Of a stretch of 40,504 bases of DNA, positions 1 to 40,504 are shown piece by piece. Source of the DNA: a virus (Duplodnaviria > Caudoviricetes); IMG/VR virus record IMGVR_UViG_3300022895_000228, positions 1 through 40,504 of that record; one strand, given 5' to 3'. The notes beneath the pieces are model-generated. The model was not told where the DNA came from, made no database searches, and saw only the letters and a list, made by a program, of their open reading frames with translations. Both the position numbers and the translations under genes were made by a program. Position 1 is the first letter of the stretch. Every line of letters begins with the position of its first letter.

Positions 1-228
1 CAAAGCCATTAAATTCGCCCCCTACGGCTACGGTTGCCGGACGCTCACAACGGCCAGTATCTCATTTGTCGATTTGATCGATCTCATCATACCCTTGTAA
101 GCACTTCCGGCTAGACTGTTTTGGAATACCGCCATTTTGTTGGTAATGGCTTTTATCTTTAGGCCATAGCCGATGTTATAGAGTTACGGCCTTAAAAATA
201 GAAGTCATACACTCAATGAAAAACCAAT

Positions 229-260
229 AAAAAATGCCAGTCAGAAAACTGACTGGCATT
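229..260 (-). terminator. Host intrinsic terminator (probably the original guaA terminator)
   Basis: Stem AATGCCAGTCAG/CTGACTGGCATT with AAAA loop; the A-run at 229-234 gives a U-tract on the minus strand, just downstream of the guaA 3'-end copy. Confidence 0.75.
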
Positions 261-302
261 AAAGTTAGTTGGAAAGGCTTAATTTACTATTTATAGCCAG
301 TC

Positions 303-317
303 CTACTCCCACTCAAT
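303..317 (-). mobile_element. Prophage att core, duplicated 3' end of guaA
   Basis: Minus strand ATTGAGTGGGAGTAG = I-E-W-E-stop, the conserved GuaA C-terminus (KPPATIEWE); epsilon15-type phages are known to integrate at the end of guaA. Confidence 0.85.
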
Positions 318-332
318 TATTTACAATAAGCA

Positions 333-397
333 TAACCGATTGATTTTATAGAGGGTTATTGGCATTAGTGAAATTAGATACCGTCTTTTATACCGTC
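333..397. promoter_or_regulatory. att arm: IHF site and integrase arm-type direct repeats
   Basis: Minus strand AATCAAtcggTTA (333-345) matches IHF consensus WATCAANNNNTTR; ATACCGTC repeated at 378-385 and 390-397. Confidence 0.65.
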
Positions 398-412
398 ACC
401 AGAAAAAGCAGC

Positions 413-673
413 TCAATTTTTGCACGCTTCGTTAGCGGCGATTAGCTCTCTTTCATAACCGATTCGCTGGTGACGCTCGGCGCGTAGCGCTCGCATCTGG
501 ACGTCGATAGTAGCACCGATCGGCAAGTGGTCAACAGCAAACGCCGGGCGCGCAACATCGGCAGTTTTGCATGGCATAGCTACCGGGACTTTTACTTCAA
601 CATAAGACGGTGCCGGCGGCACGTTAGAGCAACCTACTATCATCAATGAGATCGCAGGGATTAGCTTATTCAC
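413..673 (-). CDS. o-spanin (Rz1-like lipoprotein)
   Basis: Signal peptide with lipobox IVG-C, Pro-rich segment, last gene of the lysis cassette. Confidence 0.85.
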   Translation of the reverse strand: MNKLIPAISLMIVGCSNVPPAPSYVEVKVPVAMPCKTADVARPAFAVDHLPIGATIDVQMRALRAERHQRIGYERELIAANEACKN

Positions 674-1047
674 TTTTCACGCTCCCGACGCAGCTCGTCG
701 TCAAAAGCAGCGGATGCCGCCGCGCATACTTCGCCAGTCGTGCGCTCTGACAGAACGGCATTAGCCTTTCCATAATCGTCCAGTGCCTCACGGCGGGCCC
801 TCTCCTGCTCCGATTTAGCCTTAGCTTGGCGCACAGCATCAGCGCTACGCAGAGCCTCAATACCAGCATTCTGACTGGTGATTGTCGCAGCCTGCTGGTG
901 GCCAGTGTCCCTGCATTGCGTCAGCGCCTCGTTGAGACGGTCAATGGTTGGCTGGTAATGTCGACTGGCCAGCCAGGCACCGGCCCCGACAACTGCTGCC
1001 AGCGCAAGCAAGATCACCACTCCATAGGCAATCATTTTGCCAGGCAT
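670..1047 (-). CDS. i-spanin (Rz-like)
   Basis: N-terminal TM helix plus helical periplasmic domain, between endolysin and lipoprotein. Confidence 0.85.
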   Translation of the reverse strand: MPGKMIAYGVVILLALAAVVGAGAWLASRHYQPTIDRLNEALTQCRDTGHQQAATITSQNAGIEALRSADAVRQAKAKSEQERARREALDDYGKANAVLSERTTGEVCAAASAAFDDELRREREK

Positions 1048-1547
1048 AGAGCGCGCTCCTTACCAGCTCTTGTCACCAACCCGGGTAAAACTTTGCCAGT
1101 GGCATAAACCCAGCGCGGATACTGTTCACATGCCTCGTCTATTTTCCCCTGGCGCGACAACCTGAACAGCATGGATTTCTGAGCGGCACCGCAACCAACA
1201 CGGAATGTCAGGCTAACAGCCGCGTCAAAGGCTCCCTGTCTCAGCTTATCGCCTGCCGCGTTGCGGATAACGCACCGCTCCGCCGCAATGATATTATTTT
1301 TCCAGTCCGCAGCGATCTGTTGATCAGTTTTCCGTACTCCCGGCTTAACTCCGTGCGTATTGCCAACACCATCAGTCCACACATCCGCCGGGCATTTGTA
1401 CGGATCACGGCGGCAGCCCTCGGCGTTACCGATAAGCTCAAGACCAGCCTTACTGGTTTTCACTTCGCCACTCGATAGCACCAGACCGATGATCACCATG
1501 ACCGAACAGACCGCGCCGGCGGCGCCCGTCTTTTTTATCTTGCTCAC
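1032..1547 (-). CDS. SAR endolysin, GH24 lysozyme of P1 Lyz type
   Basis: Gly/Ala-rich SAR helix with Cys14; AEGCRRDPYKCPADVWTDGVGNT matches the P1 Lyz E-x8-C-x5-T active site. Confidence 0.93.
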   Translation of the reverse strand: MSKIKKTGAAGAVCSVMVIIGLVLSSGEVKTSKAGLELIGNAEGCRRDPYKCPADVWTDGVGNTHGVKPGVRKTDQQIAADWKNNIIAAERCVIRNAAGDKLRQGAFDAAVSLTFRVGCGAAQKSMLFRLSRQGKIDEACEQYPRWVYATGKVLPGLVTRAGKERALCLAK

Positions 1548-1852
1548 GCTTCACTCTCCCCACCTGGCAGCGGCGTGTACTGATCAGCCTCATCCACCGA
1601 TATGCCAGATCTGCCGCTGCGCTTATCCAGATAGTCCGCATAGAGAGCTGTGCGGCGCTCTTCATTCTTTCTTTTCGCCCTGGCATCGATACGGCCAAGT
1701 ACAAACGAAAGAACAGAAACCAATACGCCCACCGCGCCAAATGCGATGTAAATCAGATCCTGTGTTGTTATCCCGGCGGCGGAAGCAATAGCTGCAAGCC
1801 AGGCAAAAAACTGCGTCACTATGTTTACCGGTTGTTGGTCATTCATTCTCAT
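1544..1852 (-). CDS. Holin (dual start Met-Arg-Met)
   Basis: Two hydrophobic helices, charged C-terminus, directly upstream of the endolysin; GGAGGTGGAGT precedes ATG AGA ATG, so the start was moved from 1918 to 1852. Confidence 0.7.
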   Translation of the reverse strand: MRMNDQQPVNIVTQFFAWLAAIASAAGITTQDLIYIAFGAVGVLVSVLSFVLGRIDARAKRKNEERRTALYADYLDKRSGRSGISVDEADQYTPLPGGESEA

Positions 1853-1875
1853 ACTCCACCTCCGCACACGGCGGG

Positions 1876-2673
1876 TTAGTGCGGGATACCTAGGGTATCC
1901 ATGAGGAAGTACCCCCACTCAGTAAGAGACTGCTCTTCGTCAGAAGAAATCCTCCGTGTGAGCACCGCAGATGTAAATACTTCAATGTCTGTCGCGCCAG
2001 GCGTGCCGGTGTTCTGGCCAATGGATCCCACTCGCGGTGGCGCCCCACGTTGGATAGATGTCGGTGAATTGATCGGTAAAATTGTCTGTACTGCAGTTCC
2101 GTTTGCGACTACTCGCAAAACGTTGTCTGCGGCCGAGTAGTCGCCTATTAAAACGAAAGGCTTATCGGTAATCGGGATGCCGACAGAGATCTGCGTTGTA
2201 ATGCCTGTTGATGGAGTACCTGGCGGCACCTCATGTTGGGTTACAGCCATGGTTGCATTCATTAATCCGTCTGTACCATTATTCGAGAAGTACAACGATG
2301 CACCGTTTGTACCTCCGTCAGGCCCGTTACTTAAGTTATTAGAGATAATGAATTCGTTACCGATGCTTTGGTTGCCGAGAGTGCGGGCTGTTTTTGCGAT
2401 GGCAAAAAACGTCATTGCGTACCCCTGAGCTACCTGGGTGTCAATGAAGTTTGTTTTGAGTCGAAACAGGGCGCTATGCGCACTGATCACCGGTGAGCCA
2501 GTAACCCGCCCGCCAGGCATTCCACGTGCAAGATTTTGCCCAATATTTTCACTAGCACCGAACAGATTGATATATGACCAACCGCCCAACGTCTCATCTA
2601 GCGGAGGCCGGAACCATGCACGTTGCGTTCCCCAATTTGCTTCTTGCACACGAATTGAAATTCCTTGGCTCAT
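1876..2673 (-). CDS. Tailspike-associated protein (beta-sandwich/LamG-like, tentative)
   Basis: 265 aa, 4-bp overlap with the tailspike stop, Gly/Thr/Ser-rich beta-strand pattern. Confidence 0.55.
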   Translation of the reverse strand: MSQGISIRVQEANWGTQRAWFRPPLDETLGGWSYINLFGASENIGQNLARGMPGGRVTGSPVISAHSALFRLKTNFIDTQVAQGYAMTFFAIAKTARTLGNQSIGNEFIISNNLSNGPDGGTNGASLYFSNNGTDGLMNATMAVTQHEVPPGTPSTGITTQISVGIPITDKPFVLIGDYSAADNVLRVVANGTAVQTILPINSPTSIQRGAPPRVGSIGQNTGTPGATDIEVFTSAVLTRRISSDEEQSLTEWGYFLMDTLGIPH

Positions 2674-5219
2674 GATACGATCTCCGGGTAAACGATTTGA
2701 GCTAATGCAAAGTTATTCTGTGGATAGGGTTTATCCAGCAGCGCGGGGATATTTGTTTCTGGGTATTTAGACTCAGTGAATTTGTATGAATACAGAGATT
2801 CCGAATCATCAGAGTCGCAGACATTACCCTGCCCGTCATACGTAGTTTTAGGGGCATAGGTTATTTTCAACTGACCTACAGGTGCGCGATTGAGTTCTGC
2901 ACTAATAATAGTATCGGCTGCGACTCTGACATTATAAATTGTCAAATCACCAGCATCGTCTTTAGCTAAGAAGCCTTTATTGGCAAAAATAACCCCCCCC
3001 GCAGCTTCATTAGTTAAGTAATACGAGGGTTTAAACTGCAATGGTGGCTCCCACACTCGATAGCCAAATAGCAAAGTAGTGCCATAGCATTTAGCCCAAA
3101 TAATTTTGTTTGAGAAAAACGCCTGCCTCCGGTCGAGAACCATGTGCATAGCCTTGCCAAAGAACATTGATGCCCAACGAATCCCATTATTGTCACGGTG
3201 AGATGCTTTATCAGTCTCAAAATATGACGGTTTGCACAGCGTGATGTTTTCATTTTCTTCATCAAGCTCAATATGCGCCTGGCCGATCGACTGATTGGTA
3301 CTATCGAAAGTCCACCAGCCGCCAGTTTGTTCAGTGAATACCGCCAGCTTATCGCCCTGACCAAAGATAGCGCGCCCCGCGTCCTCGACGTCCTGGATCT
3401 TCTTAAGCATTAACGCTTTCCATTCATCCTTATCCGTCGTTGATTCAGCTTTTGTAGCATCATAATCATATTCATGGCCGCTATACATCATCGCTACAAG
3501 AGCCGCGGTTGCACCAACAGGCAAATTATTCTTAATCTGCTGGAGAGCACGAACAACCCGATTTTCAAAGTAGCCAGATGCATTACCTTTTGATAGTTGC
3601 TTTAATGTTTTCCCCGGAACGCCAACGTTAACAACAATTATTTTCCTTTCGTTATCAACAAGTATCCCACGATATTTCCTTTGCATAACTCGCTGGAAGT
3701 TTACTGCAGCAACTGTTATTTCTTCCCCTGGGTTATCTGATGGGCGAGGCAACGCATCAATCTGTGCATCGGTCATTGCAACAGACGGGGATCCAGTCGT
3801 CTGTGTGACGCCTACCAGGTCCTTAAATATCGCAGAACCCAGAGGATTAAATGTCCCATCAATAGAGTTACCACGTACTGAATCGCCCAACATCAGCACA
3901 TTACCCGGTTCTATTGGGTCGCGAGTTAAATGACGCCACGATTGCCACCCAGTCATGAAACTCTGCCCGTCACCGATGTAAACATTGTATTGATAAACCG
4001 GCGCGGCGATAGCACTGCTAATTGGCTTCCTCAGTGATTGAGCGTAAATTTTATTCTGCATATCTAGCACATCAAGAGAATAATCAGGTTTGCTATTATC
4101 AATTGACGAGTCAATGAGTACGTTTCCAATGCCATCGTATACAAGAATATTATTAGTGTTATTTACCTTCACAGAAAATCCCCGGCAGGAAAATCCTTCT
4201 CTTGAAATATTAAAAGCGCTAGAGCCCATGCTTCCGTTCAGCAGGAATTCGAACAATACGTTCCCTATTCCGTCCTGCAATAGCGCGCCATAATTATTTG
4301 TACTGAACGTGGATATTATTTTTAATAGTGCATTGACTAAATCAGCACCAGCAAGCCCAGCAACCTCGAGCGCTACGCCAGAATTGTTGATGTAATACTT
4401 GAACCCTTTGCCGGGGCCGAGACCTACGCGAAACGCCTGGCCGCTTGCTGTTCCAGCAATACCGGCGATTGTCCCATCTGGATCCCCCGGTGTTATATAG
4501 AACGTGCTTCCTGCATCGGCAATTGTCTGCGCATTTGCCGCCGCCGTCTCCGCCCGGTCGCGAGCGTTTACTGACGTGTTAGCGGCATTTACTGAGGTGT
4601 CACGCGCCTCAGTCGCAATCTCGATTGCATGGTCAACGTCACCGAATTTATCAGCGATTGCGCGGGATTCGTCGCGTGCCTCTTTCGCCTCACGCGCCGC
4701 CTGCTTGGCTTCTTCGGTTGGCACTGAATATTGCAGGTCAACCCACTGTTTGGTGGCAGCATCTTGAGGAAGAAGAGGATCGGCTAGGTTAATAATTCTC
4801 TGGTTTTTCGCATCATAATAATGGCCGCCCCCTACTGGCTTCAGCAGTGCACGTGTCAACGCTTCGTCGTTCTGCTGGATCAGCATGGTCAGGTAGTCAA
4901 AGACGTCCTCATGAACTTCAGGGAAGAAACTACCTTGATTGCGAATATCTGTTTCTTGCACGGTGGGTAACTGCCGGACAATTGCCAGCTTAAAGTTAAG
5001 AGCAAGGGCCGCATTTAGAGTGATGCTGCCACCGCTGTATGATCTGACGCCCGAAACCGAGTAATCAGTATTCAGCACCAGCGGCGTCTCGATCCCGTTT
5101 GTGTCGGTGCGCACAACGTTCAGAGAGCTTTCGTTAAAGATTCTAAATCGATACGGGAACACGGTTGTAACCCCATTCCCTGTGTAATCCTCCCTGCTTA
5201 TCTGTGTTGATACAGTCAT
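2670..5219 (-). CDS. Tailspike/receptor-binding protein with putative SGNH (O-acetylesterase-like) domain
   Basis: N-terminal podovirus head-binding region (YTGNGVTTVFPYRFRIF...FDYLTMLIQQ); GDGQS, SGHEYD and D-x-x-x-H motifs in the C-terminal half. Confidence 0.8.
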   Translation of the reverse strand: MTVSTQISREDYTGNGVTTVFPYRFRIFNESSLNVVRTDTNGIETPLVLNTDYSVSGVRSYSGGSITLNAALALNFKLAIVRQLPTVQETDIRNQGSFFPEVHEDVFDYLTMLIQQNDEALTRALLKPVGGGHYYDAKNQRIINLADPLLPQDAATKQWVDLQYSVPTEEAKQAAREAKEARDESRAIADKFGDVDHAIEIATEARDTSVNAANTSVNARDRAETAAANAQTIADAGSTFYITPGDPDGTIAGIAGTASGQAFRVGLGPGKGFKYYINNSGVALEVAGLAGADLVNALLKIISTFSTNNYGALLQDGIGNVLFEFLLNGSMGSSAFNISREGFSCRGFSVKVNNTNNILVYDGIGNVLIDSSIDNSKPDYSLDVLDMQNKIYAQSLRKPISSAIAAPVYQYNVYIGDGQSFMTGWQSWRHLTRDPIEPGNVLMLGDSVRGNSIDGTFNPLGSAIFKDLVGVTQTTGSPSVAMTDAQIDALPRPSDNPGEEITVAAVNFQRVMQRKYRGILVDNERKIIVVNVGVPGKTLKQLSKGNASGYFENRVVRALQQIKNNLPVGATAALVAMMYSGHEYDYDATKAESTTDKDEWKALMLKKIQDVEDAGRAIFGQGDKLAVFTEQTGGWWTFDSTNQSIGQAHIELDEENENITLCKPSYFETDKASHRDNNGIRWASMFFGKAMHMVLDRRQAFFSNKIIWAKCYGTTLLFGYRVWEPPLQFKPSYYLTNEAAGGVIFANKGFLAKDDAGDLTIYNVRVAADTIISAELNRAPVGQLKITYAPKTTYDGQGNVCDSDDSESLYSYKFTESKYPETNIPALLDKPYPQNNFALAQIVYPEIVS

Positions 5220-5307
5220 TCGCTGCCGCTCCGCTCGTTTGCTTTTCGCTCATTTTAGCCATGACAAACCCATACATGAATCGAATAATGTGTTATATTT
5301 AAAATTA

Positions 5308-5376
5308 TTACCTTAGTGGTAATTTAGTTGCGCATATTGCTAAACCACCTATTATTATGTATGGTTATTTATACAG
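5308..5376 (+). promoter_or_regulatory. ant promoter region: Rep operator, -35/-10 and degenerate SOS box
   Basis: TTACCttagtGGTAA 5308-5322; TTGCTA(5337)-17 bp-TATGGT(5360); aTGGTTATTTATACAG 5361-5376. Confidence 0.65.
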
Positions 5377-5395
5377 TAGTTAAGGGCTGAGCGAG

Positions 5396-5656
5396 GTGCA
5401 GAACACAATGAAGAAGTACAGCTACCCGACCAGCAGGATGCTGGAGAAGAACGTCAACACGCGCGAAGGGATCGCGGGATTAGCTAAGGCTTCACTACTG
5501 GAAAGGCTACTGAAAGAGCTGGATGCGGACGGCTCAGAGATCGGCGGCGCTATGCTGGAACTGAATGCTTTGGTGAACTACGTCACACAAAACGAGAAAA
5601 TGAAGGAAGAAATTAAAACCCATTCGAAATTTATTACACACCAGCTGGAACAATAA
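5396..5656 (+). CDS. ant: Antirepressor, SPC32H Ant-like
   Basis: 86 aa, divergent from the tailspike as in SPC32H; motifs LLKELDADG and ELNALVNYVT recalled from SPC32H Ant. Confidence 0.8.
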   Translation: MQNTMKKYSYPTSRMLEKNVNTREGIAGLAKASLLERLLKELDADGSEIGGAMLELNALVNYVTQNEKMKEEIKTHSKFITHQLEQ

Positions 5657-5789
5657 TTACCATCGTCAATACCTCGCCGGGCCTAGCCCGGCTCATTATC
5701 AGGTAATCTTTTAATATCTCACCTCGCCAAATAATTACCAAAATGGTACATTTACTTTCTCGCAAACCTGCGCCACAGACTAAGGACAT

Positions 5790-5816
5790 AAAAAAAGCCC
5801 GCTGATTAGCGGGCTT
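5790..5816 (-). terminator. Intrinsic terminator after the 53-aa ORF
   Basis: Minus strand AAGCCCGC-taatca-GCGGGCTT followed by a T-run. Confidence 0.85.
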
Positions 5817-5837
5817 GCTTCTATCTACCTGTTAGCG

Positions 5838-5999
5838 TCATGCGACTTTTCGATGACGGCGAGGACCTTGAACTTCGCGAGTTGGTGCCTTCGCGCGTTC
5901 TAACAAGATCGGGGCAGCTTTAGTTAGAAGCTCGATAGATGCACCAATGCGAGCGTAGGTTTCGACTGTGTCGAACTTCGCTTCTTTAGCATATGACAT
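5838..5999 (-). CDS. Unannotated 53-aa protein (MSYAKEAKFDTVETYARIGASIELL...RRHRKVA)
   Basis: Strong SD TAAGGAG upstream, open frame to TGA at 5838, followed by a terminator; below the ORF-track cutoff. Confidence 0.75.
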   Translation of the reverse strand: MSYAKEAKFDTVETYARIGASIELLTKAAPILLERAKAPTREVQGPRRHRKVA

Positions 6000-6172
6000 G
6001 TGACATCTCCTTAGTGGGCTGGGGTTTGCCCTTCAAGTAAAACATTCAGACGTCGACCTCTTGTCGACTGACTGTGGACTGATAGTAGTTACTTATACAC
6101 AAAAAAGCCACAGGTTGACCTACAATTTTTGTGTACCAATCGTCAACAAACTTCAAGATGTGATGGCAGTAA

Positions 6173-6712
6173 CTACGCCCAGTTTTCTGGGTTGGTGATG
6201 ATATCCCTTAACGCTTCAATAGTACACATCATTCGATATGAGCAGCCAGGTTCATCTACGAAACCAAATTTTGAATAGTACTCTCGCAACTCTTCGTCTG
6301 GCTCTACGATGACAACATGAGTACCTTGTACCGCATCAGTAAATATGTAGGCACCCATGAAGGTAAACAAGGCCATGCGCTTACAAAGAGGATGATCATC
6401 CTGATCCCTAACGAAATTCTCTATCATATAGATTTCGAAAGTTTGTGTATCTGTGCGGAACGCACATAAAGCTATGCCTGCTGGATATTCTTCCTTAACC
6501 GAGAGGATTTTGAAGCAGAGATCTACACTATTTTCTTTACCGGTATACTTACTGACACCCCATTCCCAGTTAAGTTCACCAAACATCCCTGATGAAAGAA
6601 GGCGATAGTCTGACTCTTTTAGTGGTCCTACTGCCAAATTAAGCCCCATGCGATCAATCAGCATCTGCAGTGCATTACGAGTCTGTTCAACAACTTCTTG
6701 TACTGAAAGCAT
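6173..6712 (-). CDS. Moron protein, putative GNAT-fold N-acetyltransferase
   Basis: 179 aa; C-terminal LREYYSKFGF resembles GNAT motif B; extended -10 TGATATAAT on the minus strand at 6743-6751. Confidence 0.55.
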   Translation of the reverse strand: MLSVQEVVEQTRNALQMLIDRMGLNLAVGPLKESDYRLLSSGMFGELNWEWGVSKYTGKENSVDLCFKILSVKEEYPAGIALCAFRTDTQTFEIYMIENFVRDQDDHPLCKRMALFTFMGAYIFTDAVQGTHVVIVEPDEELREYYSKFGFVDEPGCSYRMMCTIEALRDIITNPENWA

Positions 6713-7004
6713 AAATAAGCCCCTTCGGTTCGCTTAGCGAAGATTATATCACCACGATTAGTTTTAGTTACGGCTCAATTCAAAATGTTACAGCAACACT
6801 CTATAAAATTACCGATTTGGTAACTTTATCTCTATTCAGGACAAGAATAATCCATTTAGTAATGCTAACACGAGAATCAAAAACCGATCGAGCTGCACGC
6901 GTAGGAGATGTGTAAAAAAATTTAATTTTTTATGTTTTTTGCTATTATTGTAAGCAATCAATAATCATTAATACTTCACAGTTTAATTATTTCAGGATGA
7001 ATAA

Positions 7005-7445
7005 ATGACTGCAACATTATTAGAATTAGTTATTCCTGCGTCTGTGTCTATCGTCGTAGCATGTGGAACTGTTATCTGGACAACACAATCAAACAGAAGG
7101 CTAGAGGACATAAAATTAAGGAATGATAAAAAAGAAAGTTTATTTAATAGCAATCAACAATTGACAATAATTGTATCAAAACTGAACTCTTTCGATATGA
7201 AGTATTCTGTTGAGATTTACAGAATGGCGAAAGAATTAGAATCAAGCAAAGATGATGAAGTGAAAAGAATAAAACTACTAACTAATTTGTATTTCAAATT
7301 CTTAGATACGGATTTCGATGCTGCAATATTAGAAGTTCAAGCAATATTTGAAGAACTTAAATCAGAAAAAACACCAGGTCTTGATGCGTTCATGTCTGCA
7401 ACAAAAAAATTAAATGAACTGTCAGATAAAATACTAAAGATATAA
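7005..7445 (+). CDS. Low-GC moron membrane protein 1 (N-terminal TM + helical domain)
   Basis: AT-rich, SD CAGGA, hydrophobic residues ~5-26, opposite strand to the late genes. Confidence 0.75.
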   Translation: MTATLLELVIPASVSIVVACGTVIWTTQSNRRLEDIKLRNDKKESLFNSNQQLTIIVSKLNSFDMKYSVEIYRMAKELESSKDDEVKRIKLLTNLYFKFLDTDFDAAILEVQAIFEELKSEKTPGLDAFMSATKKLNELSDKILKI

Positions 7446-7453
7446 GGACTTCT

Positions 7454-7936
7454 ATGGACAGTACACTTCTCGGGGCGTTGATTGGTGGCGGGTTTGCGAT
7501 AACAGGTTCTGTGTGCACAGCAGTTGCCGCGTACTTCACGAACAAGTACGGCGAGCATGCAAAAACAAGACTAAAAAAGAAAGAAGACTTGTATATTTCA
7601 CTCATTAGCTTGAGAGAGTCAATAAGTGGATTCAGTAGAACATTTAGGTCATCAAGCATTAACTCAAGTAAGATAATTGAAAGAAACAATGATTTCTCTA
7701 CATCAAGAAAAAATGTAAGGATGCTCATTGAGCTATACTTCTTAAAATTAGAGCCTTCGTCTAAGAGACTAAATGCAAAACTAACAAAATTTAAAAATGA
7801 ATTTATAGTTGAGAACACCACTTCTTATAAGAATGGTGTTCTAGACAAAAACAACATCTCCGGTGAGGAAGCAAGTAAATCAGCATTGGCGGAAGTAAAT
7901 AAAATAATTGCTGCTGTATCTAAGGTTAAGATATAG
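7454..7936 (+). CDS. Low-GC moron membrane protein 2 (probable paralog of 7005-7445)
   Basis: SD TAAGGA, N-terminal TM, shared KKE.L..S and LYF..L motifs. Confidence 0.75.
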   Translation: MDSTLLGALIGGGFAITGSVCTAVAAYFTNKYGEHAKTRLKKKEDLYISLISLRESISGFSRTFRSSSINSSKIIERNNDFSTSRKNVRMLIELYFLKLEPSSKRLNAKLTKFKNEFIVENTTSYKNGVLDKNNISGEEASKSALAEVNKIIAAVSKVKI

Positions 7937-7943
7937 GAAATTA

Positions 7944-7961
7944 AAGCCCCGAGAGGGGCTT
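7944..7961. terminator. Hairpin between convergent genes
   Basis: AAGCCCC-GAGA-GGGGCTT. Confidence 0.6.
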
Positions 7962-7967
7962 GGTGGG

Positions 7968-8288
7968 TTAGTTTTTTGTTTTTACCTTTAGCTTCTCGTC
8001 CATTGCTACTTTCACTGCTAATTCGTGTCCCTGCTCTGATATTTTATTTGTGAAACTCCGCTTATCATCAGGTGATGCATTCTGGTAAGGTACATTACTC
8101 TCTAACATTTTATGCAATGTTGGCTTGCACGCAGAAACTGAAGCAGATGCAATAGAATCAGATTGCTCTCCCGTCTCTGAGTATTTAACAGCTTCATTTT
8201 TAACGCAATGATAGAATGCATCAAGTTCGTTATCTGCGCTTACATACCCAGAAAAAACCAAACCCAAAATAAGAAGATATTTATTCAT
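7968..8288 (-). CDS. Small secreted/periplasmic protein
   Basis: Sec signal peptide (MNKYLLILGLVFSGYVSA), two Cys, AT-rich. Confidence 0.7.
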   Translation of the reverse strand: MNKYLLILGLVFSGYVSADNELDAFYHCVKNEAVKYSETGEQSDSIASASVSACKPTLHKMLESNVPYQNASPDDKRSFTNKISEQGHELAVKVAMDEKLKVKTKN

Positions 8289-8299
8289 ATTTCACCAAA

Positions 8300-11200
8300 T
8301 TATTTAAGTTGCTCTTCAACTCTGTTCAGAAGTGGAGAGATATAAAACAGGTTCTGATATGGTAGCAACTTCCTGACCGCATGTGTCTGCTTGTCGTCAA
8401 ATTCTCCGTTGAGCACACCATTGGCGATCACAGCTCCGTCACCGGCCATATCGAAGGTAGGCCCCATCAGGGCGCCGATTGCGTTACGGCTCTGGAAGCG
8501 GGACACCGGCGGCGCGCCAAACATGGCACCAAGGCCAAACCGGCCGCCGCTGATATTCTCCACGGCGTTCAGTGGCTCGGATAGCCAGCCGATCATGCCG
8601 GCGCGGTCGATGCCCTCTTTCACCAGGTTGTTAGGGCTGTAGTCGATATCACGGCCGCTAAGCTTTTGCTTCATAACGTAGACCATTGCGCCGAGCGCGA
8701 TAGTCCCCATGGCGCCGAGGTAGAACGACGCATCACCCTGCTGGATGCCGGAGGCGATCACGCGGTTATGCTGAGCAAAGATGAACGTCTTGAACTGCAG
8801 GATCATCTTGCCTACTTCATTGCTCATCATCAGCGGCGTATCGCCAACACCGGGCGTGACAACGGTAGAGTCAACGTCTTTCAATACGGCAGATTGGAAA
8901 ACCTCACGCACTGCACGATCATCCCAAAGGTGGCTATGGCCAGTTAGAAGCCCGTCCATATCTTCACCATGCTTCGCGTATTGCTCACCAATGCGGCGCA
9001 GCATGCTCTGGTCGATACCGATTTGCGCCAGCTTTCTGACCTCCTTCTTAGGCACTTCCTTCCCTGCCGCCAGCAGCTGCGCATTGTCCAGGATACGCGA
9101 TTGAACGATAAGGCCAGACCATGACTTCAGAGCGCTGTTCCACTGGTTCATCAACGTCCAGTTACCAAACTTCTGCGTACCCCAGTTAAGTCCACGCTCA
9201 AAAGCAGAGCGCCGGCTATATGGGTCAGTGAGATCAGCAATGGCCTTCGTTCGGGTAGATAACACATAATCCAGGCCGACAGCCATTTCCCGCAGGTCTT
9301 TTGTGGCCACTTTCACCGCTGACATATTGCGGAGCATGGCGCCCATCGGACGCAATGATTTGCTTAGACCGTGCTGCATAACCGGCCTCATCAGATCAGT
9401 GGTTGCGGATATTGTCATACCACCAAGCAGACGCAGGAAGTTGATATTTCGCGCTACACGTCCAGCACGGACAAAGAAACTGCGCGGGTCTTTCGGTGCT
9501 CCATACGTACCGATCAGCCTATCTCGCATCGCCCCGATATCGCGCAGGTCAGCTTCACGTTGCTTCTCCAGCTTCGCGCGTTCCTTCGGCGTCTTTGCGT
9601 CCTTGATCAGTTGGGTGTATTCCTCTGTAACCTGGCGGATCTGCTCACCCATATCCTTGTTGCCGAATTGGGCGGTTAGTTCGATTTCCGGACCTACCTG
9701 GCGAAGATAGCTATCCATGACGTGGTTGATATCAGATTCCAGAAAGTCCTCAATTCGCTCATCAGGGATAAGCAGGCTTCTGCTTTTAGTGAATCCGGCG
9801 CGGCCGATTATTTTTTCAGGCAAAAGCTGAGCCGGCACCAAGCCGGAAGGTGCTCCAATTATCTTGTTGACGATCTCATCAGCGGCATCCTCAGCCTCTT
9901 CTCTGGAAAGTGGCTCCATGGCTTTCAGGGCGCGCTCACGGCTTGCGTTAAGCCAGGTTGTTGAGTTGGCCTTCTTCTGCAGCTTGCGCAGCTCTGAGCG
10001 ATGCTTGCGCGGGTTGTCCAGTAAATCTAGGTGACGTTGCAGCGTTGGAAGCTCCTCCTTCGCTCTGGCGATGTCATCCAGTTTGGTTCGCAGGTCTGAC
10101 ACCTCTTTGTTAAGTCGGGTGATCATCTTCTGATTTTTGGCTGTGGCCAGTTGGCCTTGCTGTTTCTCCAGCCTGGTGGTTATGTCCTGCTCTTGGCCGA
10201 TCAACTTAGTGCGGTTGCCGACCTCGTCCATAAGTTCAGTTTTACGTCCAGACCATGACTCTGCTGCCGCAATCTCGTCCGCAAGTGTCTGCGCGCGCGG
10301 TTGCGCCTCTGCAGCAGCAGCAAGACCGGAGTCAATTTTCTCTATCCGTGTGCCAGCAGCATCGGCACCTTTGCTACTGATGCCCTGGATCCAATTAGCA
10401 ATGCGCCCACGGAACTCTGTGCGGTCAGACAAAATTTTATCGAATTTGTAAATCCGTGGCAGGTAGCTTTGCGCTGTAGAAACGTCGACGTCTTCCGGCA
10501 AAATGCCGAGTTCCTGCATGCGGACTTTGGTCGCCTCAAACATCGGGCGGATCTGCGCTGCTGCCTGAGCCACTTCTGGAATTTCACTCTGATCCCCGCG
10601 GCGCATTGCCATGCCAACAGCTTCATTGAAATCAACGAAATTCATCCTCTGCCCACCTGCAGAACGAATGCTCTTGCTGTAAGACTGGTAGGCGTCTTTA
10701 GTGGACTCCATCTGTTTGTAGAGCATTGCATCGTATTGCTTTATCTTGGTTTCCGCCGCGGTGAATGTGGCTAGCCCTTCGTCGTTCTTGGCAAAGTAAT
10801 AGTTGTTTTCTGCCAACTGTTGGTTAATGGCTCTAGACGCGCGCGATGGTGACTGCGCCAGGCGGCCGCCTGGGTTAACGCTCAGGGTTTTGTTAATCAA
10901 ACCAAGGCCAGCCAACTGCTCCTGATCCAGTGTTGTGTTGAAAACCTGAGCTGCACCGATGCTTTGTGGCGAGTCATTGCCTCGCAGATTACTGGCCATC
11001 GCTTCAGATACTGCGGCGCGCTGCCCGGCCCCGGCAAGTGACTGGGCACCGGCACCGAGAATGCCACCCACCATCGCATCAACAGCCACGTTTGCCGCGC
11101 TCTCTCCCAGCGTGCGAGTTTCCTGAGTGGCGCTCAGTGCTGCCTCTGACGCTACGCCGCCAACGGCATTGGCCAGGGCAAATCTACCAGCAGTCGCTGC

Positions 11201-11689
11201 AACCTCACCACCGCGCACTACGGCACCGGCCGGGACAAACATTGATGCCAGGTTTATCGGATCAATAAGGCCCATAGCCAGACTGGAGATTGTTCCTGCG
11301 CCGCCGGTCTCCGCAAGGTATTGTCGGTCTTGCATCTGCCGATCGATACGGCTCTTTATCGCACGCGTCTCATCAGGGGATCCAACATCAATGAATGAAT
11401 CAGCATAATCCTCATACCCTTTTAGGTCTGCTGCGTCGTTGTCGAAAGGGTTATACCCATCAACTTTGTCAAACTGGCTAAATGGCGCAGTTGCGATGAA
11501 GCTCCCAAGGGAGTTATCCAGCCGGAAAGCCGCGTCGCGTGCCCGCTGCACCTGCTGGTTATCGGTAAATGGGTTGATCGCAGAAAGCAACGACGGCGTT
11601 TCCATGTATGCTGCACTATCATCTGGCTGGGGAATGGCCTGGACATCGGAAGAAAGCAGATCGTCAGGTTTCATCTCATACGTTGGCAT
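8300..11689 (-). CDS. Internal virion (ejection) protein, epsilon15 gp17-like
   Basis: 1129 aa, largest ORF, third of the core-protein trio after the tail genes. Confidence 0.8.
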   Translation of the reverse strand: MPTYEMKPDDLLSSDVQAIPQPDDSAAYMETPSLLSAINPFTDNQQVQRARDAAFRLDNSLGSFIATAPFSQFDKVDGYNPFDNDAADLKGYEDYADSFIDVGSPDETRAIKSRIDRQMQDRQYLAETGGAGTISSLAMGLIDPINLASMFVPAGAVVRGGEVAATAGRFALANAVGGVASEAALSATQETRTLGESAANVAVDAMVGGILGAGAQSLAGAGQRAAVSEAMASNLRGNDSPQSIGAAQVFNTTLDQEQLAGLGLINKTLSVNPGGRLAQSPSRASRAINQQLAENNYYFAKNDEGLATFTAAETKIKQYDAMLYKQMESTKDAYQSYSKSIRSAGGQRMNFVDFNEAVGMAMRRGDQSEIPEVAQAAAQIRPMFEATKVRMQELGILPEDVDVSTAQSYLPRIYKFDKILSDRTEFRGRIANWIQGISSKGADAAGTRIEKIDSGLAAAAEAQPRAQTLADEIAAAESWSGRKTELMDEVGNRTKLIGQEQDITTRLEKQQGQLATAKNQKMITRLNKEVSDLRTKLDDIARAKEELPTLQRHLDLLDNPRKHRSELRKLQKKANSTTWLNASRERALKAMEPLSREEAEDAADEIVNKIIGAPSGLVPAQLLPEKIIGRAGFTKSRSLLIPDERIEDFLESDINHVMDSYLRQVGPEIELTAQFGNKDMGEQIRQVTEEYTQLIKDAKTPKERAKLEKQREADLRDIGAMRDRLIGTYGAPKDPRSFFVRAGRVARNINFLRLLGGMTISATTDLMRPVMQHGLSKSLRPMGAMLRNMSAVKVATKDLREMAVGLDYVLSTRTKAIADLTDPYSRRSAFERGLNWGTQKFGNWTLMNQWNSALKSWSGLIVQSRILDNAQLLAAGKEVPKKEVRKLAQIGIDQSMLRRIGEQYAKHGEDMDGLLTGHSHLWDDRAVREVFQSAVLKDVDSTVVTPGVGDTPLMMSNEVGKMILQFKTFIFAQHNRVIASGIQQGDASFYLGAMGTIALGAMVYVMKQKLSGRDIDYSPNNLVKEGIDRAGMIGWLSEPLNAVENISGGRFGLGAMFGAPPVSRFQSRNAIGALMGPTFDMAGDGAVIANGVLNGEFDDKQTHAVRKLLPYQNLFYISPLLNRVEEQLK

Positions 11690-14445
11690 TATTTTCCCCC
11701 TGCTGTGATGTTGCTCGGCAATTGGTTAGCAATGCCGGTACCAAATGGTTTAGTGAGATCAGGTGGTGTGTAGCCCTGTTGATTGGTAAATGCTGGCTGC
11801 TGCTCTTCCTGTCTCACCGCGCGAGCCGCGTCGACTCTCTGCTGATGAACTCCCATTGTTTGCTTATACATTGGTGAGATTTGTTGCTCAGGCTTGAATC
11901 TCAAAGGCATGCCATTTTCCCCGTAGTACGGGCGCACATCATCATAGCCTTCAGCATTCTTCTGGCGGAGCATGACGCTATAGCTCTGGTCGCGTGGCGT
12001 TACTGCATCAGGTATCAGGACTAAATCAGTGTCATCGCGCGCACCACCAAATGCAGACCCTTTAAGCGCCCGCTTCTCTTCTTCCCATTGGCCTTGGATC
12101 CAGTTACCAGAACCGTTCGTAACGCCATACACGGCTTCAGGTGCATATTTCATCACCTCTTCTTTCCCGTTAATGGTCGATACTGCCCACACCTTTTTAA
12201 TCATGGCGTTGGTCATGGCCTTGGCCTGATCAGCATCGCCGCCGGTCTGGGCAAAGTTGGCGTCGTAAATGGTCTGGTAGTCGCGCTGATATAACTGATT
12301 TGCCTGCCCTGCGGCGCTGATGCTTGGCGCGCCGAAGCTTGTCCACGATGGCGACAGGCTATTGATGTTGTCCTGTGCGGCAGTAGAACGGGCTTTGATG
12401 TAGTCTTTATCCCTTACCTGCTGGCTAATCATTTGCTTCAAGCGCTCGTCCTGCTGATAAACCTGGTTGTAGGCCATATCTACCGCTTTCTCTGCAGGGA
12501 CGCCGGCACGGTCATAGGCATAAACTTTCGAGTAGAACGCCATGGCCCCCTTATCCACACCGGTGGCCGCCGCCGGGTTGTTATCGAAAATCTGTCCGTA
12601 CATCTTGGCCATTGGGACAACGACGGCAGGATCTCGAGATGTTGCACCAGCAGTTAGCATCGTCTTGATCTGCGTTGGCAGCATGCCTGATTTTGTGGTT
12701 ATCTCAGCGACCTGGTTCAGGCTGTCCCCGTTATTGATATTGAACCCGGGTGCCACCTGCCGATCGAAGTAATGGTCAGCAGCCGCCTGGTTATTTTTGT
12801 CATTCGGGTCCAGCGGGAAGTTGTTCTGTAGGGATGACTCAAATCTGCTGCTGCCTTGGTTCTTCTCCCATTCGGCATCGAGCTGCTTAAACTTCGCCTG
12901 CATCTTGTCCCAGCGCTGCTGATTGGCTGCGAAGTTTGGCGCATTAGGATCTGATGGCCGCAGGCGTTCAAGCAAGTCTTGACGGCCGGCGGGGGACATG
13001 TCTTTTGCTGCTCCGATTACCCCGCCATAGCTCTGCTGATCCTGCAGATCTTGCCATTGCCGCAGCCCTTTGGCTGGTCCATAAGCATTTATCAGATCTG
13101 CCTGAGTTGGCAATTGGCCAGGCTGCAACCCCTCATCAAAGGCTGAATATGCATCCTTCAGAGATGTGCCGAGTTGTTGGGCATACAGAGCACGCTGCTC
13201 ATTCTGCATTGCCTGCGCCTGGCGGAGATAAGTTCCCTGTGTTGCCGGGCTGGCGGCATCAAAGGCTGCGTTACCGGTGCGACGTTTCGATGACTCCAAC
13301 GCGGATAGGCCTAGCGCAGCACTGACACCTGCACCAAGTTGTTCATCAGTGTATGGCTGGCTTCCATTCTCATGCTTAACGATACCGGCGCACAGCGCTG
13401 CCAGGGTGCGCGGATTGCTCATGTCTACCTGATCGTTGGCGCCGACGCCAAGAGCACCGCACAGCGCTTTGATGTATGCGTCAGTATTATTGCCATCAGA
13501 GGCCGGGGCCCAACGGTTGACGATTTCAGACACAGTGTCGTAGCCCTGCCTCTGGTATGACAACAGGTTTTTCCCCAGCGCACGGATCCCATGCTCCGGC
13601 GTTTCAAACTTGGCAAAGCGCCCATCGCTACCTGCCTGCCCTTCCCATGGGTTTGCGGAGCTGGCTTCGATGTTCCCAGGGTTGTTGTTGCGCAGGCCTC
13701 TGGCCGCTGATGAATTGCCGTGCGCAGTAACCCGAGGCACCCCGCCAACGTCTGACGGTTCGCCATTGCGTGCCAAGAACTGATCGAAGCGGCCAGCAGT
13801 AAGCTGAGCATTCAATGCTGCCTTAGCTGAATTCTCCCGGAAGTTTATCCAATTGGCCTCGATCTCTTCCGGGCTTTGCCCGTGAGCCTGACCGAAAGCC
13901 ATGATCTGCTCTCTGGCCAGCAGATTGGTGTTCACGAACCCTTCATTGTCGTCAAAGCTGTTTTCGGCCTGCGTTTGCAGGTTCGCCAGCAAGCCCTGTT
14001 GCTGCCCTGCCTCGAACTGCTGACGCTGCCCAACTTCATACTGCCTCGCGCGGTTGGCGATCGGCTGGCCAGCGGCTGCGAACTGGTTACGGAACCGCTC
14101 TTTTACGGGCCCGTCTCGTATTGAATCGAAAGCTGAACCGGCCATCTGGCTAAGTTGCCCTGCGACCTGCTCTCCCTGTCCAATAGCATTAGCGCCCTGC
14201 TTAGTGATCAGACCGGTCTGCGGGTTATTAATCAGGTCATCGGCCTGCTGGTTAAACTGCAGCAGTGCGTTCTGAGCAAATGCTAGATCCTCACGCTCGC
14301 GCTGTTGCTGATACACGCCCAAGGCATTAGCGCCGACATCAGCCAGCGCTGTTAATCCGTTGCCCTGCGGAATGCGGAGGTTTTGCGTGTTTACAGGCGC
14401 CATCTCAGATTGTGACTGGCGCTGGTATACCGGTACTGTTGGCAT
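11689..14445 (-). CDS. Internal virion (ejection) protein with lysozyme-like domain, gp16-like
   Basis: 918 aa; RGLRNNNPGNI...GRFAKFETPEHGIRA...RWAP motif typical of virion muralytic domains. Confidence 0.8.
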   Translation of the reverse strand: MPTVPVYQRQSQSEMAPVNTQNLRIPQGNGLTALADVGANALGVYQQQREREDLAFAQNALLQFNQQADDLINNPQTGLITKQGANAIGQGEQVAGQLSQMAGSAFDSIRDGPVKERFRNQFAAAGQPIANRARQYEVGQRQQFEAGQQQGLLANLQTQAENSFDDNEGFVNTNLLAREQIMAFGQAHGQSPEEIEANWINFRENSAKAALNAQLTAGRFDQFLARNGEPSDVGGVPRVTAHGNSSAARGLRNNNPGNIEASSANPWEGQAGSDGRFAKFETPEHGIRALGKNLLSYQRQGYDTVSEIVNRWAPASDGNNTDAYIKALCGALGVGANDQVDMSNPRTLAALCAGIVKHENGSQPYTDEQLGAGVSAALGLSALESSKRRTGNAAFDAASPATQGTYLRQAQAMQNEQRALYAQQLGTSLKDAYSAFDEGLQPGQLPTQADLINAYGPAKGLRQWQDLQDQQSYGGVIGAAKDMSPAGRQDLLERLRPSDPNAPNFAANQQRWDKMQAKFKQLDAEWEKNQGSSRFESSLQNNFPLDPNDKNNQAAADHYFDRQVAPGFNINNGDSLNQVAEITTKSGMLPTQIKTMLTAGATSRDPAVVVPMAKMYGQIFDNNPAAATGVDKGAMAFYSKVYAYDRAGVPAEKAVDMAYNQVYQQDERLKQMISQQVRDKDYIKARSTAAQDNINSLSPSWTSFGAPSISAAGQANQLYQRDYQTIYDANFAQTGGDADQAKAMTNAMIKKVWAVSTINGKEEVMKYAPEAVYGVTNGSGNWIQGQWEEEKRALKGSAFGGARDDTDLVLIPDAVTPRDQSYSVMLRQKNAEGYDDVRPYYGENGMPLRFKPEQQISPMYKQTMGVHQQRVDAARAVRQEEQQPAFTNQQGYTPPDLTKPFGTGIANQLPSNITAGGK

Positions 14446-14454
14446 CGCTCCCCC

Positions 14455-15030
14455 TTAGAACGTGTATGCGTTGGAGCCGTAACGGCTACCGCGGGCGTTG
14501 TTGAACATGTTATTGCTGGATGATCCACCGCCTGAAGCTGCCGGCTTATTCAGCGCACCAGAGGATTGATAGGAACCATATGCCGTTAATGCTGAGTTCA
14601 GGATGGTGGTTGTGGCCCCAAAGTTGGCGGCGCTGCGATCCATTTGGCCCTGCGCGCGGCTAACCCCAGCCTGGAAGTTAAGCCCGGCCCCCTGACGCTC
14701 TGCGTTGTTGATTGTCTTCAGCGAGTCGAGCTGTCCTCCCTGGGCAGTATTGCCGAAAATATTCAGTGCGCTGCCGCTGGTCATGTCGGTGCCGGCCGCG
14801 CCGAATGCAGCCGCCTGCTGGCCCTGCAATTGACGCGTCTGCTGGCGCTGCTGGTCGGCGTTAGCATTACCGGTGTTGATGGCGTCTCTAGCGGCGATCT
14901 CTTGCGCATCGGCGTTGGCATTAGCAACTTTCTGGGCATTTTTACCTTGCTGCTGCTGACCGTATGCACTGATGGCACCAACTACCAGGGCGCCCACTGC
15001 AACAATGGTTGTTGGCTCACACATGGTCAC
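14455..15030 (-). CDS. Internal virion protein, gp15-like
   Basis: MCEP start, hydrophobic N-terminus, Gln/Ala-rich; T7 gp14-like position. Confidence 0.75.
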   Translation of the reverse strand: MTMCEPTTIVAVGALVVGAISAYGQQQQGKNAQKVANANADAQEIAARDAINTGNANADQQRQQTRQLQGQQAAAFGAAGTDMTSGSALNIFGNTAQGGQLDSLKTINNAERQGAGLNFQAGVSRAQGQMDRSAANFGATTTILNSALTAYGSYQSSGALNKPAASGGGSSSNNMFNNARGSRYGSNAYTF

Positions 15031-15490
15031 CTCGTCTCATATCAAATCTGTGGAATGGAAGGCCGGCCCGGCCGACCGGTTGCGCATCGTGAATAGTGAA
15101 ACCCATCCAATGCAGCCAGCATTTAGCCGCTATATTTCGGGCGTCTACGTAATTTTCCAGCACTGGATAATGCTGCAGGAATAACTGCAACACTGGCCGG
15201 CACCGACGGAGGAAAGTGGCCTGATAACGCTCCAGCAGATCAGAACCCACCAGCCAAGGAATGCCGGAACCGGTGATAATGGAGCGCGGCGCCACGCCGA
15301 AGATGGTGACCACCTGGCCGTTGATCAGTCCGGCGAAGGAAAAAGCCGAAGTGCGCAGGGCCATCTCCAGCACTTGCGCCGGTGTCTTTCCGCTCATCGC
15401 TTCGAATTCGTCAACATCCGCCTGGCGAACGTGCGGCATTAATGCATCTACGTGTTCCAGTGTTGCCTCGACAACTTCAACCTTACGCAC
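15017..15490 (-). CDS. DUF2833 / T7 gp13-like acetyltransferase-fold protein
   Basis: R..D..E and N.V...N.....WL..MGF motifs; position after the nozzle gene. Confidence 0.75.
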   Translation of the reverse strand: MRKVEVVEATLEHVDALMPHVRQADVDEFEAMSGKTPAQVLEMALRTSAFSFAGLINGQVVTIFGVAPRSIITGSGIPWLVGSDLLERYQATFLRRCRPVLQLFLQHYPVLENYVDARNIAAKCWLHWMGFTIHDAQPVGRAGLPFHRFDMRRGDHV

Positions 15491-17991
15491 TAAACGCCTC
15501 CTACTGTTACGCGCGGGATGACAGCCAGAATGGTCATCGGTAGCGGATCGTCCTGCTTAACAATCAGCCGGCCATTCTTGCCCCAGTTTGCATCCAATTG
15601 TAATTCAATGGTTCCCGTCTTCGGTTCGACTGGTTCATCATAAAATTCGTCATCACGCTGGGCGTACTCGTAGAACTCGCAACCAGGTGTCGCCGCAAAT
15701 ACGCCGCGGGATTCATTGACCAACAGAGAGGCTTTTGTGAACAGTTTTTTCTTATCGAGCAGAGTTTCGTTTCCGTTAAGGTTTACGTCCAACGTTTCAA
15801 TGACCGCAGCGATCGGCAGACCTGCATGCACTACGGCCCCGGCTTTCTCCAGGGTGATGCTGCCACCGGACACCGTCTTTTTAGGTTCAACGTTGGAATC
15901 GGAAAGTATGCTGACCGCCTGCCCCTCGAGGTGAGAAAGACCGGAAAATGTAGAACGCGCCATGCTCCAGGTGCTTACCGCAACACCTCGGAATATCTCA
16001 GGAACGTTACGATTACTTTGCGCCGTAACTTGGTTCCCATTGATAACGGCTAAAATTTCCAGCTTCAGGATTTTGTTATCATTGTCTTCGATGTATGGGT
16101 AATGGATTTCACTCCCTACATCACCAACAGAAAAATAACTTGGGCCAGATACTGTGAGCGTTAACTGATCTTGATATGACCAATCACCAGTTCCGCCGGT
16201 CAGTGTCATGGTTTTGCTTGCATCGCGATTCCTACCGTCATAGGTCAGTCCACAATCAACGAAAAATGCATCATCCATGTCGGTGTATAAGCGACTCTGC
16301 ATACGCTCTATGTAGCGCCGCTGCTGCCCATTAATGGTGCGTTCAATCACGCAGTAGAGAGCATCCTCGGTATCCTCGGCTATGCTACAGAGGGATTCAT
16401 ATCGGCCAGCCCCCGGGTGTAAGTGCCACGCTGCAACCTGCTGATCGCGTAGGTAAGTCAGCCCCAGCAACGTACCGTCATTGCGCACACACCAGACAAT
16501 CGACATTGGCGTTATGGAAAAAGCCCAATCAGTTATCTGGAATCCTGTGAAAAAGTGGTTGGCCAGAATGGTCAGGTCAGAACCTTGGAACCCATCGACG
16601 TCGAAAGAATAGGCCAGATCTCGCACCGCGCCGCCCTTCTGTTGGATGAACAGTGCGACGTTACTGATAGCGATGGGCTGCACGTGGCTGGCGCCGTTCT
16701 GCCCCTGGCTGGCAAATTGGAAGGCTGAAGGTGTCAGCGTGCCTTGCTGATTCCCATTTACCTTATATTCCCCACCGCTGGTTAATGCCACAAGCGAACC
16801 AACATCAATCAGGTGGCGGATCTGGTTAAGCTGGCGCCCGGCGTAGGTGTACGTAATCGCATCATCGTCAACGGTAGGGTTTGAAGTGCCGAAGTCTTTA
16901 TAGTCACCGCTTCGGCTGGTCCATATGGTTTGTGGTTGGCTGCGAGATCCTGCAAATATTAGGCGCTGTTGGAAGTAAACCACTGTTCCCGGGTATCCAG
17001 CATCGCCATTCCATGCATAGTGCGCCCATTTGTAAGTGGCTGAGTCTTCACCAACAACTTGCCCGGGAAGTTCAATCTCACCATCCTTGCGGATCACTAC
17101 GTCGGCGGTAGCCGTCAGACCATCACCACTAACAGCAGTTATGCGACAAATACCGCGCCCAGAATGCAAATAGCGCCACTTGACGCCATAGGCATCAGAA
17201 CCGGCAACGGCCCAGCCGTCCCAACTATCCCCAGTGGTATGTGAAGGTGCAACAGGCCCGGTATGGCTACGCTCACCCGCATCTACGCAGCGATAATAAT
17301 TTTCCTGGTAGCGGCATAGATTTCCAACGGCAACCTGCTCACCAGTTACCCAACGTCCTACTGTGTCAACATTCTTCTGCTCCATGTAAAACAGACTGCC
17401 AACGTGCCAGCTCTTGAAGATAGAAGCGCTGGCCGTCAACGTTACCGTACCGCTGGTAGCGCTGGCGTAGACAGTGATCGCCTCATCAATATTGACGTTG
17501 GCGAACGGTCCACTGACCGTAACCACCAATGCGGTACGCCAATCATCATGCGCGTACCGTTGGATTTCCATCGGCGGGTAATTGGGGTGACAGACCGTCA
17601 TCACGTCCGCGCTTTGCGTGTACTTCAGCAGATCGATATCGCCAGCAGCCCATGGCGTTGCCACATCTACCGGTTGGCCAACGCTGGCACCAGATGAGTA
17701 AACAACCTGAGCGCCATCCATGAACACGCGGAAATAGTGGTCGCCAACTTCGAGCACATAGGTTTGCTCGGTGTTGAACTGGAACGGGATCAGCCGGCAC
17801 TTCCGATCGGGATATTTAGCCGGTGCCACATAGCGCGTACCAGGGCGATTCTCTACGCCACCATATTGACGGACGATGAAGTTACGGCAGCGCCGCAGTG
17901 ACGTCTGGTATTTCTCCAGGTCAACGCGACCGTAAAGGCTCGGCGAAACTTCGCCGCCGGCAAAGGATGGCTGGATCAGGCTGGTTGTCAT
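15490..17991 (-). CDS. Tail tubular protein B (nozzle)
   Basis: 833 aa, IQPSFAGGEVSP..YGRVD N-terminus, YTQSAD and YFQQRL motifs. Confidence 0.9.
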   Translation of the reverse strand: MTTSLIQPSFAGGEVSPSLYGRVDLEKYQTSLRRCRNFIVRQYGGVENRPGTRYVAPAKYPDRKCRLIPFQFNTEQTYVLEVGDHYFRVFMDGAQVVYSSGASVGQPVDVATPWAAGDIDLLKYTQSADVMTVCHPNYPPMEIQRYAHDDWRTALVVTVSGPFANVNIDEAITVYASATSGTVTLTASASIFKSWHVGSLFYMEQKNVDTVGRWVTGEQVAVGNLCRYQENYYRCVDAGERSHTGPVAPSHTTGDSWDGWAVAGSDAYGVKWRYLHSGRGICRITAVSGDGLTATADVVIRKDGEIELPGQVVGEDSATYKWAHYAWNGDAGYPGTVVYFQQRLIFAGSRSQPQTIWTSRSGDYKDFGTSNPTVDDDAITYTYAGRQLNQIRHLIDVGSLVALTSGGEYKVNGNQQGTLTPSAFQFASQGQNGASHVQPIAISNVALFIQQKGGAVRDLAYSFDVDGFQGSDLTILANHFFTGFQITDWAFSITPMSIVWCVRNDGTLLGLTYLRDQQVAAWHLHPGAGRYESLCSIAEDTEDALYCVIERTINGQQRRYIERMQSRLYTDMDDAFFVDCGLTYDGRNRDASKTMTLTGGTGDWSYQDQLTLTVSGPSYFSVGDVGSEIHYPYIEDNDNKILKLEILAVINGNQVTAQSNRNVPEIFRGVAVSTWSMARSTFSGLSHLEGQAVSILSDSNVEPKKTVSGGSITLEKAGAVVHAGLPIAAVIETLDVNLNGNETLLDKKKLFTKASLLVNESRGVFAATPGCEFYEYAQRDDEFYDEPVEPKTGTIELQLDANWGKNGRLIVKQDDPLPMTILAVIPRVTVGGV

Positions 17992-18599
17992 TATGATGCC
18001 CTCAGGTCAGAAACCTCAGACCACGGTGCAGGCGGCTCCTGGGTTTCGTTCATGCTCAGCGTTGAAGCCGATGAGATAGTGAGCTGATACTTCTGCTCTG
18101 CACGGTTCCCCATATTCGCATCGCCGGTGATTTGCATGGATATTTCGGCAGCGAGACGCCAGGCCAGAGCATCGCGGAATTCAGCGTCGAACATATTGGG
18201 GTCGGTGACTTTTGATACGTAGCGCAGCCATGCCTTTGGAAGATTGGTAACGATAAGCCGCCCGGTACCGTTCACATCTGAACCAACCTCATACGGTACG
18301 CGTTGATCGGGTGTAACGAAGCGCTGGCCGTCCGGCGAAACGATGGCAACAATACGCATGCAGTCTGTCGGGTAACGGTAGCTATACTGCCAATCCGGCT
18401 GTGCGATACCCAGATCAGCAAGGGCCACACGTTTAGTGGCAAAGCGCCAAGGGAAATCAGCAAGCACTGCATCCCGGCAATCCTCATAGAAAAGGTTGCA
18501 TGCAGCGGCTTCTTTGCTCTTCTCGGTGAGGCTGGCGATCACTCGGCTGTTGCCAAGGCGTCCCAGCGCCACGTTGCAGATCTGGATGACTGATGCCAT
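17991..18599 (-). CDS. Tail tubular protein A (adaptor)
   Basis: ICNVALGRLG and PWRFA motifs, 202 aa. Confidence 0.9.
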   Translation of the reverse strand: MASVIQICNVALGRLGNSRVIASLTEKSKEAAACNLFYEDCRDAVLADFPWRFATKRVALADLGIAQPDWQYSYRYPTDCMRIVAIVSPDGQRFVTPDQRVPYEVGSDVNGTGRLIVTNLPKAWLRYVSKVTDPNMFDAEFRDALAWRLAAEISMQITGDANMGNRAEQKYQLTISSASTLSMNETQEPPAPWSEVSDLRAS

Positions 18600-18922
18600 T
18601 ACTCGCCCCCGGCGTCGCCATAAAGAGTATCGGCAGCAGAACGCTGCGGCGCGGCCGCCGGTTCAATGCCTATGTCGGTGAATTGCAGATCAACGCTGCT
18701 TTCTGCTTTGTCGCCTTCAGTGCGCGTTGAGACAGACAGCACCTTCGCCACACCACCAACCGTAAGCATCTCCCCAACCTTTGGCAGTTGGATCCCCAGT
18801 TTTTCCAGCGTGTCATTGTTCAGAGTGAAGCGCAGTCCCCACGGGTATTCGTCGCGAGTCTCCGGCTTTCCGCCTTCGCTTTCGTAGGTATCGGTTCCGA
18901 TCTTGAGGTTTACGGTTTTCAT
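18599..18922 (-). CDS. Capsid staple protein, epsilon15 gp10-like
   Basis: MKTVNLK...GKPET.DEYPWGLR.TL matches epsilon15 gp10 as recalled. Confidence 0.85.
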   Translation of the reverse strand: MKTVNLKIGTDTYESEGGKPETRDEYPWGLRFTLNNDTLEKLGIQLPKVGEMLTVGGVAKVLSVSTRTEGDKAESSVDLQFTDIGIEPAAAPQRSAADTLYGDAGGE

Positions 18923-18942
18923 GCGAGGACTCCAGGGAGGAA

Positions 18943-18958
18943 AGGGGCCGAAGCCCCT
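18943..18958 (-). terminator. UUCG-loop hairpin, probable weak terminator in the head operon
   Basis: Minus strand AGGGGC-TTCG-GCCCCT followed by TTCC. Confidence 0.5.
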
Positions 18959-18964
18959 ATGAGG

Positions 18965-19258
18965 TTAAGCGCCTAACTCTTTACGCTTTTCATCGATAGC
19001 AGCCTGCAACTTAGCCGCGCCGGTGTTGAAGTGCGGTTTCTCGTTGAACAGCTCTTCATATTGCTGGCGAAGCGTTTCCAGGTTAGTGCTGTCGCCGCCG
19101 CTACCTTCGCCGCCCTCTTCCAGCAGATTGCCATCACCATCGATCAGTTGCAGGTTGTCGCCAGCCTTGCCGCTGTACTCAATAGTTTCGCCCTCTTCCA
19201 GCAGATGACCGTTGATGAACGACTTCCGTGTGACGCGGTACATTTTCGTTTGTGACAT
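18965..19258 (-). CDS. Head-module hypothetical protein
   Basis: Likely start MSQTK; YRV...SFING.L...G motif, C-terminal helical domain. Confidence 0.7.
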   Translation of the reverse strand: MSQTKMYRVTRKSFINGHLLEEGETIEYSGKAGDNLQLIDGDGNLLEEGGEGSGGDSTNLETLRQQYEELFNEKPHFNTGAAKLQAAIDEKRKELGA

Positions 19259-19269
19259 GTCACGCCCCA

Positions 19270-19716
19270 TTAAACAGTGAGTTGGAAGGCGCTTGCGTAG
19301 CTGCGTTGCGCATCAGCATCCAGCAGCAGACCAGCAGTAAAAGCACCGGCGGTCAATGGGCCAGTAGCTACGGTGTAGTTAACGCGCAGGTAGCGCTGCA
19401 CGCCGTGCGGAACAGTGCCGACGTAACGATAACCAACCTTAAGATCAGCAACGGCAATCGCACCTGTTTGCAGCAACGTGGTTGCACTGGCGAAATCGCT
19501 GGTCTTTGAAGTTTGCAGACTGATTGTCACAGTAGCCGAACCGCCAGCCGCGCCATTGGTTGCCACCTGGGCGAAGAATTCCACTGGGTAGCCAGGACCG
19601 ATATCACGAACATCGTTACCGGCATATAACGGTCCGAGGTCGATAACGTCGGTAGACGGCGCGGTTGCCGTAACAGCCTGCGCCTGCGAGAACATATTGA
19701 GATAGTCGAGGATCAT
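19270..19716 (-). CDS. Bbp16-like capsid cement protein
   Basis: MILD..N.FS.AQ.VTA...STDVIDLG and RYLRVNYTV motifs. Confidence 0.8.
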   Translation of the reverse strand: MILDYLNMFSQAQAVTATAPSTDVIDLGPLYAGNDVRDIGPGYPVEFFAQVATNGAAGGSATVTISLQTSKTSDFASATTLLQTGAIAVADLKVGYRYVGTVPHGVQRYLRVNYTVATGPLTAGAFTAGLLLDADAQRSYASAFQLTV

Positions 19717-19769
19717 TTTGTCTCTCCATCAATGAGAAAGGAGAGCCGCACCCGGCGGCTCAGCCGGGA

Positions 19770-20753
19770 TTAAGAAACCTGTGATTCAGTGCTCAGAAGA
19801 GCATCGCAGGTACGCACTGGCACGCCACGGAACGAGGTCCAGAAGATACCCTCGGTTTCTTTCACGGTGACCGCCAGTGAGGATTTTTCAGTCGCCTGGA
19901 TGTCCAGGTACTCAGCCGCATCTCGGTTCATGTAGAACACCGCTTTACCCATCTGCAGGTTAGGAATGCGATGAAGCGCCTGAACCATCAGCTTAGCCAA
20001 GTTAGGGCCGTCGTCCGCACCAAGCTTGGTTGTGTCGATGTTGGCGATGCGCACGGCATAACGCCAGTCACGAACGGTCAGGCCGTTATCCCACTTGTAG
20101 TGGGTACGATAGCCTTGATACTGGCCGCCATTGGCATCTTTCAGGGTTTGCTCGCCAAGGTCGTTATGGCTCAATCCGGCTTTTTGTCCCTTAGGGAAAA
20201 TGCCGTGTACGGTATTGCTGCCCCATACCACGAACCAGACAGAAGTCAGGTTCGAACCGGTGCCACCTGCATCAACGATGTTCTGCGCGTTCTTTGCAGA
20301 CTTGTCGTTATAGCGAGCCGACAATCCAGTGAACCGCTGTGGGCTTACGCGAGTGTCGCCGTAGAAGATGGTTTCAGCCATTGCCTGGTTCATCGCTTCC
20401 AGGAAGGCGTTGTCTTCTGACAGACGGAACTCGGCAGAGTTACCATTCAGATCGGCCAGAGACTTGTCAATCTCGGCATATGTTTCCAGCATGCCGGTGC
20501 TGTCAGTTACCTGGGCGGTGGTTGATTTGCTCGATGGCACGCCGTAGTTCAACAGGCGCCATGTTGCTGCCGGCAGACCAGTGCGCACAGTTGTGCGGTG
20601 ACCAGTAGGCAAGTTTCCTTCAACAAACAGCATGTCGGTTAAGACAGGGTTTGTCTGCGAAAGCAGCTCTACGATGGTTGGTACTTTACCATCGGGATCG
20701 GTGCGCTTTGCCCAGTCAGCTAGCGTCAGCGCGTTAGTGCCTTTAATAGCCAT
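19770..20753 (-). CDS. Major capsid protein (epsilon15 gp7 / BPP-1 Bbp17-like)
   Basis: LTLADWAKR, IVELLSQTN, GNLPTGH..TVRTGLP, RDWRY.VRIANID motifs. Confidence 0.95.
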   Translation of the reverse strand: MAIKGTNALTLADWAKRTDPDGKVPTIVELLSQTNPVLTDMLFVEGNLPTGHRTTVRTGLPAATWRLLNYGVPSSKSTTAQVTDSTGMLETYAEIDKSLADLNGNSAEFRLSEDNAFLEAMNQAMAETIFYGDTRVSPQRFTGLSARYNDKSAKNAQNIVDAGGTGSNLTSVWFVVWGSNTVHGIFPKGQKAGLSHNDLGEQTLKDANGGQYQGYRTHYKWDNGLTVRDWRYAVRIANIDTTKLGADDGPNLAKLMVQALHRIPNLQMGKAVFYMNRDAAEYLDIQATEKSSLAVTVKETEGIFWTSFRGVPVRTCDALLSTESQVS

Positions 20754-20759
20754 TCGGTA

Positions 20760-21461
20760 TTACTCCTTATTGCCGTATAGAATGTCGGCCGCGCTACGCT
20801 GACCGCCTTGATTTGGCATGACGAAGCTGTCTTCAGCCATCGACTTGCCGACTTTTGCACAGAAGCGAACTAGCGCCGGGTGGTTTCCCAGACCGCTCGC
20901 ATTCAGATATTCACGCAACTCAGGGTTGCCAAACTGATCCAGCGCTCGCTGAGCCAGACCAACACTGGCGTTGAACTTATCGCCGCCGATCTCTTTGTCG
21001 GCTTTGACTTGCTCACCCCAATCAGCTATCTGCTTGCTCCAGGCTTCGGCCTGTTGCTGCTGGATCTGCGGGTAGATGTCGACCAGCTTCTGCGCCTGCT
21101 CTTGGGTAAGGCCCAATTCTTTGGCGATTGGCTCGAACACGGCCAGGGCATTAGCGTCCAGCGCTTGGCCTTCAGGCGCGGCGAAATTGTATTTCTCCGG
21201 CGCTGCTGGCTTTTTGTCCTTTTCTGCCTTATCAGCCAAATCCTTTTCTGCCTTCTCTGCAGCGAGTTCTTCAGCGGTTTTCTCGGTGCCCGGTTTCTCT
21301 TCGCCAGCCGGATTATCACCATTGGCAGAATCGCCAGATGCAGTCCCATCTCCCGGGGTATCAACGACAGCGGCAGGAGTTGTCCCGCCACCACCATCAC
21401 CACCGTCGGCTGGTGTTTCACTGCACAGGCGGCGATAAATCAAACGTTCGAACAAATTCAT
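20760..21461 (-). CDS. Scaffolding protein
   Basis: Acidic low-complexity N-terminus, PEKY.F and GLGNHP motifs, directly before the MCP. Confidence 0.8.
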   Translation of the reverse strand: MNLFERLIYRRLCSETPADGGDGGGGTTPAAVVDTPGDGTASGDSANGDNPAGEEKPGTEKTAEELAAEKAEKDLADKAEKDKKPAAPEKYNFAAPEGQALDANALAVFEPIAKELGLTQEQAQKLVDIYPQIQQQQAEAWSKQIADWGEQVKADKEIGGDKFNASVGLAQRALDQFGNPELREYLNASGLGNHPALVRFCAKVGKSMAEDSFVMPNQGGQRSAADILYGNKE

Positions 21462-21470
21462 GTGCGCCTC

Positions 21471-21737
21471 TTAAGCCATGATTCCTGCGGCCTTAAGCTT
21501 GGCCAGCAGAGCGTTTAAATCTGCAACAACGCCAGCGGCATCTGTTGCGGTTGAGTTGGCCTGAGTTGCAGCCTGCTTCACGCCACCTACAACAGATGCA
21601 GTAGCTGTAGGAGGTGAGAAGGTTGTCGGTTTGCCGGTAATATCACCCCATGCCACGGACGAACCACCGCCGCTCAATACCTCAACGACTTGCACGCCGC
21701 CGTCATTCCGGATCACTTTCTGGCGTTGTGTTGCCAT
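21471..21737 (-). CDS. Head-fiber-like protein
   Basis: W.DITGKP and ATASVVGGVKQAA...NALLAKLKAAGIM motifs. Confidence 0.65.
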   Translation of the reverse strand: MATQRQKVIRNDGGVQVVEVLSGGGSSVAWGDITGKPTTFSPPTATASVVGGVKQAATQANSTATDAAGVVADLNALLAKLKAAGIMA

Positions 21738-22002
21738 GATTAGCCTCTCTGTCTTTCTCGGCCTCGGCGGCCATTTTTAAATACAAGTCCGGGCATGTGC
21801 CGAACACGTGATTGAATAAAGCAAGGCCCGCGTTGCGGTTGCCTTCGTTGAAAATTGTGCTATTCACCTCACCGGTGAACGAGATACGGAATACTCCAGC
21901 CTGGTCCAGTAGCCCCCATACAAACCTGCGCCCCTGCTCACTGCTCATTACGTGTTTCATGTCGTCAGAGCGTCGGTTACGTAACTGCTCTTGCGTCATC
22001 AT
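21703..22002 (-). CDS. Bbp19-like protein
   Basis: VMSSEQGRRFVW.LL...GVF and FNEG.RN.GL motifs, follows the portal. Confidence 0.75.
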   Translation of the reverse strand: MMTQEQLRNRRSDDMKHVMSSEQGRRFVWGLLDQAGVFRISFTGEVNSTIFNEGNRNAGLALFNHVFGTCPDLYLKMAAEAEKDREANHGNTTPESDPE

Positions 22003-23684
22003 TGCTGCGCACCTTGGCCTTGTTGCATGGCCTGTTGAATACTGGTTAGCAAGTTAGGATCTCCGGTACCGGCCTGGCTGAGTGTCTTCGCGATGTCAGC
22101 GGCCCCAGTACCAATTTGCAAGCTCTGTGCCGCTTGCTGCTGCTGAGCACGCTGCTCACGCTCTGCCTGAACCTGCTCATCGGATTTGGTGATAGTTGTC
22201 GGCACGCCAAGCATGTCGCCGTACTCATCGATCGCCTGATCAACATCAAGTTTGTCGGCAGCCTGCTGGAACCCTGCGGCGGTCATATTCCCGATAAAGC
22301 CAACGAACCTCTCGATAGAACCAATGCCCACGGCTTTCTGGGCCTGTGCCATCACGCTGGTGTATTCCACGCGCAGCGGTTGTCCTTGGAGTTCTTCCGG
22401 CGGCGGTGGCAACATGCCTCGACGGTTCATGATGTTGAAGATTCGATCAATAGCGGGGTCTAGCAACTCATCGTTCAGTCGGTCGAGCACCGGCCCGATC
22501 TGCAACATCTTCTCGTCACGCATCTCGTTGACGGCTTCGATCGGCATGCTGCGGGTGTTAATGTTGCTGAACATGTTGAACAGCGGAACGAAGTAGCATT
22601 CGTTTGTGAGCTGGCGCCCATCCTGAATACTTTCCAGCAATTCGCTAATGCGTGGGTTGATTTCGTATACCGGTTTGAAACCGCCCATATCACCTGCGCC
22701 ATTTACGTAGGACACGTCACCAGGCAGCAGGGAAAGGCGCTCATTCTTCATTGAGCTTGGCGCCATCATCGGCGGGTTAACCAGCTTGTCGATCGCCTGA
22801 TCTTTGCGCTTCTGCTGAAGTTGCAGCGCCTTAACGCCACCCAGCGCCAGAATGCCCGGACAGGATGACCCGTAAGCATCCTCGCCGTTGATGTCCCAGC
22901 GCGGTACAAGGATTGGCATTTCATCGAAACCGGACTCACTCAGTAGCTTGTCGCCAGAACCGCCCGGCTGGTAGTACACAGAGCTGTAACGCTTGTTCTT
23001 CGAATTCAGCTTGCCGGTGTCGCGGTTGGTGTTCGGCAATACTGCATGCACCACTTCAAACCAGGTTTCATAAGCGCCGGTATCCCATGCGGATTTAACG
23101 CTATCGCTGACATTCTCCAGCCCGAACTTTGCCACCAGTTGGCGGCAGGTCATGGAAAACTTGCGGAACACGGTGTCAACCTGCAGGCGGTCGCTGTTCG
23201 AGATGTAGTAACTCCCGATCGGCAGCACATGCGTGCGGATCACGTCTTCGTCATCTTCCAGTATGGAAATCGCTCCGGTGGCAAACGTGCCCAGGTAGCG
23301 ATAGAGAACGGTCAGCGACTGGTACCAGTTCGATTTGTTCATCACGTCGTTCATCAGCTCAACGACCTGAGAAAGCCACATCTTTACCGGCCAGCTATCC
23401 ATCAACTGTTTGTTCGGAGTGTTCAGGGAGAACCACGGACGCGTAGGGCTAGTGATGCCGGACAGCATGCCTGATTCGAGGGTCCGTGAAGCAAGGCCAC
23501 CGGTCGGATCAACAACCTTGGTGTTGCGCTTATTGCGCCCGGCGTCGGTGGTAAGGAATCGCCCACAGTTAGGCAGGATGAAGTCGCTCAACTCTTTCCA
23601 GTGCGAGTCATAAGACGAACGCGCAGTAACGAGCTGCGATAGCTGCTTCTCCAGAAACTGCTTGCGGGATTCCTGTTCAGCCAT
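21999..23684 (-). CDS. Portal / head-tail connector
   Basis: 561 aa; SGITSPTRPWF, PRW....E.YG and E.RDEK...GPVL.RL..ELL.P motifs. Confidence 0.93.
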   Translation of the reverse strand: MAEQESRKQFLEKQLSQLVTARSSYDSHWKELSDFILPNCGRFLTTDAGRNKRNTKVVDPTGGLASRTLESGMLSGITSPTRPWFSLNTPNKQLMDSWPVKMWLSQVVELMNDVMNKSNWYQSLTVLYRYLGTFATGAISILEDDEDVIRTHVLPIGSYYISNSDRLQVDTVFRKFSMTCRQLVAKFGLENVSDSVKSAWDTGAYETWFEVVHAVLPNTNRDTGKLNSKNKRYSSVYYQPGGSGDKLLSESGFDEMPILVPRWDINGEDAYGSSCPGILALGGVKALQLQQKRKDQAIDKLVNPPMMAPSSMKNERLSLLPGDVSYVNGAGDMGGFKPVYEINPRISELLESIQDGRQLTNECYFVPLFNMFSNINTRSMPIEAVNEMRDEKMLQIGPVLDRLNDELLDPAIDRIFNIMNRRGMLPPPPEELQGQPLRVEYTSVMAQAQKAVGIGSIERFVGFIGNMTAAGFQQAADKLDVDQAIDEYGDMLGVPTTITKSDEQVQAEREQRAQQQQAAQSLQIGTGAADIAKTLSQAGTGDPNLLTSIQQAMQQGQGAQQ

Positions 23685-23686
23685 GA

Positions 23687-23890
23687 TTAGCCACCCAACA
23701 AAGTTTTGCCGGTAGTGCTGGCCTGCCCGGTCGCACCTTGCGCACCTGTGAGGATCGTGGACTGCTGACCGGCGGCAGCGCGTCGGCGGGCTTTGTCCTT
23801 GTCGGCAGCATCAACTACTGCGGCGTCCTGCGTTTGTGGCGCAGCCTGTACCTGTGGAGCTGATGAAACCTTTGGCGAACTCATGCACAT
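23687..23890 (-). CDS. Small pre-portal virion assembly protein
   Basis: MCMSSPK start, STILTG...KTLLG end, SD GGGAGG. Confidence 0.8.
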   Translation of the reverse strand: MCMSSPKVSSAPQVQAAPQTQDAAVVDAADKDKARRRAAAGQQSTILTGAQGATGQASTTGKTLLGG

Positions 23891-23951
23891 GCGCGTAACC
23901 CTCCCAAATAATTACCAATTAAACCATATGATGTTTATTTTGACTATTTTG

Positions 23952-23988
23952 TTGACGTTATAATCAAAACAAATTACCTTTATGGTAA
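23952..23988 (+). promoter_or_regulatory. Sigma70 promoter overlapped by a Rep operator
   Basis: TTGACG(23952)-17 bp-TACCTT(23975); operator TTACCtttatGGTAA 23974-23988 covers the -10 and the predicted +1. Confidence 0.7.
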
Positions 23989-24211
23989 TCATCGAGAGCA
24001 CAAGCCGAACCAGACACTTAAACTTTTACACAGTATAAAACTGGTATCGGTGCTCTCGATGATCTATCGCGAAGCTTCATCCGAACTTAAACAGGTGCCT
24101 ATTGCTGGGGAGCATGTCGGTACTTGGTGGATGAGGCTCCGCGATAGCCGCGACCGTTATCACCCTAAATCTGTGTGTAGCACTTTGCCCGCCTTGCGCG
24201 GGCATTTTTTT
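23988..24211 (+). ncRNA. Putative structured ncRNA with tandem ACUUAAAC-bulge hairpins
   Basis: Hairpin 1 23988-24063, hairpin 2 24064-24147 with several G-U pairs, weaker hairpin 3 24156-24181; bounded by a promoter and a terminator. Confidence 0.7.
24186..24211 (+). terminator. Intrinsic terminator of the putative ncRNA
   Basis: TGCCCGC-cttgc-GCGGGCA-TTTTTTT. Confidence 0.88.
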
Positions 24212-24264
24212 ATGTACAAAACCACCTTGTTACATATAATCACATTCACACACAGACTACTAAA

Positions 24265-25080
24265 ATGATAACCATGCTTGATTTTATCAAAGACATCTTT
24301 TCTGCTTTTAAACAAAACTCTATCGAGAGAATTAGAAATCCGTTCATTGGAGCCTTTGTTTTTTCATGGCTTGGTTTCAATTGGAAGGCTTTAGCTATTC
24401 TTTTTCTAAGCGATAAAGACATAACGAAAAGAATAAGTTATATAAATGAAACTCATGATGTCGGTAGTTTTCTACTTGGACCAATATGCACGACAATACT
24501 TATATGCTGGATTCTACCAGAAATAAACAAATTCTTCACGAGATTGCAAAACAAACCTAATAGTGAAACAACAGAAATTATCATGCAATCCAAGATTGAT
24601 ATAGCAGAAAAACAACTACAGATTGCAGACATTGAAGCAAAAAAGAAACTCGCAATAAAAAGAGAGGAGAGAAACATAGAAGAAGGTGTTGAATCAATTA
24701 AAAAAGAGATAGGGAATGAAATAGAAAAAAACAAAGAAATGACAATCAAGATCGATGAGTTGTCGGCGTCACTTAAACAATCAGGACTAGCATTAAACAG
24801 TACAAACTTGAGTCTCTTGAGCGCCGAAGAAAAGATAGCAAGCCTTGCAGATAGCCTTGAAAATTCATCGAAAATACTCAATAAAAAAACAGAAGAGATA
24901 TTGGAGATGAGAAAAGAAATAGCCATCCTCAGCGGCACCATTGAAAATTTCAAAGATGCTAACAAAAGCATGGCCAAAGAATATGAGCATATATTCCATC
25001 TATCTGGAGATAGATTAACAGTGAGAGGTTCTGCTCTATCGATGCTTAAAGAAATAAACGTAGATGACATACCTTTTTGA
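24265..25080 (+). CDS. Low-GC moron: two-TM, coiled-coil membrane protein
   Basis: ERIRNPFIGAFVFSWLGFNWK N-terminal motif, two hydrophobic segments, long coiled coil; own -10 TATAAT at 24235-24240; opposite strand to terL and portal. Confidence 0.8.
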   Translation: MITMLDFIKDIFSAFKQNSIERIRNPFIGAFVFSWLGFNWKALAILFLSDKDITKRISYINETHDVGSFLLGPICTTILICWILPEINKFFTRLQNKPNSETTEIIMQSKIDIAEKQLQIADIEAKKKLAIKREERNIEEGVESIKKEIGNEIEKNKEMTIKIDELSASLKQSGLALNSTNLSLLSAEEKIASLADSLENSSKILNKKTEEILEMRKEIAILSGTIENFKDANKSMAKEYEHIFHLSGDRLTVRGSALSMLKEINVDDIPF

Positions 25081-25099
25081 ATGTAAAAAGTTAGGTAAT

Positions 25100-26571
25100 T
25101 TATCCATATGGATCATATTCTGTGACCACAGAGCCGCGCTTCTCGCCGGGAAGTGCGTGCTGGCGTTTTGAAACTGGGAAGGCAAATGTTAGAGCCAGCG
25201 CATCAGCATCGTTAGGGGATCTGCCTAAAATCTCCTTCAATTCTTCTTTATCCTGTAGCTCTTTTTTGCTGTCCTTCAGGCGAACCCTGTACTCTGGTGC
25301 TGATAATTCATCAGCCACGTTTTGGTCAGGCAGTGATCCGCCATCTTTAAGCCAGGTTTTAACGGCGTTGTACATCTCTCCACGCTTCCTAGCCATCTCA
25401 GGGTCGGTTGATGCCCCGCCAAATTGGATTAGCTGCCATGCTCGGCCCCAATTATCACCGACAGATTTCAGGCCGGTACCATACCCATAATCGATAAATA
25501 CGGCATCAGCGTGGTACTGATCCTCAAAGTCGGCCACAATTTTCGCAAACCAGACGTCATCAGTTGTTCTTTGCCACTCGCCAAGCTTCTTGGTGTGCAG
25601 ACCTTGCCGCAGGTAGATAACAGCCTTATCTTTGCCACCGTGAGCCGGGTCGACACCAATCACCACTGCAGCGTGCTGAACTTGATGAGGGGTAATCACT
25701 CGGCCAACAGCAGCATTGGTAAGGCTGGACGGGATAAATTGGTTTTCAGATGCATCAGGGAAGATGCCACGAACACGAACCTTAACAAAGTCGCTGTCCT
25801 CGCCGTAGTCCTCTACCCATTTATCCAACTGAACTTTGTTCGTGCCCTCTACCGTGCGGCTGTCGATCTGGGCATGATTCCAGCGATGTCGATATTTGCG
25901 GAAGCATTCTCTGAATCGTCCTGTGTTACGCGTCGGGTTTCCGAAGGCCACCCATATAATTTCAGTGTCTTCGTCTGTCAGCGCACCCTCTGCAACCTCC
26001 CACACCTTATCGGCAATGTTGGAGGCCTCATCAAACACCACAATGATACGCTTACGCTCGTTATGCAGACCTGCGAATGCCTCCGTGTTGTGCTCACTCC
26101 ACGGTATTGTATCGGCACGCCATAGCTTATCGTGCCCCGGATCGGTACTGTGCATCGCCGTTGCGGTACAGTTGAACCAATCGCTATTGATGCCATCCTT
26201 GACCACTTGATCACCTCAGGCCACGTCTTGGTTATCAGCTGCTTCTCAGTGTTGGCAGTCACCACCACCTTGCAATCTTCACATGTAGACATGCCCCAAT
26301 TGATGAGCATTGAGATAAACGCTGACTTGCCGATCCCATGCCCTGATGCACGAGCAATCATCAGTGGCTGGTGCCTGGTTGTAGGGTTTTTAAGATGGTT
26401 TCCAATCTCGCTAAACGCGCTTGCCTGCCATTTTCGCGGTCCGGTTGCGTGAGCTAGCTCGGTTCCAGGCTCTCCCCACGGGAAGGCATAGAGGGCGAAG
26501 CCAAGCGGGTCATGCGTAAAGCCTGCAATATCTTCGATCAGTTCCTGTTGGAGATCTGCTTGGTCAGTCAT
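25100..26571 (-). pseudogene. terL: Terminase large subunit, split by a 1-bp frameshift near 26191
   Basis: Walker A ASGHGIGKS in ORF 26571-25978; Walker B VVFDEAS and nuclease motifs GVDPA and SPNDADALALTF in ORF 26206-25100; one added base fuses them into ~490 aa. Confidence 0.9.
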
Positions 26572-27118
26572 TGCCGCCGCCCTGTTCTGTCACGCGCTTA
26601 CGTGCCGCCGCCATGCGATTTGCCACGGTCACATTTACATTCAACTCGACACGCTCTTTGAATGCCTGAACATCGACGTGCTTACCGATCAGCTCGAGGT
26701 TCTTCACCTTATCCGGCCATTTGATCTTCTTAAGCATGTTCTCAAGCGTGGTTTCATCGAAGTTGGTGATGGTCGTTGAAATATCCAGGCCGCTTAACGT
26801 TGTGCGCCAGACCTTTGGCCATTCGCTGATCGCTTTAAGTCCGCCGTCATCCTTCAGGATATCCAGTACGTCCATCTGGTCGATCTCAACCAAGCGCTTG
26901 AGCACGTAATCCGCATCGATCTTCACACGCTTGTTGCGGTGCTGCATCAACTCAGAGATGCGCTCTTGCACCTTCGGGCTGTCCATGTTTCGCGACGCGG
27001 ATACGGCCGCATTCTTATAGCCAGCAGCGGCAGCCGCCGCCGTCTGGTTATCCGGGTTCTTGATGTACTCTTGGCAGAAACGTTCCATCTGCGCGTTAAG
27101 CTTACCGTCTTTAGCCAT
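26564..27118 (-). CDS. terS: Terminase small subunit
   Basis: Start MAKDGKL with SD AAGGAGG; ERFCQEY...N.T.AA..AGY HTH and KIKWPDKVKNLELIGKH motifs. Confidence 0.92.
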   Translation of the reverse strand: MAKDGKLNAQMERFCQEYIKNPDNQTAAAAAAGYKNAAVSASRNMDSPKVQERISELMQHRNKRVKIDADYVLKRLVEIDQMDVLDILKDDGGLKAISEWPKVWRTTLSGLDISTTITNFDETTLENMLKKIKWPDKVKNLELIGKHVDVQAFKERVELNVNVTVANRMAAARKRVTEQGGGND

Positions 27119-27155
27119 AATAATTACCTCCTTGGTAACATAATAACACGCAGTG

Positions 27156-27178
27156 AAAAACCGCCAAGCGGCGGGCGT
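27156..27178 (-). terminator. Terminator-like hairpin upstream of terS
   Basis: Minus strand CCGCC-GCTT-GGCGG-TTTTT. Confidence 0.55.
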
Positions 27179-27186
27179 TGTGCTGT

Positions 27187-27230
27187 GTGACTTGTCGTGA
27201 CACGTCACGCTTTATCATGTGACACGTCAC
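27187..27230. repeat. GTGAC-N2-GTCAC palindromic direct repeats
   Basis: GTGACACGTCAC at 27197-27208 and 27219-27230; partial copy at 27187. Confidence 0.8.
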
Positions 27231-27613
27231 AACGTCTTTAACATCAGGTCACGCCAAATCTGCGTTTGGCCGCAGGCCGCTTCGCCATTGCGGAAGCATC
27301 CACCGGACGGGCCGGGCATCGATTCGCCGCACTGGCATTTGTGGCTGGCCAGTTCAGCAATCTGGCGCTTTAGCTGGTTGATGTCCTGCACTGCCAGCAG
27401 TTCGAAATATTCATCGACGCTGTACGGCTCTTTGCCGGGGCGCCTTGCCGCGCAATTCGCCTGGATCTGATCGAAGATGTGATCGCTAACCTCGAACGTA
27501 ATTCGGTGACGGCCGCTTACCGCGGCGCTGCTCGCCGCTTCTCTTTCACGTTTACGCTGTGCGCGCTTACGGTCGCGGGCATCGGCCCGGCGCTTCTCTT
27601 CGGTTTGGGTCAT
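27227..27613 (-). CDS. Putative regulator (basic N-terminus, RHH-like core, C-terminal Cys cluster)
   Basis: Start MTQTEEK with SD AAGGA; RITFEVSD..F; CQC...C...C. Confidence 0.6.
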   Translation of the reverse strand: MTQTEEKRRADARDRKRAQRKREREAASSAAVSGRHRITFEVSDHIFDQIQANCAARRPGKEPYSVDEYFELLAVQDINQLKRQIAELASHKCQCGESMPGPSGGCFRNGEAACGQTQIWRDLMLKTL

Positions 27614-27635
27614 TGTCAGCACTTTTGTTTCCTTC

Positions 27636-27893
27636 TTAAAACAGCTCGAAATCGTCGTCAAACTGGTCTGCGTTTCGCTCGACTGATCTCGAAGCCAGGA
27701 TGAATTGGATACCTTCAAACAGCGACGTTGGCCGCTCAAGCCCGAATATGAACGCATCGTTGTATGTGCGCCCGAGCCAGTAGCCGCCGCCGTACTCTTT
27801 GAGGCGCTGGAAGAACACCCAGCCACCCTCTACGAAATGGGGGAGGGTTTCACCGCGATAGACGACTTGATAGCCGAGTTCTTTTGAAGCCAT
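27636..27893 (-). CDS. Hypothetical 85-aa protein, LexA-controlled
   Basis: Aromatic-rich ORF directly behind a perfect SOS box. Confidence 0.75.
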   Translation of the reverse strand: MASKELGYQVVYRGETLPHFVEGGWVFFQRLKEYGGGYWLGRTYNDAFIFGLERPTSLFEGIQFILASRSVERNADQFDDDFELF

Positions 27894-27908
27894 AACTCAC
27901 ACCGCAAA

Positions 27909-27952
27909 TACTGTTTACATGTACAGTATAATTGAGAGCGCGGGCTAGTCAA
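27909..27952 (-). promoter_or_regulatory. LexA (SOS) box overlapping a sigma70 promoter
   Basis: taCTGTttacatgtACAGta 27909-27928; minus strand TTGACT-16 bp-TATACT. Confidence 0.88.
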
Positions 27953-28310
27953 TCAAACAGCTCTCCACCACATCCTTTCGGTTATCTGCAATGGTGTAGC
28001 CCATACCGAAAGTTTTATAGAACTTAACTGCTGATCCCGCTCCATTTGGGCTGATATCGGCGAACATGGTGTCTTTCCATGTAAAGACCGTGATTTTATT
28101 ACTCGACTTCTCAACATGTGTCGTGTTGTCTCGTTCAAGCATGACACGGGTATTAGTCCATCGTTCATAGATGCATTCACTGAGAACTTCAGGGGATTTG
28201 GTGCTTTCTCTGCTCAGAAGTGGTGCTTCGTTTCTTGCCTCATTAGGCGTTGATAGGCATCCAGACAGAAGTGCTGATGATGCTAAAATAAGTACTATTC
28301 CTTTCCTCAC
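27945..28310 (-). CDS. Lipoprotein (moron)
   Basis: Signal peptide with lipobox LSG-C, two further Cys. Confidence 0.75.
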   Translation of the reverse strand: MRKGIVLILASSALLSGCLSTPNEARNEAPLLSRESTKSPEVLSECIYERWTNTRVMLERDNTTHVEKSSNKITVFTWKDTMFADISPNGAGSAVKFYKTFGMGYTIADNRKDVVESCLID

Positions 28311-28455
28311 GATTTTTCCTTCTGCTATTTATACATTTTTGGATTTCAAGTATAACTACAACTTGATGTGAATGTGTATAATCCGATTAACTTTGATTTT
28401 TTCTGTTATTTTATAAAAACACCTGATTCATAATTTTAAGTGGGGTAAATATTAA

Positions 28456-28803
28456 TTGGCTACCAATGTGACTGCAATAGAACAGATACACGCATATGCA
28501 AAAGGTGTTATGGAAAGGGTTGACCACCACGCAGGGAATGTAGGAGGGGTAGCTCTAGTCCTACTCGGTGGTGTTATCTGGCGAGCAGAGCCAAAATCCG
28601 TAAAAATTTATGAAGTTAAAGGGAAAATGACAAATGTTATCTGGTGGACAAGCTCATTTACGGGGAATAAATATGTTCTTTCGTACAATCATGTAGAACA
28701 GAGTATTGAAATAAAAGATCAAAAGATTAATGGTGAGGTGTTGCATAGTTTGTCTAATAAGATGGCGGTTACTGATGCACTTGAAATAATTTCGGAACTA
28801 TAA
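28456..28803 (+). CDS. Hfx_Cass5-like (integron cassette family) protein
   Basis: Y..GVM.R.DHHA.NV, NV.W and Y...YNH....IE motifs recalled for Hfx_Cass5; AT-rich, opposite strand, hairpin plus T-run at 28844-28867. Confidence 0.65.
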   Translation: MATNVTAIEQIHAYAKGVMERVDHHAGNVGGVALVLLGGVIWRAEPKSVKIYEVKGKMTNVIWWTSSFTGNKYVLSYNHVEQSIEIKDQKINGEVLHSLSNKMAVTDALEIISEL

Positions 28804-28865
28804 AATATCAACTAGTAGAGAATGTCTATTCCCCTGAAATGTTTGCAGTATTTTTTACTGCATTT

Positions 28866-29792
28866 TTATGCTTGTTCCTTGAGTGATTTAACCATCTGAT
28901 ACATTGCTTCTGGCGGCACTGCATTACCGGCCATGTGAACAGTCAGCTTGTGCGATGGCGGTTTGATGTAGTCGGCAGGGAATGACATGGCCAGCATGTT
29001 CTCTTCCTTGGTCAGAATGCGCATGCGGTCGCCGTCAACTACTGCCCAGCGATCACGCGTCGTGATGGTGCCGATCGGACGCTGCAGGGAGCGGCCTGAT
29101 TTGGTGTTGCCGTAATACGACATCAGGAACCGATCGCCGAATTGAGCTCGTCCATTTGCTACCCGGTCGAGTGTGGCCGATGCGCGACCCGGTTTGTTGA
29201 CCAGTGACCAGCGGCCAGAGTCGAAATCGATGAACGACTCAGCCGGGACATGCGGAAGCGTTGGCAACTTCAACATCAGCGGATTCTTGCTCTTGGTGCA
29301 GACGATGAACATGCGCTTACGGTTCTGAGGTACGCCAAGGTCGGCGCAATCAACGAGGTGTGACGCCAGTGAATATCCCAGCTTCTGCATGGCATGCTCC
29401 CACGCAGGGAACAGTAACCACTGCAGGAACTCCGGCACGTTCTCAACGATAATTTGCTCTGGATTTAGCACCTCAGCCGCCGCTGTAACTGCCCATGCCG
29501 TTGAGCGACTTGCATCGTGCTGTGGGTTGCCGTTGGCTTTCCCTCGGGCCTTGCTGTGGCCCTGACAGCACGGAGAGGCAAGCAACAGATCCAGTCTTGG
29601 GGTCAATTCCAAAACGGATGCGAAATTAGCCTGATGTAAGTCCTGGCATGCGTGAACGGTGTTAGGGTGGTTAAGCGCGTGGGCATCAACAGCTTCCTGC
29701 CAGTGATTAGCTGCCCAGACGATTTCTACACCTGCTTTTGTTGCGCCAGTAGACGAGCCGCCGAGGCCAGCAAATAAGTCGATACCTTTCAT
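28866..29792 (-). CDS. DNA (cytosine-5) methyltransferase
   Basis: IDLFAGLGG, SPCCQ, ENV, Q.R.R and GNAV motifs; start adjusted to MKGIDLF. Confidence 0.93.
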   Translation of the reverse strand: MKGIDLFAGLGGSSTGATKAGVEIVWAANHWQEAVDAHALNHPNTVHACQDLHQANFASVLELTPRLDLLLASPCCQGHSKARGKANGNPQHDASRSTAWAVTAAAEVLNPEQIIVENVPEFLQWLLFPAWEHAMQKLGYSLASHLVDCADLGVPQNRKRMFIVCTKSKNPLMLKLPTLPHVPAESFIDFDSGRWSLVNKPGRASATLDRVANGRAQFGDRFLMSYYGNTKSGRSLQRPIGTITTRDRWAVVDGDRMRILTKEENMLAMSFPADYIKPPSHKLTVHMAGNAVPPEAMYQMVKSLKEQA

Positions 29793-30418
29793 GACTTCAC
29801 CTCCACACGCTTGAACTCGATCACCCAAACCCATGGATTGGCGTTCCAGCTTTCTTCCCCGTAAATGGATTGCCATAATTCCCTGAATGCCACCTGGTGC
29901 ATCATGTGTTCGTGACCAGGGGAAACACCGGCTTTCACGCCTTCGGCTTTGGCATCCTCTTCGCTGATATCGTTCAGCCTCTCAATGCGCACGTCGGTGA
30001 TTTCCAACGTGATGCGGGATGCCCAGCGCGGCATGTGGATTGATGGAGTCCACTTCTCCGGCGACACCTGTTTATTACAAACCAAAACCGGCACGCGTCG
30101 GGTTTGCTCAGTCCATGAGTTGCGCTCACTTGCCCGATAAACAAGCGTGGAAACGTCGGTTGCGCGACTATGAACCCTGAATGCCTCCCGCACCCACAGC
30201 CGATCGCCTACCTGGCCGAATGGGCAATGCTCGCGGTAATAGATCTGGCTGTTTTCGTGATCGACACCAGACTCAAGCGGGTAGCATTCGCCAGCACTGG
30301 AGGCCGCATCGATCAGGTGCAAATGGCGCTCGGTTAATGTCCGCCGCGTCTGGGTCTTGCGACCGTCGAGAATGGCGCGAACCATCTCACCGTTAAAAAT
30401 CACTGGGCGCTCTTTCAT
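29789..30418 (-). CDS. ASCH-like phage protein
   Basis: MVRAILDGRKTQTRR, GDRLWVRE, PSIHMPRWASRI, NPWVWVIEF. Confidence 0.8.
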   Translation of the reverse strand: MKERPVIFNGEMVRAILDGRKTQTRRTLTERHLHLIDAASSAGECYPLESGVDHENSQIYYREHCPFGQVGDRLWVREAFRVHSRATDVSTLVYRASERNSWTEQTRRVPVLVCNKQVSPEKWTPSIHMPRWASRITLEITDVRIERLNDISEEDAKAEGVKAGVSPGHEHMMHQVAFRELWQSIYGEESWNANPWVWVIEFKRVEVKS

Positions 30419-30603
30419 TTGGCCTCCCGCAGCGTGGTGGCGAAGTGATAGGCCAAACCAACCTCATTCTGGAAGCAATGGTAACCACCGATTGGTGAGT
30501 CGAGGAAGTCAGCAAACTTCTCCACTCCCCGCGCTTCATAGCTCATCGGTACTGGCTTATCAGTTTTTATATCTTGATTTACAAGGTTATTTTTCATTAT
30601 CAA
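30415..30603 (-). CDS. Hypothetical protein
   Basis: Fills the operon gap, 4-bp overlap with the next gene. Confidence 0.55.
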   Translation of the reverse strand: MIMKNNLVNQDIKTDKPVPMSYEARGVEKFADFLDSPIGGYHCFQNEVGLAYHFATTLREAK

Positions 30604-30607
30604 ACCC

Positions 30608-30820
30608 TTATCTGTGTGTACGTTGTTTCAGTTCTTCCAGCTCTTTGCAGTCGAAGCAAAGGCGGACACCTGGCACGGTTCTGCGTCGTGCTTCTGGAAT
30701 TGGTTCGCCGCACTCGTCGCATTCATGCGCCGCCGGCAGTGTTGTTTTTTTGGTTGCTGCATCGAGCTGCGCTTTCAGGTACATCTCTGCGCGTTCGTTG
30801 GCCTGGTCGATGTTGTCCAT
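30608..30820 (-). CDS. TraR/DksA C4 zinc-finger protein
   Basis: MD.ID.A, C..CGEPIPEARR...PG...C..C. Confidence 0.92.
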   Translation of the reverse strand: MDNIDQANERAEMYLKAQLDAATKKTTLPAAHECDECGEPIPEARRRTVPGVRLCFDCKELEELKQRTHR

Positions 30821-30822
30821 GG

Positions 30823-31176
30823 TTAAAACTCCTCTTCCTGCCAGCCGCCACCTGCTTTCTTGCTTTTGGCCTTTAGCGCTACAAATTTGAACGGGTACAC
30901 ATCTGCGGCGACTTTGATTTTTACCCTGGCGTCGTCAGTCCAAAACCCTTTAACTTCGTGCATTTCCATGGTTCCGTCGGCGCGCATTACTGCGAAATCC
31001 GGCGTGTAAAACGTGTTATCTGCCAGGCGGAGCTTTACGCCTTCAAATTTGAACCAAGCGATCAGCCCTGCTGATTTCAGCATCGCTAGGTCAACGCAAT
31101 ATGCTTGCTCGGTGTTATTCATCTGCCCGGCTTTAAGTCGACCCAGAGCAAATGATGGGTTTGCACTTCGCTTCAC
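30823..31176 (-). CDS. DUF1064-like PD-(D/E)XK nuclease
   Basis: YTPDF...HEVKG motif. Confidence 0.8.
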   Translation of the reverse strand: MKRSANPSFALGRLKAGQMNNTEQAYCVDLAMLKSAGLIAWFKFEGVKLRLADNTFYTPDFAVMRADGTMEMHEVKGFWTDDARVKIKVAADVYPFKFVALKAKSKKAGGGWQEEEF

Positions 31177-31191
31177 TGCGGACCCCTTAAA

Positions 31192-31224
31192 TTACCCCTT
31201 AGGTAATAATTACCAATTAGGTAA
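31192..31224. promoter_or_regulatory. Tandem Rep operators
   Basis: TTACCccttaGGTAA 31192-31206 and TTACCaattaGGTAA 31210-31224. Confidence 0.8.
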
Positions 31225-31385
31225 TTATTTACAACTAAAAAATAGCGATTGTTCTCACAATTCGCACCTGCGCTAAAACTCTCTGTACGGGCCGTGGTTA
31301 AGATTTACAACATAAGCCATCAAGTTATGTGACTGAATGCCACTTAACGGATTCTACCCACCGTAGCCGCAGGAATTTCAGCAAT

Positions 31386-32084
31386 TCAATTCGTATTTGG
31401 TTTGTCACTCCGCAACCGCTTGAGCATTTCCATCGCTGCTGAGTGTCCTGCTCCCGGTGTACCTCGCTTAATTTCAGAAGCTTTTTCTGACAGCAGCGGC
31501 ACCGGCTTGGGTATCGTCTCCCCGGCCCTGACTTTCTCAGCCCAACGCTTCAGGTGTTTATCGGCCCGGCGCTCCAGCTCCACTTCGCTCAGGTTCTTCT
31601 GGATCATTTCCCGGCGCAGATCGCAGATAATCCAGTACAGAACATCATGGCGCCACGGATAAGTTTCCGCGCAGCTATGCAGATACTTGTTCCGGTTGTA
31701 CTTGCGAAACTCTTCCATCACGTCGTCTACGGACAGACCAAACATATTTGCCATTGATTGGCTGACGATCGCCATGAAATCAGCCAGGTCTGGTGCGTAG
31801 CTGTTGCCATCCCAGCAACGTTGGACACATGCGGCTATCGCCTGCTGGATCTGCTGATCAGTGAGCGCTGTAATCGCCTGCTTCCAAAGTAACGACGGTG
31901 CCCTGCCGTTCTTCGCCGTCCACCGGTCCGAATAGATCTCCATCATCCTCATCCAGAATTTTGCGTATCTGGCTTTCGTTAAGTCCGTCTGATCGCAGTT
32001 GCTCTGTGAGTGCTGCGTATACCCCTTCGGCCGCGTTCCCGCGCCAATGTCCAGTTGTCCCATCAGGTCGCTTACCTGTTTCAT
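31386..32084 (-). CDS. Replication protein (lambda P-like helicase loader family)
   Basis: W..M..IY..RW...NG..PS..W and P.LA.F motifs; SD CAGGAG; follows the initiator. Confidence 0.7.
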
Positions 32085-32811
32085 GGTTTTTTACTCCTGT
32101 CGTTTTACGGGCGCGGCTCATGAGCACGCTACGTGCAAGTTTCTGTTCCCACTGCGCTTGGTGGAACGCCTTTCCCTCAGGTTCCCAGAAGCCGATAAAT
32201 TCCTGCAGCTCCTCCGGCGTCACCGGTTCGGCGATCTTCATCCCCCAAGTAGCAGCCATGCGTTGGAAGTCAGTTCCGGGTTGCCAACCGTTTTGCATGG
32301 TGAACTTGCCAAAGTTATTCCCGTTCATTGGGAACGGTGGCGGCTCGTCTTTCGGGGGATCACCCGGCGGTGAATCTTTCGTTCTCGCGTTAGAGTGGGG
32401 TTTATCTTTTAGATATTCTCTTCTCTTCTCTTCTCTGGTCGTCATTTTGTCCGCATCGGAAGCGGACATTTTGCGGACGCTCCTTTTCCGTGCCGCATCC
32501 TGTGCCCGACGCTTGGCAGATTGCCCGTTATGCTCGTCAAATCTGGGCATTACGAGGTTTTCGCCGTCAACTTCCAGCCAACCTACAGCCATCATTGCGC
32601 GTGAAAATCCGGGAAATCCGATCATGTCATCGAGCGTTTCAGGACTGTAGCCGTCAAGGAAACCATCAACAGAATGGACATCGAAAAGACACCATGCGGA
32701 ATGTAGTCCGCCAACTATCCGAAGTCTGTCCGCTTTCAATGCGGACGCCATGCGGACAATTTTCGGATGCGTATGGAGGTCTGAGCGCATCTTGATCCAG
32801 TCGCCTGCCAT
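31858..32811 (-). CDS. Replication initiator with DnaT-like domain
   Basis: [16 protein letters not shown]-terminus, REEKRRE linker, KF.M...WQP...EF..FW...G......WEQKL DnaT-like region. Confidence 0.85.
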
Positions 32812-33017
32812 CAGCGCACCTCCGCGACTTTTGCCCTGGCGTCATGGATCAGCTTTTTGATGTGCTTACGGTAGACGGAAGAATGTTGCGCTGAACACTC
32901 GACGCATACCCCGTTACTCGTAAAGCGCTCAGAGTAGTGACCATTACGGCAAGGTTTACCGGTATAGAACCGGAGTTGACCGAGATTTATGGCCTCGGCC
33001 CGGGTAACAATTTTCAT
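32811..33017 (-). CDS. Small Cys/His (zinc-binding) phage protein
   Basis: TR.EA...G...FYTGKPC.NGH...R......C.EC. Confidence 0.75.
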
Positions 33018-33119
33018 TCATAGGCCTCTTTTACTGTCGTCAGTGATGTAAGAATGCACGCAAAGCAAAAATATATCAACCATAAATGAATATTTGTTAC
33101 CAAACCTACAAAGCCAATA

Positions 33120-33142
33120 AAAAAGGGCCGCATAAGCGACCC
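33120..33142 (-). terminator. Terminator after cro
   Basis: Minus strand GGGTCGC-TTAT-GCGGCCC-TTTTT. Confidence 0.7.
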
Positions 33143-33161
33143 CGGTTTTGGTGAAGGTAGA

Positions 33162-33380
33162 TCAGTAGAAGAACGATACCAGCTGCGGTTTCGTCAATTC
33201 CGGTTTGCGTTTCTTGCATGCCTTAAACAGCTGATCCATTAACTTTTTCTTCGGCATCCGCGTGCGGCGCTGCGTATGCGTCATGATGTAGTGTGCGGTT
33301 GTGCCGGCCTCTTCTGCAAACACATCACGCTCGTCTTTGCTCATCGCCAGCCAGAACTGTTTGAAGTTGAATGGCTCCAT
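33162..33380 (-). CDS. Cro-like regulator
   Basis: 72 aa from MEPF, FAEEAGTT..YI HTH, divergent from the repressor. Confidence 0.75.
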   Translation of the reverse strand: MEPFNFKQFWLAMSKDERDVFAEEAGTTAHYIMTHTQRRTRMPKKKLMDQLFKACKKRKPELTKPQLVSFFY

Positions 33381-33417
33381 TGTGCTGCCTAATTTCTGGA
33401 ATTTATCTTGCAGATAA

Positions 33418-33479
33418 TTACCTAAATGGTGCAATTAGGCAAATTTATTACCTTTTAGGTTCGTTTACCATTAAGGTAA
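33418..33479. promoter_or_regulatory. rep/cro switch with three operators
   Basis: TTACCtaaatGGTgc 33418, TTACCttttaGGTtc 33448, TTACCattaaGGTAA 33465. Confidence 0.75.
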
Positions 33480-33530
33480 TTTTGTTTTAAATACAGGCAG
33501 CAAACAATTCAACGGACTGTGTAACACACT

Positions 33531-34127
33531 ATGAAAAGCATTAACGACATCCGCCGCGAGAACCTCCGCGACATCATTAACCGTGATTTTGACGGCCGCC
33601 AGGTACGTCTTGCCGAACGGCTGGAGATTAATGCCAACGTGATCAGCCGTTGGCTGAAGCCGCCGACAGATAAGAACCATAAAGGCATTGGTGACAGCGT
33701 GGCCCGCAAGATAGAGGTTGCGGCCAATAAACCTAAATTCTGGCTCGACCGCGACCACATGATGGCCCTGGCCGCCGGCGCCGAGCCTGCACAGGAAGAG
33801 ACAGAAATTGGCGACATCGTAGCCACCAATCTTGAACTTTGGATGAGCAACAACCGCGAGCTTTCCAGCCAAGCTAAAGTTGGTGCAGCTGCAGGCGTCG
33901 GCCAGTCAACGGTTAACCGGGTGTTGAGCCGTGAAGGCAATATCACCATCAATAGCCTGGAGGCTATCGCCGGTGCGTTCGGCCGCCGTGGCTATGAGCT
34001 GTTGCTCAAGCCGAAAGACCCAACCCTGATTAACTATGATCGATCACAGTTTGCGCAGCTATCCGCCGAGGATAAGGCCAAGATCGAATCGTTCATTGAA
34101 TTCGTGATGCAGCAGGCCCGGCTATGA
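33531..34127 (+). CDS. rep: Prophage repressor, SPC32H Rep-like (non-cleavable, two HTH-like domains)
   Basis: 198 aa; MKSI.DIRR.NL..II.RDF, KFWLD.DH and KV..AAG.G..TVNR motifs; no S24 peptidase domain. Confidence 0.88.
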
Positions 34128-34390
34128 CAGAGAAAAAATCCTTCAACCTGGCCAACCTCGATAAACATGACATGGACAAGGTGAACGTAGATCTTGCCGC
34201 GTCTGGTGTTGCTTACAAAGAGCGCATGAACCAACCGGTTATCGCTGACCAGGTGGAGCGTGAACAGCCAGAGCACCTGCGCGATTATTACCGCGAACGC
34301 GTGGCGCATTACCGTGAAGTAAGCAAAAGGTTACCAACCGGTTCAGCACCGGTTTACCTCCAAATGGCCGAAGCCAACGGCAAGAAGTAA
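34124..34390 (+). CDS. holE: DNA polymerase III theta homolog (HolE/Hot)
   Basis: [22 protein letters not shown]...[10 protein letters not shown]. Confidence 0.93.
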
Positions 34391-34452
34391 CCCCCATACC
34401 CTTTCCTTCCAATAAGTTACCGCTATTCGGCGGTTAACCACGCCCATAATAA

Positions 34453-34649
34453 TTACCATTTTGGTAACTTTTTATATTTATAGCTATTGACCAACAGCCG
34501 TTTATGGGTAATCATTACCTCAAGACGTTACCAATCTGGTAATGATGCTCTTTAACAATCAGACAGGAATTGAAGCACCGCGATGATGCGGTGACATTGC
34601 CGGGCATTCCCGCGCATAACCACGCCCATAACAGTTACCAAATTGGTAA
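34453..34649 (+). promoter_or_regulatory. Early promoter with three Rep operators and a boxA/boxB-like site
   Basis: Operators at 34453, 34528, 34635; TTGACC 34487; boxA TGCTCTTTAACAAT 34546-34559; hairpin CACCGC-gatgat-GCGGTG 34576-34593. Confidence 0.75.
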
Positions 34650-34665
34650 TCAATTGAGGTTAAAG

Positions 34666-34818
34666 ATGATATCTCAAACCATCAACGGGATTTACTGCGT
34701 GACCGTCTGCGGCTGTGTCAGTTGGCGGTTTGCAGATTTCAATGAAGCCCTGCACTGGGCATTTACAACACGTGTCGCGCTGGACGCGGCAACTCAATTA
34801 GAGGTTGCACACAGATGA
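34666..34818 (+). CDS. Hypothetical 50-aa protein
   Basis: SD GAGGT before ATG 34666; ATGA overlap with the next gene. Confidence 0.65.
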   Translation: MISQTINGIYCVTVCGCVSWRFADFNEALHWAFTTRVALDAATQLEVAHR

Positions 34819-35858
34819 GCGAAGAAAAACAGCTACCAGCTATCAGCATTACCCCAGAAATGGCCCCAGCAATTTTCATTACCGGCGGCCTTGACCAGTT
34901 TCTATCTCAAATCAAGGAAGCGGTTAACGAGGTTCCAGACCTAAGCACAAAGAAAGGACGCGACCGTGTTGCGTCGCTGGCGGCGGCGGTATCAAGAAGC
35001 AAAACAGCGGTCGAAAAGCCGGGCCGCGATTACTTACGGCAACTGAAAGAAGCAGTTAAACCGGCAGAGCAAGAAATTAAACGCTTTGTTGATGCATGCG
35101 ATCAGCTTCGTGACACCATCCGACTTCCTCTAACCGAATTTGAGAACGCAGAAAAGCAACGCGTTGCCGACCTGCAGCAGCGACTAGCGGAACTTCGTGA
35201 AAGTGCCAACGTGGTTGATGAACTTGGCAACGTTCCACCCGCTGCAGACATAGCTTCTCGACTGGAATCGGTTAAGGCCACAGCGATCGATGAGTCATGG
35301 CAAGAAATAACAGCCGAGGCTGGCGTGGCAAAGGATGCCGCAATCACCAAGTTAGAAGTTGCTCTGAAAGCTGCCCAGCAGCGCGAGGCGGAAGCGGCAG
35401 AACTTGAACGCCTACGCGCCGAAATGGAAATTGCAGCACAGCGTGAACGGGAAGCGCAGATCGCCAAGGACGCGGAGGAGCGTGCGCGCCGGGAAGCCGA
35501 AGAAAAGAGCCGGGCGGAAATCGAAGCGGCTGCAAGGCGAGAAGCCGACGCAAATGCAGTGGCACAGCGTGCAGAGCGTGAACGACTTGAGGCGGCGGAA
35601 CGTGCAGATCGGGAAAAACTGGAAGCCGTTGAAGCGGAACGTATCCGGGCGCAGCAGGCTGAACAGGCTCGATTGGCAGAAGAGAAACGCATCGCCGACG
35701 AAGCAGCAGCAAAAGCTGCCAACGTAGAGCATCGCCGCGACATTAACCGCAGCGTAGTGGCGGATCTGATTGCAGCGGGCATTCCAGAAGACTGCGCAAA
35801 AAAATGTGTTGAAGCCGTTGCCCGCATGCAGGTGCAGCACATGACCATCAACTACTGA
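34815..35858 (+). CDS. Conserved phage coiled-coil protein
   Basis: VPDLSTKKGRD..ASLA..V..SKTA N-terminus, Ala/Glu/Arg-rich coil, EHRR.IN...I.Y end. Confidence 0.8.
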   Translation: MSEEKQLPAISITPEMAPAIFITGGLDQFLSQIKEAVNEVPDLSTKKGRDRVASLAAAVSRSKTAVEKPGRDYLRQLKEAVKPAEQEIKRFVDACDQLRDTIRLPLTEFENAEKQRVADLQQRLAELRESANVVDELGNVPPAADIASRLESVKATAIDESWQEITAEAGVAKDAAITKLEVALKAAQQREAEAAELERLRAEMEIAAQREREAQIAKDAEERARREAEEKSRAEIEAAARREADANAVAQRAERERLEAAERADREKLEAVEAERIRAQQAEQARLAEEKRIADEAAAKAANVEHRRDINRSVVADLIAAGIPEDCAKKCVEAVARMQVQHMTINY

Positions 35859-35859
35859 G

Positions 35860-36171
35860 GTGTTTATGAACGTACAACAGGCTGTCGATATTGAAAAAAT
35901 CGTTGCCAGTTTCACCGAGCAGGACAACGAAGCGGTTTATGCAGAGGTTGAAGCTCTGGATAAGAAGGTGCCGATCCACGGCTTCACCGCCTTCCTCAAG
36001 CAGCACCTACCTGCTGACGTAGACGCCGAGGTGTTGGAGCTGGGCACCGACTCAACCGATTACCAAGAGCTGGCCAGCACAGCAATATGGGATTGCCTCA
36101 CTGAGCTGGTGAAACGCCAGCGTGCTGCGGAAATTTACCGCCGCAGCCATCAGTTTGATGAGGTGGCCTGA
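35860..36171 (+). CDS. Hypothetical protein
   Basis: Operon-packed, SD GAGGTG (start may be ATG 35866). Confidence 0.7.
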   Translation: MFMNVQQAVDIEKIVASFTEQDNEAVYAEVEALDKKVPIHGFTAFLKQHLPADVDAEVLELGTDSTDYQELASTAIWDCLTELVKRQRAAEIYRRSHQFDEVA

Positions 36172-36992
36172 TGAAAACAGGCATCTACCACGATATTTCA
36201 AACGAGGATTACCACGCTGGGGACGGCGTGAGTAAGTCCCAGCTTGATCTGGTCGCCAAGAACCCGGCCCTTTTGCAGTGGATTAAGTCGGCCCCGGTCG
36301 ACACTGAAAAGCTGAAAGCGCTGGATATGGGAACCGCCCTGCACTGCAAATTGCTGGAGCCGGACGAGTTCAGCAAGCGGTTCATCGTTGCACCGGAGTT
36401 CAATCGGCGCACCAAGGAAGGCAAGGAGTCCGAGGCAGCGTTCCTGAAGGACTGCGAGCATACCGGGAAAACGGTCATGGACGCAGAGCAAGGTCGGAAA
36501 CTTAATCTGATGCGCGATAGCGCGATGGCCCACCCGGCGGCGCGGTGGCTGCTGGAAACTGAAGGCCATTGCGAATCGTCATTCTACTGGACTGACCCGG
36601 AAACCGGTGAATTATGCCGGTGCCGGCCGGACAGATACCTGAGCGATCACCCGGTGATTGTGGACGTGAAGAAGGTTGCAGACATGGACCGCTTCGCGCG
36701 CCACATCGAGGAATTCCGCTATCACGTTCAGGATGCCATGTACCGCGATGGATTCCAGCAAGTGACCGGTGAAACCCCTGGGTTTTTCTTCCTGGCTGTC
36801 AGCGAGACGATCGACTGCGGCCGCTACCCGGTACGCGTTTTTGAACTCGATTCAGCAGATGTAGACGAGGGCCACCGACTCTACCGCCGGGATCTAAATA
36901 CCTATCACCAATGCCGTACCACCAATGACTGGGGCGGCGTCGAAAAAATCCAGCGCCCCGCATGGGCCAGAAAACAGGATCAATACGCATGA
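36171..36992 (+). CDS. recE: Exonuclease VIII / RecE-like (DUF3799)
   Basis: GIY.DISNEDYH...GVSKSQLD, GTALH..LLEP, CRCRPD, DVKK, YHVQDA.Y. Confidence 0.92.
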   Translation: MKTGIYHDISNEDYHAGDGVSKSQLDLVAKNPALLQWIKSAPVDTEKLKALDMGTALHCKLLEPDEFSKRFIVAPEFNRRTKEGKESEAAFLKDCEHTGKTVMDAEQGRKLNLMRDSAMAHPAARWLLETEGHCESSFYWTDPETGELCRCRPDRYLSDHPVIVDVKKVADMDRFARHIEEFRYHVQDAMYRDGFQQVTGETPGFFFLAVSETIDCGRYPVRVFELDSADVDEGHRLYRRDLNTYHQCRTTNDWGGVEKIQRPAWARKQDQYA

Positions 36993-37945
36993 GCAATGAA
37001 CTGATTGAAGTCAACAACCAGCCGTCAACCATGACCGCCAGTAATGCAGTATTTAATCCTCAGGCACTGGGACAATTGACATCCTTTGCCAATCTAATGG
37101 CGGATTCAGTAGTGAGTGTGCCCTCGCACTTTGTTGGCAAACCCGCCGACTGTATGGCCGTAGTAATGCAAGCAATGCAATGGGGCATGAACCCATACGC
37201 TGTGGCCCAGAAAACGCACATTGTAAACGGCACCCTTGGTTATGAGGCCCAGCTTGTTAATGCCGTCGTTACCAGCTCAAACGCTGTTCGCGGCCGATTC
37301 CATTACGAGTACACCGGGGACTGGTCAAAATGCACCAGCTCTAAAGAAGTCACCGTTAAAAAACCTGCCAAAGGCGGTGGATCTTACGACAAGGTTGAAC
37401 GTGTTAGAGGCTGGAGTGATCAGGATGAAGCCGGCTTATGCATTCGCGTTGGGGCCGTATTGCGTGGAGAAGAAGAAATCACCTGGGGTGAGCCGGTTTA
37501 TCTTTCCAGCGTGGCGATCCGCAACTCCCCGCTGTGGTCAACAAACCCAAAACAGCAGATCGCCTACCTAGCTGTTAAATACTGGGCTCGGCTGTACTGC
37601 CCTGAAGTGATTCTCGGTGTGTACACGCCAGATGAGTTCGACGCACCACAGCCCCGCGTTGAGCGAGACGTTACCCCTCCAGCAACCAGCGCCGCAGGAC
37701 TGAACAGCCTGATTAACTCCAAGCCAGCAGAAAAGGAAATCAAAAAGGTTAATCAGGATGAACGCACGCCTGACGATTTGCTTGCAGCCTTTACCGAAGC
37801 GGCCACGAAAGCTGCCAGTGTGGAGGAGTTGGACAAGGCCTATAAATACGGCGCCCACGTTCTGGCCAGCCATGAAGAACACCTGCAGTTGGCCACCGAC
37901 GTTTACAACGTTCGCCGCGATGAAATTAACGAAGTCCCTATGTAA
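36989..37945 (+). CDS. recT: RecT-family ssDNA annealing protein
   Basis: VPSHF.GKPADCMA..MQA.QWGMNP.AVAQKTH, W..NPKQQ..YL, P.VILGVYTPDE; start MSNEL. Confidence 0.9.
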   Translation: MSNELIEVNNQPSTMTASNAVFNPQALGQLTSFANLMADSVVSVPSHFVGKPADCMAVVMQAMQWGMNPYAVAQKTHIVNGTLGYEAQLVNAVVTSSNAVRGRFHYEYTGDWSKCTSSKEVTVKKPAKGGGSYDKVERVRGWSDQDEAGLCIRVGAVLRGEEEITWGEPVYLSSVAIRNSPLWSTNPKQQIAYLAVKYWARLYCPEVILGVYTPDEFDAPQPRVERDVTPPATSAAGLNSLINSKPAEKEIKKVNQDERTPDDLLAAFTEAATKAASVEELDKAYKYGAHVLASHEEHLQLATDVYNVRRDEINEVPM

Positions 37946-37985
37946 CCTACCGCCGCGGGGCGAAAGCCCCGCCAAAGGAGTAATC

Positions 37986-38237
37986 ATGAAAGAAGCAATA
38001 GATAAAAAAGAACTCCTCCGGAGGGTGCCTTTGTCTTTTTACACGATCAATGCGCTGGAAAAGGCTGGAAAGTTCCCAAAGCGATTTTCCATCACAGAGG
38101 GGCGTGTAGCGTGGAATGGCGATGAAGTGGAGGTTTGGCTTGATGAGCGGCAAGAGCATGGCACCGGTAAGAAACCGGTAAACATGCCAGATGTTCGCCA
38201 GCGTAAACATCGCCCAGTCCAGGAGCGTGCAGCATGA
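37986..38237 (+). CDS. AlpA-family regulator / probable excisionase
   Basis: SD AAGGAG; ELL..VPLS..TI..LE..G.FPKR......VAW...EV..WL. Confidence 0.85.
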   Translation: MKEAIDKKELLRRVPLSFYTINALEKAGKFPKRFSITEGRVAWNGDEVEVWLDERQEHGTGKKPVNMPDVRQRKHRPVQERAA

Positions 38238-38362
38238 ATATCAAACGGCACCTGATGCGTAATGTGTGGGCCTATATGTTGGCCGGTTTGTTCGTATTCT
38301 GGTTCTTATTGATCGGCATGGTAGTTCTCGCCGTTAAGTTGGCGGAGGTGATCAGTGGGTGA
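38234..38362 (+). CDS. Unannotated 42-aa single-TM protein
   Basis: SD AGGAG, ATGA overlap; MNIKRHLMRNVWAYMLAGLFVFWFLLIGMVVLAVKLAEVISG. Confidence 0.7.
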   Translation: MNIKRHLMRNVWAYMLAGLFVFWFLLIGMVVLAVKLAEVISG

Positions 38363-39016
38363 ACGACAATACGGTCTCATAATGGCAGACCCGCCATGGA
38401 GTTACGGCAACAAGATTAGCAATGGTGCCGCCGGAAACCACTACAGCACAATGACGCTGCAAGACTTAAAGCGGCTTCCGGTCTGGTCGATCGCAGCAGA
38501 AAACAGCGTTCTCGCTATGTGGTACACAGGTACCCATGCGGAGCAGGCAAAGGAACTTGCCACCGCTTGGGGTTTCGACGTCCGACAGATGTTCCTGTTC
38601 ACCTGGGTGAAGTTCAACGAATTGGCAGAGCGCACCATCAACGCCGCGATCGAAGATGGACTAGTCGATTTTTACGACTTCCTCGACTTGCTTAATGGCA
38701 TAACCAGAATGAACCCCGGTAACTACAGTCGCGGCAACCAAGAATCAATGCTCGTTGCTGTACGCGGTACCGGACTCGAGCGCCGGGATGCATCGGTGAA
38801 ACAGGTGATTTACGCACCAATTACGCAGCACAGCGCTAAACCATGGGAGGCCCGCCACCGGCTCGAGCGGCTTTATGGTGACGTGTCACGAATAGAACTT
38901 TTCAGCAGAGTGACGCACCAGGCTGGCATCACTGGGGAAACGAATGCCCGCACAATGACGTTGAGCTGCTACCCGGCGGATTCACCACACCGCAACCAGT
39001 GAGGATCACATCATGA
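38355..39016 (+). pseudogene. MT-A70 family N6-adenine methyltransferase, 1-bp frameshift near 38910
   Basis: ADPPW, HSAKP and IELFSR in frame; the conserved tail DAPGWHHWGNE is in the -1 frame and ends at TGA 39014-39016, overlapping the next ATG. Confidence 0.85.
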
Positions 39017-39300
39017 AGCACAACCGCGACCACGTTATGCAGATCGTGAAGGACCACGAAAATATCGGGCATGCTCAGATCAAGGAACTCTACGAGAAAG
39101 AGCACAAGCCAATATCGGCGCATGCACTCAGCCGCGCGCTGGCCACACTGGTTGATTACCAGTTAATCGAGCGCAAGCTACATGGCAACCAGCCATGCAC
39201 ATACGCGTTTATCGGAGGAAAAAGCCGGTTTTCACAAAGCCCTAAAATTGCTTTCTTTGATCGGTGCCTGGCATCTGTCAACGCTCGACAAAATTGTTAG
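39013..39300 (+). CDS. Hypothetical winged-helix-like protein
   Basis: SD GAGGA; ..ALSRAL..LV...LIER.......Y pattern. Confidence 0.65.
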   Translation: MKHNRDHVMQIVKDHENIGHAQIKELYEKEHKPISAHALSRALATLVDYQLIERKLHGNQPCTYAFIGGKSRFSQSPKIAFFDRCLASVNARQNC

Positions 39301-39304
39301 TTAC

Positions 39305-40504
39305 CTATCCCCTCTCCGCTTCGATCCACCCATCCACCATATTGGCCCACTGCTGCAGCATATCCCGGCGCTGTTCGGCGTACTCCGCTTTGTTGTACAC
39401 CGCACGGACGCCGCGCTGCTCATGGGCCAAACACTTCTCAATCCAATCCGTATTAAATCCTTCTTCATGCAGTATCGTGCTGGCCGTTCTGCGCAGGTCA
39501 TGCACGGTGAAATGCTCAATATCTCCACCTGCCTCGCGTATCTTCTCGTTAGTAGCATTGATCACCCGGTTAAGCGCTGAGTTGGACATAAACTTTCGCG
39601 GGTTATACCTGGCCGGCAGTATGTAGTCGGATCCGCATGCAGACACCTGCAGCGCTACCATAATATCGAGTGCCTGCTGGGATAGATAAACGACATGGGG
39701 ACGCGATGCCTTCATCCGCTCCGCCGGTATCGTCCAGCGCGCCGAGCCAAAATCGACTTCTTTCCAGGTTGCCTCTGTTAGTTCACCCTTGCGTACCATC
39801 GTGATCAGTATCAACTTGATGGCCAGCTTCAACGAGGATGCAGCACCGGTAGCGTTCAGAGCATTGAAAAAGCGACCGATCTCATGTGGCTCAAGCGCGC
39901 GCTCACGCTCTTCAAATGTCGCAATGCTGGATGCTTTGATATTCGCTGCCGGGTTAGACACGGAGTGGCCACGGTCAATAGCATGAGTGAACACAGCGCC
40001 GACAATCTCACGCACCTGGATCGCCGTCGCCCTGGCACCGCGGTCGACTATCTTGTCGCATAGTGCGCGTAACATTGGCGTTGTGATTTCATGGAGAAGT
40101 TTTTTCCCAAGCGTAGGAATAATATCCCTGTCTATCACCGCCTGTTTCATTGCCCGCGTGCTGTCGGCCAAGCGTACATGCTTCATGTATGCGTCGGTAT
40201 AATCGGCAAAATTATCCGCACCTTTGATCTGCATGATACCGTCACGCTTTAGCGCAGCCGGCGACTGGCCTGCTTCTACCATCTTTTTGGCGGTATTGAG
40301 TTCATCCCTGGCCTCGGCCAATGTGATACCGTCAGCACCATAACGCCCAATCGTTAACGTCTCACGGCGTCCGTTCAAACGGTAGTCATATCGGAACGAG
40401 ATAGACCCGCTTGGTTGTACGGCAACATAGAGGCCATCGCGATCGGTGACCTTGTAGAGTTTCTCTCTTGGCTTCAGGTTTTTCAGTTTCGTATCGGTGA
40501 GCAT
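39305..40504 (-). CDS. int: Tyrosine integrase (P4-like, Arm-DNA-binding N-terminus)
   Basis: LTDTKLK.LKP..K.YK..D..GLY; R..EL, HDLRRT and LAH...GV..VY catalytic motifs. Confidence 0.97.
   Translation of the reverse strand: MLTDTKLKNLKPREKLYKVTDRDGLYVAVQPSGSISFRYDYRLNGRRETLTIGRYGADGITLAEARDELNTAKKMVEAGQSPAALKRDGIMQIKGADNFADYTDAYMKHVRLADSTRAMKQAVIDRDIIPTLGKKLLHEITTPMLRALCDKIVDRGARATAIQVREIVGAVFTHAIDRGHSVSNPAANIKASSIATFEERERALEPHEIGRFFNALNATGAASSLKLAIKLILITMVRKGELTEATWKEVDFGSARWTIPAERMKASRPHVVYLSQQALDIMVALQVSACGSDYILPARYNPRKFMSNSALNRVINATNEKIREAGGDIEHFTVHDLRRTASTILHEEGFNTDWIEKCLAHEQRGVRAVYNKAEYAEQRRDMLQQWANMVDGWIEAERG

Follow-up and report, generated by a model that had tools for sequence, protein, structure and literature searches.

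What is made from the interval between the terL and portal genes of an epsilon15-like temperate phage, where a promoter and a terminator enclose a segment that would fold into an RNA of about 225 nt? We analysed this interval within its window, the whole 40,504-nt stretch of virus record IMGVR_UViG_3300022895_000228, and in related loci. Its fold, the pairing kept in relatives and an excess of G-U pairs bear out a non-coding RNA unit on the plus strand, bounded by promoter and terminator. The positions that a first-pass annotation had assigned to the promoter, the operator, the two hairpins (HP1 and HP2), both copies of an 8-mer (from 24016 and 24085) and the terminator are all right. What is new here is that the clade keeps a modular RNA array between terL and portal, of which this locus represents one version. 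As to function, we tentatively favour, with slightly less than even confidence, a ~225-nt plus-strand non-coding RNA gene with a predicted repressor operator over its promoter, whose stable, folded product probably works in trans once repression is lifted. The locus is partly on record already, as GenBank marks an operator, a terminator and an 'RNaseIII' site at the equivalent locus of epsilon15.

Table 1. Features of the RNA gene and its surroundings, in window positions.
Feature	Position	Strand	Details
Candidate divergent promoter for a small gene (23687-23890) and portal	23908..23946	-	TAGTCA-17-TTTAAT; inferred
Operator half-site ATAATTACCA	23908..23917		Inverted match to the operator
Promoter of the RNA	23952..23980	+	-35 TTGACG 23952-23957, 17-nt spacer, -10 TACCTT 23975-23980; read in the sequence
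Operator TTACC-N5-GGTAA (TTACCTTTATGGTAA)	23974..23988		Overlaps -10 and start; predicted CI-type repressor site
HP1	23988..24063	+	76-nt hairpin, always the first RNA element; fold and alignment A1
HP2	24064..24147	+	84-nt hairpin, swappable module, bulge GAACTTAAAC; fold and alignment A2
Conserved tail	24148..24185	+	Predicted to lack stable pairing; GACCGTTA 24152-24159, CTGTGTGTA 24171-24179
Intrinsic terminator	24186..24211	+	GCCCGCC/GGCGGGC stem 24186-24204, then T7; terminator scan
Accessory gene	24213..25080	+	Promoter-like TGTACA-16-TATAAT 24213-24240; 271-aa ORF 24265-25080

Transcription is predicted to start at about 23984-23987. The promoter pattern TTGAC(G/A)-17-TACCTT recurs in each of the 25 aligned relatives, in the distant loci L026-L029 and in epsilon15 (TTGACA-17-TACCTT). 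A consensus promoter scan does not list the site in the window because TACCTT shares just 3/6 positions with TATAAT. The first-pass annotation had placed this promoter under a perfect operator, and the motif indeed appears to be the operator of the whole phage: the window holds 10 exact sites against 0.67 expected, one at 33465 between the cro-like gene and the cI-like gene (33531-34127, 198-aa product), three at the leftward early region (34453, 34528 and 34635) and others at further promoters outside the immunity region. The epsilon15 record concurs, annotating the equivalent operator site 'repressor, lysogeny'. With a motif common to the immunity region and an overlap of the -10 and start, the site is predicted to make this a repressor-controlled early promoter. 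A coding reading was dropped; the ATG at 23982 opens short frames that differ in length and sequence among relatives, and it lies before or at the predicted start without a ribosome site.

RNAfold recovers exactly two back-to-back hairpins, in agreement with the tandem hairpins described at first pass (-97.2 kcal/mol, z -8.2, 0 of 200 shuffles as stable); the minus strand folds too, less well (z -6.4). Inverted repeats of 14 nt at 100% identity and 19 nt at 89% correspond to HP1 and HP2, respectively. HP1 is built from a 14-bp perfect base followed by CCGA/TCGG and ACCAG/CTGGT and an apical region with the bulge ACACTTAAAC. Across relatives, 99.0% of cells are paired in the HP1 alignment (A1; 25 sequences, 23 of them distinct, 21 pairs) and 95.9% in that of HP2 (A2; 13 sequences, 11 distinct, 29 pairs), compared with 29-51% and 29-49% when the pairing partner is slid as a control. 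Two pairs change on both sides in each hairpin; this covariation reflects few independent events, and both HP1 double changes come from one lineage (L020/L030). The paired columns contain 84 G-U against 2 A-C cells in HP1 and 48 against 5 in HP2. G-U cells far exceed A-C cells overall (132 versus 7), which assigns the conserved helices to the plus strand, and the earlier remark that the G-U pairs work on that strand only holds across relatives.

Other structural claims fare less well. The third small hairpin proposed at first pass is weak in the fold, and its region is variable or deleted in relatives. The suggestion that HP1 and HP2 are diverged duplicates draws little from a global alignment (z 2.7, equalled by 7 of 1000 shuffles) or from Tandem Repeats Finder (0 rows). 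The 8-mer ACTTAAAC does sit in both bulges here, at 24016-24023 and 24085-24092, but this sharing is only partly conserved: the exact 8-mer occurs in HP1 of 9/25 sequences and in HP2 of 5/13, and among the 13 sequences with both hairpins aligned, just 3 carry it in each. An alternative HP1 bulge allele, CTTCTATCAC, is found in 13/25. A third same-strand copy of the 8-mer lies at 24771 inside the downstream ORF, giving three matches in all against 0.81 expected, a number reached by 6 of 100 shuffles. Two long-range pairings were also considered, one between the HP1 loop (CUACACAG) and the tail (CUGUGUGUAG) and one between the 5' end and GUUAUC; neither is kept, by eye, in L020/L030 or L026-L029.

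The comparison of related loci reveals which parts of the unit are fixed. Promoter, operator, HP1, the CUGUGUGUA tail and the terminator are constant, while the middle swaps HP2 with other modules. The 'mini-array' idea of the first-pass annotation therefore proves apt, with 1 to 4 exchangeable modules behind the same promoter and HP1. HP2 is missing from 12/28 representative loci, where other modules take its place, and where present it is always the last module ahead of the tail. Modules C and D replace or extend it, combining conserved stems changed on both sides with hypervariable interiors. Module D occurs in sister loci L009, L010/L011, L014, L016, L017, L021, L023, L024 and L026-L029; its core consists of an outer stem with both-sided changes and of GCGC-AGGCUGAU-GCGC and GCCGG-AGAUCAGCA-CCGGC hairpins with complementary loops.

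Module D occurs in 256 phage records and ~1700 IMG/VR stretches and directly adjoins tRNA genes, for example in Klebsiella phage KP591P1, phage IME207 and Escherichia phage swi2. A search of the window for its outer stem plus GCGC-AGGCTGAT-GCGC and GCCGG-AGATCAGCA-CCGGC hairpins around a variable insert, at up to 3 mismatches, gave no match except one at chance level, at 19668. Two of the exchangeable modules are also present, next to tRNA genes, in 256 unrelated enterobacterial phage records. By comparison, none of the 50,697 phage records searched contains HP1 or HP2, which in IMG/VR appear in contigs of this phage clade only, so that their link to the tRNA-cluster modules is one of position only. 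ARAGORN detects no tRNA either in the window or among 29 related loci; the tRNA-like insert that carries a GGTTCGATTCC arm in L023, L016, L009 and L010 is accordingly not a canonical tRNA.

The RNA is also represented in RNA libraries. Identical contigs lie over it in 8/8 soil metatranscriptome runs, with left ends at 23986-24050, and the segment 23905-23985, which includes the promoter, is covered by no contig in any of the eight. Portal-side contigs end at 23904, 23898 and 23893 in three runs, in line with the candidate divergent promoter at 23908..23946. Contigs from 6/8 runs cross the terminator and one stops at 24218; the terminator is leaky in these data. The runs were retrieved using this very stretch, strand and level are not readable from such contigs, and neither uncovered parts nor contig depths are taken as measures of expression.

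Behind the terminator stands an accessory gene that varies among relatives, which carry different ORFs, or none, at this position. The 271-aa product encoded in the window is hydrophobic in its N-terminal part and resembles a coiled coil over a long stretch, and its ORF has 32-35% G+C. Pfam gives one sub-threshold match and PADLOC weak coiled-coil matches only, PHROGs places it among families of unknown function and ESM Atlas lists only hypothetical proteins. An ORF follows the terminator in 22/26 loci, and in 16 of these it starts 10-19 nt past the T-run, which leaves no room for a promoter of its own. A leader role is thus real at least in part. The remaining 4/26 loci (L006, L007, L013 and L014) carry the intact RNA without a downstream ORF, the terminator lying 0-49 bp from the terL stop codon, and the RNA is therefore a gene of its own.

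The same arrangement could be explained by a cis-acting leader, in which HP1 modifies or pauses RNA polymerase, as in put-like antitermination, or sets read-through for the accessory genes. Promoter, structured RNA, strong terminator and ORF do stand in series in most loci, contigs from most RNA runs do cross the terminator, and an antitermination signal exists elsewhere in the phage, a perfect TGCTCTTTAACAA box with a hairpin right after the early operator at 34528. The window's RNA, however, contains no boxA-like site. A boxA-like reading of the HP1 3' strand (TGCTCTC) was rejected, as this stretch is paired and the true TGCTCTTTAACAA occurs only in the early operon. The cargo gene of the window has a promoter-like site of its own, the RNA persists where nothing lies behind it, and a leader leaves unexplained why exchangeable middle modules also reside in the tRNA clusters of unrelated phages. 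We consider this an unlikely account of the locus, if a serious one.

The tail invites a different reading, that of a base-pairing regulator: either an Hfq-type sRNA cut from the 3' end, comprising the CUGUGUGUA tail and the terminator with its U7, or a bulge-seeded antisense RNA. On this view the hairpins would serve for stabilisation or processing, and host or phage mRNAs would be repressed or activated. ACCGT and CTGTGTG(T/C)A are present in all 31 aligned tails, including those of L026-L029 and even where the upstream modules all differ, whereas the stretch between them varies or is deleted; CTGTGTGTA itself is kept in 31/31, one with a single change. The terminator scan upholds the strong terminator noted earlier (seven pairs, six of them G-C), and its stem changes on both sides in relatives, for instance to GCCCTCC/GGAGGGC or GCCTCC/GGGGGC. 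A conserved, predicted unpaired seed thus lies directly before a terminator with a U-run of at least 6, in the manner of an Hfq-type 3' module. The two common HP1 bulge alleles (12 versus 13 of 25) are also distributed as specificity loops might be.

Pairing partners in the phage itself tell against a base-pairing regulator. Loops, bulges and tail were matched to 51 phage translation starts, and the best duplex energies fall within the background of shuffled queries. Sites resembling TACACACAG are not enriched in the phage (9 versus 6.4 expected), and GTTTAAGT, the complement of the bulge 8-mer, occurs in phage transcripts only as the antisense of the locus itself. A perfect 9-nt complement to the tail, ACACACAGA, does lie at 24248-24256 in the 5' leader of the downstream ORF, but we estimate that a 9-mer match in 400 nt arises ~0.3 times by chance, and neither the homologous L026 cargo gene nor any of the 16 short-leader loci contains it. 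Self-targeting of the P4 CI or P1 C4 kind, the analogy drawn at first pass, is disfavoured because no phage translation start pairs with the loops above shuffled controls. We assign a base-pairing role a low though appreciable probability.

In a third reading, the hairpins are RNase III processing sites of the late minus-strand terL-portal mRNA, or the plus RNA is merely antisense to that mRNA. The epsilon15 record (NC_004775.2) supports it on paper, since positions 2720-2819 (100 nt) are annotated as 'protein_bind RNaseIII, mRNA processing' on the late strand, and the window's minus strand gives a stable fold as well. The terL-gp3 interval of epsilon15 shares with ours an operator, ATTACCTTTTAGGTAAT, over TTGACA-17-TACCTT, a non-coding stretch, a rho-independent terminator and a reverse-strand accessory ORF starting a few bases past the T-run. 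It differs in that its record names no RNA gene and that its 380-nt non-coding stretch has another sequence, folding barely above shuffles (z -1.8). On the minus strand, the G-U cells of our hairpins would become A-C mismatches; promoter, operator and one-way terminator all face plus; and, as a weak hint, the gap at 23905-23985 in every RNA run is unlike a through-running late transcript. This makes the processing-site reading very improbable, and our result corrects the epsilon15 reference record, in which part of the interval is a late-mRNA RNase III site. Equally improbable is a DNA-level element, with hairpin-forming recombination or insertion sites marking a gene-exchange hotspot and no RNA function: close relatives differ in their cargo ORFs, module exchange takes place at the module borders and modules C and D resemble inverted-repeat elements with variable interiors, but a conserved promoter and terminator bracket the hairpins, contigs are present in RNA libraries, wobble-only substitutions keep single-strand pairing on one strand and no recombinase is associated with the locus.

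Returning to the trans-acting folded RNA that we favour, we infer that the locus couples such a stable RNA to a leaky terminator that meters the accessory gene. The repressor would silence the unit in lysogens, and the RNA would be made early after infection or induction. Its 5' hairpin and terminator may render it long-lived, and RNase III or RNase E could cleave the long helices (~20 bp) to yield hairpin units. Through their shape, these might serve as decoys or sponges that occupy an RNA-binding or defence protein of the host, and the same decoy role is proposed for the tRNA-shaped modules that replace HP2 in sister phages. Through the leaky terminator, a small share of transcripts would reach the variable accessory gene or genes.

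We also observe that an invariant tail beside a U7 terminator suggests a base-pairing sRNA more than a decoy. The bulge motif that would suggest a common protein site is not conserved.

A broader proposal, which we regard as a long shot, is that epsilon15-like phages run an 'RNA cassette array' whose shuffled folded modules are decoys against different RNA- or tRNA-targeting host defences. Such an array would consist of an early promoter, a fixed HP1 and tail, and a slot filled by RNA modules shuffled through recombination. Each module would pair conserved scaffold stems with fast-changing tips or bulges, as in the two bulge alleles of HP1, in HP2 and in the tRNA-shaped modules, and through the shared modules the scheme would extend to many enterobacterial phages. 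If true, the array would be an RNA-level counterpart of protein anti-defence islands.

We then compared the locus with catalogued RNAs. Rfam 15 gives no match at gathering thresholds in the window or in 12 related loci, and permissive thresholds add none there or in relatives; the best sub-threshold matches in the window, such as Trp_leader (25.1 bits versus 41), cover the terminator end only. In keeping with the first-pass impression, the RNA belongs to no family described there. Queried by blastn, the 50,697 phage records and 5,426 E. coli genomes contain no match to the 374-nt intergenic region. Literature searches on epsilon15 with RNase III or repressor, on Uetakevirus sRNAs and on the module D core, with the epsilon15 genome paper outside their reach, yielded nothing on the locus, and the retrieved passages of the ZX5 paper treat repressor and anti-repressor proteins rather than this locus (PMC9782041). 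Modules of this clade's array are exchanged with RNA elements that neighbour tRNA genes in hundreds of unrelated enterobacterial phages, and nothing of this is in Rfam.

Several known systems resemble parts of this arrangement. T4 species 1 and 2 RNAs are stable RNAs from a phage tRNA cluster. Like RNAs of such clusters, those of the array are small, highly structured, promoter-distal phage RNAs of unknown function, and module D occupies the slot of HP2 in sister phages; HP1 and HP2, in contrast, are plain bulged hairpins without the module D core and are limited to one clade. The P1 C4 and P4 CI RNAs are released by RNase P from a longer transcript and target complementary sequences within the transcript they come from, and C4 has an Rfam entry. 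Both are small structured RNAs of temperate phages with exposed loops in a regulated operon leader, as here, but our RNA has neither an Rfam match nor a complementary phage site.

The HK022 put RNAs form two stem-loops right behind an early promoter, ahead of terminators and genes. This order is reproduced here, although HP1 and HP2 together are more than twice as long, HP2 is exchangeable and the RNA persists without downstream genes. Type III toxin-antitoxin systems of the ToxIN type consist of a promoter, structured RNA units, a leaky terminator and then a protein gene, a series that our locus matches; their RNA arrays are direct tandem repeats of one unit ahead of a cognate endoribonuclease toxin gene, whereas our locus lacks direct tandem repeats, and its downstream gene is variable or missing and matches no toxin or defence family.

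To our knowledge, phage non-coding RNAs besides tRNAs are few and have mostly been described in individual model phages. In the present case, an entire clade retains an RNA gene under predicted repressor control inside its packaging-head operon. Should these RNAs be decoys or regulators from the first minutes of infection, they would add an unexplored layer to the conflict between phage and host, and they offer compact, very stable scaffolds. A scan of genome contigs for the operator together with the start of HP1 gave 11 matches, 10 of them chance occurrences in unrelated organisms; the one real locus, L039, lies in a record titled Pseudomonas lundensis.

Between terL and the portal gene of this temperate podovirus record lies a conserved plus-strand promoter-to-terminator unit with maintained helices, an operator that also occurs in the immunity region, modular exchange, independence of downstream cargo in 4/26 loci and presence in RNA libraries. 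The feature is real and falls among the small structured, lysogeny-controlled RNAs of phages; as the first-pass annotation had suspected, it belongs to no described family. Besides the genes in the table, PHROGs and Pfam mapped lysis and tail-fibre genes, T7-like internal virion and tail tube proteins, the major head protein and protease, a cro-like gene, replication and recombination genes, and an integrase. Portal comparison puts Sodalis phage phiSG1 (75%) and the epsilon15 group, Uetakevirus (~60%), nearest among named phages, and these identities and the gene map agree with the earlier placement in the terL-portal intergenic region of an epsilon15-like phage. The RNA unit and an AT-rich 271-aa ORF sit on the plus strand, opposite to the flanking 67-aa gene and terL. 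The two overlapping terL frames match identical terminase families, and terL is a single 490–495-aa ORF in five relatives with the complete gene; the split is a frameshift, from sequencing error or a defective gene.

Features of the RNA locus, its neighbours and the operator sites in the window
Feature	Position	Strand	Remarks
Operator sites	5308, 6809
Portal	21999-23684	-	PF12236, E 2.6e-159
67-aa gene	23687-23890	-
Candidate divergent promoter	23908-23946	-	TAGTCA-17-TTTAAT
RNA promoter	23952-23957, 23975-23980	+	TTGACG, 17-nt spacer, TACCTT; read in sequence
Operator TTACCTTTATGGTAA	23974-23988
HP1 (first hairpin)	23988-24063	+
HP2 (second hairpin)	24064-24147	+
8-mer ACTTAAAC	24016, 24085
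Terminator stem	24186-24204	+	then T7
Cargo 271-aa ORF	24265-25080	+	32-35% G+C vs ~54% in surroundings
terL	25100-26571	-	frames 25978-26571 (197 aa), 25100-26206 (368 aa); terS also present
Operator site	27124		over terS ribosome site, 3′ of terminator-like hairpin
Operator sites	31192, 31210
Operator site	33465		between cro-like and cI-like genes
cI-like repressor	33531-34127	+	PHROGs/Pfam
Operator sites	34453, 34528, 34635		early leftward region

Direct checking found every coordinate of the first-pass annotation correct, and the fold and inverted repeats match its drawing of HP1 and HP2 exactly. The folding energy of the 241-nt stretch is −97.2 kcal/mol versus −63.7 ± 4.1 in shuffles (z −8.2); its reverse strand gives z −6.4. 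A consensus promoter scan did not list the RNA promoter because its −10 element is weak, and the case for this predicted promoter rests on conservation and RNA-library data.

An IMG/VR portal search returned 33 related loci (L-numbers), in 24 of which the 374-nt intergenic region has a homologue of 72–100% identity, constant in position and orientation. With metagenome copies and one genome record from pattern scans, there are 25 distinct RNA sequences, 232–548 nt long when measured from the start of the operator through the T-run. In the HP1 alignment (A1; 25 sequences, 23 distinct), 99.0% of 483 cells over 21 pairs are paired, versus 29–51% with the 3′ partner shifted by 1–3 columns; the HP2 alignment (A2; 13 sequences, 11 distinct) has 29 pairs, 95.9% paired versus 29–49% shifted. 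Two pairs in each hairpin change on both sides; in HP1 these changes are A-U to G-C and C-G to U-A, each seen in the L020/L030 lineage. Seven HP1 pairs vary on one side only, G-U in every case. Independent pair changes are few because the aligned sequences are close kin, and the alignments indicate maintained pairing rather than rich covariation. Double-sided changes also occur in the terminator stem among relatives. Paired columns hold 84 G-U cells versus 2 A-C cells for HP1, and 48 versus 5 for HP2; this settles the strand as plus, and on the minus strand the helices would have mismatches.

The stretch is present in eight soil metatranscriptome runs with contigs identical to the window, from 8 listed studies of one year and habitat, probably a single campaign. 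Contig left ends over the RNA fall at 24005, 24004, 23986, 23997, 24005, 24039, 24050 and 24006, and the promoter region 23905–23985 is uncovered in 8/8 runs. In six runs contigs cross the terminator into the 271-aa ORF, and in one the contig ends at 24218. The runs were picked with this stretch, and their contigs carry no strand or level information and may reflect DNA carry-over; they are consistent with, short of proving, a start near 23984–23987 and a leaky terminator. Portal-side contigs end at 23904, 23898 and 23893, a hint of separate transcripts for terL and portal. The candidate divergent promoter, adjoined by an operator half-site, would drive the 67-aa gene and portal.

The operator, TTACC-N5-GGTAA, occurs in the window at 10 exact and 2 one-mismatch sites versus 0.67 expected, and 0/100 shuffles reach 12. 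This 15-bp element also stands in at least nine places besides the RNA locus. Equivalent sites ahead of terS and at the RNA locus are annotated 'repressor, lysogeny' in the epsilon15 GenBank record. Given the operator excess, the shared sites and this annotation, repressor control of the RNA promoter is well supported by sequence and predicts an RNA silent in lysogens and produced at once upon infection or induction. A single repressor thus seems to act directly on early, late and accessory units. The first bases of the RNA promoter, GGTAATCATTGAGG in relatives, resemble GGTAATCAATTGAGG 3′ of the 34635 operator, which suggests a duplicated promoter cassette. Directly 3′ of the early operator 34528, a perfect TGCTCTTTAACAA box, the rrn-type boxA, is followed by the hairpin CACCGC-GATGAT-GCGGTG. 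Together they form a nut-like antitermination site (region 34528–34600, +), with the sole such box in the phage.

Promoter, operator, HP1, terminator and a tail with ACCGT and CTGTGTG(T/C)A are fixed in 25/25 clade sequences, and the stretch between HP1 and tail varies. It holds HP2 alone in the window and 10 others; module C, a long hairpin CAACAGGTAAGAGCA ... TGCTCTTTCCGTTG with a hypervariable interior of 45–110 nt; modules C and D together in other clade loci; or up to four modules in L009 (548 nt). The array of L039 (record titled Pseudomonas lundensis strain I31) consists of HP1 and a module C with compensatory changes in its stem, GGTAAGAGCA/TGCTCTTTCC versus GGTAATGGCA/TGCCATTACC in L039. 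Among species-representative genomes, this is the only contig with operator and HP1. Module C has a tRNA-like interior in five loci (L023, L016, L009, L010, L011). The insert enclosed by their stems has a perfect T-arm, CAAGG-TTCGATT-CCTTG, and is recognised as a tRNA by neither ARAGORN nor Rfam. Loci L026–L029 (portal 66–67%) are without HP1; their arrays of 552–647 nt retain promoter, operator, modules C and D, one further conserved module, tail and terminator. The locus is absent from relatives whose portal identity is 47%, and in phiSG1 other genes occupy the position.

In 26 loci it was possible to locate the RNA as well as the end of terL. Four have 0–49 bp and no ORF between terminator and terL stop; the RNA is intact there and is thus a gene in its own right. 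The other 22 carry between one and three ORFs, which belong to differing families; in 16 the first starts 10–19 nt past the T-run and is therefore expressible only by read-through. In most phages the RNA doubles as the leader of a variable accessory operon. In the window the 271-aa ORF comes with a separate promoter-like site. Its 5′ leader contains ACACACAGA (24248–24256), perfectly complementary over 9 nt to the invariant tail motif TCTGTGTGT (24170–24178); this complement is not retained in the homologous cargo gene of L026 and may be chance.

The first-pass annotation had stressed an 8-mer, ACTTAAAC, shared by the bulges of HP1 and HP2; it is present in both in the window but only partly conserved across relatives. 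HP1 has it exactly in 9/25 sequences and as one-base variants in 3 more, with CTTCTATCAC in the other 13; L020/L030, the most divergent HP1-bearing lineage, retain it within an otherwise different apical region. The HP2 bulge reads ACTTAAAC in 5 of 13 sequences, a one-base deletion in 1, ACTTAATC in 5 and TGTTAATC in 2, and the identical 8-mer occupies both hairpins in 3/13 sequences aligned for both. The two HP1 alleles combine with various HP2 types and modules (L004 and L017, for example), so recombination operates below module level. Possible roles for the motif are a site for a protein or nuclease, or an element that gives specificity for targets in the host.

We tentatively favour, short of an even chance, a trans-acting RNA read by its shape, yielding stable decoys or sponges while its terminator meters cargo, because the slot is common to tRNA-shaped modules, stems are kept while tips and bulges diversify, the RNA persists without cargo, and the phage offers no pairing target. 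Such an RNA would be expressed early, stabilised by the terminator and a hairpin beginning 1–4 nt from the 5′ end, cleaved at its ~20-bp helices into units, and work in trans. A cis leader or antitermination element, which the read-through cargo favours and the cargo-free loci do not, is unlikely. So, to the same degree, is a base-pairing regulator, either of Hfq type or seeded by the bulges, with the invariant CUGUGUGUA tail at its centre: the phage contains no complement of ACTTAAAC, and loops and tail pair with 51 phage translation starts no better than shuffled background. That the array is one of RNA cassettes serving as anti-defence decoys is slightly less likely still. The epsilon15 record, whose layout at this locus is the same but whose non-coding sequence (380 nt) differs, reads a 100-nt piece of it as a late-mRNA RNase III site; the G-U excess speaks against this for the window, and we hold it very improbable, as we do an element acting at the DNA level. 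The annotation of epsilon15 already covers the architecture in part, with the RNA gene unrecognised.

HP1 and HP2 are confined to contigs of this clade: pattern scans picked up 19 stretches for HP1 and 14 for HP2, every one on a contig that portal or operator searches had already found. Modules C and D, by contrast, extend well past the clade. Searched by blastn against a phage collection, the L028 array matched 256 records, among them Salmonella, Klebsiella and Escherichia phages (P1, HK620, lambdoid, Stx and large Klebsiella phages), typically as two conserved ends (95–100%) around an unrelated interior. We read module D as an outer stem, free in sequence with double-sided changes, and two invariant hairpins, GCGC-AGGCUGAU-GCGC and GCCGG-AGAUCAGCA-CCGGC, between which lies a hypervariable insert of 40–200 nt; the loops of the two hairpins are complementary (GCUGAU/AUCAGC). 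An Rfam search returned nothing for it. Loci with module D are L009, L010, L011, L014, L016, L017, L021, L023, L024, L026–L029, L111 (2501–2629), L112 (2501–2604) and L113–L233; the module occurs in 256 phage records, and its 5′ core in ~1700 IMG/VR stretches. The module is thus widespread, uncatalogued and often adjoins tRNA genes: it precedes them in IME207 and swi2, and in Klebsiella phage KP591P1 it stops 5 nt before tRNA-Ser.
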